NCBI GenBank assembly: GCA_965206595.1
Contig: OZ242214.1
Location: 1,792,001 to 1,856,000, forward strand
From: Candidatus Latescibacterota bacterium
Lineage (GTDB): Bacteria > Latescibacterota > UBA2968 > UBA8231
Length of the DNA stretch: 64,000 bases
Direction of reading: 5' to 3'
Under the pieces are notes generated by a model. That model ran no database searches, was not told the origin of the DNA, and saw nothing but the letters and a program-made list of their open reading frames with translations. A program made the translations under genes and the position numbers. Of the stretch, positions 1-64,000 are shown piece by piece. Within the stretch, counting starts at the first letter, position 1; every line of letters starts with the position of its first letter.

Positions 1-1
1 G

Positions 2-469
2 GTGGCATGGGACAACGTCCTTTTCGATGGGCCCTCCGTCGGCTACCTCGACGCCGGCCATCAGGGACCGGTGTCGCACCGTGGGAGGACCCTGGTCTAC
101 TACAGGCCGTTCGCCCGCGATCCGGAAAAGGACCGCCGCTCCCTGCTACACCGGGGCCACAGGTTCTGGGCGGACGCTGTGATGTCCGACCTGACTGCGG
201 CTCACCCCGAACTCGAGGACCTCGTCGAGCGCCTGGACCTCTACCTGTGGGGACACGCAATGGTGAGGCCGGAAGCCAACGTCATGTGGGGCAAGGACCT
301 TCAGCTCAGAAAGCTCCGTTGCGGCGCCATCTGCTTCGCCACATGCGACGTGTCCGGACTTCCCCTGTTTGAAGAGGCGGCCTTCCACGGGATGCGCGCA
401 GCCGAGGAGTGTCTCGATCTTCTCGATATCCCCTACGAGACCTCCCTGAAAGGGTTGCCCCGTGCCTGA
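2..469 (+). CDS. C-terminal part of an FAD-dependent oxidoreductase (amine-oxidase-like) of the type found beside membrane spermidine synthases; 5' end lies outside the window
   Basis: AWDNV, WGHAMVRP and DVSGLPLFEEAAFHG segments recalled as typical of this family; overlaps the start of the speE-like gene. Confidence 0.7.
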   Translation: MAWDNVLFDGPSVGYLDAGHQGPVSHRGRTLVYYRPFARDPEKDRRSLLHRGHRFWADAVMSDLTAAHPELEDLVERLDLYLWGHAMVRPEANVMWGKDLQLRKLRCGAICFATCDVSGLPLFEEAAFHGMRAAEECLDLLDIPYETSLKGLPRA

Positions 470-2015
470 CGAGGCGCCCCCTCCATCCGCCGAAAGCGCC
501 ACATCTACCCTCGGCGTAGCGGTGCTGCTCGCATCGGTTTTCGCCGCGTCGGGCTGCGCCATTATCTACGAGCTGCTCATCGGCACCATTTCTTCCTACT
601 TCCTCGGCGACAGCGTCGAACAGTTTTCGCTGACGATCGGCTTCTTTCTGGCCGCAATGGGAGCAGGTTCCTGGGCCTCAAGGCTTTGCGAGCGCGACCT
701 TCTGGCCAAGTTCATATCCATCGAGCTCTGTCTCGGGCTGGCTGGAGGGTGTTCGGTGCCGGCTTTATACGCGGTCTACTCGTATTCGGGACAGTACCGC
801 TACTGGATGATCCTCTTCATTCTGGCCATCGGGGGCATGGTCGGACTGGAGTTGCCGCTGCTGGCGCGCATCCTGAGGCAGTACGGAACCCTGAGGCAGG
901 TGCTGGCGGATCTGCTGTCCCTCGACTACCTCGGCTCGCTGATCGCCGCCCTGCTCTTTCCCTATCTGCTGCTGCCCCTTCTCGGGACGTTCGACACCGC
1001 GCTCGTCACCGGGGGTATCAACGTCGGTATCGGGGTGGCCCTGCTGGTCGCGTTTCGCGGTGCGCTGAACGGGAGGCGCAAGCGCTTGCTCGCACTGCAA
1101 TCCGTCCTGTTCGCGGCGGTGCTCGGGGGCCTTCTTCTGCGCGCGGAGGCACTGCGTGAGCGCTGGGAAAGCAATCTATACAGTGACCGTATCGTCTACA
1201 GCGTTCAATCCCCGTATCAGAGGGTGGTGCTGACGGAGTGGAAGGAGGAGATCAGCCTGTTCCTCGACGGACATCTGCAGTTCTCTTCCACCGACGAGTA
1301 CCGCTATCACGAGGCCCTCGTCCACCCCGCGATGTCCCTGGCCAGCAGCCGGGAAAGGGTGCTGATCGTCGGCGGCGGGGACGGCCTTTCGGCACGCGAG
1401 GTATTGAAGTATCCCGACGTCGCGGAGGTCGATCTGGTCGACATCGATCAGGCTGTGACCAACCTCGCCCGCCGCGACGTGCGCATGACGAATCTCAATC
1501 GCAATGCCCTGAACCGTTCCCAAGTCCGCATCCTCAACGAGGACGCATTCCTGTTCATCCAGCAGGAGCAGATCCCCTACGGGGTCATCATCGTCGACCT
1601 GCCCGATCCCCGGTTCGATTCGCTGAGCAAGCTGTATTCCGTCGAAGGGTACCGTCTTCTCAAGAGGCATCTGGCTCGGGGAGGGATGCTGGTTACGCAG
1701 GCGACCAGTCCGTATTTCACGAGGAAGACCTTCTGGAGCATCGGAAAAACTCTGGCCGAGTCCGGGTTGCGCGCCGTTCCATACCACGTGCCGGTGCCGT
1801 CCCTGGGGGAATGGGGTTTTTTCCTCGCCGCAGATGCCGCCCTTCCTCCCTTGACGGAGGCACCCCTTGTCGTGCCGACAAGCTACCTGCGGCCGGAAAT
1901 GTTGCGGCCAATGACGGTTTTTCCGCCAGACATGAGACCGGTGGAGGTGGAGGCGAATCACCTGGACCGGCCTCTCCTGGCGCAGTACTATAGGGAGGAC
2001 TGGGGTCACTGGTAG
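462..2015 (+). CDS. speE: Polyamine aminopropyltransferase (spermidine synthase) with N-terminal multi-pass membrane domain
   Basis: About 7 N-terminal hydrophobic segments, then SPYQ, LFLDGHLQF, YHEALVHP, LIVGGGDG (dcSAM-binding) and IIVDLPDP motifs. Confidence 0.9.
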   Translation: MPDEAPPPSAESATSTLGVAVLLASVFAASGCAIIYELLIGTISSYFLGDSVEQFSLTIGFFLAAMGAGSWASRLCERDLLAKFISIELCLGLAGGCSVPALYAVYSYSGQYRYWMILFILAIGGMVGLELPLLARILRQYGTLRQVLADLLSLDYLGSLIAALLFPYLLLPLLGTFDTALVTGGINVGIGVALLVAFRGALNGRRKRLLALQSVLFAAVLGGLLLRAEALRERWESNLYSDRIVYSVQSPYQRVVLTEWKEEISLFLDGHLQFSSTDEYRYHEALVHPAMSLASSRERVLIVGGGDGLSAREVLKYPDVAEVDLVDIDQAVTNLARRDVRMTNLNRNALNRSQVRILNEDAFLFIQQEQIPYGVIIVDLPDPRFDSLSKLYSVEGYRLLKRHLARGGMLVTQATSPYFTRKTFWSIGKTLAESGLRAVPYHVPVPSLGEWGFFLAADAALPPLTEAPLVVPTSYLRPEMLRPMTVFPPDMRPVEVEANHLDRPLLAQYYREDWGHW

Positions 2016-2089
2016 GGTTCGGGCCGATTCCTCCTGGAGCTCTCCCGTTGCTTTATCCCTAACCCGGATGTGGGCGTGTTCGAATCGAT

Positions 2090-2644
2090 ATGGTGAGTTT
2101 CAAAAAGCTGTGGCGTCGCGACAAAGAGCCTGAGGTCGACCCGCTGGTCGACTACACTCTCGACAAGATGAGGATCGGCTTTTTCGTCGACTACGATCTC
2201 CAGACCTTGGAGGTGACCGCTATCTCCGAGTACAATTACGATGGCTTGGAGACGAAAGAGTGGCAGCTTACCGGCGGAAGTCAGGTGCGCTTTCTCGAGC
2301 GCGTTGCCGAGGACGGCAAGGTGGAGTGGACCCTGACCCGGCGCATTCCCCTGCGCGATGTCGAGGGGAACGTCGCCGGGACCATCCTCGACGAAGGGGA
2401 ACCCCCTGAGCAGGTCTGGTTCGAAGACATCGAGTACGCCGCGGTCGAATCCGGGTCCGGGTCAATGATCGAGACAACGGGGGACTCGGGAGCGTCGGAT
2501 GCGCGTGAGTTCGTCAGTTGGAGCTACGAAGGAGAGGGCGCGCGCGTCCTCTACGTCGTCCAGTCCGGGGACCGCGACTTTACCGCTTACGAAGGTGAGT
2601 ATGTCGAAGAGTACCAGTTCACCAACATCCTGCCTGCCGGCTGA
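2090..2644 (+). CDS. DUF4178-like acidic protein
   Basis: Acidic 184-aa beta-rich ORF (EWQL, FVSWSYE, YEGEYV); context with speE and DUF350. Confidence 0.65.
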   Translation: MVSFKKLWRRDKEPEVDPLVDYTLDKMRIGFFVDYDLQTLEVTAISEYNYDGLETKEWQLTGGSQVRFLERVAEDGKVEWTLTRRIPLRDVEGNVAGTILDEGEPPEQVWFEDIEYAAVESGSGSMIETTGDSGASDAREFVSWSYEGEGARVLYVVQSGDRDFTAYEGEYVEEYQFTNILPAG

Positions 2645-3398
2645 TCCCACCCCGATTGCTTCCGGGGCGGCCCCACGCCGGGACCGCGGCGCCTGCGGCC
2701 TGCTTCGGGTCGTAGGGGTTAGCCTCTGTTTTGCGGGCATCTTCAGCTGCGGCAGGTCTTCCGATCCGGTGGACAGCCTGATCCGCGATCTGGGCCGTTA
2801 TCCGGAGTACTCCCTCATCGTCGACGACCTGCGCGTCGACGACGGTTTTTTCCCCGACTATTTCATTCGCTTCAGAGTGCTGACCGCCTCTGGACAGCGG
2901 ATTGCGGGGCGGGACACCCTCGTTTACAAACCGAAAACCACGGAGTGGATGGAGGTTCCCGGGGAGACCTTCGCCCGCTACGAGCATTACCTGGGCATGG
3001 TGGTGTCGTCGAAAACCCCTGACGGCCGAACCACCGGGGTCAGGCAGGCTCATCCTCCGGGGTACCAGTATGTCGGCAATTCCCAATACGGACACTGGGG
3101 AGGCGGGGGATTCTGGCAGTTTTACGGCCAGTACGCCTTCATGAGCCAGATGCTGGGGGGATGGAACATCGGCCGGGGCGACTATCAGAACTACCGGCGC
3201 AACTACGAGCGCGGGCGTCCGTACTTCGGACCCAAGGAAGGGGGACGGCAGGCCTTCGGCACACGCGGAAGCGTGACGCAGAAGACGCGTCCCAATTTTT
3301 ACAATCGCTACCGCCAGCGTGTAAGCTCCGGGGGCCGCGGCTTCGGCACGCGTGCGCGGAGCGCCTCCACGCGAGGTGGATTCGGCCGGGGAAAATGA
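2601..3398 (+). CDS. Putative lipoprotein with Gly/Arg/Tyr-rich C-terminal tail; start uncertain
   Basis: Hydrophobic stretch ending FAGIFS-C (lipobox-like); PPGYQYVGNSQYGHW motif; tail ending STRGGFGRGK; ATG at 2601 preceded by GAAGGTG. Confidence 0.7.
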   Translation: MSKSTSSPTSCLPADPTPIASGAAPRRDRGACGLLRVVGVSLCFAGIFSCGRSSDPVDSLIRDLGRYPEYSLIVDDLRVDDGFFPDYFIRFRVLTASGQRIAGRDTLVYKPKTTEWMEVPGETFARYEHYLGMVVSSKTPDGRTTGVRQAHPPGYQYVGNSQYGHWGGGGFWQFYGQYAFMSQMLGGWNIGRGDYQNYRRNYERGRPYFGPKEGGRQAFGTRGSVTQKTRPNFYNRYRQRVSSGGRGFGTRARSASTRGGFGRGK

Positions 3399-3473
3399 AA
3401 TGTCCGGAAATCAAGTGATAAGGCTCGGAACAATCCGAGGTTCGGCTGACAGCCGGGGAAGGATTTGGTCGGC

Positions 3474-4319
3474 ATGGCGGAACAACTGAGCTTCATGGCC
3501 CGCTCCGCGGTCTACATCCTCGAAGCATTCGTGCTGATGTGGATCGCCAAGTTCGCCTATACCCGCATCTACCGGCGGGTCTCCCTGAAGGATGAGATCT
3601 TCGGGCGCTCCAACAGCGCCCTCGCGGTTTCCACCGCCGGGTACCTGCTCGGGATCGCCATCGCCCTCGGCGGCGTGCTCTCCGGCCCTTCCGCGGGCTG
3701 GCAGGCCGACTTGACCTCCATCGCGCTTTTCGGCCTGCAGACGGTGGCGATGATGCTGGTCGCCAGCTTCACCTGCGAAAAGCTGCTGCTTCCACATTTC
3801 GACAATACCAAGGAGGTCGTCGAGGACCAGAACCTCGGTACCGCCTTCGTCGAGGCGGGATTGCATATCGCCAACGGGCTGATTCTTCTGTCCATACAGC
3901 AGGGGGCGGGACCCTGGTTGACCGGAATCGCGTTCTGGGCAATTGCCCAGGTCGTTATGCTGCTGGCGGGACTGCTGTACGAATGGACCACCCCGCACAG
4001 CATCCACGACGAGCTCGAGCGCGACAACGCTGCGGTAGGTCTTGCTTTCGGCGGCGTTCTGATAGGCATGGGGAACATCGTCAGCATCTCGGTCGGTGGC
4101 GATTTCGCAGGGTGGGCGGAGAGCCTGAAATTGTTCGCCGTGGATGTCCTGTTCGGTTTGGTCGCTCTCTACATCATCAAGAAACTGACCGATCTGCTCC
4201 TCGCCCCCGGGGTGAGTCTTGCCGGGGAACAGACCGCGGAGACTCCGAGGATCGGAGCGGGATTGCTGGAGGCGTTCGGATACGTAGGCGGGTCGATGCT
4301 TATCGTCTGGGTCTTCTGA
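3474..4319 (+). CDS. DUF350 (UPF0719/YjfL-like) membrane protein with repeated domains
   Basis: Repeated (D/E)E..NxA(L/V)A-type units followed by TM helices (DEIFGRSNSALA, EVVEDQNLGTA, DELERDNAAVGL); GGAAGGA SD upstream of ATG 3474. Confidence 0.8.
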   Translation: MAEQLSFMARSAVYILEAFVLMWIAKFAYTRIYRRVSLKDEIFGRSNSALAVSTAGYLLGIAIALGGVLSGPSAGWQADLTSIALFGLQTVAMMLVASFTCEKLLLPHFDNTKEVVEDQNLGTAFVEAGLHIANGLILLSIQQGAGPWLTGIAFWAIAQVVMLLAGLLYEWTTPHSIHDELERDNAAVGLAFGGVLIGMGNIVSISVGGDFAGWAESLKLFAVDVLFGLVALYIIKKLTDLLLAPGVSLAGEQTAETPRIGAGLLEAFGYVGGSMLIVWVF

Positions 4320-4436
4320 TTCCCGCTCTGGTTTCCGCTTTCCGCTTTTCTGTAGCCGAAACCCGGGACGGGTCGCCTCGACCCTAACTGAAGTTCCCGA
4401 AACAGGAACTGCGAGCGTGATGTTTGCAGGCGATTA

Positions 4437-4477
4437 CCCCCCCCACCCCCGGAACAGGTCCCCGGGGGTGGGGGGGG
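4437..4477. repeat. Perfect 16-bp GC-rich inverted repeat between convergent genes (possible bidirectional terminator/RNA stabiliser)
   Basis: CCCCCCCCACCCCCGG-(9 nt)-CCGGGGGTGGGGGGGG; no clear U-tract. Confidence 0.7.
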
Positions 4478-4515
4478 CGAACTTCGATACATGACAGGCG
4501 GTATTTCTCCGGCCT

Positions 4516-5529
4516 CTAAAGGCATGGTCTCCTGCTCAGGTGGCGCTGGATGAAGAAACCAGGGCCTCCGAAAGCTAGGTACGTCGCCGTGGAAATGGCG
4601 TGCAGGACGGTGGCGCATGCGAGGGCGGAGGTTAGCGGAACCGAGTACAGCAGGTTCAGGGCTTCCGTGAAAAAGAAGTGGTATGATCCGATTCCCCCCG
4701 ACGTAGGCATGACCATCCCCAGCGAGGAGATCGCCGAGACTACGAAGCAAGCCAATATGCCCAAGAAATGGGGAGATTCGTCGAATCCGAAGGCGAGGAA
4801 GGCCTGGTAGATCATCAGCAGGTACCCGGCATTCAGCAGCAGCGAAGCGATCATGATTTCCGTGTACGCAGACCGGGCGTGCAGTGCCTGAAGCCCGTGC
4901 ACGAACGTATCGAGGAAGCCGGTAACCCTTTCAGCCAGCCGGTGCGACAGCTGGTCGAGGATGGTGTGGACTAAGGCGACGGCCCTGTCGCGGTACACGG
5001 AAACCGCTATCAGCAGGATCAGGCTCACCATACAACCGACCAAGGCCAGCAGCGCGAGCGGCTCCATCCAGGGAAAGGTTTTCTCGTTCTGTCCGCGCAG
5101 CAGCAGTATGGTTGCTCCGATCAGGAAAACCAGCCAGAACATGTCGAGGGTGCGTTCGACGACCACCGTTCCCAGAACGGAGCCGATGCTGACTCCGCGT
5201 CTCCAGTTGAGACTCAGCGCTCGCAAAGCCTCCCCCGAGCGGGGAAGGATGGTGTTGCCGGCGTAGCAGATAAGGAGGGCGAGGCAGGCGTCCAGCAGGG
5301 TGACCTCGCGTGTGAACGGTCGCATCAGCGCGATCCAGCGCCAAGCGCGCAGGGCGATGGTGCCGAGTGTAGTCGCGACGATGACGGCGACCCAGGGTGC
5401 GGAGATCAGCTTGACCGACTCCCACAAGGCGCGCGAGTCGATCCCCCGGAAAGCCCAGTACAGGAACATCCCCATGAGCCCCAGGCTGAGAAGGTAGCGC
5501 GCCAGCCGTTTGATTGATGAAGCGATCAC
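4516..5529 (-). CDS. Lysylphosphatidylglycerol synthase TM / flippase-like (UPF0104) membrane protein
   Basis: LRAWRW, NTILPRSGEALR, VVVERTLD, PTSGGIGSYH motifs; many TM helices. Confidence 0.85.
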   Translation of the reverse strand: MIASSIKRLARYLLSLGLMGMFLYWAFRGIDSRALWESVKLISAPWVAVIVATTLGTIALRAWRWIALMRPFTREVTLLDACLALLICYAGNTILPRSGEALRALSLNWRRGVSIGSVLGTVVVERTLDMFWLVFLIGATILLLRGQNEKTFPWMEPLALLALVGCMVSLILLIAVSVYRDRAVALVHTILDQLSHRLAERVTGFLDTFVHGLQALHARSAYTEIMIASLLLNAGYLLMIYQAFLAFGFDESPHFLGILACFVVSAISSLGMVMPTSGGIGSYHFFFTEALNLLYSVPLTSALACATVLHAISTATYLAFGGPGFFIQRHLSRRPCL

Positions 5530-5822
5530 CAGATAGGGCCCCCCCGTGTTTGCCTCAGCGCGACGCCGGGGTCACGAGGGTTATCGCCGAACTGTCGGGA
5601 GACCGGCCAGGAGCCTGGGCACCCCGATTGGGGGTTCCGCAAAGGGAATTCGGGAAGCAGGTAAAGGAGAAAAAGGAGACAACCGTTTTGGTACGCGCGA
5701 TTAGGCGCAGATGGCCGCTGCTGTGTTGAAGGGGGAAATCGCGGTTCAATCCAACCGTATCTTTCGTGCGATTCGCCCCATCTCTTTCGGCGTCCTCCCT
5801 GCCCGGACACCAAACGATGAAA

Positions 5823-6218
5823 CTAGCGCTTGCGGTAGACTTCGTCTGGATCGAAAACCTGCTTGTCTTCGACGACCCATCTCTGGATTCCCTCGTCCCA
5901 ACGCCGGTAATAGCAGGAATAGTAGCCGTATGCGCAGGCTGCCACTATCTGTCGCACCCTGATTTCGAGGGAGTTGTTGTCGCAGTTGATGCGTATCTCC
6001 TCGACCTCCTGCACGTGGCCCGAGTCGACTCCCTTGGGAAAAACCTCTTCCCGGGAACGCCGAAATACGTGCACCCTCCCCTCTGCGAGTGTCTTCTCGA
6101 GGGCCTCGGCGTTCATGTAGCAGAGAACGAGCAGGCGTCCCGACTCGCAGTCGGTTACCGCTGCCGCGACCAGACCTGAAGAATCGAATCGGACCTGGTC
6201 AACCAGAGACATGACCAT
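5823..6218 (-). CDS. hisI: Phosphoribosyl-AMP cyclohydrolase
   Basis: YMNAEAL, RSR..FPKG..SGHVQ, NCDNNSL, AAC..GYYSCYY (slightly divergent from the usual DCDxD / ACHTG). Confidence 0.8.
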   Translation of the reverse strand: MVMSLVDQVRFDSSGLVAAAVTDCESGRLLVLCYMNAEALEKTLAEGRVHVFRRSREEVFPKGVDSGHVQEVEEIRINCDNNSLEIRVRQIVAACAYGYYSCYYRRWDEGIQRWVVEDKQVFDPDEVYRKR

Positions 6219-6855
6219 CTCCGCCGCGGTTCCGCGGATGCGGGCGGATCTTGCCGCGCTCCGCGAGCAGGTCGAGAAGCATTGCAGCTGCTTCTTCCGG
6301 GTTGCACGACGCCGTGGAGATCACCAGCTCGGGGTTTTCGGGAGGCTCGTACGGGTCCGATACCCCGGTGAAGTTCGGGATGTCACCCGCCCTGGCCTTG
6401 GCGTACAGCCCCTTCGGGTCCCTCTCCTCGCAGAGCTCCACAGGGGTGTGGATGAAGACCTCGAGGAAGTCTCCCTCCCCGAGACTGGCGCGCACATTAT
6501 CGCGATCTTCCCGGTAGGGGCTCACAAAGCTGCTCAACGTGACGATACCGGCATCGACGAATAGTTTACCCACCTCGCCGATGCGGCGGATATTTTCAGC
6601 GCGGTCTGCCGCGGAGAACCCCAGGTTTGAATTGAGGCCGTGGCGGATGTTGTCCCCATCGAGGACGTAGGCGTGGAAGCCCCGGGCGGCGAGCGCGTGT
6701 TCGGCGGTGAAGGCGATGGTGCTCTTTCCGGAGCTGGGAAGTCCGGTGAGCCAGACCAGGACGCCGCTCTGGCCGAGTCGAGCCTCTCGCTGCGGCCTCC
6801 CCACGTGGCCTTCGTGCCAGGTTATGTTGGTTGCTTTGCTCTCAGCCGCTGACAA
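6199..6855 (-). CDS. cysC: Adenylyl-sulfate kinase
   Basis: NITWH, WLTGLPSSGKSTIA P-loop, LDGDNIRHGL, RDPKGLY, FTGVSDPYEPP. Confidence 0.95.
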   Translation of the reverse strand: MSAAESKATNITWHEGHVGRPQREARLGQSGVLVWLTGLPSSGKSTIAFTAEHALAARGFHAYVLDGDNIRHGLNSNLGFSAADRAENIRRIGEVGKLFVDAGIVTLSSFVSPYREDRDNVRASLGEGDFLEVFIHTPVELCEERDPKGLYAKARAGDIPNFTGVSDPYEPPENPELVISTASCNPEEAAAMLLDLLAERGKIRPHPRNRGGDGHVSG

Positions 6856-7050
6856 TTCATTCCTCCTTCGTTTCTGGGGGTCGACGTAAACAAACCGCCG
6901 ACGGAGACTACCGGTCCATATCTGAATTGTAAGGATTCAACCCTTCTGGCGCTGTCTCCCGGCGGGCATGGATAACCCTGCAAGCCCAAGAAGCATGTTG
7001 CCGTTGCCAGGAGTAGGCAGAGCAGTCCCGAGTCCTGCCGGAAACGGGTC

Positions 7051-7794
7051 TTAGGCCACAACGTCCTCTTCGACATCGCCTACGAACGTCCCGGTTTCGG
7101 TGTCGCCGCAGCAGAGGCGGGCGATCGTCGATTTTTCGGCGAAGTCGAAAACGTGAAACGGCAGGTGGTGGTCCCGGGAAAGGATGACGGACTGCTGATC
7201 GACTACGGTGAGGTTGTTGCGCAGGATCGTATCATATCTCATGCGGCGATACATGCGCGCTGACGGTTCCTTCCGTGGGTCGGCCGTGAAGATACCCCGC
7301 GCCCTGTTCTTGGCGAAAAGGAGCCCTTCGCAGCGGGTCTCGAGAGCTCGCTGTGCCGCGGTGTAGTCGGTAGTGACGTAAGGGTTACCGGTGCCGCCGG
7401 CGAAGATGACGATGTAGCCCTTTTCGAGGTGATGAATGGCGCGCAGGCGAATGAACGGTTCGGCGACCGTGTTGACGGGGATAGCGGTCATGACGCGGAC
7501 TTCGACGGATGAGTTGGAGCGCCCTTTGAGGACGCCTCGCAACATCAGGCTGTTTATGATCGTCCCCATCATTCCGATGTTGTCCGCCTCGGCGCGCTCG
7601 ATTCCCCACTGTGCGGCGAGATGGCCGTGAAAGATGTTGCCACCTCCAATTACGATCGAGATCTGCATCCCCCGGGTATGCAGGGCGAGGATCTCGTCGG
7701 CAATATGCTCCAGTGACTCGGGAGAGAATCCGAACTCTCGTTCCCCTGAAACCGCCCGCCCGCTCAGCTTCAACAAGACCCGTCCGTATTTCAT
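7051..7794 (-). CDS. pyrH: Uridylate kinase-like protein (divergent PyrH paralogue)
   Basis: RVLLKLSG, GGGNIF, ADNIGMMGT, GTGNPYVTTD; ATG at 7794 with AGGAGG SD; not in tsf-pyrH-frr context. Confidence 0.75.
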   Translation of the reverse strand: MKYGRVLLKLSGRAVSGEREFGFSPESLEHIADEILALHTRGMQISIVIGGGNIFHGHLAAQWGIERAEADNIGMMGTIINSLMLRGVLKGRSNSSVEVRVMTAIPVNTVAEPFIRLRAIHHLEKGYIVIFAGGTGNPYVTTDYTAAQRALETRCEGLLFAKNRARGIFTADPRKEPSARMYRRMRYDTILRNNLTVVDQQSVILSRDHHLPFHVFDFAEKSTIARLCCGDTETGTFVGDVEEDVVA

Positions 7795-7849
7795 CCAGCT
7801 TGCCCCCCTCCTGGTTTCCAACTGGTTGTGCGCCAATAAAAAAGGCCGC

Positions 7850-9277
7850 CTACAAAAGGCGGCCTTTCGAAACCTTCCGGGATTCCGGATAGCGTTTGAT
7901 GAGAGCATCGACTTCCGCGTTGAAGCGACTCACCTGGTCGGGGGCACCGCCGACAAAATCGCGATTGTCGATTATCTCCTCTATCTCCCGGGCCGTCAGT
8001 GGAATGCGGTCGTCCTCTCCCAGCCGCTTGACCAGCCCGCTGCCGTCGGCTTCGCGGCCGTCCCGCATGCGCAGGGCCGCGTCGACAGCCAGTTCCCTGA
8101 CCGCCTCGTGGACCTGCTCGCGACCGGCACCCCGTCGCACCGATTCCATCAGCAGGGTGGTGGTGGCAAGGAAGGGCATGTATTTCTCCAACTCCCGTTG
8201 CAGGGCAGCCGGGTAGACCCCCATGTCGTCAACCACGTGCAGGGCGCTTTCGACCATGCCGTCGAAAGCGAAGAAGGAGTCGGGTAAGGCCACCCTGCGC
8301 ACCACGGAGCAGGCGACGTCCCCTTCGAACCACTGGTCGCCGACCATTCCGGCCGCCATCTGCACGTACCCGGAAAGGACAACTTCCAGCCCGTTGATGC
8401 GCTCGCTGCTGCGCGTGTTCATCTTGTGCGGCATGGCCGAGGATCCGACCTGACCTTCGGCAAACCCCTCCGTGGCGGTTTCCGCTCCCGCCATAAGGCG
8501 CAGGGTGCGCGCAAGGTTGGCGATGCCGCCCCCTAGTTGGAAAAGGCAGCTGATGACGTCGAAGTCGAGGCTGCGGGGATAAATCTGGCCCACCGCGACG
8601 AGCTGGCCCCGGAACCCCAGATAGGTGAGCACCATCTGCTGCAGCCGGGAGAGCTTGTCGACGTCCCCTTCGAACAAGGTCAGTTGATCCAGGCCGCTAC
8701 CTACTGCCCCCTGCAATCCGCGAAGGGGGTAGCGCTCGATCAGTTCCTCGAGCCGGCGGAAGGCGATCACCATCTCCTGGCCGAACATGGCCAACCGTTT
8801 GCCCATGGTGGTCGGCTGCGCCGCGGCGTGATGGGTGCGGCCGACGACGACGAGGTTTTGCCACTCGCGGCTGCGCCGGCTCAGTAAATCGAGAAGGTGG
8901 ACGTACTTCGGCGCGATTAGTTGAAGACTTCTGAGGATCTGAAACTGCTCGACATTGTCGGTGAGGTCGCGGCTGGTCATTCCCTTGTGGATCTGCTCGT
9001 GACCGGCCAGGGCGCAGAATTCCTCGATTTTCGCCTTTACGTCGTGCCTGGACTCGGCTTCACGTCGGCGGATCGAAGCGAGGTCGATCTGCTCCTTTGT
9101 GCGCTCGTACGCATCGATAGCTGCCGCGGGAACTTCGAGGCCGAGATCGCGCTGTGCCTTGAGCACGGCAATCCACAGCTCTCGTTCGAGCAGAATCTTT
9201 CCGCGTTCGGACCACAGGCAACACAACGACTGGCTCGCGTAGCGAGAGGCCAGGACGTTGGGGACGCGGTCCGTCAT
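7850..9277 (-). CDS. purB: Adenylosuccinate lyase
   Basis: NVLASRYAS, RHDVKA, HKGMTSRD, GRTH, GSSAMPHKMN signature. Confidence 0.95.
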   Translation of the reverse strand: MTDRVPNVLASRYASQSLCCLWSERGKILLERELWIAVLKAQRDLGLEVPAAAIDAYERTKEQIDLASIRRREAESRHDVKAKIEEFCALAGHEQIHKGMTSRDLTDNVEQFQILRSLQLIAPKYVHLLDLLSRRSREWQNLVVVGRTHHAAAQPTTMGKRLAMFGQEMVIAFRRLEELIERYPLRGLQGAVGSGLDQLTLFEGDVDKLSRLQQMVLTYLGFRGQLVAVGQIYPRSLDFDVISCLFQLGGGIANLARTLRLMAGAETATEGFAEGQVGSSAMPHKMNTRSSERINGLEVVLSGYVQMAAGMVGDQWFEGDVACSVVRRVALPDSFFAFDGMVESALHVVDDMGVYPAALQRELEKYMPFLATTTLLMESVRRGAGREQVHEAVRELAVDAALRMRDGREADGSGLVKRLGEDDRIPLTAREIEEIIDNRDFVGGAPDQVSRFNAEVDALIKRYPESRKVSKGRLL

Positions 9278-9481
9278 CGGGCAATCATTGCGATTGTGGT
9301 GTTTCGATGTTGAAGCAGGGATGGGAGAGACGATACGGGAAGCCTGCTTCAGCGATTGTAGGAGGAAGCCTGACTGGAGTCGGTTCCGGGGCGGTCCTTC
9401 GGGGAATGCGGCCACCCTTATGGCAGATAATAATCATTGAAAAAGAAGATCGCCAGCATCCGAAAACGCATCCAAGTTCTG

Positions 9482-10903
9482 TTAGATCAACCCGCAAACC
9501 TGCCAGTAGAGGACGTTCAGGGGACACAGCACCAGGGCAGAGAGAATGGATATGGTCATCATGCAAGCCACGAGCTGTCCCATGGTGAAACCCCCGAACC
9601 CAAGGGCGACCATGAACGGCGCGGACTGGTACGGCAGGAAAACGAGGGTTGTGGCCATGGCGACACTCATGGCAGCGGCCACCGGTGATAGTCCGAGCAG
9701 GCCGCCGAATTCGAGCATGGTCGGGGTCACCACGGCGGCTACCGCGGCGATATCCATCAGGAAATCCAGGGGCAGCACCACCGCGGTTATCGCCAGGTGC
9801 TGCTCCGGAACCGGGAGCGACTCGATGTCGGCGCGGGAAAGCATGTAGTCCAGGGCAAGCCCTGTGAAGCCGCTCTGTTGCAGGATCGTGCCGATCCCGA
9901 AGAGCGCCACGAGGTAGAACAGGAAGGGGAGATTGGCCTCGCGGATCTGACCCAAACGAAGCGGTCCCCACCGCGGCAGAAGGCACACAATCACGAGGAC
10001 GAGTCCTACGTACACGGGGGGCAGATGGTGCAGTGTATCGGTCGCCCACAGCGCTACCCCCGAAAGCAGGATCCCAAGCACGCGGCGCTGGCTTCTGTCC
10101 AGGGGGGGAGCAGGGGTCCTCAGCTCCTGTCCACAGTCGGATGGAGCGAGACGGCGTGCGAACAGGAGCCAGACCACTCCGGCGCAGAGGGAGGTGCGCA
10201 TGACACCGATGACGGGAAACATCCACTGCAGCCACTCCCCCCAGAAGAGAACGCGACCGGTTGCCTCTTCCAATCGTCCGGCGACCACGAGGTTGGGCAC
10301 TGCACCGGTGAGGATGCCACAGCCCCCGTAGTAGGTGCTGCAGACCAGCGACAGCAGAATGGTCGCTTCGAGAAGAGGGTTGTTTTTGCCGCGGCCGCGC
10401 TCGATCAGGGCGACGCCGAAGGGCACCAGAAGCATGACCCGCACGACTCCGGAAGGGATGAGGATCGCGGCGGCCAAGCCCAAGGCGTGAAGTGAAACGA
10501 GCAGGCGAAATCTGCTGCCTCCCAAGAGGCACCTCGCCCTCGCTGCAAGGGCGCGATCGAGTCCCGATGAGCTGAGCGCAAGACTGAGCACCAAGCCAGC
10601 GAATACGAGCCAGACCGCGGGATTGGCAAAGGGCTGAAAAGTCTCCTTGAAGGAGAGCAGCTCTGTCAAAGGCATCAACAGCAGTAGGAGGAGGGAGGTC
10701 AGCTCGATCGGAATCGGCCGCGCGGTCCAAAGGATCACCGCGCAGACGGTCACCCCGAGGGCGCGCTGGGCAGCTGGAGAAAGGAGATCGAAAGGGGCCG
10801 CAAGCCCGGTACCCAGCAGGGCAAGTGCGAGGAGGGATGGGGCAACCTTCCCGATGGAAAAACCGCCTGCGAGCGCCATAGTCGCACGCGACCGGAAACG
10901 CAC
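9482..10903 (-). CDS. SLC13/DASS family anion (di/tricarboxylate or sulfate) transporter
   Basis: More than 12 TM helices; FANPAVWLVF, IPSGVVR, LTGAVPNL, PYQSAP motifs. Confidence 0.85.
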   Translation of the reverse strand: MRFRSRATMALAGGFSIGKVAPSLLALALLGTGLAAPFDLLSPAAQRALGVTVCAVILWTARPIPIELTSLLLLLLMPLTELLSFKETFQPFANPAVWLVFAGLVLSLALSSSGLDRALAARARCLLGGSRFRLLVSLHALGLAAAILIPSGVVRVMLLVPFGVALIERGRGKNNPLLEATILLSLVCSTYYGGCGILTGAVPNLVVAGRLEEATGRVLFWGEWLQWMFPVIGVMRTSLCAGVVWLLFARRLAPSDCGQELRTPAPPLDRSQRRVLGILLSGVALWATDTLHHLPPVYVGLVLVIVCLLPRWGPLRLGQIREANLPFLFYLVALFGIGTILQQSGFTGLALDYMLSRADIESLPVPEQHLAITAVVLPLDFLMDIAAVAAVVTPTMLEFGGLLGLSPVAAAMSVAMATTLVFLPYQSAPFMVALGFGGFTMGQLVACMMTISILSALVLCPLNVLYWQVCGLI

Positions 10904-10909
10904 TGGGAA

Positions 10910-12118
10910 TTACGGGCGCACCACGGAACCGTCCGCACGCCGGTCCTCGGCGGCGTAACTCGGGCGGGGCCTGTCGAAAAGGGAAGATGCTTTCTCCTCG
11001 TCGATGTCGACGCCGAGCCCGGGGTTGTCGCTGGGATACAGGTACCCCCCTTCGAGCACTGCATGGCCTGGGAAGGCTTCGAGTTCCTCTTCGCTGAAGT
11101 GGTTCTCCTCCTGAATGCCGAAGCTGGGGGAAGCCATATCGAGATGCATCGCAGCCGCCTGGTTCACGGGATCGTTGTCCCCTCCTTCCTGCCAGGCGGT
11201 CTGAACCCCGAAGAATTCGCACAGTGCCGCGATCTTGCGACAAGGGGTGATCCCACCTGCCTTAGACACCCGCACGCGCACGTAGTCTATAAGCCGCTCG
11301 GTGATCAGGGGCACGTACTCGTGAGGGTTGACGAACAGCTCACCCATCGCCTGCGGAGTCGTGCACTGCTCTCGGATCATCCGGAACCAGGCGATCTGTT
11401 CCGGCGGCAGCACGTCTTCGAGAAAGAACAGGCGGTAGGGTTCCAGCAGCTTCGAAAGCGCCACGGCGCTCTGCGGCCTGAGGTGCTCGTGCACGTCGTG
11501 AGTCAGTTTGGGCCCGAAACCGAGCTTCGCCCGGAGGTGTTCGAACATTTTCGGGATGGTTTCCAGGTACGCCTCGTCATCGAAGACCTGGGCGGCCGGC
11601 CAGGCGTCTTTCGGCCGCCCGGCGCGCTCCGACTCGATGAAACCGCCCCCTCCGTACCCGCCCATCTGGCAGCGGACCACGGGATACCCCTCTTCGAGGT
11701 AGCGCTGGATATCGTCGCCGAGGCTCTCGTAATCGTTCCCGCTGGCGTGGGCGTAACAGGGCACAGCGGTGCGGCAGCGCCCACCGAGCAGTTCGAAGAC
11801 CGGCATGCCGGCCTCTTTTCCCTTGATGTCCCACAGTGCCATGTCGATGCCTCCGAGGAGGACATTGAGAATCGAGCTGTTGCGCCAGTAGGCGCTGGTG
11901 TTGGTGCTCTGCCAGATATCCTCGATATCAGCGGCGTCGCGGCCGATCAAACGGGGGGCAACGACCTCTTCCATGGCCGTTACCACGGCAGAAGAGTGGT
12001 GGTAGTCGTTTGCGGAACCGATCCCCCACAAGCCTGGCTGGTCGGTGATCACCTTTACGATGACCCAATGCCCGCCCGCCCGGCTCCTGATGCAGCGAAT
12101 CTCCTTGATCTTTGCCAC
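10910..12118 (-). CDS. Enolase-superfamily acid-sugar dehydratase, ManD/RspA-like subgroup
   Basis: IEDIWQ, GIDMALWDIKGK, GGYGG, HDVHE, FLED, MGELF, DRRADGSV. Confidence 0.85.
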   Translation of the reverse strand: MAKIKEIRCIRSRAGGHWVIVKVITDQPGLWGIGSANDYHHSSAVVTAMEEVVAPRLIGRDAADIEDIWQSTNTSAYWRNSSILNVLLGGIDMALWDIKGKEAGMPVFELLGGRCRTAVPCYAHASGNDYESLGDDIQRYLEEGYPVVRCQMGGYGGGGFIESERAGRPKDAWPAAQVFDDEAYLETIPKMFEHLRAKLGFGPKLTHDVHEHLRPQSAVALSKLLEPYRLFFLEDVLPPEQIAWFRMIREQCTTPQAMGELFVNPHEYVPLITERLIDYVRVRVSKAGGITPCRKIAALCEFFGVQTAWQEGGDNDPVNQAAAMHLDMASPSFGIQEENHFSEEELEAFPGHAVLEGGYLYPSDNPGLGVDIDEEKASSLFDRPRPSYAAEDRRADGSVVRP

Positions 12119-12166
12119 TCCTGAAGTGTCCTCCTTGGCTGGGAGCCAGCGTCTGCCGGTTTCTGT

Positions 12167-13429
12167 TTATTTTCCGACGAACAACAGGCTCAATTCCGGC
12201 ACGTACGTAATGACCAACAGGGCCGCCAGCAGAATCCCGAGAAAGGGGAGTGATGCCCGGTAGAGGGTCAGCACGGATTGATCGAAACGAGCGCTGGCGA
12301 TGAAGAGGTTGATGCCCACGGGGGGAGTCGAGTACCCGATTTCGAGATTGGTCAGAAAAATGATGCCGAGATGAATGGGGTGGACATCGTATGCGGCGGC
12401 GATCGGCAGGACCAGGGGGACCACGATAACGAGGGCGGCGAACATGTCGATCATGCATCCGACTGCCAGCAGGAAGAGATTCAGCAGGATGAGAAACAGA
12501 AAGCGACTGGAAATTTCCCCCTGGATGAAGGCCAACAGACGCGTGGGGATCTCGGCGTCGACGACGTAGTTGGTGTAGGCAAGCGCCGCGGCGAGAAGGA
12601 TGAGGATGCTGCCTACGAGGACCATGGTATCGCGCGCGATGGCAGGCAGTTGGCGCAGCGGGATTTCGCGATGGACGGCGACCTCGATTATGAAAACGTA
12701 GAGCGCGCTCAGGGCAGCCGCTTCACTCACTGCGATGTAGCCGCCGTAGATGCCGGCTACTACCACCGGCGGCAGAAGGAGCTCCCAAGCGCCGGCGCGC
12801 ACTGCCCGAAGGGCGCGGGTTGCGGAGAACGCATGCCGCCGGTCCGGTGCAGTTCGCCTCCCGACCATGTAGCTGTAGATCGAAAGGGCCAGTACCAGCA
12901 TGAGGCCGGGAAGGATCCCGGCGACGAACAGCTGGTCTACGGGGGTTTCAGCGACGATGGCGTAGATTATGAGCGGTATGCTTGGAGGAAAGAGCAGGCC
13001 CAGGGATCCTGAGGTCGTCAGCAGGCCGAGGGAAAACCGCTCTGGATAACGGGCGGCTTTCAGGGCCGGATACAGTAGCCCCCCGAGGGCGACGATAGTC
13101 ATTCCCGAGGCCCCGGTGAAAGCCGTCAGCAACGCACAAACTGTCAGGGCCATGATCGCCAGACCGCCCGGAAGCCACCCCAGCAGCTCCTCCGAGAGCC
13201 GCACCAGACGCCGGGCGGCGTCGCTGTGTGAGAGGAGGAAGCCGGTAAAGGCGAACAGCGGTATCGCCGACAGCACCGGGGTGTCGGCGAGCCGGTACAT
13301 CTCGATGAAGAGGATGGTGAGATCGAGCTCGCCGGCCGCAAAGCCGGCCAGGGCCAGCGCGGCGATGATGATGAACAGCGGGGTGCCGGAAGCGGCGAGC
13401 AGGACCGCGGCGAGGGCGGTCACGGCCAT
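12167..13429 (-). CDS. dctM: TRAP transporter large permease
   Basis: AIPLF, FTGASG, GLLFPPSIPLIIY, YSTPPVGINLF. Confidence 0.92.
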   Translation of the reverse strand: MAVTALAAVLLAASGTPLFIIIAALALAGFAAGELDLTILFIEMYRLADTPVLSAIPLFAFTGFLLSHSDAARRLVRLSEELLGWLPGGLAIMALTVCALLTAFTGASGMTIVALGGLLYPALKAARYPERFSLGLLTTSGSLGLLFPPSIPLIIYAIVAETPVDQLFVAGILPGLMLVLALSIYSYMVGRRTAPDRRHAFSATRALRAVRAGAWELLLPPVVVAGIYGGYIAVSEAAALSALYVFIIEVAVHREIPLRQLPAIARDTMVLVGSILILLAAALAYTNYVVDAEIPTRLLAFIQGEISSRFLFLILLNLFLLAVGCMIDMFAALVIVVPLVLPIAAAYDVHPIHLGIIFLTNLEIGYSTPPVGINLFIASARFDQSVLTLYRASLPFLGILLAALLVITYVPELSLLFVGK

Positions 13430-13911
13430 TTATCCGGCGATTTTGCCCGGAGCCAGTTTCTGCAGCCCTGCACTCCGAAGCGGAAGGCGAGGACGGCGAA
13501 GGTAACGGGGAAGATGAGTTGAAGCACCCAGGTTGGCACGGCCAAGTCCCCGGCGGAGCCAAAGGTCCGTTCGTCGTTGACGAAACGCACGGCGAGGTGA
13601 CAGAGAAGGATGCAGGTCCCGCATGCGAACAGAGAACCGAGGCCGTCCGCCCACGCCCGCAGGCGAGGGGGCAGGGCCCGCAGAACAGCGTCTATGCGCA
13701 GATGCCGGCCACTCCGGGCGGCCACGGCCGCGCCGAGGAAACCCGCCCACAACACCAGGTGGCGGATTGCCGGATCCCCCCACAGCAGTGTCAGCCCGAA
13801 CAGGTTGCGCAACAGGATCTCACCCACCGCCAGCAGGACCAGGGAGAATGTCAGGAGGGTGAGGACGCCGTCTTCGATGCGGTGATGCCAGGGAGCCCGG
13901 GGATCTGACAC
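13420..13911 (-). CDS. dctQ: TRAP transporter small permease
   Basis: 4 TM helices; ILLRN, LVLWAGFLGA..A..GRHLRID; GTG start with GAGGAG SD. Confidence 0.88.
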   Translation of the reverse strand: MSDPRAPWHHRIEDGVLTLLTFSLVLLAVGEILLRNLFGLTLLWGDPAIRHLVLWAGFLGAAVAARSGRHLRIDAVLRALPPRLRAWADGLGSLFACGTCILLCHLAVRFVNDERTFGSAGDLAVPTWVLQLIFPVTFAVLAFRFGVQGCRNWLRAKSPDKWP

Positions 13912-13915
13912 TTTT

Positions 13916-14983
13916 CTACTCCTCCGGTAGAACCTCGACCTGACGCTTCCGGTATTCCCCAAGATACCTTTGTACCATTTCGTATGATTCGTCGGAGAAG
14001 GCGCGACCTTTGAGCTCGGGCAATGATTGGGCTACAACCTGCTTGAACAGTTCCACCTCCCGGGCGGGAAAGTCCACCGCGACAACGCCGTGGTCGGTTG
14101 TCACCCGCAGGGCATCCTCATTTTCCGAGCGGTTGAGAATCCTCTGTGCGCGGATGTGGCGATCGGAAACCTCCTGGAGGATTTGTTGATGCTCCTCGGA
14201 AAGTTTGGCAAACGCACGGCGGTCGACGAGGAAGGCGCCGAGTACGTAGTTGATCGGCAGGGTCGTAAAGTAGCCGACGCGGGTGAACCACTGGAGCACG
14301 ATCGCCGCGGCCGGTGAGGTGTATACCACTTCGACGAGGCCGGTTTGCAAACCGAGAAGGACATCGGGAATCGACAGCGGCACGGAGGTTACGCCGATCT
14401 TGGCGAACAGGACCTCGCTTACCGGCTCACCCTGCAGCCGCCAGACCTTCAGACCGCGAATGTCGTCTACTCCGGCGATCGGTTGCTGCGAGAAAAGGTA
14501 CACGAAACCGATATCGAACCACCCGAGGAGGATGTAGCCCTTGTCGGCGTACCCGCGTCGATAATACTCCTGGGTCCCGGCAAGGACATGCTCGATCTCG
14601 TCGTAGCCCTGGAACAGGAAGGGGATCTCGAGGGAGAGCATGTCTGGAAAGATCGTGCTGGTGCCGGTTCCCCCGAATCCACCGCCGTGCAGCTGTCCGA
14701 CCCTGATTTTTCGGATCATCACATCCTCGTTACCCTGGACGCCCCCCGGATAGATTTTCAGGCGAACCTTGTTTTTCGTGCGCTCTCGCACCTCGCTGTC
14801 GATGTCGCGCAAGGTTTTCACCCATCCGCTCCCATCCGGGGCCAAGGTGGCGATTTTGAGGGTTTGCCCATGGGCCAGACCCGTCAGGCCGATTGCTATC
14901 GCGGTCGTCGCGGAGATCAGGTGCTTACGTGTGAGGTGGCCTGAGGGCGCTTTGCAGATTGGTGTATTTGGGGTGGTTTTCAC
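13916..14983 (-). CDS. dctP: TRAP substrate-binding protein (DctP/TatP type)
   Basis: Signal peptide; LKIATLAPDGSGW, YPGGVQG, LQTGLVE. Confidence 0.9.
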   Translation of the reverse strand: MKTTPNTPICKAPSGHLTRKHLISATTAIAIGLTGLAHGQTLKIATLAPDGSGWVKTLRDIDSEVRERTKNKVRLKIYPGGVQGNEDVMIRKIRVGQLHGGGFGGTGTSTIFPDMLSLEIPFLFQGYDEIEHVLAGTQEYYRRGYADKGYILLGWFDIGFVYLFSQQPIAGVDDIRGLKVWRLQGEPVSEVLFAKIGVTSVPLSIPDVLLGLQTGLVEVVYTSPAAAIVLQWFTRVGYFTTLPINYVLGAFLVDRRAFAKLSEEHQQILQEVSDRHIRAQRILNRSENEDALRVTTDHGVVAVDFPAREVELFKQVVAQSLPELKGRAFSDESYEMVQRYLGEYRKRQVEVLPEE

Positions 14984-15019
14984 AGCTCTTTTCGGGGGAT
15001 CGGTGGTGATACTCAGGTG

Positions 15020-15055
15020 CCCATCTCCGATTCAGCGTGTTGAATCGGAGATGGG
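15020..15055. repeat. Perfect 15-bp inverted repeat between tatT and dctP
   Basis: CCCATCTCCGATTCA-GCGTGT-TGAATCGGAGATGGG. Confidence 0.75.
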
Positions 15056-15164
15056 AGCTGCTGGCCGCGGCGAGGTGAAGGAGATTTGGTTTGGATGCCC
15101 GCCTTGTGTCGGCGACACAGTGCCAGACCGGGGTCCGCCTTCTCTTTCTAACCCGCTTTTCACT

Positions 15165-16031
15165 CTAGAAAATATCGTCGGTGGCCAGTAGCAGCCTGCG
15201 GGCCTGGCGATGGGCAGCCTCGTTTTGCAGGGTCAGCTCCGGGGCGGAGTCGGCTGGAATGGCGAGAGCCCGCTCCAGCAGAGAGACGTAGAGTTCTCTG
15301 TCGAATTGCTGCACCGCGAAGAACTTGGCCATCTGGACGAAAACAATGGCCGATTGCTCCTCCGTCAATTCCAGGGCGCGCTCAAAATGGAACCGGGCTT
15401 TCTTCGGTTGGCCCCCCAGCATCGGGGGGAGGGCGGCGTGGTAGACGCCAAGAAAGATGTGAGGGCTGCCGTCCTGATATGTCTCGTCCTGTTCCAGCAC
15501 CCATTCCATCAACAGTATGACGCGCGGGAGATCGGCCAGTGCCGCCATCGATCCGGTGTTCAGGCTGATCCATGCTCCCCAGGCGCTCGCTGCCCAGAAA
15601 ACTGCCTCGAGATCCTTCCGGTCGAGGATTTCGCTGATGGTTGCAAAATTCCGGTAGGGCGCATTCAAGAGCGCAGCAGCACGGTCGTTCAGCATCATGG
15701 CGCGGCGACCGAAATCCCTGGCGCGGCTGTATACCCGCAGGGCGCGCTCCGGGTCTTCCGCCTCGACGAGGACACCGTAGCTGGTATATCCCTTTGCAGC
15801 TTCGATCAGGAGTCTGCGATTGTCGGGGTCGTCTTCGATCATTCCCTCGAGCAGCAGCAGAAACGTCGGAATTGCCTGGGAAACGAGCGTGACGTCATCG
15901 TGTTTCGCCGTGGCCGCGGCAACATCGGCCATCAGTGCTTCTGCGAGGCTGCTCCGGGCGTAACCACACCCGGTGGAGGCCAGCGCGGCTAGTACCATTA
16001 GATAGGAGAGAGTCCGGATGTAGCTGTGCAT
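15165..16031 (-). CDS. TRAP-associated TatT component lipoprotein (TPAT system)
   Basis: Lipobox-like STGC; helical TPR-like body; LPPMLGGQPKKARFHFERAL, LQNEAA; directly upstream of dctPQM. Confidence 0.85.
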   Translation of the reverse strand: MHSYIRTLSYLMVLAALASTGCGYARSSLAEALMADVAAATAKHDDVTLVSQAIPTFLLLLEGMIEDDPDNRRLLIEAAKGYTSYGVLVEAEDPERALRVYSRARDFGRRAMMLNDRAAALLNAPYRNFATISEILDRKDLEAVFWAASAWGAWISLNTGSMAALADLPRVILLMEWVLEQDETYQDGSPHIFLGVYHAALPPMLGGQPKKARFHFERALELTEEQSAIVFVQMAKFFAVQQFDRELYVSLLERALAIPADSAPELTLQNEAAHRQARRLLLATDDIF

Positions 16032-16044
16032 GAGGATTCCTGAG

Positions 16045-16815
16045 CTACCGGGCGCACCAGCCTCCGTCGACTACCAGCAGGTGGCCGTGAATGTAGTCGC
16101 CTGCTGCGGAGGAGAGCAGAACCGCGGCCCCCTTGAGGTCATCCGGATCTCCCCAGCGCCCCACGGGAATGCGCTCGAGAATCGCCTGCGAGCGGAAGCT
16201 GTCTGCCCGCAGAGCGGTGGTGTTCCGGGTAACCATGTAACCGGGAGCAATGGCGTTTACGTTGACGCCGTGAGGTGCCCATTCATTGGCCAGCGCCTTG
16301 GTCAGCTGCGCGATAGCCCCTTTGCTGGCGGCGTACCCGGGAACGAGAATCCCTCCAGAAAAACTGAGCACTGAGGCAGTGGAGATGATCTTCCCGCGAC
16401 CCTGCTGCAGCATCAGCTTGCCCGCTGCCTGGCTGCCGAACCAGACGGCGTCAAGATTGACGCGCAGGACCTCGTCCCAGGCTTCTTCGGGGTGTTCCGC
16501 GGCAGCATCCCTGTGGATGATCCCGGCGTTGTTGATAAGAATGTCCAGCCGTTTCTGCCAGTCGTGGGCCACGGATACGACTTCCCGCAGCTGGCGTCGG
16601 TCGCCGACATCGCATTCCAGGGCGAGAAAACGGCCCCCAGATGCTTCGACCGCCTGCTCGACCTCGGCAAGATTGGCCCGTTCGCGGCTGATCCCGACGA
16701 CATCCGCTCCAGCTTCCGCCAGACCCTCCGCCATGGCCTTTCCAAGTCCAAAACTGGCCCCGGTCACCATGGCGACTGAGTCATCGAGACGAAATCGATC
16801 AAGCACCGATTTCAT
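16045..16815 (-). CDS. kduD: SDR, 2-deoxy-D-gluconate 3-dehydrogenase (KduD)-like
   Basis: TGASFGLG, NNAGII, SVLSFSGGILVPGYAASK, NAIAPGY, LVVDGGW. Confidence 0.85.
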   Translation of the reverse strand: MKSVLDRFRLDDSVAMVTGASFGLGKAMAEGLAEAGADVVGISRERANLAEVEQAVEASGGRFLALECDVGDRRQLREVVSVAHDWQKRLDILINNAGIIHRDAAAEHPEEAWDEVLRVNLDAVWFGSQAAGKLMLQQGRGKIISTASVLSFSGGILVPGYAASKGAIAQLTKALANEWAPHGVNVNAIAPGYMVTRNTTALRADSFRSQAILERIPVGRWGDPDDLKGAAVLLSSAAGDYIHGHLLVVDGGWCAR

Positions 16816-16825
16816 ACTTCCTCCA

Positions 16826-17938
16826 TCAGGTCTTGCTGGGGGCGCCGAGGTCGCGAACTCGAGAAAGGATATCCTCCGCGAAACTCCAGGGATCCTCGGC
16901 CTTCTCGCAATCCTTGAGCAACTCCAAGGATTGGCGCAGATCGTTTCCTGTCAAGCCGTACAATTCGGCGAAGAGCTCCAGGCGGCTGTTGTAGCGTCGA
17001 TAGGATAGGAGGCGGGCGTTGTTAAGTTCCCATTCAAGAAATCCCCGGTACCGCGAAGGGTCCGAAAACTCCAAGAGTTTTGCTTCGAACCGCCGCTGCC
17101 ATGCGCTGAAGAGGTCGGTCCGCAGGCGAAGCACCTGTTCCCGTGGCAGTTGCTGGTTGTAGAGACTGTCGAGGCCAGCGACCACCTCCTGCATGAATAG
17201 CCGGAACCGCTCGACATCGGCGCGACGAGCCCGCGCCTCGGCCACCCTTTCGCTGCCGACGCCGTAGCGTTGCTCAAGGAAGCGAAGAGAGCCGACGTTT
17301 CCGACGTACGTCGCCAGGCTTTCGTTGAAATCCGTGTGATCGGGAACGTAAATCGTAGAGTGGGTGAGTTCGTGTATGATCAGGTCCGCCAGGGCATCCT
17401 CCGGATACTGCAGCATGGTGCTGAGCACCGGGTCGGCAAAAAATCCGAGTGTGCTGTAGGCCGTGACCGGTCGCATAAGGGCGTCGTACCCGCGGGCTCT
17501 GAGGGAATCGCTTTCCGCCATCGCCAGTTCGCGCCGGAAGAATCCCTTGTAGGGTACGGATCCCACGATGGGAAAGTGCCATTGGTAGGGCTCGAAGCGG
17601 TCCGGTGGCGAGGCGCTTGTATTCCAGAGCACGGGTCGGCCTTCGGTGTCGACATAACAGCTGTAGTTGTCGGAGGCAGTCAGCCCAATGATCTCGAAAG
17701 CGAAGGCTTTTACGTCGGACACGAACTTGAGCCTTTCGACTACGGTCGCGCCAACAGATTCTTCCCGGACCAGTTCCGGGATCGGTCGGCAGTCGAGAAT
17801 CAGGCTCAACTGGCCTTTTGCGAGATGCCAGAAGTAGGGAAGGTCGCCAACCTGAAAGCCGCAGCCGAGAATGGCTCCGAAAGCGAATACCGCCACGATT
17901 CTCACCAGCCCCGGGCGGGCGTATGCGAGGAGGTTCAC
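16826..17938 (-). CDS. Putative zinc aminopeptidase (exported/lipoprotein)
   Basis: WHFPIVGSVPYKGFF, AYSTLGFFADP, HELTH-X-FNES zinc motif. Confidence 0.8.
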   Translation of the reverse strand: MNLLAYARPGLVRIVAVFAFGAILGCGFQVGDLPYFWHLAKGQLSLILDCRPIPELVREESVGATVVERLKFVSDVKAFAFEIIGLTASDNYSCYVDTEGRPVLWNTSASPPDRFEPYQWHFPIVGSVPYKGFFRRELAMAESDSLRARGYDALMRPVTAYSTLGFFADPVLSTMLQYPEDALADLIIHELTHSTIYVPDHTDFNESLATYVGNVGSLRFLEQRYGVGSERVAEARARRADVERFRLFMQEVVAGLDSLYNQQLPREQVLRLRTDLFSAWQRRFEAKLLEFSDPSRYRGFLEWELNNARLLSYRRYNSRLELFAELYGLTGNDLRQSLELLKDCEKAEDPWSFAEDILSRVRDLGAPSKT

Positions 17939-18077
17939 CGGTTCGGATGTGGTCCAAACTTCGGTGGCAGGCTGGAAATTGGGGAAATGGGCGAGGATCG
18001 GAGAGAGAGAACGAGGAATTCGCTCGCGAAGGCATGCTGCGGCCCGATCCCGTTAGTCGCGGGACAAGGCATCTGCG

Positions 18078-18926
18078 TCACAAGGCCTCCATTGCCCGAT
18101 CCCGGCCCGATTTCGCCTCAGCCGATTGCGGATCGACCAGCAAGGCATTGTCGAACTGCTCTAAGGCGAGCTGGGGTTCTTCCAATGCGATCAGCACCTT
18201 TCCGAGGCCGATGTAGGCATCGAGGGAGTTGATGTTGAGTTCAATTGCCCGTTCGTACCCCGCCCGTGCTTCTGATTGGCGCCCGATTTCGGCAAGGGTG
18301 CTGCCAAGATGAACAAATCCGGGGGAGTAGTTGGGAGCGGACTCGGTAGCGCTTCTGAAATGCTGTAGAGCCTCTTCCCTCCGGCCCCCTTTGAGGGCGA
18401 TTTCCCCGAGATCTATTGAAGCTAGCGGATGGTGCGGCTCGATCGCAAGAGTGCGCTCAAAGGCTGCGATCGCCTCGCCCAACTTGTTGTTGGCGAGGGC
18501 ATTGCGACCTCGAGAATAGGTGAGGAAGGTCGCCCTGCGCCGATACTTGTAGGCCAATTCCGTTCGTTCCTGCTGGTGAAACGAATCAGCTAGTCCCGCC
18601 AGGGCGTCGACGTTAAGGCTATCGATGTGCAGGATCATGCGAAAGCTTGCAATCGCCCCAACCGGTTCTCCCTTTTCGAGCTGATTCCGGCCGCGTTTCG
18701 CAAGTAGCCCGATCCGTTCCGATGGGCGGGGTGGTGACTCGCCTATCTCGTTGCAGCAGAGTAGAGCAACAGAACAAACTGGGAGTATGAAGCGGGTGAG
18801 ATTCAGGCCGTGCGAGGGAAGGTCGGGGTGGCAGTTACGTGCTGGTTGTTCGGCACCATTGGGAGTTGGTGCGCTACGGGGACTTGCGAATCTTTTCGTC
18901 GAATATGATGTTGCCCTCGGAGTCAA
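18078..18926 (-). CDS. TPR-repeat protein (probable lipoprotein; true start likely downstream of 18926)
   Basis: Multiple TPR units; hydrophobic VCSVALLCC segment. Confidence 0.8.
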   Translation of the reverse strand: MTPRATSYSTKRFASPRSAPTPNGAEQPARNCHPDLPSHGLNLTRFILPVCSVALLCCNEIGESPPRPSERIGLLAKRGRNQLEKGEPVGAIASFRMILHIDSLNVDALAGLADSFHQQERTELAYKYRRRATFLTYSRGRNALANNKLGEAIAAFERTLAIEPHHPLASIDLGEIALKGGRREEALQHFRSATESAPNYSPGFVHLGSTLAEIGRQSEARAGYERAIELNINSLDAYIGLGKVLIALEEPQLALEQFDNALLVDPQSAEAKSGRDRAMEAL

Positions 18927-19371
18927 GGACCTTGCCGTCCTCGGTGAACTCGTATTTCATGGACTGCCCAAGGGTGAGGTGTCGCTGAACCTCGTCGAGA
19001 TCGTGATCGTATTTCTCGATCAGTTTCTCAATTGGACCTTCGAAGCTGGTCGCCTTCCACTTCGGACGATCCTTGTCCCGCTCCTTGCGCTCGTCTGAAG
19101 TCATGATCGGAAGACGTTCAGCTGCCGGGGCGAACCGGCCGGCGACCTCCTGCTGACGCCTGTATTTCTCGTGGCGTTTCTCGGATTCGCTCAGCATTTC
19201 TTCGGGAACTTGGCTCAATCCATCCGGTTCGCCGGCACCCGATGCGCGACGAAGCTCGCTTAGGCGACTCTTGGCGTCATCCGTTTCCCGTTCGAGACGT
19301 CGCTCCCGTTCCGCCTCGAGACTGGGATCGGTGCCGATTTTTCGTAGCACGGAGCGGGCAGCGCGGTTCAT
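18874..19371 (-). CDS. Hypothetical charged protein
   Basis: 165-aa ORF with GGAGG SD upstream, co-oriented with the TPR gene; no recognised motif. Confidence 0.65.
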   Translation of the reverse strand: MNRAARSVLRKIGTDPSLEAERERRLERETDDAKSRLSELRRASGAGEPDGLSQVPEEMLSESEKRHEKYRRQQEVAGRFAPAAERLPIMTSDERKERDKDRPKWKATSFEGPIEKLIEKYDHDLDEVQRHLTLGQSMKYEFTEDGKVLDSEGNIIFDEKIRKSP

Positions 19372-19453
19372 TCTGGAGCCTCCCTTGCGACTTTTGGAAT
19401 TGTCAGTACTAGGCGCAGGTGATCGGGACTGAGACTGCCTATGCCGTGAAATA

Positions 19454-19494
19454 ATATAAGGTTAGCATCATCTTATATGCGAATTATATGCGAA
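19454..19494. promoter_or_regulatory. AT-rich operator-like region in the divergent intergenic space upstream of mreB
   Basis: Tandem 11-bp repeat TTATATGCGAA x2 (19473-19494) plus ATATAAG..CTTATAT inverted repeat. Confidence 0.45.
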
Positions 19495-19773
19495 AATCTT
19501 GCCAGTTGGCGAACCCGATCGGTGTCCTTATCTTTCCGCGCCCATCGTATATGTCGAAAATGGAGGTTCCGGCGCTCCGTTTTGCACCTCCACGTAGACG
19601 CTTTTCGTGGCGAGTCATCCCTTCGGATCCCCGGAATTTTTGGAAGGGCTGCGGGGGGTGTCGGCGTTCTGCCCCGCCCGTCGGCAAACTGGAAGTCGAA
19701 CTACAAAGCCCCGAAAATTCAAACAAACGGCTGTTTTTGAAGACCGAACGCGAAGAGGAAGAGTGCAACTGCA

Positions 19774-20793
19774 ATGGCTTTCCTGAACGGATTTCTTTCC
19801 AACGACATCGGAATTGACCTCGGTACCGCCAATACTCTGATTTACGTCAAGGGCGAGGGTATCGTATTGAACGAGCCGAGCATCGTGGCGCGGCACATCA
19901 TTACGAAGAAGACCATTGCTGTCGGAGCCGAAGCCAAAGAGATGATGGGCCGTGAGAATTCCGAGATCGAGACGATACGGCCTTTGAAAGATGGCGTCAT
20001 CGCCGATTTCGAAGTCACCGAAGAGATGATTCGGCATTTTATTCGTAAAGTGCAGCGCAACAAGCTGTTCGTGCGGCCCAGGATAATTGTCTCCGTTCCT
20101 TCCGGAGCTACGCAGGTGGAGAAACGGGCAGTGCGGAATTCCTGCGAGAGGGTAGGAGCCCGCGATGTCTACTTGGTCAGTGAACCGATGGCCGCCGCCA
20201 TCGGGATCGGTCTCCCGGTCGAGCAAGCGGTCGGATCGATGGTGATAGATGTCGGTGGTGGCACGACGGAGATCGCCGTTATCGCTCTTTCTGGAATGGT
20301 GACTCCCGAATCGATCCGCGTTGCAGGTGATGAGATGGACCTCGCGGTCATCGAGTGGATGCGAAAGAAGTACAATCTGTTGATTGGCCCCCGCAACGCG
20401 GAGCAAGTGAAATTCGAGATCGGCTCTGCGGTTCCGCTTGAACCCGAAGAGGAAGCCCAGGTACGCGGCAGAGATCTTGTCGCCGCGATTCCAAAGACCC
20501 TGACGGTAGATTCCCGAGAAATACGAGAGGCCCTGAGTGAACCTGTCGAGCAGATAATAGCAGGCGTGCGTCGTGCCTTGGAGAGGACCCCACCCGAATT
20601 GGCCGCTGATATACTCGACCGCGGCATGGTTCTCAGCGGCGGTGGCGGAAAGCTGAGGGGGTTGCGCGAGCGTTTGATCGAGGCGACGAGCCTGCCCACC
20701 TATCTGGACACCGAAGATCCCCTTTCTGCCGTGGTGCGCGGTAATGCGCGTGTCCTCGATGAGTTCGATCGCTATCAGAAGGTTCTTTTCTGA
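19774..20793 (+). CDS. mreB: Rod shape-determining protein MreB
   Basis: IDLGTANTL, PLKDGVIADF, EPMAAAIG, DVGGGTTE. Confidence 0.97.
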   Translation: MAFLNGFLSNDIGIDLGTANTLIYVKGEGIVLNEPSIVARHIITKKTIAVGAEAKEMMGRENSEIETIRPLKDGVIADFEVTEEMIRHFIRKVQRNKLFVRPRIIVSVPSGATQVEKRAVRNSCERVGARDVYLVSEPMAAAIGIGLPVEQAVGSMVIDVGGGTTEIAVIALSGMVTPESIRVAGDEMDLAVIEWMRKKYNLLIGPRNAEQVKFEIGSAVPLEPEEEAQVRGRDLVAAIPKTLTVDSREIREALSEPVEQIIAGVRRALERTPPELAADILDRGMVLSGGGGKLRGLRERLIEATSLPTYLDTEDPLSAVVRGNARVLDEFDRYQKVLF

Positions 20794-20865
20794 CGCTGCC
20801 GGGGTACTGATTCTGCGCCTTGCTCAGGGTATTCTGCTGCCTGCAGTTCGGAAACAGGGCTGTTC

Positions 20866-21648
20866 GTGAAAGCGCTACAAGCCCACAGAAGTCATCTCGT
20901 GATTCTCCTCGCAGTAGTTCTGTCCCTGACGATGATGGGACTACCCGAGGAGTACCAGAACACAATTTCCGGGTACTCCCGGTCCACAATCCTGAATACG
21001 GGGCAGTGGTTATTCTCCAGGGTAGCCAGATATTCGCGGAGCGGGAGGAAATCCAGGTATTTGCTCGCCGAAAACGTCCGTCTCTCCTTGGAAAACATGC
21101 AGCTGCGAGAAGCGGCCGAAGAGAATCGTCGCCTGCGATTGGAGCTTGAGTTCCCACAACGACGGCCGTTCAGGAACCTGATTCCCGCCGAGGTTATTGG
21201 GCGGGACCCTGACCAGCTCTACGACACCATCGTCATCAACGTCGGAAGCGACGCGGGAATCGAGACGGGACAGCCGGTGGTGACGGCAGCGGGTCTGGCG
21301 GGCCACGTACTTCACGTTGACGACAACACCTCTACAGTTCAGTTGATCATGCGTTCCAGGGTTAGTTCCGTAGTACAGCGGGGCCGTGCTCACGGCGTAA
21401 TTTCGTGGGTTCCTGGGGGGAGGTTTCAGCTTCGATACGTCGATGCAAGCAGCATTATCGAGCCAGGAGACCGCGTCGTTACATCAGGTCTCGGCGGTCG
21501 ATATCCCAAGGGCATTACCGTCGGCTATGTAACCGAGGTCAAGGACCAGAAGGAAGACCCTCTTTTCAAGGCCGTATTCCTGCAGTCGGAAGTTGATTTC
21601 TGGGACTTGGAGGAGGTTTTCGTCATGGGTGGTATGGCCGTCCGGTGA
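20866..21648 (+). CDS. mreC: Rod shape-determining protein MreC
   Basis: N-terminal TM, coiled coil ENRRLR, VVTSGLGGRYPKGITVG. Confidence 0.93.
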   Translation: MKALQAHRSHLVILLAVVLSLTMMGLPEEYQNTISGYSRSTILNTGQWLFSRVARYSRSGRKSRYLLAENVRLSLENMQLREAAEENRRLRLELEFPQRRPFRNLIPAEVIGRDPDQLYDTIVINVGSDAGIETGQPVVTAAGLAGHVLHVDDNTSTVQLIMRSRVSSVVQRGRAHGVISWVPGGRFQLRYVDASSIIEPGDRVVTSGLGGRYPKGITVGYVTEVKDQKEDPLFKAVFLQSEVDFWDLEEVFVMGGMAVR

Positions 21649-21769
21649 CAGGTCGATGTTTGGTTTCTCGTGGGAATCCGGTTCCAAACGGTGGAGGTTC
21701 TCTGCAGATGAAGATGCGTAAGCGTCTGAACCTGAGTGCGATAGCGTAAAACGTGAGCATTTCATTCCC

Positions 21770-21798
21770 TTGACAACCCCCGGGGGTTTGATTATTAT
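21770..21798 (+). promoter_or_regulatory. Sigma70-type promoter upstream of HU, with palindromic spacer
   Basis: TTGACA-17 bp-TATTAT; AACCCCCGGGGGTT palindrome at 21775-21788. Confidence 0.7.
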
Positions 21799-21954
21799 CT
21801 ATACCCGCTCCAGCTCAAGGAATTCGAATGAGTCGAGGTGGGCTCATTGGATGGGATCTGAGACCAAAAAGGCGCTTGGTGTTTCTCAAAGTATCGTGCC
21901 CTTGAAGGGTGTTTCGAGCCTTCGCGCTATAGATGAACAAAGGGAGGAGCAGTC

Positions 21955-22287
21955 TTGACCAAGGCTGAAATCGTTCGGCAGATCGCCCATGCCACTGGCT
22001 TGACGAAAACCGACACGGCAGCAGTGGTCGATGGCTTTATCGAGTCGGTGGTCGATGCGCTGCAGAGCGGAGAGCACATAGAGATCAGGGGATTCGGAAC
22101 TTTCAAAGCCATCAGCAGGGCGCCTCGAACAGGTCGCAATCCTCGTACTGGGTCAGAGGTAAAGATATCGAGGCGTCGAGCGCCCGTTTTCAAGCCATCC
22201 AAGGAACTGAGGGTCCGAGTGGAAAATAGCGGTTCCCCGACAGGAGCAAAGAAAGATGCCGTGTGGAAAGAAGAGAAAGCGGCATAA
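21955..22287 (+). CDS. hup: HU/IHF family DNA-binding protein
   Basis: MTKAEIV, IEIRGFGTF, RTGRNPRTG, PVFKPSKEL; GGAGGAG SD with TTG start. Confidence 0.93.
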   Translation: MTKAEIVRQIAHATGLTKTDTAAVVDGFIESVVDALQSGEHIEIRGFGTFKAISRAPRTGRNPRTGSEVKISRRRAPVFKPSKELRVRVENSGSPTGAKKDAVWKEEKAA

Positions 22288-22351
22288 GATCAACACACAC
22301 AAACGCAAAAAGCGTTTGCGAAAAAATCGACACAAGAAGCGCGCTCTGTAA
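22256..22351 (+). CDS. Small basic ribosomal protein bS22-type (AURKAIP1/COX24/mS38 family), absent from the ORF track
   Basis: Translates to MPCGKKRKRHKINTHKRKKRLRKNRHKKRAL*; AGGAG SD at about 22242. Confidence 0.88.
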   Translation: MPCGKKRKRHKINTHKRKKRLRKNRHKKRAL

Positions 22352-22389
22352 GAGTTTGGTCGCTTCGGTCGGAACCCGGTCGCAGCCGC

Positions 22390-22466
22390 GAGCTATTAGC
22401 TCAGCTGGATAGAGCGCTAGCCTCCGGAGCTAGAGGTCACAGGTTCGAATCCTGTATAGCTCGCCA
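22390..22466 (+). tRNA. tRNA-Arg(CCG)
   Basis: GAGCTAT/ATAGCTC acceptor stem, CTAGC-CTCCGGA-GCTAG anticodon arm, GGTTCGAATCC, CCA end. Confidence 0.96.
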
Positions 22467-22495
22467 TTTTCCCGTTTCTGAGGTAGACAGATCGT

Positions 22496-22572
<77 letters not shown>

Positions 22573-22585
22573 TTCTTTCACATGT

Positions 22586-22634
22586 GGGTCATGGGTCATC
22601 GCCCCTCTTTGGGTGAACGACTCATGACCCTTTT
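22586..22634 (+). terminator. Hairpin with U-tract between the two tRNA-Pro genes
   Basis: GGGTCATGGGTC...GACTCATGACCC-TTTT. Confidence 0.6.
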
Positions 22635-22666
22635 ACCATTTAGGCAACATGCACAACGTCGGCATT

Positions 22667-22744
22667 CGGGGTGTAGCGCAGTCCGGTTAGCGCACCTGCT
22701 TCGGGAGCAGGGGGTCGGCGGTTCGAATCCGCCCACCCCGACCA
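22667..22744 (+). tRNA. tRNA-Pro(CGG)
   Basis: CGGGGTG/CACCCCG stem, CCTGC-TTCGGGA-GCAGG arm, GGTTCGAATCC, CCA. Confidence 0.96.
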
Positions 22745-22748
22745 TCGT

Positions 22749-22784
22749 AATACTCCTGCGATCAGAAATGATCGCAGGAGTATT
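22749..22784 (+). terminator. Perfect 16-bp hairpin with GAAA tetraloop after the tRNA cluster
   Basis: AATACTCCTGCGATCA-GAAA-TGATCGCAGGAGTATT. Confidence 0.65.
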
Positions 22785-22852
22785 GGTTCCCTCTCTCAAG
22801 GGGGTGGGGCCCAGAAGAAATTGCCCCGAAATCGTGTCATCGGGACCGACCA

Positions 22853-23806
22853 TTGCCTGATCGCGTAGAAAAACGAGAAACGATTGTAATTGCAGGACCT
22901 ACTGCAGTGGGGAAGTCAGCCCTTGGCCTCCAATTGGCGCGGGCTTTTAGTGGCCAGATCATCTCCGTAGACAGCCGTCAAATCTATCGTTTCCTGAATA
23001 TCGGTACTGCCAAGCCGACACGCGCAGACCAGGAGCAGATCGCCCACCATTTCATCGACATTTGCGATCCGGACGAACACTACAGTGCAGGCCGATTCGC
23101 TCGCGAGGCGCGGCGCCTGATTTTGGCGCTTCACGACCTGGGGGTTATTCCGATAGTGGTCGGGGGATCTGGTCTTTATCTGTCAGCCCTCGTGGACGGA
23201 CTGTTCGAGACCGACATCCCCACTTCCGATCTCAGGAAAACTCTGACAAGGAAACTGGAAAGAGAAGGCCTTCCAAGTCTCCATCAAGAGCTGGGCAAGC
23301 TCGATCCCATCGCCTATACCAGCATATCCCCAAAGGATGCCTCCCGTACCTTGCGGGCCCTTGAGATCTCCCTCGGGACCTCGGTAAACCGGTCGCAACA
23401 CTTGCGACAGCATTACCAGACAGGGCTTGCAGATGCACCGATGATGTTCGGTTTGTGGCGTGACCGGGAATCCTTGTACCGGCGGGTGAATGACCGCGTC
23501 GATGAAATGATGGCCAAGGGATGGATGCTTGAAACCGCCAAGCTACTGGAAACGGGACTCACTAAATCAAGTGCAGGTCTCGGATCACTCGGGTATGAAG
23601 AACTGGCCCGTCATCTTGAGGAAGGAACCAACTTGACGAGAGAGGTTGAGGAGATTAAGCAGCGCTCCCGCAGGTATGCTAAGCGCCAAATTACCTGGTT
23701 CAAAAAAGACCGGCGCCTGCGCTGGCTCGATCTCAACCGCCTTGGGCAACAAGGGGCGTTCGATCGAATCGCAGCTCAGGTGTTCTGGCGTCGAGGCTAC
23801 TGCTGA
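22853..23806 (+). CDS. miaA: tRNA dimethylallyltransferase
   Basis: GPTAVGKS, DSRQIY, IGTAKP, VGGSGLY, YAKRQITWF. Confidence 0.96.
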   Translation: MPDRVEKRETIVIAGPTAVGKSALGLQLARAFSGQIISVDSRQIYRFLNIGTAKPTRADQEQIAHHFIDICDPDEHYSAGRFAREARRLILALHDLGVIPIVVGGSGLYLSALVDGLFETDIPTSDLRKTLTRKLEREGLPSLHQELGKLDPIAYTSISPKDASRTLRALEISLGTSVNRSQHLRQHYQTGLADAPMMFGLWRDRESLYRRVNDRVDEMMAKGWMLETAKLLETGLTKSSAGLGSLGYEELARHLEEGTNLTREVEEIKQRSRRYAKRQITWFKKDRRLRWLDLNRLGQQGAFDRIAAQVFWRRGYC

Positions 23807-23837
23807 AACGCCAACCAATTTTCAGGGGACGGTAACA

Positions 23838-23865
23838 TTGACACAGAACTTGGATTCCTTATCTT
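23838..23865 (+). promoter_or_regulatory. Possible sigma70 promoter for tRNA-Gly
   Basis: TTGACA-16 bp-TATCTT. Confidence 0.45.
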
Positions 23866-23966
23866 AACCCGTTATACAACATAGAGTTGGCTTCAATTGG
23901 CAGCTGTCTCAATATCCTTCTTGCCGTTGTTAGATTTGCGATGGTCGTTAGGGAGCCTCTTTGGGA

Positions 23967-24041
23967 GCGGGAGTAGTTCAGGGGTAGAACGCAAGCTTCC
24001 CAAGCTTGATGTCGCGGGTTCGATTCCCGTCTCCCGCTCCA
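23967..24041 (+). tRNA. tRNA-Gly(CCC)
   Basis: GCGGGAG/CTCCCGC stem, CAAGC-TTCCCAA-GCTTG arm, GGTTCGATTCC, CCA. Confidence 0.96.
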
Positions 24042-24367
24042 TTTTTCCCACCGAATCACTTCATTCGAGCGACGACCCCCATAGTAGGAGCTGCGCTGAT
24101 CGAGCTGGCCAAGGGACTCAAGCGGTTTGATTTCGGGCTCCCTGTCTGGGTCTCGCCGGGACAGCTTTCCCGTTGCCAGTGAATCTGGCCCGGTCCACCC
24201 CTCGCCCGCTCCCCATAAACCGTCGATACTGGAGGGGCGGCCTCGTCAGGTCGCCCGAAATCTTCCGCATGGGGGCAAAATCCGATCGCCCGTGACACTC
24301 TACCGTCTCGCCCCACTTCTCTGGCAGGTGTTCGGCCGTGGTTGATGCACTGGGTTCAAGGTAAACC

Positions 24368-25777
24368 GTGATTTCAGTCAAGGACATCGAAAAAAGTTCG
24401 CTCGCAGCGCGGGCAGGCTTTCGGTGTGGAGACCGCATTTTGGCGGTAAATGGGGAGGAAATTCGCGATCTCATCGACTTTCAGGTTCACAGCGCGGATC
24501 TCCAGCTCCTGTTCGAAGTAGAACGCGATGGGGAAATTTATACCGTCGAGGTCGACAGGGTGCATGGCGAAAATATGGGGATCCACTTCGATGAGATGCG
24601 ACTCAGGCGTTGCAACAACAAGTGCATGTTCTGTTTCCTGCATCAGATGCCGAAGGGCTTGCGGCGCAGTCTTTACTTTGAGGATGACGACTACCGGTTG
24701 TCCTTTCTACACGGATCGTACGTGACCCTGACGAACATGAGGGATGCCGATCTCCACCGCATCATCGAGCAGAGACTATCGCCCCAGTACATCTCCGTTC
24801 ATGCGACCGATCCTGAGCTCCGGCAGCAGCTTCTCGGCCGCAGGAAACCAACCGTCCCGATACTTGACAGGATTCGACTGCTCGCAGAGCAGGAGATTGA
24901 AATGCATGCACAAGTCGTAATCTGTCCCGGGATAAACGACGGGGCGCACCTAGAGCGCACCGTCCGTGACTTGGCCGGATTCTATCCGGGTGTGCGCTCA
25001 GTAGCATTGGTCCCGGTTGGGCTGACCCGTTTCCGTTCTCACTTGCCGAGGCTGCGGACGGTTACTCCAGAACTTGCAATCGAATACCTGAATGCTGCTG
25101 AGACTTGGGGTTCGCGGTTTGTCAGCGAACTCGGAGAGCGCTTCATCTATGCTGCCGACGAGTTTTTTCTGCTCAGTGGACGTCCGCCGCCGCAGGTCCG
25201 TTACTACGACAGTTTTCCCCAGATAGAAAATGGCATCGGTATGGTGAGAACGTTTCTCGATCGTTGGGAACAAGGAAAGTTCTACCTCCGAGATCTTGCC
25301 GTCCGGGGTGATAGTTGGGGGATCCCAGTGCGAATGGCCTTGATAACCGGAACCTTGGCGGCCAGGTTTTTGGCTCCCGTCGTCGACGAGCTGAAGCGCC
25401 TCGCCTTACCCCAGGCAACTCTTGTTCCAATCGAAAACGACTTCTTCGGGCACGGAATAAGCGTTTCCGGCCTCCTGACGGGTCGAGATATCATCGCCGC
25501 ATTGAAATGCAGCCCGTATGATCTGGCGATACTGCCTCCGAACTGCATTAACGGGGATGGCCTGACGATCGACGATATGACAGTTGCCGATCTGCAGGCT
25601 GCTACAGGAATCCCGGTCTCGATCGGAGAGTACGATCTCGCTCGCGGACTGGGCAATCTTCTTGGGAAGGGTAGTTCCTCGGCGGTGCGTTCATGCGGCG
25701 ACGGCAGGCAGCTGTCCGAGCTCGGCTTTTTCGTCGGGTCCGGCAAAGAGGCGTGGCCCCGGGAAGATGAGCGGTAA
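24368..25777 (+). CDS. PDZ + radical-SAM-like Fe-S protein (DUF512 family)
   Basis: N-terminal PDZ (GDRILAVNG), CNNKCMFC, DDDYRLSFLHGSYVTLTN, QIENGIG. Confidence 0.9.
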   Translation: MISVKDIEKSSLAARAGFRCGDRILAVNGEEIRDLIDFQVHSADLQLLFEVERDGEIYTVEVDRVHGENMGIHFDEMRLRRCNNKCMFCFLHQMPKGLRRSLYFEDDDYRLSFLHGSYVTLTNMRDADLHRIIEQRLSPQYISVHATDPELRQQLLGRRKPTVPILDRIRLLAEQEIEMHAQVVICPGINDGAHLERTVRDLAGFYPGVRSVALVPVGLTRFRSHLPRLRTVTPELAIEYLNAAETWGSRFVSELGERFIYAADEFFLLSGRPPPQVRYYDSFPQIENGIGMVRTFLDRWEQGKFYLRDLAVRGDSWGIPVRMALITGTLAARFLAPVVDELKRLALPQATLVPIENDFFGHGISVSGLLTGRDIIAALKCSPYDLAILPPNCINGDGLTIDDMTVADLQAATGIPVSIGEYDLARGLGNLLGKGSSSAVRSCGDGRQLSELGFFVGSGKEAWPREDER

Positions 25778-27146
25778 ATCGACGGAAGGGGACCATCCGA
25801 TCGGATTGCTACGGCCCCTTGTGGCCATCGTGGGCGGTCCGAATGTCGGCAAGTCGACGCTATTCAACAGGCTTGCACGTCGGCGGCAGGCAATTACCGA
25901 CGATCACCCCGGAATAACCAGGGACTGCATCGCCGTTGAGGTTGAGTGGAATGGCAGCCGTTTTTCCCTGATGGATACGGGCGGATTCGTTCCCTTTTCA
26001 AAGGATGCCATTGAATCGGCGGTGCGGGAGCAGACAGAGTTCGCTGTTGAGCAAGCCGATTTTGTCATGCTGGTGTGCGACGCCACTTCCGGTGCCACCG
26101 CTACCGACTGCGAGGTCGCCGAGGTACTGCGACGAAGCGGAGTAGAGTCCCTCCCTGTCATCAACAAACTCGATCACCCTGGGCAGGAGGATGCCTTGTT
26201 GGGGGATTTTTTCAACCTTGGGTTGGGGACACCGATCCCAGTTTCGGCGGCATCCGGGCGGCTGTCAGGGGACCTTCTCGATCTCCTGACAGCTCGATTC
26301 GATGTCCCGGAAGCCCCCTCCGGGTCCGGGGAAGAGGAGGATACAATCCGGGTCGTACTTGCCGGCAGGCCAAACGTTGGAAAGTCAACATTGATGAATA
26401 GACTCGCCGGTTCTCGGGTTTCCATCGTCCACCAAAGGCCGGGTACCACCCGCGACACCACCGAAATCCGCATCCACTGGGAGGGACGCCGTTTCCTGCT
26501 GATGGACACAGCTGGGGTGCGCCGACGCCGTCGGATAGATGACCGGGTGGAGTACTACAGTTCGCTACGCGCGGCGCGTGCGGTAGAACAGGCCGATGTC
26601 ACCTTGGCGATCATCGACGCCGTCGAGGGGGTCACGACGCAAGACGCCCGAATCATGTCAAAGATCTTGGACTCCGGCAGCGGGCTGGCAGTCGCGGTAA
26701 ACAAATGGGATGTCGTAGACTACCCGAAGGACGCCGGACAGTTCGCCAACCGCATCCGAGATCGGTACCCATTCCTGCGGGATTTTCCGGTTGTCGTTCT
26801 TTCCGCCTTGACAGGGAGCCGGGTCTCTCGATGTTTGGAAACAGCCGCTGCTGTCTTCGATAGCCGGCGGCGTCGAGTGCCCACTGCACGTCTGAACAGG
26901 CTCCTTGGGCAAGTCACGGCGAAAAGCCCAGTTCGCGGAAGTGGCCGTGCTGTAAAAATTCTGTACGCTACACAACAGGCAATATCGCCGCCCTCTTTTG
27001 TCGTTTTTGCAGATCATCCCGAACTGGTGTCCGATTCCTACTCTCGAAATCTGGAAAAAAGCCTACGGGAGGAATTTGATTTCATGGGTTCTCCTCTCAA
27101 AATCTTCTGGCGAAGCCGACGGGACAAACGGAAATCAGCAAATTAG
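25767..27146 (+). CDS. der: Ribosome biogenesis GTPase Der (EngA)
   Basis: Two tandem G domains (GGPNVGKS/DTGG/NKLD; GRPNVGKS/DTAG/NKWD) and KH-like C-terminus. Confidence 0.95.
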   Translation: MSGKSTEGDHPIGLLRPLVAIVGGPNVGKSTLFNRLARRRQAITDDHPGITRDCIAVEVEWNGSRFSLMDTGGFVPFSKDAIESAVREQTEFAVEQADFVMLVCDATSGATATDCEVAEVLRRSGVESLPVINKLDHPGQEDALLGDFFNLGLGTPIPVSAASGRLSGDLLDLLTARFDVPEAPSGSGEEEDTIRVVLAGRPNVGKSTLMNRLAGSRVSIVHQRPGTTRDTTEIRIHWEGRRFLLMDTAGVRRRRRIDDRVEYYSSLRAARAVEQADVTLAIIDAVEGVTTQDARIMSKILDSGSGLAVAVNKWDVVDYPKDAGQFANRIRDRYPFLRDFPVVVLSALTGSRVSRCLETAAAVFDSRRRRVPTARLNRLLGQVTAKSPVRGSGRAVKILYATQQAISPPSFVVFADHPELVSDSYSRNLEKSLREEFDFMGSPLKIFWRSRRDKRKSAN

Positions 27147-27161
27147 GAGTTTTCAATACAG

Positions 27162-27662
27162 GTGTCTCCATTTGGATCATCTGAATCCAGACGCGCTCTG
27201 GATACGAAACTCTACTACAGCATTGGCGAGGTTGCAGAGATTACCCAGTTGCCGCAGTACACCTTGCGCGCTTGGGAAAAGGAATTTTCCTGTCTGAGGC
27301 CGCGCCGGGTGCGCGGAAAGAACCGCGCCTATCGCGAACGCGATATCGGCATCATACTCCTTATTAAGCGCCTTCTGCACCATGATCGCTATTCGACCCG
27401 CGGTGCACGGCAGAAACTGAAGAGCGAACCGGAGCTTGTCCGCAGAGCCGGTGAGTCGTTGAGGGCATTTCTTAGTGCAGGAGAGGTAGAGGTCTCGACC
27501 GCATTGCAAGCCCCTGCAGGCAAGCGACCCGCAAGGGTGTCTGCAGGGGCTTGCTCGACCCCTAGGGCGGTCTCCAATGGGCAGACTGATAACAGGCAGG
27601 TTTTCCAGTTCCTGTCCGAATTGCGAACTGAGCTTGAGAGCCTCCTGAAGCTGCTTTCGTGA
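27162..27662 (+). CDS. MerR family HTH regulator
   Basis: KLYYSIGEVAEI..LPQYTLRAWEKEF..NRAY. Confidence 0.88.
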   Translation: MSPFGSSESRRALDTKLYYSIGEVAEITQLPQYTLRAWEKEFSCLRPRRVRGKNRAYRERDIGIILLIKRLLHHDRYSTRGARQKLKSEPELVRRAGESLRAFLSAGEVEVSTALQAPAGKRPARVSAGACSTPRAVSNGQTDNRQVFQFLSELRTELESLLKLLS

Positions 27663-27830
27663 CCAGAATTCCTGCCGTTCTATTTCTGACAACGCGCTGA
27701 ACCAGAGTGGATTATAGGCAATACCTGTGTATCTGTACAATCCAATCTTGCTTAAATCCAAGCAAGCCTCTACCTTTGATAGGTCTATTTCTGATTCTGA
27801 AGCCCGATTGTTCATCAGAACTTCCCTGCA

Positions 27831-28373
27831 TTGGAGGCGTTCCCCCCTTGGAGCAGGTTGACAGTGAGTCGGCGACCTGATACGCAGGAGACTTATTCTC
27901 ACCGCCATCGTGAACTCGACCCTGATCCAGAGGCTCTTCGGCAGCTCCTGATTGTGCTTGTTGAGCCGGTTGTCGCCGAATACGAGGCATCGCTGGTGGA
28001 CGTAGGGGTTTTTGGAAAGAGAAACTCGCGCTCCATCCGTGTGCTAGTACACAAAGATCCGGGGATCACGCTTGACCTGTGCGAGTCGATCTCCCGGGAG
28101 ATTGGCGACCTGCTCGATGTCGAAGATCCGGTTTCTGGTCGCTATCGACTTGAGGTTACGTCTCCCGGCCTTGACCGACCCCTCGTCACCGACAGCGACT
28201 TCGTGCGAGCCTCGGCAAGACAATTGAAGGTGTTGCTCCATTCAGGACGCTCTGTTTCGGGGCGGCTGGCCAATTGGGACCCCGACGCGATCGAGTTGCA
28301 GATCGAGATAGAGGTGGTGGATCGCATCCCTCGCTCGGAAATAGCGAAGGCAACGATTGAAGTGGAAATGTAG
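27831..28373 (+). CDS. rimP: Ribosome maturation factor RimP (start uncertain)
   Basis: GITLDLCESISR, YRLEVTSPGLDRPL; precedes nusA. Confidence 0.93.
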   Translation: MEAFPPWSRLTVSRRPDTQETYSHRHRELDPDPEALRQLLIVLVEPVVAEYEASLVDVGVFGKRNSRSIRVLVHKDPGITLDLCESISREIGDLLDVEDPVSGRYRLEVTSPGLDRPLVTDSDFVRASARQLKVLLHSGRSVSGRLANWDPDAIELQIEIEVVDRIPRSEIAKATIEVEM

Positions 28374-28408
28374 TTTGGACCTGTCAGAGTAGTAATGTAG
28401 TTTGGACC
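28367..28408. repeat. 15-bp direct repeat duplicating the rimP stop region
   Basis: AATGTAGTTTGGACC at 28367 and 28394 (period 27). Confidence 0.8.
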
Positions 28409-28489
28409 GGTAACCCTCGAATTCCGGTTTGACCGGCCTCTAAAGCCTGCAACGCACGGAATGGGCAATTCAAAATTTCCTGGAGACAG

Positions 28490-30082
28490 ATGAACAACAT
28501 CAATGTTGTCGAAGCGCTTAGTCAGATAGCCAGAGAGAAGAACGTGGATCGCCGGCTGGTTATCGAGACTTTGACCGACGCGCTGGTCTCGGCGGCAAAA
28601 AAGCGTTTTGTAAATGCCGACAACTTCGAGGTCGAACTCAATGCCGATACTGGCCATATGGCAGTTCTCGCTCGCAAGACCGTGGTTGAAGATGTCAATG
28701 AGCCGGAACTAGAAATCGACTTGGAAGATGCGCGTCAAATCGACAAGCAGGCGCAGCTAGGGTCGGTCGTCTTCGAAGAGTTGAACCTCGCCGATTTCGG
28801 TCGCAATGCGATTCAGGCAGCCAAGCAGATTCTTGTCCAGCGGGTGCGCGAGGCCGAGCGCGACCGTATTTACGACGAATTCAGTGGTAGATTGACTCAG
28901 ATCGAATCGGGGATCGTTCAACAGATCAGCCACGGCGATATCCTCATGAACCTCGGGCGCGCCGAAGCGGCGATTCCCCTCAAGGAGCAGATTCGGCGAG
29001 AGAGATATCGCCAAGGAGACAGCGTTCGCGGGTATATTTATGAAGTGCTCAAGTCGAGCCGCGGCCCTCAGGTGCTGCTTTCGCGCACCCATCCCGAATT
29101 CTTGCGCAAGCTATTTTCCATCGAGGTGCCCGAAATTGCGGAAGGTATCGTGAAGATACACGCAGTCGCCAGGGAGCCGGGTGAAAGGGCGAAAATCGCG
29201 GTGAGCTCCAATGATGAAAGGGTCGATCCCGTCGGCGCATGTGTTGGAGTTAAGGGATCCCGGGTACAGGCCATCGTCAGGGAGCTCAGCGGTGAGCGGA
29301 TCGATATCGTGCCTTGGATTGACGAACCTCAGATATTCATAGCCCGGTCACTCAGTCCCGCTGCGATTTCTCGTGTCATCGTCGACGAGCGGCGCCAACG
29401 TGCCTCTGTTATCGTGGAAACGGATCAGCTGTCCTTGGCGATTGGAAAGTCCGGGCAGAATTCCCGTCTCGCCGTGCAGCTGACCGGTTGGGGACTTGAT
29501 ATACTAACGGAAGAAGAGTACCAAGCCCGTCGGCGGCGAATCGATGAGAGCCAGCAAGAGTTGCGCGAGCTGGAAGGAGTCAGCGAGCTCATAGCAATCA
29601 GTTTGGCGAGTTCCGGGTTTATCTCGATCCGGGCGATCGCGGAGGTAGAGGTCAAACTTTTGCAGACCGTGCCCGGTCTCGAAGGCGAAGATGGAGCTCT
29701 TGCTGCCAAGCTCAAAGCAAAGGCCGAAGCGTACGTGAAAGCGGCCGGGGCGCGCGGGGAAGAGTTGCGACCTGCGACGATTCAGGAACTGGAAGCGATG
29801 GAAGCTGCCGCTGCAAAGGAAGCAGCCGTAAGGGAAGCCTCGGAGGCGAGCGAGGGGTCAGCACGAGCCCCCGATGCCCCTGGCGTGCCGCAGTCGTCAG
29901 CCAGTCATACCGATGACACCGGACATGAAGCTGCAGGCGTGCTTGGCACCACCAATACGACCAATGCTGTAACCGCAGTTTCGGACATAGACGCGTCGGG
30001 GGCGGGGGTAGTTCCGACCAATGCCACCCGGAGCGATGAATCAGCCCCGGCGAACGAAAAAGCGAACAACCGAAGCGAGTGA
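28490..30082 (+). CDS. nusA: Transcription factor NusA with low-complexity C-terminal tail
   Basis: FGRNAIQAAKQ, SRTHPEF, DPVGACVG, LAIGKSGQN. Confidence 0.97.
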   Translation: MNNINVVEALSQIAREKNVDRRLVIETLTDALVSAAKKRFVNADNFEVELNADTGHMAVLARKTVVEDVNEPELEIDLEDARQIDKQAQLGSVVFEELNLADFGRNAIQAAKQILVQRVREAERDRIYDEFSGRLTQIESGIVQQISHGDILMNLGRAEAAIPLKEQIRRERYRQGDSVRGYIYEVLKSSRGPQVLLSRTHPEFLRKLFSIEVPEIAEGIVKIHAVAREPGERAKIAVSSNDERVDPVGACVGVKGSRVQAIVRELSGERIDIVPWIDEPQIFIARSLSPAAISRVIVDERRQRASVIVETDQLSLAIGKSGQNSRLAVQLTGWGLDILTEEEYQARRRRIDESQQELRELEGVSELIAISLASSGFISIRAIAEVEVKLLQTVPGLEGEDGALAAKLKAKAEAYVKAAGARGEELRPATIQELEAMEAAAAKEAAVREASEASEGSARAPDAPGVPQSSASHTDDTGHEAAGVLGTTNTTNAVTAVSDIDASGAGVVPTNATRSDESAPANEKANNRSE

Positions 30083-30101
30083 ATAAAGGGCGGATCTCCT
30101 T

Positions 30102-32504
30102 TTGGAAAAACGCAGGATTTACCAGGTAGCGAAGGAAATCAAGCTATCGAGTGACGCGCTGATCTCGATGCTCAAGTCGCTTGGTCACGAGGTCAGAAGC
30201 CACATGAGCGTCGTGACTCCCGAGATGACCGAGGCGATAACGCGGAAAATCGAGGAAGAGAAAACTGCCTCCAAGGAGGAAGTGCAGCGACAAAAGGAGA
30301 AAGAACAGTCTCGACGCCGACAGGAGCGGCAAGCCCGAGCCGGACGGACGCGAAGTGATGCCCCCGGATCGGGAGAACGCGGAGCCGGCCAGCGCGTGCG
30401 CGAGATTATCGGACGGCAACGTGCTCCCGGAATAACTCCCCTCCCGACGAAAGAAGAGGGGGATCGCAGGCGCTCAAAGCGACGGGGAAAACGCGGCGAT
30501 AGCCCCGAGCCCCGGGAGTCATCCGGCAAACCTGGGGAAACCGCCCCTGACGCCGCTTCCGACATGAGCGGTCGTTGGCGCGGAGGAGGAAGGCCAAGGC
30601 GCCAGCGGCAGACTGATACCCAGTCGGTTCAAGACAACGTCCGGAAAACGCTGAGTGAGATCGCCGAAGGCCGGACTCGGCGGCGCTATGATCGCGGGGG
30701 CGGCGAGGAGGGCGATGGGGGAGACGGAGACGGGGCGCAACAGATCCGGGTCAGGGAGTTCTCCACGGTCGGGGAGTTGGCTGAACGGATGGGGGTACGT
30801 TCCGCTGAGGTGATCGCTACCTGTCTGCAGCTGGGAGTGGTTGTAACTATCAACCAGCGCCTCGACATGGACACGATCGTTACAGTCGCGGACGAATTTG
30901 GTTTTGTAGCAAGGCCGGTGGAAGAAGAGGAGGAGGAGGAGGAGGAACTGCAGGAGGATCTCGGCCTCGAAGAGAAAGTAACCGGAGAGCTCGAACCGCG
31001 ACCGCCGGTTGTCACGGTGATGGGCCACGTCGATCACGGTAAAACGTCCCTGCTCGATTTCTTGCGGAAAAGCGATGTGGTCGAGGGTGAATCGGGCGGA
31101 ATCACTCAGCATATCGGCGCCTACGTGGTGCACTCCCCCGACGGCCAAGCCATTTCTTTCCTTGATACCCCGGGGCACGCTGCCTTCACGGCGATGCGCG
31201 CCCGCGGCGCGCGGGTCACCGATATAGTGGTTCTGGTCGTTGCCGCCGATGACGACGTCATGCCCCAGACGGTCGAAGCCATTGACCATGCCAAAGCCGC
31301 CCAGGTTCCCATAGTAGTAGCCATAAACAAGATGGATCTGCCCACTGCCGATCCCGACAAGGTCAGGCGGCAGCTGGGCGAGCGCGGTGTCCTGTTGGAG
31401 GATTGGGGCGGCAAGGTGCCGTGCGCCGAGATTTCAGCTATGACGGGGCAGGGAATTGACAAGCTGCTCGAACTGGTGATCCTGGAAGCCGAACTCCTCG
31501 AACTCAAGGCAGTTCGAGACAGGAGATGTCGTGGTACGATCATCGAAGCCCAACTGGACAAGGGCAGGGGCCCGGTCGCAACCGTGCTCGTGCAGGAAGG
31601 TACCCTGCGCGTTGGGGATCCGTTTGTAACCGGGGTGTACGGCGGTCGGGTGAGAGCCCTGTTCGACGAGGATCAGCAGAGAGTCCGGGAGGCAGGGCCG
31701 TCCATTCCTGTAATGGTCCTGGGTGGAAGCGGAGTACCTCAAGCAGGTGACACCTTCGCGGTGGCGCCATCCGAGCGGGAGGCCCGTGAAATCATCCAGA
31801 GGCGGCAGCAAATCAAACGCGAGCATGAAATCCGCAGCAGTCGCGGAATGACGCTGGGCGATCTTCAGTTCCAGATCCAAGAAAAGAAAATCAACGAACT
31901 CAAGGTCATCGTTAAGGCGGATGTCGATGGTTCCGTCGAGGCGATAACCCAGGAGCTAGGCAGTATAACCCATGAAGAGGTGCGCATTTCGGTCATTCAC
32001 AGCGGGGTCGGCCGGGTATCGGAATCGGATGTGCTTTTAGCCGCGGCGTCGGACGCGATCGTAATTGCCTTTCACGTGCCCACTGAGGCGAAGGCCCGGG
32101 AAGTTGCCGCCAGAGACGGCGTCGACATTCGCAACTACGAGGTCATCTACGAAATCTTCGAAGAGTTGCGCTCCGCGCTTTCCGGATTGCTCGCTCCAGA
32201 GCTCCAGGAGCGCGTCATAGGAACCGTTGAGATTCGACAGATCTTCTCCTCCTCCCGGGATGGCAAGATCGGCGGCTGTTATGTCCAGAGCGGCAAGATT
32301 ACCCGAAACAACAGGGTCCGTGTAATGCGCCGTGGCGAGTCGGTTTTTGAAGGCGGAGTTGCTTCGCTGAGGCGCTTTAAGGACGACGTGCGAGAGGTGC
32401 TCGAGGGGTTCGAGTGCGGCGTAGCAGTAGCCGGTTTTCCCGACATTGTCGAAGGGGACTCTCTTGAAGTCATCGAAGTAGTGGAATCAGCTCGCTCCCT
32501 TTGA
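30102..32504 (+). CDS. infB: Translation initiation factor IF-2
   Basis: RPPVVTVMGHVDHGKT, DTPGH, NKMD, LRRFKDDV..GFECG. Confidence 0.98.
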   Translation: MEKRRIYQVAKEIKLSSDALISMLKSLGHEVRSHMSVVTPEMTEAITRKIEEEKTASKEEVQRQKEKEQSRRRQERQARAGRTRSDAPGSGERGAGQRVREIIGRQRAPGITPLPTKEEGDRRRSKRRGKRGDSPEPRESSGKPGETAPDAASDMSGRWRGGGRPRRQRQTDTQSVQDNVRKTLSEIAEGRTRRRYDRGGGEEGDGGDGDGAQQIRVREFSTVGELAERMGVRSAEVIATCLQLGVVVTINQRLDMDTIVTVADEFGFVARPVEEEEEEEEELQEDLGLEEKVTGELEPRPPVVTVMGHVDHGKTSLLDFLRKSDVVEGESGGITQHIGAYVVHSPDGQAISFLDTPGHAAFTAMRARGARVTDIVVLVVAADDDVMPQTVEAIDHAKAAQVPIVVAINKMDLPTADPDKVRRQLGERGVLLEDWGGKVPCAEISAMTGQGIDKLLELVILEAELLELKAVRDRRCRGTIIEAQLDKGRGPVATVLVQEGTLRVGDPFVTGVYGGRVRALFDEDQQRVREAGPSIPVMVLGGSGVPQAGDTFAVAPSEREAREIIQRRQQIKREHEIRSSRGMTLGDLQFQIQEKKINELKVIVKADVDGSVEAITQELGSITHEEVRISVIHSGVGRVSESDVLLAAASDAIVIAFHVPTEAKAREVAARDGVDIRNYEVIYEIFEELRSALSGLLAPELQERVIGTVEIRQIFSSSRDGKIGGCYVQSGKITRNNRVRVMRRGESVFEGGVASLRRFKDDVREVLEGFECGVAVAGFPDIVEGDSLEVIEVVESARSL

Positions 32505-32538
32505 TCCCCTCCCCATCGGAAAATGACCGTACCGGAAA

Positions 32539-32820
32539 GTGATCGTATTGGTAGGTGAAGTTCAGCTGTACCTGCCTGAGAGCAGATCGCTGAAAGACAA
32601 ACGACAGGTTTTGAAGAGTCTCAAGGATCGCCTGCACAACCGCTTCAACGCCTCCGTGGCAGAAGTCGGCTTCAACGAACTCTGGCAGCGCAGTACCGTG
32701 GCTTTCGCCGTCGTCAGCAATGGAATGGATCCCGCAGAGGAGGTGATCTCCAAAGCGATCCGATACATAGAGGACGATGGCAGGGTGCAGGTGCTGGACG
32801 CTTCGGTCGAGGAACGGTAG
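32539..32820 (+). CDS. DUF503 (YlxP-like) protein
   Basis: SLKDKR..LK..L..RFNASVAEV..WQR; usual position between infB and rbfA. Confidence 0.9.
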   Translation: MIVLVGEVQLYLPESRSLKDKRQVLKSLKDRLHNRFNASVAEVGFNELWQRSTVAFAVVSNGMDPAEEVISKAIRYIEDDGRVQVLDASVEER

Positions 32821-32831
32821 CCCCAAAAACG

Positions 32832-33227
32832 ATGGGTGTGTCACACCGGGCAAGCAGGGTTCGCGAATCGCTGTACCGCGAGTTCAGTGACATTGTTAGG
32901 AACCTTAGAGATCCCCGCATCCGATCGGCTACCGTAGTCGACGCGGAGGTGTCACCGGATCTGAAACACGCGCGAATGTTCGTAAGTGTTCTGGGCTCGG
33001 AGGAGGAGAAGAAAGAGGCGGTTGCGGCACTCGAGAATGCCCTCGGCCATATCCGGCGTGAAATCGCGCAACGTATTTCGATGCGTCAGATTCCTGAAGT
33101 CAGTGTGGCCTACGACGACACTTCGGAGAGGGCGGCGCGACTGACGGCTCTCATAGAAACGGCGATGTCCACAACAGGATCTGCCAGCAGCGGGGATGAA
33201 GGCCAGTCGAGGCATTCTGATCATTGA
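32832..33227 (+). CDS. rbfA: Ribosome-binding factor A
   Basis: LRDPRI, VSPDLKHARMFVS, RQIPEV..YDDTS. Confidence 0.95.
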   Translation: MGVSHRASRVRESLYREFSDIVRNLRDPRIRSATVVDAEVSPDLKHARMFVSVLGSEEEKKEAVAALENALGHIRREIAQRISMRQIPEVSVAYDDTSERAARLTALIETAMSTTGSASSGDEGQSRHSDH

Positions 33228-34140
33228 CAAGGAAGCAGGGCCGACATCGCATGATATTGTCGCCCGGATGCGTCGGATCCTCGGGTTGCACCGCATCGGT
33301 CACTGCGGTACCCTCGACCCGCTTGCAACAGGGGTACTTGTTCTCTGTTTTGGCACCTACACTCGACTGAGTGAAGCAATTGCAGGGACCGACAAGGAAT
33401 ACCGTGTGCGCTTGTTTTTCGGAGCCACGAGCGATACGGGAGATGCCGAGGGCGTTATCGAACCGGTAGCTGAAATGCGAATTCCGAGCCGGGATGACGT
33501 CGAAGCGGTCTTGGTCCGCTTTCGCGGTGAGATCAGACAAATCCCGCCTGCATACTCCGCTGTGAGGGTGGGCGGTGTTCGCAGTTACCATCTGGCACGC
33601 CGGAAAAAGGTGGTTGAGATACCAGCAAGATCGGTTCGTATTTTGCAGCTTGAGGCTTTGAAGTGTGAATATCCGGACTTCGAAATGCGTGTTGTCTGCT
33701 CCAAGGGGACCTACATTCGTTCGCTGGCAAGGGATATCGGCGCCGCTCTGGGTTGCGGTGCGTATGTGGCCGACCTGCGTAGGACGAGAGTCGGGAACAT
33801 GGATCTGTCGGTTGCCGTGACCGTGGATGAAGTGCAGAAGGCATTTGATGGAAGTCGGCTCGAGGAACTACTCGTACCGACTTCCCGCGCGCTGAGTTCT
33901 CTCCCTGCGGTTACGCTGTCGAGCAGTCAAATCAAAACGTTTTTGCACGGCGGAACCATCGCTGCTGAATTCGTTAGCGAGACAGCGCCCGAAACTGGCG
34001 CGGAAAGGGAAGCAAACGCCGAGACATGCGCGGTCTATGACGAGGCGGAACGCCTGTGCGGTCTGGGATCCTGGGTTGATGGTAGTCGGTCGAGTTTACG
34101 GCCGTCCAAGGTCCTCCTTCCGGGTGGAGTTGAGGAATAG
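33196..34140 (+). CDS. truB: tRNA pseudouridine(55) synthase
   Basis: GHCGTLDPLATGVL, QIPPAYSAV, CSKGTYIRSL. Confidence 0.96.
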   Translation: MKASRGILIIDKEAGPTSHDIVARMRRILGLHRIGHCGTLDPLATGVLVLCFGTYTRLSEAIAGTDKEYRVRLFFGATSDTGDAEGVIEPVAEMRIPSRDDVEAVLVRFRGEIRQIPPAYSAVRVGGVRSYHLARRKKVVEIPARSVRILQLEALKCEYPDFEMRVVCSKGTYIRSLARDIGAALGCGAYVADLRRTRVGNMDLSVAVTVDEVQKAFDGSRLEELLVPTSRALSSLPAVTLSSSQIKTFLHGGTIAAEFVSETAPETGAEREANAETCAVYDEAERLCGLGSWVDGSRSSLRPSKVLLPGGVEE

Positions 34141-34182
34141 CACCTTGACCGCACCGGTTTTCGGATACACGCCAGCAGGCCC

Positions 34183-34560
34183 ATGCTGACGGGTAAAGTG
34201 GTAGTTGGCGAAGGTCGCGGGCGTTCGCTCGGTTTTCCTACTGCCAATCTCGATGTTGAGGGAGACATCGAAAAGATGCTCGGTAGCGGAGTGTATGCCG
34301 CTATGGCCGCCTGGGAAGGTGCCGAGATTGAATATCCTGCGGTCGTTAATGTGGGAGTCAGGCCGACATTCTCGCCGGGCGAGCTGGCCGTAGAAGCCCA
34401 CATCATCGATTTCGCCGGAGATTTGTACGGGAAGACCTTGCGGATCCGGACAGTGAAGAAATTGCGAGACGAACGGCGCTTTCCCAACCTCGATACCTTG
34501 GTCGAACAGCTGGGAAGGGACGTAGAGATAGCACGAGAGGTAATCCGGTCCACAGAATGA
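34183..34560 (+). CDS. Stand-alone riboflavin kinase (RibF C-terminal domain only)
   Basis: GRGRSLGFPTANL, GVYA, NVGVRPTF, VEAHI..DLYG, LRDERRF; no HxGH adenylyltransferase domain upstream. Confidence 0.88.
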   Translation: MLTGKVVVGEGRGRSLGFPTANLDVEGDIEKMLGSGVYAAMAAWEGAEIEYPAVVNVGVRPTFSPGELAVEAHIIDFAGDLYGKTLRIRTVKKLRDERRFPNLDTLVEQLGRDVEIAREVIRSTE

Positions 34561-34607
34561 ACTGCCTGTAAGGGGTAACAAAATTCGATTTTCAAGGGAG
34601 ACAGACT

Positions 34608-34877
34608 TTGTCCATCACTACAGAGCGAGCCAGGGAACTAACCGTGAAATACGGAAAGAGCGAAACCGACTCCGGGGCTGTGGCCGTGCAGATTGCGATC
34701 CTGTCGGAACGGATCGGGAATCTCACGACCCATTTGCAGGCTCACCGGCAGGATTTTGCGACTCGTCGCGGATTGCTGCAATTAATTGGCCGGCGGAGGC
34801 GGCTGCAGAAGTATTACCAGAAAAAACATCCGGAAGGATATGTGCAGCTCATAAAGGACCTCCAACTCCGGCGCTGA
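34608..34877 (+). CDS. rpsO: 30S ribosomal protein S15
   Basis: DSGAVAVQIAILSERI, RRGLL..GRRRRL, LQLRR. Confidence 0.96.
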   Translation: MSITTERARELTVKYGKSETDSGAVAVQIAILSERIGNLTTHLQAHRQDFATRRGLLQLIGRRRRLQKYYQKKHPEGYVQLIKDLQLRR

Positions 34878-35014
34878 TCATTCGTCAGGTCCCGGGGGTT
34901 GTCCACAGTACGTTCCCTGAGTAGATAGGAACAATCGCCGATTTGCCGCTGAACGTGCGGCGTACCTTCATCCACGTTGTCCGTAAACATGCTAGCTTGT
35001 GGGGACCGGGTGCC

Positions 35015-36182
35015 TAGTGTAGTGTCCGTTAAATGGAAGGAATTAACCCCGCTCGGCTTCCAGCGCCTGCCGGGCGCGTTGGATCTTGCGCAGGATGTCC
35101 TCGCCTCGCGCCTTCCACTTGTAGGGCTTGGGGTTCCGGTTCCTCTCGGCCAGATAGCTTTCGATGTCTTTCACCAGCGCTTTGACGCTGGAGAAGCTGC
35201 CATCGCGGATCACGTCCTGCGTCAGTTCGCCGAAGAAGCGTTCGATCAGGTTTAACCAGGACGAACCGGTCGGGGTGAAATGGAGGTGAAAGCGCCGGTG
35301 CCGAGACAGCCCCTGTTTGACCCTGTCTTCTTTGTGCGTGCTGTAGTTGTCGACGATCAGGTGCAGATCCAACTCCTTCGGGGTTTCTCGGTCGATCTGT
35401 TTCAGGAAACGCAGCCACTCCACGTGGGTGTGCTGCTCCTCGGTGCGCGCGATGAGCTTGCCGTCCAGGTAGTTCAACGCGGCAAACAGGGTGATCGTCC
35501 CGTGGCGTTTGTAGTCGTGCGTCCTGGTGCGAAGCTCCCCCACGCCCAAAGGCAAGCCCGGCTGACTGCGCTCCAACGCCTGACACGGGCACTTCTCGTC
35601 GCAACACAGGACCAGGGCCTTTTCGGGGGGATCGAGATACAGTCCGATCACATCCCAAAACTTCTCTTCAAAGCGCTTGTCATTGGACACCTTGAAGGTC
35701 TTGGTCAAATGGGGCTTGATGTCGTTGGCCTTCCAGATGCGGTGCACGCTGTCCGGCGACATCCCCACGGCTTGAGCCATGGTGCGAACCGTCCGCCGCG
35801 TACGCGGTTTCGGCGGCTGCGTCGCAGCGGTGATGACCTGCTCGACCTTATCGGAGGGAAGAGAGGGCGGTCGCCCGCGGCCCTTCGCATCCTGCAACCC
35901 GTCCAAACCGTCGCGTTCGAAGCGTTGCGACCACTTGTTCACACACGCCACGCTGACCCCAAGCTCCCGGGCCACCTGCGCCTGTTTGATCCCTTCGGCG
36001 CGACGCAAGATAATCGCCGCGCGCAGGCTATCGCGCGGCGACGCGGTCGACGCTTTGACGCGGCCTTCCAGCGCTTGTCTTTCCGGTTCGGTAAGGTCCA
36101 CTTTGGAGATGGGTCGGGCCATACCGGAAAGATAATACGGGGGAAATCAGTTAATGCAACCCATTTCTCGGACGCCACACTA
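35015..36182 (-). mobile_element. IS630-family insertion sequence with TA target duplication
   Basis: TA at 35015 and 36181; imperfect TIRs GTGTAGTGTCCGTTAAATGGAAGGAATTAAC vs GTGTGGCGTCCGAGAAATGGGTTGCATTAAC (23/31); empty site CC-TA-GG. Confidence 0.93.
35043..36122 (-). CDS. IS630 family transposase (intact, single ORF)
   Basis: HTH, GRP, CDEK, HDYKRHGT, IVDNYSTH, SWLNLIERFF (DDE). Confidence 0.96.
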   Translation of the reverse strand: MARPISKVDLTEPERQALEGRVKASTASPRDSLRAAIILRRAEGIKQAQVARELGVSVACVNKWSQRFERDGLDGLQDAKGRGRPPSLPSDKVEQVITAATQPPKPRTRRTVRTMAQAVGMSPDSVHRIWKANDIKPHLTKTFKVSNDKRFEEKFWDVIGLYLDPPEKALVLCCDEKCPCQALERSQPGLPLGVGELRTRTHDYKRHGTITLFAALNYLDGKLIARTEEQHTHVEWLRFLKQIDRETPKELDLHLIVDNYSTHKEDRVKQGLSRHRRFHLHFTPTGSSWLNLIERFFGELTQDVIRDGSFSSVKALVKDIESYLAERNRNPKPYKWKARGEDILRKIQRARQALEAERG

Positions 36183-36280
36183 GGGTGGCTGCGATTCCGC
36201 GAGTTATGGGAGTCATGCCCGGGATCGGGACATCCTGCATCCCGTGGTGAAAATGCACACACGAAACGAGAAAGAAAAAG

Positions 36281-38398
36281 ATGATTCACAAAGTCGAAGC
36301 TGAACTAGGTGGACGCACGCTGTCCCTTGAGACCGGAAAGGTAGCCAAACAGGCGCATGGGGCGGTATGGGTCCGCTATGGGGATACCATATGTCTTGTC
36401 ACCGCCTGCAGGTCACAAAACGCCACTGATCGGGATTTTCTGCCGTTGACGGTGGAGTACCGGGAGAAGTCGTATGCCGCCGGGCGGGTCCCCGGTAACT
36501 TCTTTCGCCGCGAGGGGCGGATGGGGGAAAAGGAAACCCTAAGTGCCCGCCTTACCGACCATTCGATCCGCCCGATGTTTCCGAAAGGGTTTGCTTACGA
36601 GGTTCAGGTTTTCATCACCGTTCTGTCCTCTGACAACGAAAATGACGCTGATGTGCTGGGCATGGTGGGCAGCTCAGCGGCCCTGGGCTTGTCGGACATT
36701 CCCTTTGCCGGACCCCTCGGTGCGGTCCGAGTCGGACGGGTTGACGGCGAGTTCGTTGTCAACCCGACGGTTGGCCAACGCGATGAAAGCGACATGGACC
36801 TTATCCTTTCGGGAACCAGGGATTCGATAGGAACGGTCGAGGGGGGCGCCCACGAGGTTTCCGAAAAGGACCTTCTCGCGGCGCTAAAATTCGGCCATGA
36901 GCATATCGTGCAACTGATCGACCTTCAGGAGGAGCTCATCTCGCAGGCCGGCAAGAGGAAGATGGCATTCGAAGCGCCTGCTGTTGATCCCGGGATAGAG
37001 GCCGCGGTTCGCGAGTTGACGGCTGAGCGAATAACTGCGGCCAACCACGCCACCAGTCGCGAGGCGCGCCATGATCTCGTCGATGGAATCTACAGGGAAA
37101 CGCGTGAAGCCCTTGCCGAGCGCTTCCCCGAGTCGGACCAGCAGATCGACGAAATCATTTATGGTCTGATAAAAGCGGACATGCGGCGCATGGTTCTCGA
37201 GGAAAAGCGCCGCATAGACGGCCGGGCTCTCGATGAGGTCAGGACGGTCACGTGCGAGACGCAGATACTTCCGAGGGCTCACGGTTCGGCATTGTTCACG
37301 CGTGGCCAGACCCAGGCCCTGTGCGTGGCGACCCTGGGCAGCAAGCAGGACGAAAAGATGATAGACGACCTCAGCGGAAAGTCGTTCAAGTCGTATTTTC
37401 TCGACTACAATTTTCCCTCCTACAGCAACGGGGAAGTCTCCTTCCCGCGCGGGCCCGGGAGGCGGGAAATCGGGCATGGCCACTTGGCCGAAACCGCCAT
37501 CGGGCCGGTAGTCCCGGGGGTCGACTCCTTTCCTTACACCATCCGCTTGGTCTCCGACATCGAAGAGTCCAATGGATCGACCTCGATGGCGACGGTATGC
37601 GGCTGTTCCCTGGCGCTGATGGATGCCGGAGTTCCGATCAAGAACCCGGTCACCGCTTCAGGGGTCGGGTTGATCAGTGAAGGGGATGACTGGGAGCTGT
37701 TGACCGATATCCAGGGAGCCGAGGATTTTCTCGGAGATATGGACTTGAAAGTGGCCGGCACCGTCGACGGTATCACCGCAATTCAGATGGAGAACAAGAT
37801 CCAGGGTGTGGAAATCGGCATCCTCGAAGAGGCGTTCGCCCGTGCCCGGAAGGCGGGGCTACAGATTCTCGAGATCATGAACCAGGCCATAGCTAGCCAC
37901 CGCGAGGAGCTGTCCGAATACGCCCCGCGCATCGAGTTCATGAAAATCGACGTCGACAAGATAGGAGCGGTTATCGGCCCGGGCGGTAAGACGATCCGGG
38001 AGATCGAGAAGACGGGCGCTTCCGTTAACGTCGAGGACGACGGTAAGATCACGATTTCGTCCGTCGAATCCGGAGCCGTGGCCAGGGCCCGGGAGATGGT
38101 CGAGGCGATCACCGCCGATGCCGAGATCGGTCGGCAGTACGAAGGAACGGTAAAGCGCATCATGCCCTTCGGGGCCTTTGTTGAGATCCTGCCCGGAAAA
38201 GAAGGGCTTCTCCACATTTCCGAGCTCGACCACAAGCGCGTCGAATCAGTGGAAGATGTCGTCGAGGAAGGGGGAAGGATTGCCGTGAAGGTTCTCGAAA
38301 TCGACAACTCTGGGAAAATCCGACTCAGTCACAAGGCAACCTTAGACCAGCCGGATAATCGGCCAAACCGGGAAATGAACCTCGAAAGAAGCCGCTGA
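36281..38398 (+). CDS. pnp: Polyribonucleotide nucleotidyltransferase
   Basis: FLPLTVEYREK, HGSALFTRGQTQ, ESNGSTSMA, GDMDLKVAGT, KH and S1 domains. Confidence 0.98.
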   Translation: MIHKVEAELGGRTLSLETGKVAKQAHGAVWVRYGDTICLVTACRSQNATDRDFLPLTVEYREKSYAAGRVPGNFFRREGRMGEKETLSARLTDHSIRPMFPKGFAYEVQVFITVLSSDNENDADVLGMVGSSAALGLSDIPFAGPLGAVRVGRVDGEFVVNPTVGQRDESDMDLILSGTRDSIGTVEGGAHEVSEKDLLAALKFGHEHIVQLIDLQEELISQAGKRKMAFEAPAVDPGIEAAVRELTAERITAANHATSREARHDLVDGIYRETREALAERFPESDQQIDEIIYGLIKADMRRMVLEEKRRIDGRALDEVRTVTCETQILPRAHGSALFTRGQTQALCVATLGSKQDEKMIDDLSGKSFKSYFLDYNFPSYSNGEVSFPRGPGRREIGHGHLAETAIGPVVPGVDSFPYTIRLVSDIEESNGSTSMATVCGCSLALMDAGVPIKNPVTASGVGLISEGDDWELLTDIQGAEDFLGDMDLKVAGTVDGITAIQMENKIQGVEIGILEEAFARARKAGLQILEIMNQAIASHREELSEYAPRIEFMKIDVDKIGAVIGPGGKTIREIEKTGASVNVEDDGKITISSVESGAVARAREMVEAITADAEIGRQYEGTVKRIMPFGAFVEILPGKEGLLHISELDHKRVESVEDVVEEGGRIAVKVLEIDNSGKIRLSHKATLDQPDNRPNREMNLERSR

Positions 38399-38442
38399 CC
38401 AAGTCGGGCGACACCGCCACTTGCCCCTCGGGCAACTGACAT

Positions 38443-38478
38443 AGACTACCGTGCAGTCTTTTGTTCGGTAGTCTTTTT
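38443..38478 (+). terminator. Intrinsic terminator after pnp
   Basis: AGACTACCG...CGGTAGTCT followed by TTTT. Confidence 0.7.
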
Positions 38479-38532
38479 GGTTGTGGACGCACTGCCGGGG
38501 GGGCAGACTGAAAACCAGTATTCTGGGCAGTT

Positions 38533-39825
38533 ATGGAACGAGTAGAAATTCGGGACATCGCCGCTTTTGATGGCCGCGAAGTCGAGTTGAGGGGTTGGCT
38601 CTACAACAAGCGGTCGAGCGGCAGGCTCCACTTCCTGCAAGTCAGGGACGGGACCGGCCTCATTCAGTGCGTATTGTTCAAAGGAGATATCGGTGTCGAG
38701 GAGTTCGTGCGTACCGGGAACCTGCCCCAGGAGTCGGCGATTGTCGTCAGGGGGAAGGTGCGCCAGGATCAGCGCTCCGCACTCGGCTACGAACTGGGGG
38801 TCTCATCGATCGAAGAAGTCCACGAGGCCGCCGAATACCCGATTTCACCGAAAGAACACGGGGTGGCCTTCCTGATGGAAAACAGGCACCTCTGGCTGCG
38901 CTCCTCCCGCCCACACGCTACGTTGAGAATCCGCAGCTACGTCATCCAGGCCTGCCGCGACTTCATGGCTCGGGAGGGATTCATCCTGATCGATGCCCCG
39001 ATTCTGACTCCTGCTGCCTGCGAGGGAACCACCACGCTTTTCGAGACCGACTATTTCGGGGACACTGCCTTCCTTACCCAGAGCGGCCAACTGTACATGG
39101 AAGCAGCGGCCATGGCGTTCGGAAAGGTCTACTGCCTGGGACCGACCTTTCGGGCGGAGAAATCGAAGACGCGGCGACACCTTACGGAGTTCTGGATGAT
39201 GGAGCCGGAGATCGCCTACTGCGACCTAGAGGGCAACATGCAGGTTGCCGAAGACCTCATCTGTTTCGTTGTCCAGCGCGTACTCGAACAGGGCGGTGAC
39301 GAGCTCGCTGTGCTGGAGCGCGACCCCGCCCCCCTGGAAGCGATGTCGAAGCCGTTCCCGCGAATGACCTACGACGAGGCGGTCGTAACTCTTCGGAACA
39401 ATGGGAGGGATATCGAGTGGGGAACGGACTTGGGCGCAGACGACGAAAGTGTTCTTTCGGAACAGTTCACTTCACCGGTCCTCGTGCATCGCTACCCTGC
39501 GGAGGTAAAAGCATTTTACATGAAGCGAGATCCGGAGAACGACAAGCTCGCTCTCTGCGTCGACATGCTGGCTCCCGAGGGATACGGGGAGATCATCGGC
39601 GGCGGCCAGCGCGAAGATGATCTGCCGGTCCTCGAGGAACGTCTCGAAGAACACGGCCTGCCGCGAGTGGCCTTCGAGTGGTATCTCGACCTGCGCCGAT
39701 ACGGTTCCGTGCCGCACTCCGGTTTCGGAATGGGGATAGAACGTGTGGTAGGGTGGCTTTGTGGGATCAGGCACGTGCGCGAGACCATACCGTTTCCACG
39801 GATGCTGCAGCGGCTGTATCCTTGA
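38533..39825 (+). CDS. asnS: Asparagine--tRNA ligase
   Basis: [46 protein letters not shown]. Confidence 0.95.
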
Positions 39826-39865
39826 GCAAGTATCGGACGAGACAACGACCTTGAAGACAACAGAG

Positions 39866-42793
39866 ATGAAGGGAAGTTATCGGTTTCAGGAGATTGAACG
39901 TCGCTGGCGTCAGCGATGGCTGGGGGAGAAGACGTTCAAGACGCACGGTCCCGGTGAAAGCTCAATCGCCGATTCCCGGCCCAAGTGTTATGTCCTCGAC
40001 ATGTTTCCCTATCCCAGCGGGGACGGCCTCCACATTGGCCACCCCAAGGGTTACATCGCCAGCGACATCTACAGCCGCTTCAAGAGGATGCGCGGATTCA
40101 ACGTTCTGCACCCGATGGGATTCGACAGCTTCGGCCTGCCTGCGGAACAGTACGCGATCGCCAACAACGTGCACCCGTCCACGGCGATACGCGAATGTAT
40201 CGATCGCATGCGCGGGCAGCTTCAGGCCTTGGGTCTGGCCTACGACTGGGATCGGGAGCTGGCGACTTCGGACTCGGACTACTACCGCTGGACCCAGTGG
40301 ATCTTCCTGCAGCTCTACGACTGCTGGTTCGACCCGGATGCGGTTCAGATGGACGCCGCAGGTCGCGAGATCAAGGGAAAGGCAGTGCCGATCCGGGAGC
40401 TGGAAGATGCACTTGCCAATGGACGGCGTGCTCTCTTCGACCGCGATCTCGAAACCCTGGTCTCGCTTCCAGGAGGGGAAAGCAGAGACCGTTCCCATGC
40501 CGGCTGGTCCCGGCTGACGGAACCGGAACGGGCCGCGGTGCTAAACAACTATCGGTTGGCCTATCAGAAAGAGGTGACGGTCAACTGGTGCCCTGGGCTG
40601 GGCACGGTCCTGGCCAACGAAGAAGTCACTGGGGAGGGCCGTAGCGAGATCGGCGATTACCCAGTGTACAAGCGGCCACTTAGGCAGTGGATGCTGCGTA
40701 TCACCGCCTACGCTGATCGCCTGTTGCACGATCTGGATTCAGCAGATCTGCCCGACGGACGCGGGGGCCGCTACGCCCTGGATTGGCCGGAGCCGATCAA
40801 GCTGATGCAGCGGAACTGGATCGGGCGCAGCGAAGGGGCGGAGATTTTGTTCGACCTGTTGCAGCCGGAATCCCGCGAAACCGCGACGCCCCTGAAAGTG
40901 TTCACGACTCGTCCCGACACCTTGTTCGGGGCAACCTTCATGGTAGTCGCTCCCGGTCACCCGCTTCTCGACCCGGACAGTTCCGGGTATCTCGTGCCCG
41001 CGCATTGGCCCCAAGGCACGAGGGAAGCCTGGAAAAATGGGGGGGCGTCCGGGCCGTGGGAAGTGGTTGCCGACTATGTCGCCACTGCAGCGGAAGCTAT
41101 AGAGGTGGCAAGGGAAATCGACGAACGGGAGAAGTCGGGGGTGTTCACGGGAATATGGGCCCGCAACCCGGCCAGCGGTGTTGTGATTCCGGTTTTTGTC
41201 GCCGACTACGTCTCGATAGAGTACGGAACCGGCGCCATAATGGCGGTTCCCGCGCACGACGACCGCGATTTCGAGTTTGCGAACAACTACGATCTCGAGG
41301 TGATCCAGGTCGTCCAGGCGCCCGAGACCGCCGGGGTGGAAGAGGGGGAGTGCTTCATCGGCGATGGCACCAGCATCAATTCGCCCGCCGACGGCGACAG
41401 CGACTTCTCCATCACGGGCCTGTCGACGGCCCGGGCAAAGGCAGCAATCACCTCTGCACTGGAAAGCGCTGGCGTGGGACGATTTGCGGTTCGCTACAAG
41501 CTGCGCGACTGGACCTTTTCCAGGCAAAGGTACTGGGGAGAACCCTTCCCGCTGGCTACCACCCCCGACGGTTATTCGGTCGTTACCGATCTACCTGTCC
41601 TGCTCCCAGAGATGGAGGACTTCCGTCCGCAAACCTCGGATGATCCCGACACTCCGGTTTCCCTGCCCCTGGGGCGTGCCGGCGACGACTGGCGGGTGGT
41701 CCCCGTAAAGGGAATCGAATGCGAGAGGGAACTGAACGTCATGCCCCAGTGGGCGGGGTCCTGCTGGTATTTCGTGCGCTTTATCGATCCCGCCAACCCA
41801 GAGACATTCTGCAACGCTGACAAGGAGCGGCATTTCATGCCGGTCGATCTCTACATCGGCGGCGCCGAGCACGGGGTGCTTCACCTGCTGTATGCCCGGT
41901 TCTGGCACAAGGTGCTGTTCGACCTGGGGCACGTCTCCTCACCCGAGCCGTTCAAGAAGCTGTTCAATCAGGGAATGATTACGGCCGATGCTTTCACCGA
42001 CGCCCGCGGCGTCTACGTCGACATCCGCGAGGTCGAGCTGCGCGATAACAAACCCTTCCACTTGCGGACCGGGGAGGCCCTGACTCGTTCCGGCGGCAAG
42101 ATGGGGAAGCGCTACAAGAACGGGCTGCCCCCGGAGGAGGTTGGGGAGGAGTACGGCGTCGACACCCTGCGCCTGTACGAAATGTACATGGGCCCCCTCG
42201 AGCAGAGCACGCCGTGGAGCATGGAGGGAATACGAGGAATGCAGCGCTTTCTGCAGCGCGTGTGGCGCAACCTGGTTTCTCAGGAGGGAACGGCCAGGAG
42301 GCTTCCTCCGGGACAAGAGGAAGATGTCGCGTTGCGCAAGAAGCTTCACCGGACGATCTCCAAGGTGACGGATGATATCGAGGGATTGCGGCTTAACACC
42401 GCCATCGCGGCCCTGATCGAGCTCAACAACGACCTGGTAAAAAAGGAGCCGGTTTCGGACGAGATGGCCCGTTCCCTTATCCTGATGCTCTCGCCGTTCG
42501 CCCCTCACCTTGGAGAGGAGCTGTGGAGCATCTGGGGTTTCGGCGACGGAAATCTCTCGGTCCAGGACTGGCCGCGGCCCCAGGCGGATCTGATGGTCGA
42601 AGAGACCGTGATTTTGCCTGTGCAGGTCAACGGCAAGGTCAGGGCGAGCGTTGAAGTGCCAGCCGGAATCACCGAAGACGCGGCAAGAGAGTTGATCCTC
42701 GAACTCGAAAACGTTCGCCGCTACCTTCCGGATTCAGGACGGCCCAGGCGGTTTGTGTACGTGCCAGGTAGAATCTTCAATATCGTAGTCTAG
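39866..42793 (+). CDS. leuS: Leucine--tRNA ligase
   Basis: DMFPYPSG.GLHIGH, FTTRPDT, GTGAIMAVPAHD, SRQRYWG, KMGKR (KMSKS position). Confidence 0.97.
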   Translation: MKGSYRFQEIERRWRQRWLGEKTFKTHGPGESSIADSRPKCYVLDMFPYPSGDGLHIGHPKGYIASDIYSRFKRMRGFNVLHPMGFDSFGLPAEQYAIANNVHPSTAIRECIDRMRGQLQALGLAYDWDRELATSDSDYYRWTQWIFLQLYDCWFDPDAVQMDAAGREIKGKAVPIRELEDALANGRRALFDRDLETLVSLPGGESRDRSHAGWSRLTEPERAAVLNNYRLAYQKEVTVNWCPGLGTVLANEEVTGEGRSEIGDYPVYKRPLRQWMLRITAYADRLLHDLDSADLPDGRGGRYALDWPEPIKLMQRNWIGRSEGAEILFDLLQPESRETATPLKVFTTRPDTLFGATFMVVAPGHPLLDPDSSGYLVPAHWPQGTREAWKNGGASGPWEVVADYVATAAEAIEVAREIDEREKSGVFTGIWARNPASGVVIPVFVADYVSIEYGTGAIMAVPAHDDRDFEFANNYDLEVIQVVQAPETAGVEEGECFIGDGTSINSPADGDSDFSITGLSTARAKAAITSALESAGVGRFAVRYKLRDWTFSRQRYWGEPFPLATTPDGYSVVTDLPVLLPEMEDFRPQTSDDPDTPVSLPLGRAGDDWRVVPVKGIECERELNVMPQWAGSCWYFVRFIDPANPETFCNADKERHFMPVDLYIGGAEHGVLHLLYARFWHKVLFDLGHVSSPEPFKKLFNQGMITADAFTDARGVYVDIREVELRDNKPFHLRTGEALTRSGGKMGKRYKNGLPPEEVGEEYGVDTLRLYEMYMGPLEQSTPWSMEGIRGMQRFLQRVWRNLVSQEGTARRLPPGQEEDVALRKKLHRTISKVTDDIEGLRLNTAIAALIELNNDLVKKEPVSDEMARSLILMLSPFAPHLGEELWSIWGFGDGNLSVQDWPRPQADLMVEETVILPVQVNGKVRASVEVPAGITEDAARELILELENVRRYLPDSGRPRRFVYVPGRIFNIVV

Positions 42794-42832
42794 ATGCTGG
42801 CTGGTTGGATGGTTCCGATTTTCTAAGATGAA

Positions 42833-42860
42833 ATTACCTGTAAAATTTATTTTGTAAACT
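42833..42860 (+). other. dif-like recombination site A (11-6-11)
   Basis: ATTACCTGTAA-AATTTA-TTTTGTAAACT; right arm 10/11 to the B. subtilis dif right arm TTATGTAAACT. Confidence 0.55.
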
Positions 42861-42919
42861 AACCCGCCCCGACTTGGTGAACCGCCCGCCAAAACGGCCT
42901 GTTGGGTACCCGAAAATAA

Positions 42920-42947
42920 ACTTCGTATAATTGTAGTTAACAAAACT
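42920..42947 (+). promoter_or_regulatory. lox/dif-like site B overlapping the probable recombinase promoter
   Basis: ACTTCGTATAA-TTGTAG-TTAACAAAACT; AACTTCGTATA matches 11 of the 13 nt of the loxP arm; contains TATAAT (42926-42931) with TTGGGT 18 bp upstream. Confidence 0.6.
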
Positions 42948-42960
42948 AATCTAAAGACAC

Positions 42961-43890
42961 ATGGCTGAACTTCTCCCTTCAGTATCTCCGAAAGAGCTCG
43001 CCAATTCCGGCACAGTACGGGAACTGGTTACGGCCAGCGTCTCGGAGAACACACGCCGGGCCTATCGGCACGCGCTAAGCAGGATCGACCAGCACCTTGC
43101 CGGGGGTCCGTTGACAGACGGATTGCTTGCCGACTATATCGCGGGCTTGCACGTATCCGGAAAATCTCCGGCGACCTGCTCCCAGGTAATCGCTGCTGTC
43201 AAGTTTCGAGCAAAGTTGCAAGGTTCACCTTCTCCATCCGGTCCGGCAACGGACAGAGTTCTGGCGGGTATTCGCCGCGCGGGCAAGGGCCGCGGTCGTG
43301 GCCAGGTACAGGGCGTTCAGTTTGCCCAGGCGGACGCCGCGGCTGCAGTTGCTTCCGACGACTCATTGGCCGGAATGCGGGACTCCGCCTTGCTGGCTGT
43401 CGCCTCGGATGGCCTGCTCCGCGTTTCGGAAGTCGCCGGTGTGCAAGTAGCCGACATCTCCTTTGAAATCGACGGTACAGCGCGTTTGACGATCCACCAA
43501 TCGAAAACGGATCAAGAAGGAGCCGGAGTCGTTCTGTTCCTCGGCGAGCCGACGGCCTGGCGGGTCAAGACCTGGATGGATGCTGCCGGGATCGAGGATG
43601 GACCCGTTTTCCGGCGTCTTCACCGCGGCGACAGTGTTGGAAAAAAAGCCCTGAGCACCGTATCCGTCCGCAACATCATAAAGCGCCGATGCGCTGCGGC
43701 GGGAATCGACGGAGATGTCTCTGGTCATTCCCTTCGGGTAGGTGGCGCCCAATCTCTTGCTGCGGGAGGTGCTTCGATTGCGGAGATGCAGACTGCCGGC
43801 CGTTGGACATCCCCGCAAATGCCCGGTCACTATGCACGCGGCCAGTTGGCAGCGCGAGGCGCCGTGGCGAGAATCCGTTACGGTTCCTGA
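42961..43890 (+). CDS. Cre-like tyrosine site-specific recombinase
   Basis: SENTRRAY N-domain; RDSALL..GLLRVSE (R), SKTDQ (K), GHSLRVG (HxxR), AGRW (W as in Cre), MPGHY (Y). Confidence 0.93.
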   Translation: MAELLPSVSPKELANSGTVRELVTASVSENTRRAYRHALSRIDQHLAGGPLTDGLLADYIAGLHVSGKSPATCSQVIAAVKFRAKLQGSPSPSGPATDRVLAGIRRAGKGRGRGQVQGVQFAQADAAAAVASDDSLAGMRDSALLAVASDGLLRVSEVAGVQVADISFEIDGTARLTIHQSKTDQEGAGVVLFLGEPTAWRVKTWMDAAGIEDGPVFRRLHRGDSVGKKALSTVSVRNIIKRRCAAAGIDGDVSGHSLRVGGAQSLAAGGASIAEMQTAGRWTSPQMPGHYARGQLAARGAVARIRYGS

Positions 43891-43977
43891 CTGGCCGGGG
43901 TCCCAAGGAACAGTTGATATTCCGCAGACACAGGGTGTTCTGGAATTTCCGGGTAAACCCTCACTAATGTCCCACGG

Positions 43978-44005
43978 GATTTACATAAGAAATATTATGT
44001 GAACT
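43978..44005 (-). other. dif-like recombination site C (11-6-11), inverted relative to site A
   Basis: Minus strand AGTTCACATAA-TATTTC-TTATGTAAATC; ACATAA-N6-TTATGT dyad. Confidence 0.65.
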
Positions 44006-44037
44006 ATGGTTCTAAGAACTCGCCCTTTTTCGGCTGT

Positions 44038-45855
44038 TCAGGTGCGACCGAACAGCCTGTCGAGATGGCTGAGTGTAATCCGAATAAAAATGGGTCTTCC
44101 GTGAGGGCAGGAAAAGGGCTCTTGCGCCTTCAGCAACCGCTGAATCAGGGTCCGCATTTCTTTCTGATTCAGGCGGTCTCCTGCCCGAATTGAAGTGTGG
44201 CAAGCCATCGAAGCCGCGACTGCCTCCTGAGTTGTCGGTCGAGTCTCGTTCTCCTCGATCAGGTCGCTGACGATCTCCTGAAATAGGGCTCCGTCTCCCC
44301 AGTTTCTGAGTTCGCTCGGGATGGAATCGACAATCAGGCTGGTAGGACCGAATTCACGCGCTCCAAAGCCGATTCTTTCGAACAAGTGGCGAGCATCCTG
44401 AAAAGCAATCATCTCCAAGGGAGACACGTCGAGCGTCAGGGGCAACAGCAGCTGTTGGGAGGTTCCCTGCTCCCGGTCGAGCTCCTCCAGAACCTCCTCG
44501 AAACGGATGCGTTCGTGAGCGACGTGCTGGTCGACTATGGCGATGCCGTCCGAGGTCGGTGCCGCGATGTACTTGTTGTGGATCTGCCACATCGGGGCTG
44601 AATCTGCGGCCGATGACAGTTGGTCAATCTCCTGTGGCGTCAGCGGTTGACCTGCACTCTCCGCGGTCCCCAGCCTGGCCGGAGGCAACAGGGAAAGCGA
44701 CAACTGATCGAGGTCGGTATCGTGCTCCGGGCCGAACGGTTCAGCGGGAGTCTCCAGTACCCTGCCGTGTCCCGCTGCCCCGGTAGATGGTGCCCCGTAA
44801 GCAGGTCTCTCCCCCGTCGAGCCGATTCCGGAAGCAGCTCTGAACGCGCTTGCCTCGGGAACGTCTAGTGCCTGTCGCACAATGGATTGCACTGCCTTGA
44901 CGAGATCCCCTTCCGAGGAGAAGTGGACCTCTTTCTTGGTGGGATGGACGTTTACGTCGACGGTCCTGGGATCGATGTCGAGCCAGAGCGCAAATACCGG
45001 GTGCGCATTATGGGGCAACAGGCTGCCGTAAGCTTCGTATACTGCGGAGTTCAATTTCCGGTGGTAAACAGGCCGGCGGCGGACTGTCGCGTATTGCCGG
45101 GTGCGACTGCGCTGACATATTTGCGGGGATCCTGCCAGCACCTCTACCGAGATTCGACCGGCCGCTCCAGCATCGACGTTTGAGGCCGCGTGCAGCAGTA
45201 GGTCCTGGTCGACGGCAACCACCTGAGAGACGCGTTTCGCGCGGTCACCCGAGTGGAGGTCGAGGGTCACGCGGTCGTTGTGGGTCACGCGGAACGCCAC
45301 CTCGGGATAGGCGACGGCTAACTGGGAGACACACTGGGTTATGTAACGGGCTTCGGTATCCATGTGACGGAGGAATTTTCGGCGCGCCGGGGTGTTGAAG
45401 AACAGGCTGCGTGCACTCACCGTAGTGCCGCTGTCCCTGGCGATGGCACCGAGATGAGTACGGACTCCACCTTCCACCTCGATCCGGGTGCCTTCTCCCT
45501 CTCCCCCATTGCAGGTTTCGATGGTCAGCCGGGAAACCGCCGCGATGCTGGCCAAGGCCTCCCCTCGAAATCCCAGTGTGTCGATGGCGAACAGGTCACT
45601 GGGACTCTTCATCTTACTGGTGGCGTGGCGCTCCACCGACAGGCAGGCGTCCCCGGCGTTCATCCCGGCGCCGTCGTCGGCAACGCGGATCAGCTGCCTG
45701 CCCCCGGCAGCGATGTCGACGTAGATGCGTTCCGCGCCCGCATCGAGAGAGTTCTCGACCAGTTCCTTGACCGCTGAGGCCGGTCTTTCTATCACCTCTC
45801 CCGCGGCGATCTTGCCGATTACGTTTTCGGACAGTCTGTGTATGGTCGCACTCAT
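44038..45855 (-). CDS. mutL: DNA mismatch repair protein MutL
   Basis: IAAGEVIERPAS, GFRGEAL, DVNVHPTK, DQHVAHER, ACH, CPHGRP endonuclease motifs. Confidence 0.97.
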   Translation of the reverse strand: MSATIHRLSENVIGKIAAGEVIERPASAVKELVENSLDAGAERIYVDIAAGGRQLIRVADDGAGMNAGDACLSVERHATSKMKSPSDLFAIDTLGFRGEALASIAAVSRLTIETCNGGEGEGTRIEVEGGVRTHLGAIARDSGTTVSARSLFFNTPARRKFLRHMDTEARYITQCVSQLAVAYPEVAFRVTHNDRVTLDLHSGDRAKRVSQVVAVDQDLLLHAASNVDAGAAGRISVEVLAGSPQICQRSRTRQYATVRRRPVYHRKLNSAVYEAYGSLLPHNAHPVFALWLDIDPRTVDVNVHPTKKEVHFSSEGDLVKAVQSIVRQALDVPEASAFRAASGIGSTGERPAYGAPSTGAAGHGRVLETPAEPFGPEHDTDLDQLSLSLLPPARLGTAESAGQPLTPQEIDQLSSAADSAPMWQIHNKYIAAPTSDGIAIVDQHVAHERIRFEEVLEELDREQGTSQQLLLPLTLDVSPLEMIAFQDARHLFERIGFGAREFGPTSLIVDSIPSELRNWGDGALFQEIVSDLIEENETRPTTQEAVAASMACHTSIRAGDRLNQKEMRTLIQRLLKAQEPFSCPHGRPIFIRITLSHLDRLFGRT

Positions 45856-45875
45856 GATTTTGGGGGCTACCGGAG

Positions 45876-46496
45876 TTACAGGCGCGCGGAGATTTCCTCC
45901 ACCTTGCGGTCGCGCTCCTCTATAGAGATCAGTCCTTCGCGGAACTGGCTTTCTACTTCCTGCAGCATCTGTCGAGGACTGCCGAAGCGGAGATTGTTGC
46001 GTGCCTGGGCGACCAGGTGCCAGATCCCCAGCCCGAGCATGCCGAACACGACGGCTGCCCACAGTCCGGTTTTGCGGTGCGTACCCGGCTCCCCTTCCCT
46101 TACGGAAATCCCGAGCTTGCCCCACACCTGCCGTTGCGCAGCAGAGATCGGCTGGCTGAACTCGACAAAGACAGAGCTTGCGGCCGTTCCTCCCTGGTTT
46201 TCGACGTACTCGGGCGCGCGTGGGTCCCCTGCATCGCGCAAATTAAAGGCGCTGCGCAGCTCCGCGGTCAGACTCGCCGGTCCCTGGATGACGATACTTT
46301 CCACCACTCCCGCCTGAGAGAGCTCGAGGAAACGATCCTCGTCCACCGGGGTCGCTTCCCCACCCAGTGCGTTGATCAGAACGAGCACGGCCATTAGGCC
46401 GGAGGCCAGCATCAGGGCCAACCTGACCGGCCCAATGGCCGGAATTTCCGAGTCCGGCCGGGAAGAAGGTCCAACTTTCGGTTCGCGCTCCAGCAT
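45876..46496 (-). CDS. Two-TM membrane protein resembling the FtsH N-terminal/periplasmic module, with SHOCT-like C-terminus
   Basis: TM - FLELSQAGVVESIVIQG - TM - FREGLISIEERDRKVEEI. Confidence 0.55.
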   Translation of the reverse strand: MLEREPKVGPSSRPDSEIPAIGPVRLALMLASGLMAVLVLINALGGEATPVDEDRFLELSQAGVVESIVIQGPASLTAELRSAFNLRDAGDPRAPEYVENQGGTAASSVFVEFSQPISAAQRQVWGKLGISVREGEPGTHRKTGLWAAVVFGMLGLGIWHLVAQARNNLRFGSPRQMLQEVESQFREGLISIEERDRKVEEISARL

Positions 46497-46500
46497 CGGC

Positions 46501-47397
46501 TCACTCCACTCTCACGTCGGAGCTGAAGAGCTCCCGGTCCTGCCTGGCCGACTGCTCCAGCCAGGTGCCCAGGAACAGGCAGCGGTAGATGTCCTCGACT
46601 CCGCACGCCGGTCTGCCACGTCCCGTCAGGACCTGCACCAGATTTTTGTACTGTCTGTCCCGTATTGCCTCGGTCTGTCGCGAGAGACTGGTCGTCAGCT
46701 CCACGGTACCCTCACTTCCATGGGCAGTGATGGTCACTCGTTCCGTTGAGTCGAGTCCGCGCACCTGAAGCACCGCCTCTACGCCGTTGACGAAACGAAG
46801 CATTGCCCAGACTGCGTCTTCGCTGGGCCGGTTGGTCAGCAGGCTGCGGCTACGCGCGTGCACCGAATCGACAGGCCCGGCGAAACGCTCGCTCAGCAGG
46901 AGAAGCTCGGTTGCACCGAGGAAGGAGACGCCCGAGCGCGTCGATGGAAGGGTCTCCTTCGGTATGCTCATGTGGAGATCCATGTACAGGCAGCGCCCGA
47001 TGTGGCAGCGTGCTGCCAGCAGGTCGGTTGCGATGTCGGCTGCCAGAACGGGCGAGGCCATGAGGACCCGCTCCCCCATGTGCTGGTCGAGGAGCCGTAA
47101 TTCCTTCAGTCCCCCCGACGATCCGGCCAGCGGTCCGTCGACGAGGACGGGCTTGTTTGCCCGAGCGCTCTGGAGAACCCAGTACTCCCTTTCGGAAGCC
47201 GGTGTGCAGACGACAACCCCCCGGATATCGGCATTGAAATCGAATTCTCCAAACGTCTCGGGGCTCGATATCCGGTCTGGGGAGGATTCCCCACCCCGGG
47301 TGGACAGCCGCAGATGCGGCTGCTTTCGAATCGCTGTCTCGTGTTCGGCGATGCGATCCGAACCGACGATCGCCAGTTCGAACACCGGGTGGGGCAT
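46501..47397 (-). CDS. Divergent Gfo/Idh/MocA-family oxidoreductase-like protein
   Basis: LAIVGS, VVVCTP, KPVLVDGPLA, EDA..MLRFVNG, HGSEGT. Confidence 0.65.
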   Translation of the reverse strand: MPHPVFELAIVGSDRIAEHETAIRKQPHLRLSTRGGESSPDRISSPETFGEFDFNADIRGVVVCTPASEREYWVLQSARANKPVLVDGPLAGSSGGLKELRLLDQHMGERVLMASPVLAADIATDLLAARCHIGRCLYMDLHMSIPKETLPSTRSGVSFLGATELLLLSERFAGPVDSVHARSRSLLTNRPSEDAVWAMLRFVNGVEAVLQVRGLDSTERVTITAHGSEGTVELTTSLSRQTEAIRDRQYKNLVQVLTGRGRPACGVEDIYRCLFLGTWLEQSARQDRELFSSDVRVE

Positions 47398-47526
47398 CTA
47401 CCTGCTCTGGGAAATGAAGGTCTGCGAGCCGGATTTCGGGGGGAGGTAGTAGAAAGCCCGGATAATTTTTGGAAGATATCCTGGTATCCAGATGAGATCA
47501 ACGAGCACCGTAGAAAGCGGGCATGT

Positions 47527-48474
47527 TCAGGAATCGCCACGCTTCCGGCGCTGCATCCTTCTGATAAGCCGCTTGTTGAACTCCAGGGCGGCGTTATAGC
47601 CGTCGAGACGCAGCAGGTAGTTAAAAGCTATGGCTTCGGCTATCACGGTGATGTTTTTCCCGGGGAAGATGGGCACCGTAATCTCCGGAACTTCGACCCC
47701 GAGGATGAATTTCCCCTTGTCGTCGATCCCGATGCGTTCGTAGTCGAAGTCCGCCTGCCAGTCTACCAGGGTCACCATCACTTCCACCCTCTTCTGCCGG
47801 CGAGTGCCCCCGATTCCGAACAGCCTCTTGACGTCGACGACGCCGATGCCTCGAATCTCCATGTGATCCTGGAGCAGTTCCGGGCTGCGTCCCACGAGAA
47901 TACCCTGCGCCTGCCTTGTGACTATCACGGTGTCATCGGCGACCAGGCGGTGCCCCCTTTCCACCAGATCAAGGCCGATCTCGCTCTTGCCAATGGAACT
48001 GCGACCGACAACGAGAAGACCGACTCCGTGGACGTCGACGAGGGTGCCGTGCATGGTGACCTGGGGAGAGAACACCGGGTCGAGGTAGAAGTGCAGGAGG
48101 TGGATGAACTTGGTCGTGTCGAATTCCGTCCTGAGCAGGGGGATGTTGTTCTTGTTGGCGAGGATTCTCAACTCGGGAAGCATGCGGCCGCGGCCGGTAA
48201 CTACGATACAGGGCAGTTCGAACTGGTAGATGATCTCCAACGCCTGCAGGCGCTGGTCCGGAGGCAGGCTGCGCAGGTAGTCGATTTCGAGATTGCCTAG
48301 GATCTGAACGGGAGCGAATGTGAAGACCTCGACAAAACCGGTAAGGGTCAGACCCGGACGATGGGCGTCCGCACTGTTGATGGTTCGTCCCATCCCCTTG
48401 TCGCCGGCAAGCAGACGCAGGCCCAGCGGGCGCCCGTACTGTTTCAGCAAGGAGTCTATCGTCAATTCTGACAT
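47527..48474 (-). CDS. hprK: HPr(Ser) kinase/phosphorylase
   Basis: RPGL.LTG, HGTLVDV, GRSSIGKSE, LVADD, MEIRGIG. Confidence 0.96.
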   Translation of the reverse strand: MSELTIDSLLKQYGRPLGLRLLAGDKGMGRTINSADAHRPGLTLTGFVEVFTFAPVQILGNLEIDYLRSLPPDQRLQALEIIYQFELPCIVVTGRGRMLPELRILANKNNIPLLRTEFDTTKFIHLLHFYLDPVFSPQVTMHGTLVDVHGVGLLVVGRSSIGKSEIGLDLVERGHRLVADDTVIVTRQAQGILVGRSPELLQDHMEIRGIGVVDVKRLFGIGGTRRQKRVEVMVTLVDWQADFDYERIGIDDKGKFILGVEVPEITVPIFPGKNITVIAEAIAFNYLLRLDGYNAALEFNKRLIRRMQRRKRGDS

Positions 48475-49382
48475 CAGGCTGTCCGCTCTGGAAGGCTTTC
48501 CTGAATACGCTTGAATCCTTCGTAGCGCAGGCCCGTTATCGTCCCGGACTCCACCGCTTCTCGAATCGCACACCCGGGCTCTTGGATGTGGGTGCAGTCC
48601 CGGAACCGGCAATGCCCGGTCAACGGCACCATTTCGACAAAATACTTGATGAGCTGGCCGCGGTTAACTCCCCAAGGTTGCAGTGACTTTACACCAGGGG
48701 TGTCGGCGACGTAACCGCCCCGCGGCAGCCGGTGAAGATGTACGGAAGAAGTGGTATGGCGCCCGCGGTCGTGTCTCTTCATCAACCCGGAGGTAGGAAG
48801 GTTCAGGCTCGGATCGATGCAGTTGAGAATCGTCGATTTGCCGACCCCGGACTGTCCGACGAGCGCCGAGACGCGGCCGGCAAGCATTTTTGTCAAGTCG
48901 TCGATTCCCTCCCCTGTCCGGGCTGAGGTGAGAAGTACGCGATATCCCAGGTCCCCATATATGCGCTCGACCCCATGCACAGCCGGGCCCTCTGTGAGGT
49001 CGATTTTGTTGAAGCAGATCAGGGGCTCGACCTTTCCCTCCTGGGCCATCACCAGGGCGCGGTCAATGAACCCCGGGCGGACGGCGGGTTTGCGGGCGGC
49101 GACAACCACAGCGAAGCAATCGACATTCGCAGCGAGAATCTGCTCACATGGCCGGCTTCCCGACATTGCACGCGAGAGCTTGGAATGCCTGGGATGCCGG
49201 TTCTCGATCACACCGGTCGATTCGGTCGTAGGCTCGAATTCAACCCAGTCCCCGGTAGCTACAGGAGACTGGACGTCTCGCCTCCCGACTTTCAACCGCC
49301 CTCGAATCTCGCACTGCCAACTCCTGCCATCCGCCTCGACGGTCGATTGCAACCCGGATACCCGCAACACAAGCCCCTTCAT
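48474..49382 (-). CDS. rsgA: Ribosome small subunit-dependent GTPase A
   Basis: NKID, GQSGVGKS, GRHTT, DTPG, CRFRDCTH..EPGC. Confidence 0.96.
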   Translation of the reverse strand: MKGLVLRVSGLQSTVEADGRSWQCEIRGRLKVGRRDVQSPVATGDWVEFEPTTESTGVIENRHPRHSKLSRAMSGSRPCEQILAANVDCFAVVVAARKPAVRPGFIDRALVMAQEGKVEPLICFNKIDLTEGPAVHGVERIYGDLGYRVLLTSARTGEGIDDLTKMLAGRVSALVGQSGVGKSTILNCIDPSLNLPTSGLMKRHDRGRHTTSSVHLHRLPRGGYVADTPGVKSLQPWGVNRGQLIKYFVEMVPLTGHCRFRDCTHIQEPGCAIREAVESGTITGLRYEGFKRIQESLPERTA

Positions 49383-49388
49383 CCGCGA

Positions 49389-50111
49389 CTATTCCCCTCT
49401 TCCCAGGCGCTCGGCAAGGTATTCGGGCAAGTCCGCCTGGCGCAGTTTCTCCTGGGTCCTCTCGACGGGGTACTCGACCCGGAGCAACTGGACGTACTCC
49501 GCGTCTACGTCCCAGAGGGCGTAGGATGCCCTGCAGTCCCCGTCTCGGGGCTGTCCGACGCTCCCGGGGTTGATGAGGTAGCGATGCGGTCCCACCGAGA
49601 CTTCCGATGAAGTCAGCGAAGTCACCTGGCTGCCTGTACCGCAATGGATCGCCGGGCAGTGGGTATGGCCGACGAAGGCGAGCCTCCAGTCAAGCCTCTC
49701 GAGGCACCAGGCGATGTCTCGGTGCAGAATCATGTGCAGCCAGTTCTCCGGCCGGACCGGGTTGGCGTGGGCGAAAACGGCATCGTATTTGACGTGCCGG
49801 AATCCGAAATGGCGGATGTAGTCGAGTTCGACTTCGGAAACGAGATTGCGTGATCTCGATATCGTGTTGCGGGCCAATGCGTTGAAGCAACGGATCTGTC
49901 TGCCATCGACAAGGGCCTGGTCGTGATCTCCGAGCACGCACACAAACTCGTTCTCGCGAAGTCGGTTGACGCAGGCGACAGGATCCGCGCCGTAACCGAC
50001 GATATCGCCGACGGCGATGAAGTGATCGGCCCCCTCGTTTTCCGCTGCGATCAAGACCGCCTCGAGGGCTTCGAGGTTGGCGTGAATATCTGCGAGGATG
50101 GCGTATTTCAA
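49389..50111 (-). CDS. Metallophosphoesterase (calcineurin-like)
   Basis: DIHAN, GDIVGYG, GDHD, GHTH, NPGSVGQPRDG. Confidence 0.92.
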   Translation of the reverse strand: MKYAILADIHANLEALEAVLIAAENEGADHFIAVGDIVGYGADPVACVNRLRENEFVCVLGDHDQALVDGRQIRCFNALARNTISRSRNLVSEVELDYIRHFGFRHVKYDAVFAHANPVRPENWLHMILHRDIAWCLERLDWRLAFVGHTHCPAIHCGTGSQVTSLTSSEVSVGPHRYLINPGSVGQPRDGDCRASYALWDVDAEYVQLLRVEYPVERTQEKLRQADLPEYLAERLGRGE

Positions 50112-50186
50112 CGGCGATTCGGCGGCGGTCCCGCGGCCTACCTCTTTTCAGAGGTGGTTTCTGGGGCGCGGGTTGTTGCCGCTCCG

Positions 50187-51122
50187 CTAGAAAAGAGCAC
50201 TGATGGAGGTCTCTTCGTGAATCGCCTTTATCGCGTTGGCGAAGTGTTCGGCTACGGAACAGACAGTGAGCTTGGAATGCTTCTCCTCGGGAGCCTGCGG
50301 GATGGTGTCGGTCACCGTCAACCCGGCAAGAATGGACTTGCCAATCTTGGGGAGGGCGGATTCAGCGAGGGTACCGTGAACGCATCCGGCGTAGATCGCC
50401 TCAGCGCCTCTTTCCTTCAAGGCCTCGGAACCGGCGATTACGGAGTCCCCTGTTATGATCTCGTCGTCGAAGAGGATAGCATTCTTCCCCTCGACGTCCC
50501 CGATGGCGCCCATGACCCGGACCTCCCCCTCCGGAGTTCGCCGGTTGTCGAGGACGACGAGAGGTAATCCCAGATGACGAGCGTACTCTTCCGTGACTTT
50601 GGCGCGACTGATATCCGGTGCGACAGCGACCGCGTTCTCAATGTCCCGGCTGCGAAAGTTCTCGCATATGGTAGAAACCCCGCTGAGCTGATCGATTGGG
50701 ATTCTGCAGAACCCCATGATCTGCGGGCTGTGAAGAGTCATGGTTAGGATGCGGTCCGCACCGGCCTCGGTGAGAAGGTCGGCCATCAGCCGGCCGGCGA
50801 CCGATATGCGAGGTTCGTCCTTGCTGTCTGCGAGCGAGTATGGGTAGTAAGGCAGTACTGCGGTGATTCGTCCGGCGGACGCGAACTTCATCGCGTCGAG
50901 GGCGATGAGCAGTTCCATAAGGTGCTCGCTGACCGGGGCGCAGGAGGTCTGAATGAAAAAAACGTCGCAGCCGCGGACGTTCTCGCAGATCTTGACCTTG
51001 AGATTTTCGTTGCTGAAGCGAACGGTCTCGAGGCCCCCCGGTGCCACCCCCAGCGATTCGCAGATCCGGGCGGCGAGGTCTGGATTGCTGTTGCCGGCGA
51101 AGACCTTGAGCTTGTTGGTCAT
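50187..51122 (-). CDS. Ribose-phosphate pyrophosphokinase-like protein with degenerate active-site motifs
   Basis: Full PRS-like sequence but YSLADSK, APDISRA, LDNRR, DDEIITGDS in place of YARQDRK, SPDxGG, DKRR, DDxxxTGGT. Confidence 0.8.
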   Translation of the reverse strand: MTNKLKVFAGNSNPDLAARICESLGVAPGGLETVRFSNENLKVKICENVRGCDVFFIQTSCAPVSEHLMELLIALDAMKFASAGRITAVLPYYPYSLADSKDEPRISVAGRLMADLLTEAGADRILTMTLHSPQIMGFCRIPIDQLSGVSTICENFRSRDIENAVAVAPDISRAKVTEEYARHLGLPLVVLDNRRTPEGEVRVMGAIGDVEGKNAILFDDEIITGDSVIAGSEALKERGAEAIYAGCVHGTLAESALPKIGKSILAGLTVTDTIPQAPEEKHSKLTVCSVAEHFANAIKAIHEETSISALF

Positions 51123-51147
51123 TTTTCCTCCGCAGGCAGCGAGCTGT

Positions 51148-51810
51148 TCACAGCCTCCTCAGATGCTCGCGGGCCTTTGCGACTACGGGAGATGTCGGAA
51201 AATCCCGCGCGATTCGCCGCAGCGCCTCCTTCTGCGCCGCGGCATCGCCGGCCAAAGCGTAACAGCGGGAAGCGCTCATCAGGGCCAAGGATGCCTGCTG
51301 CCCCTCGTACCGGTCTGCATACTGCGCGTATTTCTTGGCGGCCTGGGCGAACTGGCCCTGCGATTCGAGGCAGGCCGCTACCCCGCTCCAAGCAGCGAAC
51401 ACGAGAACGTCGACATCTCCGTATTCCTCCAGGCCGGTCTCGTACAGACGCTGGGCTTCGTCGAGCCGACCCTGCTGGAAGTAGCGGTTGGCGAGGTAGA
51501 GCACCCCTTGGGCGGCTGCGGGCGTCCCACGGTGTTCCCTGATCAGGTTTTCGGCGATTTCCAACGCCTGCGCAACCTCCCCGTTGGCGTCCGCCATCAA
51601 CACCTGGCCGAACGATGTCGACGCCTGCAGGCGCGCCTCTTCCTCAGCGCTGCGAAGATAGCCTATCAGCACGACGGTTACCGCTACCGCTGCTGCCGCG
51701 GCAATGACGAACTGCATCCGCTCTTTCAGGAAGTCCGCGGCCTGCATGATCCACTCGACGAAGCGGTCTTCCTCAAGCTCTGCTCTGGTAGGTCTTTCAC
51801 TTCTTGCCAT
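51148..51810 (-). CDS. Membrane-anchored TPR protein (YfgM-like)
   Basis: ELEEDRF N-terminus, single TM, TPR helices. Confidence 0.8.
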   Translation of the reverse strand: MARSERPTRAELEEDRFVEWIMQAADFLKERMQFVIAAAAAVAVTVVLIGYLRSAEEEARLQASTSFGQVLMADANGEVAQALEIAENLIREHRGTPAAAQGVLYLANRYFQQGRLDEAQRLYETGLEEYGDVDVLVFAAWSGVAACLESQGQFAQAAKKYAQYADRYEGQQASLALMSASRCYALAGDAAAQKEALRRIARDFPTSPVVAKAREHLRRL

Positions 51811-51822
51811 CAGGCACCTTTG

Positions 51823-52368
51823 TCAGTCGCGATACTGGATTACCGACTCGACGCGGTACTGGGCGAGCCGGTCGCGCCCCCGGAGAGCATTCAGCTCAAC
51901 GAGGAAGCAGACAGCTGCAATATTTGCTTCAAGTTGTTCGAGCAGGCGGCAGGAAGCAGCCATTGTGCCGCCCGTGGCGAGAACGTCGTCGACAACCAGC
52001 ACCCGATCCCCCGGTTTCAAGGCATCGCGGTGAATTTCCACCGCCGCGGTCCCGTATTCCAATTCGTACTCTTCACCGACGACGGCCGCAGGCAGCTTTC
52101 CCGACTTCCGGACCGGAACAAACCCGCAATCGAGGGAAACGGCGATGGGAGCCCCGAGGATGAATCCGCGCGCTTCAACCCCGACGACCATGTCGACCTC
52201 GGATGGCTCGAAGGGGGCGGCCATGGCCGCCACTGCCGCCCTCAGTCCGCAAGGGTCCTTGAGCAAGGTGGAAATGTCCCGGTACAGTATCCCCGGCTTC
52301 GGAAAGTCGGGGATGTCCCGAATCAATTCAGCCAGCCGATCGGCCTGGATTTTATTGTCGCTGTCCAT
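51823..52368 (-). CDS. apt: Adenine phosphoribosyltransferase
   Basis: IPDFPKPGI, EARGF, RKSGKLP, YELEYG, VDDVLATGGT. Confidence 0.97.
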   Translation of the reverse strand: MDSDNKIQADRLAELIRDIPDFPKPGILYRDISTLLKDPCGLRAAVAAMAAPFEPSEVDMVVGVEARGFILGAPIAVSLDCGFVPVRKSGKLPAAVVGEEYELEYGTAAVEIHRDALKPGDRVLVVDDVLATGGTMAASCRLLEQLEANIAAVCFLVELNALRGRDRLAQYRVESVIQYRD

Positions 52369-52527
52369 ACGGTTCGACCGTCGATCACGGGCATGAAATT
52401 GCCGCGGAGAGGACATCGAAAAACGACGGAACTCACTGTTACTTATTAACATAAGTTGTCAGAGTTCCGGGAGTCAAAGAGCGGACCAAATGGTAGCACG
52501 AAACCTGGTTTCGCGATCTGGAGGATA

Positions 52528-52689
52528 TCAGAACAGCGTGTAGATGAAGGGGGCGAGCGCAGACCCCTCGGTGAGAACGATCAGCATTCCGAGCAGGACA
52601 AGGGTTGCGAAAATCGGTCCCAGCCACCACTTCTTGCGGACCTGCATGAAGGCCCACAACTCGGATATGATGCTGAATCTGCTCGGCAT
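52528..52689 (-). CDS. Small membrane protein, DUF5989/SxtK-like (53 aa), absent from the ORF track
   Basis: MPSRFSIISELWAFMQVRKKWWLGPIFATLVLLGMLIVLTEGSALAPFIYTLF*; GAGGA SD. Confidence 0.88.
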   Translation of the reverse strand: MPSRFSIISELWAFMQVRKKWWLGPIFATLVLLGMLIVLTEGSALAPFIYTLF

Positions 52690-52719
52690 TTCGGTCCTCG
52701 AAAGGCTTGGGGCGTGCCG

Positions 52720-53667
52720 TCAGTCGAGCAGGCGGCTGACCGACTCGCCGTGGTGGATGGCCTTGATTGCATCGCCGAACAGGCGAGCAACCGAGATCAC
52801 TTCGATCTTTTCCGTTTTTGAACCGGTCGGCATCGGCACCGTGTTGGTCTTGAGAAACAGCTCCACCGGGGAGGCCTCGATGCGTGCAATGGCATCACCG
52901 GAAAAAACTCCGTGGGTACATCCGGCAAAGATGCGCCGAGCCCCGCGCTCCTTGAGCAGGCGGATGGCTTCCATCATCGAGCCGCCGGTCAGGACCTCGT
53001 CGTCGAACAGGAGTGCGTCCCGGCCCCCGATGTCTCCTATGACGGTCTGCACCTCGGCTACCTCGTCGTCTCCTTTGCGCCTTTTATCCATGATTGCAAG
53101 AGGAAGCTCGAGGCGGCGGGCGTAATAGTTGGCCTCGTGGGCGCTGCCGACATCGGGAGAAACCACCACCGCGTTGCTGAGATCCCGGGTCCGTAAAAGG
53201 TGATTGCACAACAGGTTGGTCGCCCACAGCTGATCGACGGGGATACGGGAAAAGGCGGCGATCTGGGGCGAGTGCAGGGTCATGGTCAGGATGCGGTCGG
53301 CGCCTGCGGTTTCAAGCAGATCGGCGACGAGGCGCGCGCTGATCGAGATGCGCGGCTCGTCCTTCTTGTCAGAGCGCACGTATGGGTAGTAGGGCAAAAC
53401 CGCCGTTATGCGGCGCGCCGAGGCGTATTTCAGGGCGTCGATGATGAGCAGGAGCTCGATGAAGTTGTCATTCACCGGCGGACAGGAGGTTTGAACGACA
53501 AAGACGTCGTCTTCCCGGACGTTCTCGTTGATCTGCACCTTGATGGTGTCGTTCGAGGCGCGATCGACCGATAGACGTCCGGGGGGGCAGTCGAGATATT
53601 CGCAGATTTCCCTGGCGAGCTCCGGGTTGCTCGATCCCGCCATGATTTTCAGGTAGTTCTTCATCAT
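52720..53667 (-). CDS. prs: Ribose-phosphate pyrophosphokinase
   Basis: YPYVRSDKKD, LHSPQI, SPDVG, DKRR, DDEVLTGGS. Confidence 0.92.
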   Translation of the reverse strand: MMKNYLKIMAGSSNPELAREICEYLDCPPGRLSVDRASNDTIKVQINENVREDDVFVVQTSCPPVNDNFIELLLIIDALKYASARRITAVLPYYPYVRSDKKDEPRISISARLVADLLETAGADRILTMTLHSPQIAAFSRIPVDQLWATNLLCNHLLRTRDLSNAVVVSPDVGSAHEANYYARRLELPLAIMDKRRKGDDEVAEVQTVIGDIGGRDALLFDDEVLTGGSMMEAIRLLKERGARRIFAGCTHGVFSGDAIARIEASPVELFLKTNTVPMPTGSKTEKIEVISVARLFGDAIKAIHHGESVSRLLD

Positions 53668-53718
53668 CCCTCTACCACTGTCTAACCGCCCGAGGTCGGA
53701 GCTGACGAAACTTCTTGA

Positions 53719-54753
53719 TCAGCCGAGGCCGGCGGCGACATCTCTGGCGAAGTAGGTGATGATCAGGTCTGCCCCCGCCCGCTTGATACCGAGCAGAATT
53801 TCGTCTCTGATGCGTACCTCGTCGATCCAGCCCTTCTCCGCTGCGGCTTTGACCATGGCGAATTCCCCGCTGACGTTGTAGGCAGCCAGGGGAACATCGA
53901 AACGCCGGCGCGCTTCGCGCAGCACATCGAGGTACGCGAGCGCCGGCTTGACCATGATGATATCGGCACCTTCCGCCAGATCGAGCTCGATCTCCCGCAT
54001 CGCCTCGCGGCTGTTGGGGGGATCCATCTGGTAGCCGCGTCTGTCGCCCCTCTGCGGTGCCGACTCCGCAGCTTCCCGAAACGGGCCGTAGAATGCGGAG
54101 GCGTACTTTGCAGCGTACGACATGATCGGCACGCGCGAAAAACCGTTGCAGTCGAGCACCGCCCTGATTCTTCCGATTCGCCCATCCATCATGTCGGATG
54201 GGGCTATCATGCCAGCCCCGGCCTCGGCGTAGACCAGAGCCTCCCGCCCCAGCAACTCCACGGTGCGATCGTTGTCGACCTCGAGGCCGCCAGGGATCGC
54301 TTCCTGTCGGAGAACGCCGCAGTGCCCATGATCCGTGTACTCGCAAAGGCAGACATCGGCGATGACGAGCAGGTTCAGGCCGGCGTCCTTGATTGCGCGG
54401 ATCGCCGCGGGAACGACACCGTTCGGGTCGTAACCGGAAGTGCCCACTGCATCCTTTTCCCCGGGAATCCCGAACAGGAGGACGGATGGAATCCCCAGGC
54501 CGGCGACCTCGCGGCATTGCTCGACGAGGAGGTCGACCGAGAGCTGGTGGTTCCCCGGCATCGACCGGATCTCGCGCTGCACCCCCTCTCCCGGACAGAC
54601 GAAGAACGGCATAACCAGATCTTCGGCCCGCACGCTAGTCTCGCGAACCATGCTGCGGATGAGGCGATTTCCACGCAGGCGCCGGGGCCGATGCGGACCG
54701 ATTTCCGAAAGCGACTGCTCGAAGGCCGGGATCCCGACCGGTTCACCCTTCAT
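53719..54753 (-). CDS. hemB: Porphobilinogen synthase
   Basis: RPRRLR, DVCLCEYTDHGHCG, PSDMMDG, MVKPA, YNVSGE. Confidence 0.97.
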   Translation of the reverse strand: MKGEPVGIPAFEQSLSEIGPHRPRRLRGNRLIRSMVRETSVRAEDLVMPFFVCPGEGVQREIRSMPGNHQLSVDLLVEQCREVAGLGIPSVLLFGIPGEKDAVGTSGYDPNGVVPAAIRAIKDAGLNLLVIADVCLCEYTDHGHCGVLRQEAIPGGLEVDNDRTVELLGREALVYAEAGAGMIAPSDMMDGRIGRIRAVLDCNGFSRVPIMSYAAKYASAFYGPFREAAESAPQRGDRRGYQMDPPNSREAMREIELDLAEGADIIMVKPALAYLDVLREARRRFDVPLAAYNVSGEFAMVKAAAEKGWIDEVRIRDEILLGIKRAGADLIITYFARDVAAGLG

Positions 54754-54958
54754 CGCCTACCCTCCAGTGTCCTGTCCCGGAAACAGATTTTAAGAAATGG
54801 GGCGGCGAGCCGGGATGGATCGGCGGAAGAATTGCGGATATTGACGGGACAGGACACTGGTCCAACCTGACACCGTTGAGAACGTCGCCAAATCTTTGAT
54901 CGATGAAATGCTACCACCATCCGGAATATGCAACCTTCGCGCCGGGCAGGATTCAACC

Positions 54959-56206
54959 TCAAGCCGGGGCCAGAGCCGACTCCATGTCACCAATGAGATC
55001 TTCGGGGTCCTCGATGCCGACGGAATACCGTATCAGCTCGTCGGTAATTCCGATGGCCTGCCGATCCTCCCAGCTCAGATCGTAGTACGAAATCGTCGCC
55101 GGATGCGATACCAGGGTCTCGACACCCCCGAGACTGGGTGCCAGATAGGGTATCGTCAACCTGTGGACGAAATTCCTGGCCGTCTCCAGGTCGCCGTCGA
55201 GGTCGAAACTGACGACCCCTCCGAACCCGTGCATCTGTCTTCTGGCGACTTCGTGATCGGGATGGCTGGGAAGACCCGGGTAATAGACCCGTTTGACCTT
55301 GGAGTGGGCTTCGAGGAAGGCTGCGATTCTCAGCGCGCTGTCGTTCTGCCTGGCCATGCGGACGGCCAGGGTTTTCAGTCCCCGGATGAGCAGGTAGCTC
55401 GATTGCGGGTCGGCAATGGTACCGACGATGTCGCGGAACTCCTTGATGGCAGAGATGATTCCCTCGGCGCCGCACACCGATCCCGCCATCAGGTCGTTGT
55501 GTCCCCCGAGGTACTTGGTGGCGCTGTGGAAGACGAGGTCGACGCCGAAGTCGAGGGGACACTGGTTCATCGGGGTCGCAAAGGTGCTGTCGATCAGGAC
55601 CTTGAGCCGGCGCTCCCCGGCGAAGGCGACCAGTTTCTCCAGGTCGACGACGTGAAGATGCGGGTTGGTGGGCGACTCGGTGAAGATCAGGCGCGTATTC
55701 GGCTGCAGGACCTGCTGCAGCTCGTCGAAATCCCCGGGGCGCACGAAGCTGCTCTCGATGCCGAATTTGCCCAGGACGTTGCACAGCTGCACGGTGCGCC
55801 GGTAGCAGTCCTCCATTACTACCAGGTGCTGGCCTGAACGCAGCATCGCCAGCAGCGCGGTCGAGATTGCACTCATCCCGGAGGAGAACAGCAGCGCCTG
55901 CGCGGCGTGGTCCAGATCGGCGAGTTTCCTTTCTGCGGCGGCCAGGGTCGGGTTGCCGTAGCGGCCGTATTCGTACTGCGTCCGCTCCCCCGCCTTGTAG
56001 GCCTCGAACTCGTCGAGCGTATCGAAGACGAAGGTCGAAGTCTGCGCTATGGGGTTGGTCAGGGACTTGGCTCCCTTGACCCGGTCCTCCCCTCCGTGAA
56101 CGGAGCGCGTCGATGCTCCGGGGCGCGCCCTGGATGGAGGGCCCGCAGCGGGGGTGGTTTCCCCTTCCCGCGACTCGAAAGATTTCCCGGACACCGACTT
56201 CCCCAA
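54959..56206 (-). CDS. metB: Cystathionine gamma-synthase, plant-like (Cys/Met metabolism PLP enzyme)
   Basis: YEYGRYGNPT, DCYRRT, ESPTNP, SATKYLGGHND, IPYLAPSLGG, ISYYDL. Confidence 0.8.
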   Translation of the reverse strand: MGKSVSGKSFESREGETTPAAGPPSRARPGASTRSVHGGEDRVKGAKSLTNPIAQTSTFVFDTLDEFEAYKAGERTQYEYGRYGNPTLAAAERKLADLDHAAQALLFSSGMSAISTALLAMLRSGQHLVVMEDCYRRTVQLCNVLGKFGIESSFVRPGDFDELQQVLQPNTRLIFTESPTNPHLHVVDLEKLVAFAGERRLKVLIDSTFATPMNQCPLDFGVDLVFHSATKYLGGHNDLMAGSVCGAEGIISAIKEFRDIVGTIADPQSSYLLIRGLKTLAVRMARQNDSALRIAAFLEAHSKVKRVYYPGLPSHPDHEVARRQMHGFGGVVSFDLDGDLETARNFVHRLTIPYLAPSLGGVETLVSHPATISYYDLSWEDRQAIGITDELIRYSVGIEDPEDLIGDMESALAPA

Positions 56207-56207
56207 T

Positions 56208-57560
56208 TCAGCCGGCCAGAGTGGGAACCGCTTCGATCGATTTCAGCACGGTCGCGCGTACTTGTTCGTAATCGGGATCGACCTCGACGGGCCGGTTGGC
56301 GTTTCGGGGAACGACGCCGAATACTTCGCGCAAATTGTCGGAATGATAGTCGATTTTGAAGTTCGGAAACTTGAGGCCGTGCGCCGTGGAGATCACGACC
56401 ACAGTGTCATTCGAGCCGATGGTACCGCGCTCAACGAGCTTGAACAGGACGGCCAACGCCACTCCCGTGTGGGGACAGGTGAACAGTCCGGTGCGGTCAG
56501 CCCGGTCAGCGGCTTCGGACAGTTCCTGCTCGGTCGCCTGCTCCACGACACCGTCGAACTGCCTGAGGACGCGGACGGCCCGCTCCCAACTGACGGGATT
56601 GCCGATGCGAATGGCGCTGGCGAGGGTGCTGCCGGCATGCTGCGATGAGAACGACTCGAAGTTGTCCAGATAGCTGAGGTACAGTGGGTTGGCCATTGCG
56701 GACTGGGCGACGGCAATGCCCGGCAGATGGTCGATTATCCCCATCTCCCTCATTTCGAGAAACCCCTTCCCCAGGGCGCTGACGTTTCCGAGGTTGCCTC
56801 CCGGGATGACGATCCAGTCCGGAACCTTCCAATCGAACTGCTGTGTCAGTTCGATCGCAACCGTCTTCTGGCCTTCGATGCGCAGGGAATTCTTCGAGTT
56901 CGCGAGGTAGAGGTTCTCACTGGTGCAGATTTCCTGGACGATCCGCATGCAGCCGTCGAAATCAGTTCGGATCGACAGCGTAAGAGCACCGTTCGTGATC
57001 GGCTGAATCAGCTGCGAAAGGGATATCATGTCCTTTGGCAGCAAGGTGATCACCGGAATTCCGGCTGCCGCTCCGTAGGCGGCCAGGGCGGCGGAGGTGT
57101 CCCCGGTAGAGGCGCAGATGAGCGCCGGGATGTCGGTTCCCTCCGAACGCATTTGCCGCACCATGGAGACCAGTACCGTCATTCCCAGGTCTTTGAACGA
57201 CCCGGTATGGCTGTTCCCGCACTGTTTTACCCAGAGGTCCTGCAGCCCGATCTCGCGGCCCAGCCTCTCCGCCCAGAACAGGTTGCTCCCCCCTTCGTAC
57301 ATCGACACGACGTTCTTTTCCTCGACCTCGGGGCAAACCATCTCCTGCTTGCCCCACACCGAGCTGCCGTACGGAAAATCATTACGCATGTAGCGGCGGT
57401 CGAATAGCTCGCGCCATGCGGCCCCAGGTCTCTTCCGCAGTTCCGTCATGTCGTGCTGGACGGACAGCAACCCCCCGCACTCCCCGCACTCGTAGACCAT
57501 TTCGGTAAGCGGGTACGTCTCGTTGCACTTGATGCACTGAAACCAGGCCTGATACCCCAT
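56208..57560 (-). CDS. thrC: Threonine synthase, plant-like
   Basis: EGGSNLFWAERLG, SHTGSFKDLGMTVLVS, CASTGDTSAALAAY, PGGNLGN, STAHGLKF. Confidence 0.93.
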   Translation of the reverse strand: MGYQAWFQCIKCNETYPLTEMVYECGECGGLLSVQHDMTELRKRPGAAWRELFDRRYMRNDFPYGSSVWGKQEMVCPEVEEKNVVSMYEGGSNLFWAERLGREIGLQDLWVKQCGNSHTGSFKDLGMTVLVSMVRQMRSEGTDIPALICASTGDTSAALAAYGAAAGIPVITLLPKDMISLSQLIQPITNGALTLSIRTDFDGCMRIVQEICTSENLYLANSKNSLRIEGQKTVAIELTQQFDWKVPDWIVIPGGNLGNVSALGKGFLEMREMGIIDHLPGIAVAQSAMANPLYLSYLDNFESFSSQHAGSTLASAIRIGNPVSWERAVRVLRQFDGVVEQATEQELSEAADRADRTGLFTCPHTGVALAVLFKLVERGTIGSNDTVVVISTAHGLKFPNFKIDYHSDNLREVFGVVPRNANRPVEVDPDYEQVRATVLKSIEAVPTLAG

Positions 57561-57789
57561 GATTCTTCAGTCGTACAAAGGTTTCGAGGTCGCGCCGATA
57601 CCGGGTGCCGCCCTCTTGGGAAGGTTCAGAATCTACCTTTGGCGCAGAACACCTGCAAGAATTGGAGCCGTCCTCCTCACCCGGAAAACGGCGTTCGCCT
57701 GCAGCTGTTGTCGGAGGGGGCTACAGGGGAGGCCACACACCTCCCGAACTGTTCCATCTACTTTCTGGTTGGGGTGCCGAAAACCGGGC

Positions 57790-58977
57790 TCAACCAGGGG
57801 ACAGGGCGGCCTCGAGCGCGGCACCGGCATCCGCGGCCACACCCTGGCCGTGCAGAACGGCTGCCGCGGTCGCGAGAAAGAGAAGGACATTCTCCAGGCT
57901 CGAGGTGTGTCCCATCAGACCGAGGCGCCAGGCCTTCCCTTTGAAGTCGCCCAGGCCCCCGCCGATTTCGATGTTGAACTCCTCCAGCAGACGGAGCCGG
58001 GCTGCGGCGTCGTCGACGCCGTCGGGAATCCGCACCGTCGTCAGGGTGGGGAGTCGGAAGGGCTTGTCGACGACGAGTTCGAGGCCCATCGCCGTCAGGC
58101 CGCTGACCAGGGCACGGTGATTCTTCGCGTGCCGCTTCCAGCGAGCTTCCAGGCCCTCCTCGAGAACGAGGGCCAGTGCCTCTCTGAGCGCGTAGTTCAT
58201 CGACACCGGCGCGGTGTGGTGATAGACGCGGTCGCTTCCCCAGTACTGCTCGATCATCGACAGATCGAGGTACCAGCTTTGAACTTTCTTGCGCCTGTTG
58301 CGGATCAGTTCGAGGCAGCGGTCGTTCAGGGTTACAGGGGATAGTCCAGGGGGACAGCTAAGGCACTTCTGGGTGCCGCTGTAGCAGGCATCGATGCCTA
58401 GGGCGTCCACCCCGATGTCGATACCCGCAAGCGATGTCACGGCGTCGACGACGAACAGGGCTCCGCGGCCGCGGGCGAGGGCGGCTATCTCTTCCAGGGG
58501 CTGCAAGACCCCGGTCGAGGTCTCGGCGTGCACTATGGCCAGGAGCTTTACGTCCCCCTGAATTTTATGGAGCGTCTCCGCGACCTCGTCCGGGGCGACC
58601 GGGCCGCCCCATTCCGCAGCCACCATGAAGACTTCCGCACCGCAGCGCTCGGCGACGTCCCGCATGCGCTGGCCGAACACCCCGCAGGCGCATACAACGA
58701 CCTGGTCCCCAGGCTCGATGAGGTTGGTGAAGCAGGTCTCCATTCCTGCGCTTCCAGTGCCGGAAACCGAGATGGTCAGTCGGTTCTGCGTCTGAAACAC
58801 CTGCCTGAGAAGATTTTTCGAATCCTCCATCACATTGAGAAACTGTGGGTCCAGATGCCCGACCACGGGGGCCGCCAGTGCGGCGTACACGCGCGGGTGG
58901 ACGTTGCTCGGCCCAGGGCCCATGAGCAGGCGCGGCGACGGATTTAGTCTTACAGGTAGGTTTTTTTCCAGGTTCAC
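57790..58977 (-). CDS. Alanine--glyoxylate/serine--pyruvate aminotransferase (class V)
   Basis: [38 protein letters not shown]. Confidence 0.92.
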
Positions 58978-59016
58978 GGAATTCCTCCAGAGAAAGAGAG
59001 TATGCCGAGGTGCGGA

Positions 59017-59589
59017 TCATCCCCCTGCCGGGGGAGGTAGTCGACGCAACACCATGGGCACGAGCAGGATATCGAGGGCGGCCTCGGGGATGAGGTAGCT
59101 GGCGTTGTACCCGAGGGAATATCGCCATACCTCCATGTCCTCCGGCGCCAGGTGGCCGAAGTAGACGACCCCGGACAGGAAGTGGAGACCCAGCCGGACC
59201 GCCGCGGCAACCGCGATGGCCGCGGCCGGGCGAGGCCAGCCAAGGCCCTTTTCCGGGGTTCGCCCAGGGGCTGCCAGAGCGGCGATTCCCACCGTTGCGT
59301 AGGCCAGGGGGTAATCCAGAACCAACTGGATCGGATGTACGAAATAGGGGGCCATGGCGAAGTGAACGACACCGTAGGCCAAGCCTGCCATCCCCCCGGG
59401 CAACGGACCGTGCCTGAGGGCGACGACGAACAATGGAACCGAATCCAGGCTCACCGAGCCTCCGTAGAGGAGGTGGGGAAGCTTGAGCTTGAAGAGGCTC
59501 AGCACCGCGGCCAGGGCAATGGCAAAGGAGAGTTCCGCCTGCACCCGGATCGGGTAGGAACGATTCAATATGGAAGAAGCCCGTAGCAA
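59017..59589 (-). CDS. thiT: ECF S-component thiamine transporter ThiT (start uncertain)
   Basis: GGSVSL, HPIQLVLDYPLAY, HFLSGVVYF, YSLGYNASY. Confidence 0.88.
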   Translation of the reverse strand: MLRASSILNRSYPIRVQAELSFAIALAAVLSLFKLKLPHLLYGGSVSLDSVPLFVVALRHGPLPGGMAGLAYGVVHFAMAPYFVHPIQLVLDYPLAYATVGIAALAAPGRTPEKGLGWPRPAAAIAVAAAVRLGLHFLSGVVYFGHLAPEDMEVWRYSLGYNASYLIPEAALDILLVPMVLRRLPPPAGG

Positions 59590-59619
59590 ATGCCCGCTCG
59601 GTTCACGCGGGGCAAACCC

Positions 59620-59738
59620 TTGGGAATCGCAGTTTTCGCAGAGCGTACCTCAGCCGGGTAATTGCTCAGGGCCCAAGAATCCCGGGTGGTAATTGGCCCA
59701 GCTGGAGCGTAGGTCTCGAGTCCACACGCGCATCCCAA
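59620..59738. ncRNA. Candidate structured RNA (long interrupted hairpin) upstream of thiT; family not recognised
   Basis: Ends TTGGGA/TCCCAA pair; inner CAGCCGGGTAATTGC / GTAATTGGCCCAGCTG stem. Confidence 0.35.
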
Positions 59739-59961
59739 TTTCATAACTGTATCACAAAGATCATTGTATCTATTTGTAGAAAATCAGGTTGAAGTTCGAA
59801 TTCCCTGGGGTAAAGCCAGAAAGGGGGATTTGTTTTTGCGTGCTGGGTACGGAGAACGGAACCCAGGAGCGGCAGCGGCGTCCTACCTGATGCGGGCCCA
59901 CCGGTCTGGGCTCGCACCCTCCCTTGCGGCCGGAAGCAGTAAGTCTGCTTCCGGCCGTTCT

Positions 59962-61050
59962 TCAATTCAGCCGCTGCAGCAGCATCACCCCTTGGGGAAT
60001 GCGGATCACCCCGCTCACCTCGTTGACTTGCAGTTTCAGCACTTCCTCTTCTACTGCCTCCAACATGTCCCCAGGCCCGAAGAACCCGAGGTCACCGCCG
60101 TCGCGGGCGTTCGGGGCTTTCGAAAACTTGACGGCCAGCTGGCCGAAATCCTCACCTGCCTCGATTCGCGTGAGAAGGTCGCGGCCCTGCTCCTCGGAAT
60201 CGACCAGGATCATGCGGGCCCGCAACTTGCCGGCGATGATTTCACGCAGGGCCTCCATGTTGAGGTTTATCGCATGTATTACGTCGGGATCCGGTGACAA
60301 CTCCTTGGCGCGCTGGTAATAGGACAGTGCCCGGGAGTAGCGCCCCTGTTGCGAGTGCAGGAAGCCGAGGTTGTTGAATGCCTCGACGTCCCGCGGGAGC
60401 AGCTCCGTCACGGTTTCGTAATGGGCGATCGCCCTTTCCAGCGAGTCTACCCGGGTGTAATGGAACCCGAGGTAGCGGTGCGCTTCCGGATTGCGGTCGT
60501 CGAGAAGAAGTGCGGAGTCCAAGTGGGTCTTGGCCATCAACCGGTTTCCGGCCTGCATGTAGAGAAACCCGAGGGAGCTCTGAATCGCCGATACCTGTGG
60601 AGCCAGCCGGCGCGCTTCCTCTATGACGGCGATGGCGGAATCGAGCTGCCCGGCGGCGAGGAACGCCTCTCCCAGGGCGGAATATACCTGGAGTTGCCCC
60701 GGTCTTTCCGCCATGGAGCGCTTGAAGGCGGCGATCGACTCTGCAACCTTTCCATCCGCCAGGTAGAGCGTCCCGAGCCGGTTGAGCACCTCGGCGCTTC
60801 CGGCGCCCAGTTTCAGCGCCTCTTCGTAGCGGGCGATGGCGGGCTTGAGCTGCCCGCGTCCGGCGAGGAACTCCGCTTCCTGAACCAGCCGTACCATCGG
60901 CGGCAGCTCGGTGGCCTGGGTGTCCGCCGGTGCGGCGGTCTGCGCCCCCGCTTCATAGGCCTGTCCGTGATTGCACAGCAAGACCGCCACCGCGAGGAAG
61001 ACCGCGTTCACAGGCATCACCTTCACCGCTTTCATAACGGGATTCGGCAT
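59962..61050 (-). CDS. Exported TPR protein with C-terminal PpiC/parvulin rotamase domain
   Basis: Signal peptide, about 6 TPRs, GEDFGQLAVKFS..GGDLGFF..EVSGVI. Confidence 0.85.
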   Translation of the reverse strand: MPNPVMKAVKVMPVNAVFLAVAVLLCNHGQAYEAGAQTAAPADTQATELPPMVRLVQEAEFLAGRGQLKPAIARYEEALKLGAGSAEVLNRLGTLYLADGKVAESIAAFKRSMAERPGQLQVYSALGEAFLAAGQLDSAIAVIEEARRLAPQVSAIQSSLGFLYMQAGNRLMAKTHLDSALLLDDRNPEAHRYLGFHYTRVDSLERAIAHYETVTELLPRDVEAFNNLGFLHSQQGRYSRALSYYQRAKELSPDPDVIHAINLNMEALREIIAGKLRARMILVDSEEQGRDLLTRIEAGEDFGQLAVKFSKAPNARDGGDLGFFGPGDMLEAVEEEVLKLQVNEVSGVIRIPQGVMLLQRLN

Positions 61051-61054
61051 GGTT

Positions 61055-61723
61055 TCAGGAATCCGTGCGCATTTCTGCGCCCGGTTTGCCCCCAGCCCCG
61101 AACCTGGCACGAAGAGCCTGTACCTGGTCGTTGTCGAGGGTGTTCGTGCGACCCAGTTGGCGTGCAACGAGGGCGATGCGGGCGCACAACTCGACGGTCT
61201 CCATCTTGAAGTGCGCATCCATCAGATCGGCTCCCAGGGTCACGGCGCCGTGATTGGCCAGCAGCAGGGCGTCGTAGTTCTTCCGTAGCAGTGGAATCAT
61301 CGGCTCGACAATCCCCGGCCCCCCCGGCGTTCCGTACGAAGCCATCGGGATTCCCCCGAGGTTCACGATTACCTCCGGCAGGATGTAGTCCATCAGATCG
61401 ATACCGGCCACAGCGAACCCGGTTGCGGTAGGCGGATGGGCGTGCACGACTCCCCCGGTTTCCGGTCTGAGCCGATAGGACTCGGTGTGCATGAGGATCT
61501 CCGAGGTAACTTCCCGGTCCCCATCGACCCGGTTGCCGTCGAGGTCGCAGACAACGAGCATTCCGGGGGTGAGAAACCCCTTGCTCACCCCGGTAGGCGA
61601 GCACAGCAGGCGATGCTTTCCGAGCCGTGCCGAGATGTTGCCGTCGTTTCCAGCCACGAAGCCGAGGTTGTAGATCCGCCGACCCACCTCGCAGATTTCC
61701 TCGCGGAGCCCCGCTTCCGTCAT
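61055..61723 (-). CDS. Class II aldolase/adducin family protein
   Basis: GNDGNISAR, PTGVSKG, TSEILMH, HAHPP, LLANHG. Confidence 0.92.
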   Translation of the reverse strand: MTEAGLREEICEVGRRIYNLGFVAGNDGNISARLGKHRLLCSPTGVSKGFLTPGMLVVCDLDGNRVDGDREVTSEILMHTESYRLRPETGGVVHAHPPTATGFAVAGIDLMDYILPEVIVNLGGIPMASYGTPGGPGIVEPMIPLLRKNYDALLLANHGAVTLGADLMDAHFKMETVELCARIALVARQLGRTNTLDNDQVQALRARFGAGGKPGAEMRTDS

Positions 61724-62733
61724 CGGGTTGCGGTTCCTTCGAACTCGCAGACGGACCGAACCGGCGCACCACTCACAGGTGAAAACTCGCTCGTGGGAAG
61801 GCCTGGGCCCGTCCGGCGCTTTTCAAACAGCGTTGCCGCCGCCTCTACCGATATCCAGAAGCCGCCAGCGACCGCCGGCAGGGCAACGTTCAGCAGCCAG
61901 AGCAGAAGGGCAGCGTTGATGGCGGCAATCGGATCGAGGCCGATGCTTGAGAAGACCAAAGCCGAGGCTGCCTCGCGGGGGCCGAGATCGAGGAATCCGA
62001 CCGGGGCAAGGGTCTTCAAACCGAAAATAACCGGTATGGCAGCTATTCCCTGGGGAGTCAGCTCGATCCAGCTCAGGGCCAAGAGATAGAATTGGGCGAA
62101 GAAAACCAGGTTGAACAGAAGGGACCAGAGCAGAACGCGCAGAAACAGAGTCCTGGGGATCGAGACAAGCGCCGCAGTAATCCTGCCGGCAGCTGAAAAC
62201 CAGGGTGTAGCGGCCGTCCATTTCCGCAGAAGGGGCAATGCTCCCCCATGCCGGAGAAGGAGTCCTCCCGCGGCAGCCAAACCCGCTCCACAGGCCAAGG
62301 CGGAAGCCGGATGTATGAAGGCCAGCCCCAGGACCGCGACAACGACGGTGACTCCGGCCGAACAGGCCCGGTCGGCGCCAGCCATGACAACGCCCTCGAC
62401 CCGGCGTCCCTCGAACAAGGCGCCGCGGCCCAGCTCCCCCACCCTTCCCGGCGATACCATTCCAAGGGAGAATCCCACGAGCAGGGAGCGCAAGCTCTCA
62501 TAGGCCCGGGTCGTCGGTCGGATCGAAACGAGGAGCTCGTGCCATTTTCGCCACTGGATTGCCACGCCGGCGAGGCTGCCGGCAAAGGCAAGGGCCAGAA
62601 GGAGGGCGTCGGCAGCGAGCAGATTGCCAACAAGCTCGGCCGGGCTTGCAACCAGGTGGAGGAGCAGTAACAGCAGAGAAAGGGAAATCGCCGTCTTTGC
62701 CAAGGGGGGAAAGATCGCGGTGAATCTGCACAC
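61720..62733 (-). CDS. Lysylphosphatidylglycerol synthase TM / flippase-like (UPF0104) protein
   Basis: WRKW, SPGRVGELGR, ADR, DLGPREAA; multiple TMs. Confidence 0.8.
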   Translation of the reverse strand: MCRFTAIFPPLAKTAISLSLLLLLLHLVASPAELVGNLLAADALLLALAFAGSLAGVAIQWRKWHELLVSIRPTTRAYESLRSLLVGFSLGMVSPGRVGELGRGALFEGRRVEGVVMAGADRACSAGVTVVVAVLGLAFIHPASALACGAGLAAAGGLLLRHGGALPLLRKWTAATPWFSAAGRITAALVSIPRTLFLRVLLWSLLFNLVFFAQFYLLALSWIELTPQGIAAIPVIFGLKTLAPVGFLDLGPREAASALVFSSIGLDPIAAINAALLLWLLNVALPAVAGGFWISVEAAATLFEKRRTGPGLPTSEFSPVSGAPVRSVCEFEGTATR

Positions 62734-62942
62734 GGGTTAGCTTAATTCACTGTTGGGGAATGGGTTGCGGCAAGCAAAAGAATGAGAAAGCTAGCCGGAG
62801 GAGGCAGGGCCGTCAAGCGGTGGCGCCTGTATTGCCCGATTTGTGGCAGGTTGCCGCTGCATTCCAAAGGTGCGGCAATCCCGACGGCAGCCTCAGGAGG
62901 GGAACCATGAGGGGCTGGGCTAAAAGGCGGGATACGCAGCCG

Positions 62943-64000
62943 TCAGCCGCGGAACAGGAAGTGAATGACGTCGCCGTCTCGAACAAGGTAATCCCGGCCT
63001 TCGGTGCGCAGCTTTCCCTGTTGTCGGAGCCGCTGCAGCTCTCCCCCGGCAGCGGCCAGGTCCTCGACCGCGGTAACCTCGGCGCGGATGAAGCCCTCCT
63101 CCATGGCGCTGTGAATTCTGCCGGCCGCGGCCGCGGCTGAGGTCCCGGAGGGGAGCTGCCATGCCTGAAGTTTTTCGTTGGCGATGGTGTAGAAGGCGAT
63201 CAGCCGCAACAGCTTGTAAGCTGCGAGGACAAGACGGTCCACCCCCTTGGACTCCAGTCCCATTGCGGCCAGTAGTTCCTCTTTCTCCTCACCTTCTTCG
63301 AGCTGGGCAACTTCCGCCTCCAGCTGGGCGCAAATCTCCAGCACCCGGTCCTCCCCCACCCTGGCCCGGAGCTGATCGACGAGAACGTTCTCCTGCCTCG
63401 AGGTTTCTCCGATGTTGGCGACGTAGAGCACGGGCTTGGCAGAGAGGAGGTTGTAGCTGCGCACCGTCCGCATATCGCCTGGTGTCAGCTCGTTCCTGGC
63501 GTGCACGGGAACACTCTCCAACAGGCCGGCCTCCATCTTCTTGAGCGCTTCCAGCTCGGGCCGGCGCGGGCTGCGCGGATCGGTGGCAACCACCCGTTCG
63601 AGATGGGGCAGGGCATCCTCGATGGACTGGAGATCGGCGAGCATGAGCTCGCTTTCGATGGTATCGACATCCCGCGCCGGGTTCAGTGCGTCCTCGACAT
63701 GGGAAACTGTGGGGTTCTCGAAACAGCGGACCACGTGAACCAGGGCATCGGTCTCGCGGACGTCGGCGAGGAACTGGTTTCCCCTGCCCTCCCCCTTGCT
63801 GGCACCCCGCACCAGGCCGGCGATGTCGGTGAACTGTATGCTCGTCGGGGTGCAGCTGGCAGGCTTCAACAGCTCGTCGAGGGTCCGCAGTCGCTCATCC
63901 GGCACTTCGACTACCCCGACGTTCGGGTCGATGGTGCAGAACGGGTAGCTCGATGCCTCGGCCGAGGCCGAGGTCAGGGAGTTGAAAAGGGTGGTCTTGC
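62943..64000 (-). CDS. ychF: Ribosome-binding ATPase YchF (5' end outside the window)
   Basis: KTTLFNSLT, YPFCTIDPNVG, DIAGLVRGASKGEG, AAGRIHS..GFIRAE, YLVRDGDVIHF. Confidence 0.96.
   Translation of the reverse strand, partial: KTTLFNSLTSASAEASSYPFCTIDPNVGVVEVPDERLRTLDELLKPASCTPTSIQFTDIAGLVRGASKGEGRGNQFLADVRETDALVHVVRCFENPTVSHVEDALNPARDVDTIESELMLADLQSIEDALPHLERVVATDPRSPRRPELEALKKMEAGLLESVPVHARNELTPGDMRTVRSYNLLSAKPVLYVANIGETSRQENVLVDQLRARVGEDRVLEICAQLEAEVAQLEEGEEKEELLAAMGLESKGVDRLVLAAYKLLRLIAFYTIANEKLQAWQLPSGTSAAAAAGRIHSAMEEGFIRAEVTAVEDLAAAGGELQRLRQQGKLRTEGRDYLVRDGDVIHFLFRG

What the first reader, a model, noticed from the sequence alone, without database searches (positions are those of the whole stretch)
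42821..44017. Minimal mobile element: one Cre-like recombinase bounded by inverted dif-like sites and 8-bp direct repeats
Seen: between convergent leuS and mutL the order is TTCTAAGA - 4 bp - site A (ATTACCTGTAA AATTTA TTTTGTAAACT) - site B - a 309-aa tyrosine recombinase - site C - 4 bp - TTCTAAGA. Site C on the minus strand (AGTTCACATAA TATTTC TTATGTAAATC) aligns with site A at 18/28, and at 15/18 over TAA.ATTT.TT.TGTAAA, so A and C are imperfect terminal inverted repeats with the XerD-like arms facing inward. There is no cargo gene. Known: dif/pdif sites are 11-6-11 with a TTATGT(T/A)AA arm; Acinetobacter dif modules are flanked by inversely oriented pdif sites; the R-K-HxxR-W-Y catalytic set is that of Cre. 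Inference: an IS-sized element moved or inverted by its own Cre-like enzyme or by host XerCD, architecturally like a bacterial counterpart of eukaryotic cryptons. I do not recognise it as a described IS family, but cannot confirm novelty without searches.
Basis: partly seen in the sequence, partly recalled or inferred. Interest (0 to 1): 0.85.

Follow-up and report, generated by a model that had tools for sequence, protein, structure and literature searches.

The report
Cre-like recombinase cassette at chromosomal dif
The supposed mini-transposon is really the chromosome's replication-terminus (dif) locus, where a Cre-like recombinase with its own target site sits in the slot that related bacteria fill with a different Xer-type recombinase.

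Summary

- **No further copies.** No other copy in the 7.05-Mb genome has these ends.
- **Synteny.** The gene lies between leuS and mutL in two same-genus genomes and one genome of another genus. dN/dS is about 0.1.
- **TTCTAAGA repeat.** It is not conserved, and half of site C is deleted in one relative.
- **Site A** is the family-wide chromosomal dif-like site just after leuS.
- **Site B** is the palindromic site that this Cre-like family carries in front of its gene in many phyla.
- **Site C** is a second, dispensable dif-like site.
- **Position.** The locus sits at the GC-skew switch, taken here as the replication terminus, in five genomes.
- **Same slot, different gene.** In 19 other family genomes this slot holds an unrelated Xer-like recombinase ("XerF") with its own palindromic site. 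The genomes that carry the Cre-like gene lack XerF.

Best reading: a resident recombinase-plus-site cassette that displaced XerF at dif. It probably resolves chromosome dimers, but that function is inferred, not shown. The dif-module-like flanks and a cargo swap within one genus leave some support for past cassette mobility.

The parts
39761..42793 (+). leuS (leucine--tRNA ligase), left neighbour, converging on the locus
   Evidence: ORF. TIGR00396 scores 878.5 bits against a cut-off of 548.4.
42821..42828 (.). Left copy of the 8-nt direct repeat TTCTAAGA. It lies in leuS-proximal sequence that is homologous in G001, where it reads TTCTGAAA.
   Evidence: (D20). It is not conserved as a repeat in G001 or G002.
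42833..42860 (+). Site A: the chromosomal dif-like site of the family (XerC-type arm, 6-nt spacer, XerD-type arm TTTTGTAAACT)
   Evidence: It is conserved in G001 and G002 with variable spacers. A site in the same position and orientation, 33-220 nt after leuS, is found in 18 of 30 family loci under the <=2-mismatch rule, including XerF genomes. It is unique in the genome.
42920..42947 (+). Site B: palindromic 11-6-11 site, read as the cognate core site of the Cre-like recombinase. It contains a TATAAT hexamer (42926-42931).
   Evidence: It is conserved in G001, G002 and G019. Sites of the same type lie within 180 nt upstream of the gene in 15 of 53 homologue loci from many phyla, a 30-fold enrichment over the rest of those loci. 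It is unique in the genome. In G019 the TATAAT is preceded by TTGACA at 17 nt.
42961..43890 (+). Cre-like tyrosine recombinase, 309 aa
   Evidence: The catalytic R-K-H-R-W-Y residues are invariant. dN/dS is 0.10-0.12 within the genus.
43978..44005 (.). Site C: second dif-like site, nearly palindromic, with both arms of the XerD type
   Evidence: It is the only ATAA-N6-TTATGTNAA in the genome. It is full-length in G002, has a positional counterpart in G019, and has its outer half deleted in G001.
44010..44017 (.). Right copy of TTCTAAGA, 20 nt beyond the mutL stop codon
   Evidence: It lies inside the 41 nt that G001 lacks.
44038..46125 (-). mutL, right neighbour, converging on the locus
   Evidence: ORF. 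TIGR00585 scores 470 bits against a cut-off of 180.

Best explanation
The interval is the replication-terminus dif locus of a Candidatus Latescibacterota chromosome, not a transposon.

Site A is the family's ancestral dif-like site beside leuS. Site B plus the gene is a recombinase-and-site cassette of a Cre-like family that is spread horizontally through many phyla. Site C is a second, dispensable dif-like site on the mutL side.

The cassette occupies the slot where most of the family encodes a different, single-copy Xer-like recombinase (here called XerF) with its own palindromic site. It has displaced XerF in this genus and in one genome of another genus, and it has since been kept by purifying selection.

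Most likely mechanism (inferred, not shown): the enzyme binds the two arms of B and recombines B with the B of the sister chromosome at the terminus. This would resolve chromosome dimers, as Cre/loxP does for P1 plasmid dimers and as XerS/difSL and XerH/difH do for chromosomes. Binding at B, which contains a -10-like hexamer, may also repress its own promoter.
For: **Terminus position**
- In G000 the cumulative GC skew climbs to 1.835 Mb, where the locus lies, then plateaus to 1.90 Mb and falls. The global maximum is at 1,875,671.
- G002 and G019 show local skew switches at their loci.
- In the XerF genomes G004 and G047 the local skew maximum lies 1.4 kb and 1.1 kb from the locus.

**Sites**
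- A, B and C are unique in the genome, so the only available partner for each is the sister copy.
- B-type sites are 30-fold enriched just upstream of homologues in 15 of 53 loci.

**Synteny and selection**
- Orthologues of 87%, 85% and 64% identity lie between leuS and mutL in G001, G002 and G019.
- dN/dS is 0.10-0.12 at dS 0.6-1.0.
- Site arms are conserved while spacers vary.

**Displacement of XerF**
- 19 of 30 leuS-downstream loci hold XerF. The XerF proteins are 60-82% identical to each other and 23-32% identical to P0001.
- XerF is found as one copy in 30 of 41 family genomes. It is not found in G000, G001, G002 or G019.

**Stability.** Contigs from three studies carry the same arrangement, with no joints at A or C.

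**Precedents.** difSL lies immediately upstream of xerS (PMC1914069, passages read). Single-recombinase dif sites lie near their xer gene (PMC9765430, passages read). Cre-type target sites usually lie next to the gene (PMC10250229, passages read).
Against: - No experiment or read-level evidence shows recombination at B, or at any of the sites.
- The genome keeps a XerD-like core gene and a XerC-like one. A canonical Xer system could therefore serve site A and leave the cassette without a host role. However, the XerC-like protein has lost its catalytic Tyr and His residues in this genus.
- Single-copy homologues in a Binatia genome and a Trueperaceae genome are not at skew switches. Other family members are multi-copy and recently mobile. 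Dimer resolution is therefore not the family's general job.
- G000's skew is a 65-kb plateau rather than a sharp peak.
- XerF's own function is unknown.
- The TTCTAAGA repeat (p about 0.001-0.007) is left unexplained.
Confidence: 0.55

Rival explanations
1. dif-module-like mobile cassette. The segment between the inversely oriented dif-like sites is exchanged by Xer-type recombination at those sites, as proposed for Acinetobacter pdif modules. The Cre-like gene is merely its cargo, or a selfish passenger, with no role for the host.
For: - Inverted dif-like sites with XerD-type arms inward flank the recombinase gene in G000, G002, G019, G004 and G020.
- Within genus g18, G019 carries the Cre-like cargo and G044 and G049 carry XerF. 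The leuS-side site pair is shared by G019 and G049, and the mutL-side site aligns between G019 and G044.
- The family occurs in many phyla at 40-67% identity and in several copies per genome.
- A paralogue lies in a 2.6-kb unit that is 97.8% identical between two species.
Against: - No second copy of this unit exists anywhere in G000.
- The A and C spacers differ in both orientations in G000 and in G002, so they are not a matched pair now.
- G001 lost half of C yet keeps an intact gene.
- Purifying selection has acted over dS of about 1.
- Contigs from three studies show no alternative junction.
- The loss of XerF exactly where the Cre-like gene sits points to a functional substitute.
Confidence: 0.2
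2. One reading: an IS-sized element with terminal inverted dif-like repeats (A, C) and an 8-nt target duplication. It would be transposed or inverted by its own Cre-like enzyme, as a bacterial crypton-like element.
For: - The A/C inverted match is 15/18 and the exact 8-nt direct repeats lie at equal 4-nt offsets.
- Such a repeat is rare by chance: 0.08% at equal offset.
Against: - Site A is the family dif, present next to leuS in XerF genomes too.
- No other copies have these ends.
- The gene is syntenic in two genera.
- The repeat is absent in G001 and G002, and the left copy lies in sequence homologous to G001's leuS-proximal flank.
- G001 lacks half of C.
- Tyrosine recombinases do not make target duplications (established knowledge).
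Confidence: 0.03
3. The Cre-like enzyme works at the dif-like sites A and/or C together with the XerD-like protein. It would stand in for the catalytically dead XerC-like partner, rather than acting alone at B.
For: - The XerC-like orthologue has Tyr->Ser and His->Arg changes in G000, G001 and G002 and is degenerate in G019. It is intact in G005, G012, G046, G047 and G010.
- The XerD-like gene is retained.
- The arms of A, B and C share an A.TT.....AA pattern.
Against: - The XerC-like protein is also degenerate in the XerF genomes G044, G004 and G018, so its decay is not tied to the Cre-like gene.
- Heteromeric action of a Cre-type enzyme with a Xer-type enzyme has no precedent known to me.
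- B-type sites next to the gene are the family-wide feature.
Confidence: 0.07
4. Invertible segment. Recombination between the inverted sites A and C (or A and B) flips the gene or its promoter as a switch.
For: - A and C are in inverted orientation. The right arm of A and the right arm of B form a 17-nt, 82% inverted match 72 nt apart.
- The Cre-like gene has the opposite orientation to XerF in the same slot.
Against: - All four Cre-like loci have one orientation and all 19 XerF loci the other.
- The spacers of A, B and C differ from one another.
- No inverted form appears in the contigs of three studies, although contigs can miss rare forms.
Confidence: 0.05

Closest known systems
Cre/loxP of phage P1 and plasmid-borne Cre-type recombinases
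   Same: - Cre is the nearest solved structure by sequence: 17 Cre or Cre-derived sequences are the only matches, best E 1.7e-19.
- The catalytic R-K-H-R-W-Y set is the same.
- A single enzyme has a palindromic site beside its gene (PMC10250229, passages read).
- Phage matches are almost all P1/P7-type cre. 1885 plasmid records hold relatives.
- Cre's natural role in resolving P1 dimers is recalled knowledge.
   Different: - Identity is only about 32% over the C-terminal 56% of the protein.
- The site has dif-like 11-6-11 geometry with ATAA/TTAT inner ends, not the 13-8-13 geometry stated for loxP in PMC10250229.
- It is chromosomal, at the terminus, between housekeeping genes.
Single-recombinase Xer modules: XerS/difSL (streptococci, lactococci) and XerH/difH (Helicobacter, Campylobacter)
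   Same: - The recombinase gene lies directly beside its site at the replication terminus.
- The module is thought to have been acquired as a unit (PMC1914069 and PMC9765430, passages read).
- The site is AT-rich, partly palindromic and unique.
   Different: - The protein is not a Xer family member by NCBIfam scores: XerD 43 bits against a cut-off of 330, XerA 41 bits, and XerS and XerH not listed.
- The genome also keeps XerD-like and XerC-like genes.
- Two further dif-like sites flank the cassette.
XerL/dif of Legionellales
   Same: It is a non-canonical single recombinase for chromosome dimers, found through a terminus-located, partly palindromic site. It has a link to a mobile element and a plasmid-borne orthologue (PMC9765430, abstract and passages read).
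   Different: In L. pneumophila xerL lies more than 400 kb from dif (same paper). I made no sequence comparison with XerL.
Acinetobacter pdif/dif modules
   Same: A gene is bounded by inversely oriented XerC/XerD-type sites. Different cargo is found between like flanks (PMC12907356 abstract read; PMC6449649 seen in the search listing only).
   Different: - Here there is one module per genome, at the main chromosomal dif, and its cargo is itself a recombinase.
- No identical module was found in a second context.
- The flanking spacers are unmatched.
IMEX (integrative mobile elements exploiting Xer, e.g. CTXphi, LME-1)
   Same: Foreign DNA sits at dif between two dif-like sites (PMC9765430 abstract; the IMEX papers appear in the listing only).
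   Different: IMEXs use the host Xer enzymes and are flanked by directly repeated sites. This unit brings its own recombinase, and its flanks read best as inverted.
Eukaryotic Cryptons
   Same: A tyrosine recombinase would be the only gene of the putative element.
   Different: There are no multiple copies, no evidence of transposition, and the gene is syntenic and vertically inherited.

Membership tests
Tyrosine recombinase, Cre type | Phage_integrase catalytic domain | tested here: met
   PF00589, E 1e-14, 55 bits against a cut-off of 27.
Tyrosine recombinase, Cre type | Catalytic R, K, H-x-x-R, W and Y, with Trp rather than the His of Xer enzymes | tested here: met
   R154, K182, H256, R259, W282 and Y291 align with the Cre residues. 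They are invariant in 7 of 7 sequences.
Tyrosine recombinase, Cre type | Closest solved relative is Cre | tested here: met
   All 17 PDB sequences matched at E<=0.01 are Cre or Cre-derived. No Xer, integrase or Flp chain is listed.
Tyrosine recombinase, Cre type | lox-type site: two 13-nt arms around an 8-nt spacer | tested here: not met
   The gene-proximal sites of the family fit 11-6-11 with TAA-N6-TTA inner ends. The loxP geometry is taken from PMC10250229.
Xer/dif chromosome dimer resolution system (single-recombinase type) | Site at the replication terminus | tested here: met
   GC-skew switch or plateau edge at the locus in G000, G002 and G019. Sharp switches at the homologous slot in G004 and G047.
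Xer/dif chromosome dimer resolution system (single-recombinase type) | Site unique in the chromosome, AT-rich, about 28 nt, partly palindromic, non-coding | tested here: met
Xer/dif chromosome dimer resolution system (single-recombinase type) | Recombinase is a member of a Xer family (XerC/D/S/H/A) | tested here: not met
   The best NCBIfam scores are XerD 43 bits (cut-off 330), XerA 41 bits (cut-off 220) and XerC 34 bits (cut-off 335).
Xer/dif chromosome dimer resolution system (single-recombinase type) | Recombination at the site resolves dimers; loss gives segregation defects; FtsK dependence | not testable with these tools
   This needs genetics or an E. coli dif-replacement assay.
Insertion sequence / transposon with terminal inverted repeats and target duplication | Several copies, or copies in other genomes, with the same ends at different places | tested here: not met
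   Only the locus itself matches the ends. The other four DNA matches cover coding sequence at 66-69% identity. Paralogue flanks differ. Downstream C-like sites are seen only in the terminus orthologues, plus one unrelated hit, among 80 loci.
Insertion sequence / transposon with terminal inverted repeats and target duplication | Target-site duplication bounding the insertion, and an empty site in relatives | tested here: not met
   TTCTAAGA is repeated only in G000. None of the 30 leuS-downstream loci shows an empty junction. They hold XerF or the Cre-like gene, or are truncated or rearranged.
dif module (Acinetobacter type) | Bounded by inversely oriented XerC/XerD-type sites | tested here: met
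   G000, G002, G019, G004 and G020 have a leuS-side site on the + strand and a mutL-side site on the - strand, with XerD-type arms inward. G001 has only half of the second site.
dif module (Acinetobacter type) | The same module found in different backbones, or different cargo between the same sites | tested here: inconclusive
   The cargo differs between G019 (Cre-like) and G044/G049 (XerF), with partly alignable flanking sites. The Cre-like module was not found in any second context.
IMEX | No recombinase of its own; directly repeated dif-like sites after integration at dif | tested here: not met
   The unit encodes its own recombinase. A matches C slightly better inverted (18/28) than direct (16/28) (counted by hand).

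The most novel reading that the evidence does not exclude
The terminus dif locus of this Latescibacterota family is a slot bounded by dif-like sites. It holds interchangeable single-recombinase cassettes: either XerF with its palindromic site, or a Cre-type enzyme with a lox/dif-like site.

In this genus a horizontally acquired Cre-type system has taken over chromosome dimer resolution from a Xer-type one. That would be a natural counterpart of the laboratory replacement of dif by loxP/Cre. It happened in a lineage whose XerC-like protein is catalytically dead.
Probability: 0.3. Interest if true: 0.75.

Novelty: new variant of a known kind. Interest (0 to 1): 0.55.

Why it matters
If the Cre-like cassette does resolve chromosome dimers, three things follow.
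- The dimer-resolution function can be handed from a Xer-type enzyme to a Cre-type enzyme by cassette replacement at dif. So far that has only been done by engineering.
- It would add a fifth kind of single-recombinase system beside XerS, XerH, XerA and XerL.
- It would supply a compact enzyme with an 11-6-11 site, a format of interest for genome engineering.

It also flags an uncultured phylum with three Xer-like core genes, one of which has repeatedly lost its catalytic residues. If the cassette is only a passenger, the locus is still a clear chromosomal example of dif-module-like cargo exchange outside Acinetobacter.

Tried and rejected
- **Other copies of the unit.** DNA and protein searches of the whole genome found only diverged paralogues without these ends.
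- **A 28-nt motif recurring at five places.** It looked like a partner site but is the end of an ordinary 1.39-kb insertion sequence.
- **A general role of the family at termini.** Two single-copy homologues, in a Binatia and a Trueperaceae genome, are not at skew switches.
- **A short 83%-identical fragment in G013.** It lies beside a transposase-like ORF, not beside leuS or mutL.
- **Promoter and terminator scan of 42700-44150.** It gave one promoter-like hit inside the gene and nothing at B, no more than in shuffles. The TATAAT in B lacks a good -35 in G000.
- **Rfam on the 2.6-kb paralogue unit.** No match at E<=0.1.
- **Strict palindrome scan (>=9 of 11) upstream of homologues.** It found 11 of 53 loci against 3 of 53 in-gene controls, and several of the hits were unrelated GC-rich palindromes. 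I replaced it with the motif-based count.
- **Sequencing runs.** No RNA holder was listed. Only Logan contigs were available, so rare inversion or circle forms cannot be excluded. The joints reported at 42417-42623 lie inside leuS and come from short contigs with other letters between the sides.
- **Not done.** No KOPS-type polarity analysis. Paper supplements were not seen and could hold site lists relevant to PMC10250229.
- **Literature.** Five full-text searches turned up no description of a Cre-type gene inside a chromosomal dif locus, or of Xer systems in Latescibacterota. This is a limited search, not proof of absence. The 1995 paper on functional replacement of dif by loxP/Cre is recalled. 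I saw only its title phrase counted in the listing.
Full report
**What is in the sequence**

The order is:
- TTCTAAGA, 42821-42828
- 4 nt
- site A, 42833-42860
- site B, 42920-42947
- a 309-aa ORF, 42961-43890
- site C, 43978-44005
- 4 nt
- TTCTAAGA, 44010-44017

The interval lies between convergent leuS and mutL, both confirmed above their curated cut-offs. The repeat finder recovers the 8-nt direct repeat and the 18-nt, 83% A/C inverted match.

The protein has the Phage_integrase domain. Its only matches among solved structures at E<=0.01 are 17 Cre or Cre-derived sequences, best E 1.7e-19. R154, K182, H256, R259, W282 and Y291 align with the Cre catalytic residues. These six are invariant in seven aligned relatives.

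Site C is nearly palindromic. By hand, A matches C at 18/28 inverted and at 16/28 direct, so the claimed inverted orientation is only weakly defined.

**Is it more than chance?**

- The sites are. ATAA-N6-TTATGTNAA occurs at one place in the 7,053,161-base genome, and that place is site C. A, B and C are each unique at >=17 of 22 arm positions, apart from one 17/22 match to A.
- The 8-nt repeat is unusual but not overwhelming. A shared 8-mer between two 20-nt flanks at this spacing occurs in 0.65% of 2,000,000 random pairs, and in 0.08% at equal offsets.

**The locus is the replication terminus**

The window is G000:C1:1792001-1856000 of a single 7.05-Mb contig.
- G000: the cumulative GC skew rises to 1.835 Mb, exactly where the locus lies. 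It stays flat to about 1.90 Mb, with the global maximum at 1,875,671, and then falls.
- G002: the skew turns steeply negative at the locus.
- G019: the locus lies on the local maximum plateau.
- G004 and G047: these hold the other recombinase in the same slot. Their local cumulative maxima are at 400,937 and 741,529, against loci at about 399,560 and 742,640.

The leuS|mutL interval is therefore the skew switch, taken as the terminus, across the family.

**Relatives carry the gene syntenically**

- Of 41 related genomes, 12 have a match at E<=1e-20.
- The same-genus genomes G001 (87%) and G002 (85%) and the other-genus genome G019 (64%) carry it between leuS and mutL.
- dN/dS is 0.10-0.12 within the genus at dS 0.6-1.0.
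- In these loci the arms of A and B, and of C in G002, are conserved while the 6-nt spacers differ. The spacers of A are AATTTA, AAATTA and ATTTCA. Those of B are TTGTAG, TTACAG and TTCACG. Those of C are GAAATA and AGTTGT. This is the pattern expected of real tyrosine-recombinase core sites.
- The TTCTAAGA repeat is not conserved. G001 reads TTCTGAAA on the left and lacks the right copy. G002 has site A directly after the leuS stop.
- G001 has a clean 41-nt deletion that removes the outer arm of C and the right repeat. C is therefore dispensable.
- Contigs from three independent studies carry 42300-44500 in the same arrangement, with 0-2 substitutions and one 1-nt insertion. None has a joint at A or C. 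Contigs cannot exclude rare forms.

**What each site is**

*Site A.* Downstream of leuS, on the same strand and 33-220 nt from its end, 18 of 30 family loci have a site of the form (variable arm ending ...ATAA)-N6-TTATGTAAAxx under a <=2-mismatch rule. Two of the 30 loci had fewer than 80 nt to examine. G000's own A has 3 mismatches, and G016's site was seen only with the looser pattern. Most of these genomes lack the Cre-like gene. A is therefore the family's orthologous chromosomal dif-like site, not the end of an insert.

*Site B.* Among 53 near-full-length homologue loci from many phyla, TAA-N6-TTA sites with >=7 of 11 palindromic arm positions occur 17 times in the 12.7 kb around the gene starts. 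They occur 15 times in the remaining 336 kb. That is a 30-fold enrichment, spread over 15 of the 53 loci. The arm consensus is ACTTCYGATAA, and the spacer usually begins TT on the sense strand. B fits this pattern. I therefore read B as the enzyme's own site.

B contains a TATAAT hexamer in G000, G001, G002 and G019. In G019 it is preceded by TTGACA at 17 nt. In G000 the consensus scan found no promoter there.

*Site C.* Both of its arms resemble the XerD-type arm. Counterparts on the mutL side, in inverted orientation to the leuS-side site, occur in G002 and G019 and also in the XerF genomes G004, G020 and G018.

**A different recombinase fills the slot elsewhere**

- In 19 of 30 leuS-downstream loci the next gene is a 312-346-aa tyrosine recombinase on the opposite strand. 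I call it XerF. The XerF proteins are 60-82% identical to one another and 23-32% identical to P0001.
- XerF is Xer-like: XerC 126 bits and XerD 118 bits, both below the cut-offs.
- Most XerF genes have a palindromic site, ACTAACnATAA-N6-TTATnGTTAGT, just upstream of the start.
- XerF is found as a single match in 30 of 41 family genomes at E<=1e-40. It is not found in G000, G001, G002 or G019. The other seven genomes without it are G005, G013, G014, G017, G050, G052 and G053, of which four are <=84% complete and two have leuS loci cut short by a contig end.
- G044 and G049, of the same genus as G019, have XerF. G019 shares the two leuS-side sites with G049, and its mutL-side site aligns with one in G044, but the cargo between them differs.

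So the Cre-like gene plus B has displaced XerF plus its site in situ, at least once in genus g1 and once in or near G019.

**The wider Cre-like family is mobile**

- The organism is a Candidatus Latescibacterota MAG.
- Homologues of 40-67% identity occur in MAGs labelled Poribacteria, Binatia, Acidobacteriota, Dehalococcoidia, Gammaproteobacteria and others, often in several copies.
- One 23.1-kb record holds three copies spaced 9,605 nt apart, as a concatemer of a small replicon would.
- In the plasmid collection 1885 records match, the best at about 33%. In the phage collection the matches are almost all P1/P7-type cre.
- A paralogue in G000 lies in a 2.6-kb unit with sharp ends. It is 97.8% identical to a copy in G001, and two G001 copies are 98.5% identical. 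That is closer than the terminus orthologues are to each other.
- Single-copy homologues in a Binatia and a Trueperaceae genome are not at skew switches.

The terminus position is therefore special to the Latescibacterota copies, not a property of the family.

**Mechanism**

Shown here:
- the position at the skew switch;
- the uniqueness and conservation of the sites;
- the family-wide link between the gene and a B-type site;
- purifying selection;
- the mutual exclusion with XerF.

Inferred: the enzyme acts alone on B, and, because B has no other partner in the genome, it acts on the sister copy to resolve chromosome dimers.

The precedents are single-recombinase modules whose site lies next to the gene at the terminus (PMC1914069 and PMC9765430, passages read). 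Cre-type enzymes also usually have their target sites next to the gene (PMC10250229, passages read).

Against this:
- Nothing demonstrates activity.
- A XerD-like core gene is present in 39 of 41 genomes and a XerC-like one in 40 of 41, so site A may be served by them.
- XerF's own role is unknown.

The XerC-like protein has lost its catalytic Tyr and His residues in G000, G001, G002, G019 and G044. It is degenerate in G004 and G018 and intact in G005, G012, G046, G047 and G010. Some lineages therefore appear to need another catalytic partner. This decay is not specific to genomes with the Cre-like gene.

**Comparison and novelty**

- It works like, and is closest in sequence to, Cre.
- In layout it is closest to the XerS/difSL and XerH/difH modules, but it fails the Xer membership test.
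- It shares the inverted flanking sites and the cargo exchange of Acinetobacter dif modules (PMC12907356, abstract read), but it was not found in a second context.
- It is not an IS.

I rate it a new variant of a known kind: a Cre-type recombinase-and-site cassette resident in a chromosomal dif locus, in place of a Xer-type one. Five literature searches found no description of such a case.

**Verdict**

- Observation: confirmed.
- Interpretation as a minimal transposable element: not supported, although the dif-module flavour is partly supported.
- What it is (terminus dif locus with a resident, displaced cassette): high confidence.
- What it does (dimer resolution at B): moderate confidence.
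- Unexplained: the exact 8-nt repeat in G000, and why a second, inverted dif-like site recurs on the mutL side.

Noticed in passing
G000:C1:5102859-5103728 (outside the window; loci L202-L213): The family's core XerC-like recombinase has lost catalytic residues. The nucleophile Tyr is replaced by Ser and two His by Arg in G000, G001 and G002. It is also degenerate in G019, G044, G004 and G018, and intact in G005, G012, G046, G047 and G010. The dead form is still well conserved (92% and 77% identity within the genus).
   Followed up: partly
Family loci L055-L081 (downstream of leuS): 'XerF' is a single-copy Xer-like recombinase encoded at the skew switch in 30 of 41 family genomes. It has a near-perfect palindromic site, ACTAACnATAA-N6-TTATnGTTAGT, just upstream of its start. 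The family thus has three Xer-like core genes. XerF's role is unknown.
   Followed up: partly
G000:C1:3455273-3457893 (locus L214): A 2.6-kb unit with sharp ends holds a 312-aa paralogue of the Cre-like recombinase at its right end, a B-like site about 430 nt upstream of it, and 1.2 kb of GC-rich sequence without a convincing ORF. It is 97.8% identical to a copy in G001, and two G001 copies are 98.5% identical. It looks recently mobile. There is no Rfam match.
   Followed up: partly
G000:C1 about 1347500-1349440 and 5997077-5998224: These paralogue loci have tandemly repeated N-terminal-domain segments (a 652-aa open frame) and partial second copies. The 5.997-Mb copy is preceded by a small ORF whose translation looks like an AlpA/excisionase-type regulator. 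That name is from recall, not from a search.
   Followed up: no
G000:C1 upstream of 1045623 (minus-strand paralogue, 53% identical): An AT-rich inverted repeat (two arms of about 13 nt around a 9-nt centre, AAACTTTAGCATA...CATACTAAAGTTT) lies upstream of the gene. It may be this paralogue's own site.
   Followed up: no
G000:C1 at 292817, 967896, 2142271, 3267277 and 3339190: A 1.39-kb repeat occurs in at least five copies at 99.4-99.9% identity. It is an ordinary insertion sequence whose end happens to fit the loose dif-like pattern.
   Followed up: yes
Loci L096-L098 (one 23,101-nt record labelled chromosome 2 of a Vicinamibacterales MAG): Three copies of a 57%-identical homologue are spaced exactly 9,605 nt apart. 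The record looks like a concatemer of a 9.6-kb circular replicon that carries the recombinase.
   Followed up: no
window 42912 and 42930: Strain variants appear in contigs of two other studies: an extra A after 42912, and A>T at 42930, the last base of the left arm of site B.
   Followed up: no
G019 locus L058/L020 and G049 locus L060: Two dif-like sites in opposite orientation lie about 25 nt apart directly after leuS, with nothing between them, in both a Cre-like genome and a XerF genome. The terminus region therefore holds an array of alternating dif-like sites.
   Followed up: partly
G010 locus L073: The C-terminal part of leuS is partly repeated downstream of the gene (extra matches to residues 67-200).
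   Followed up: no
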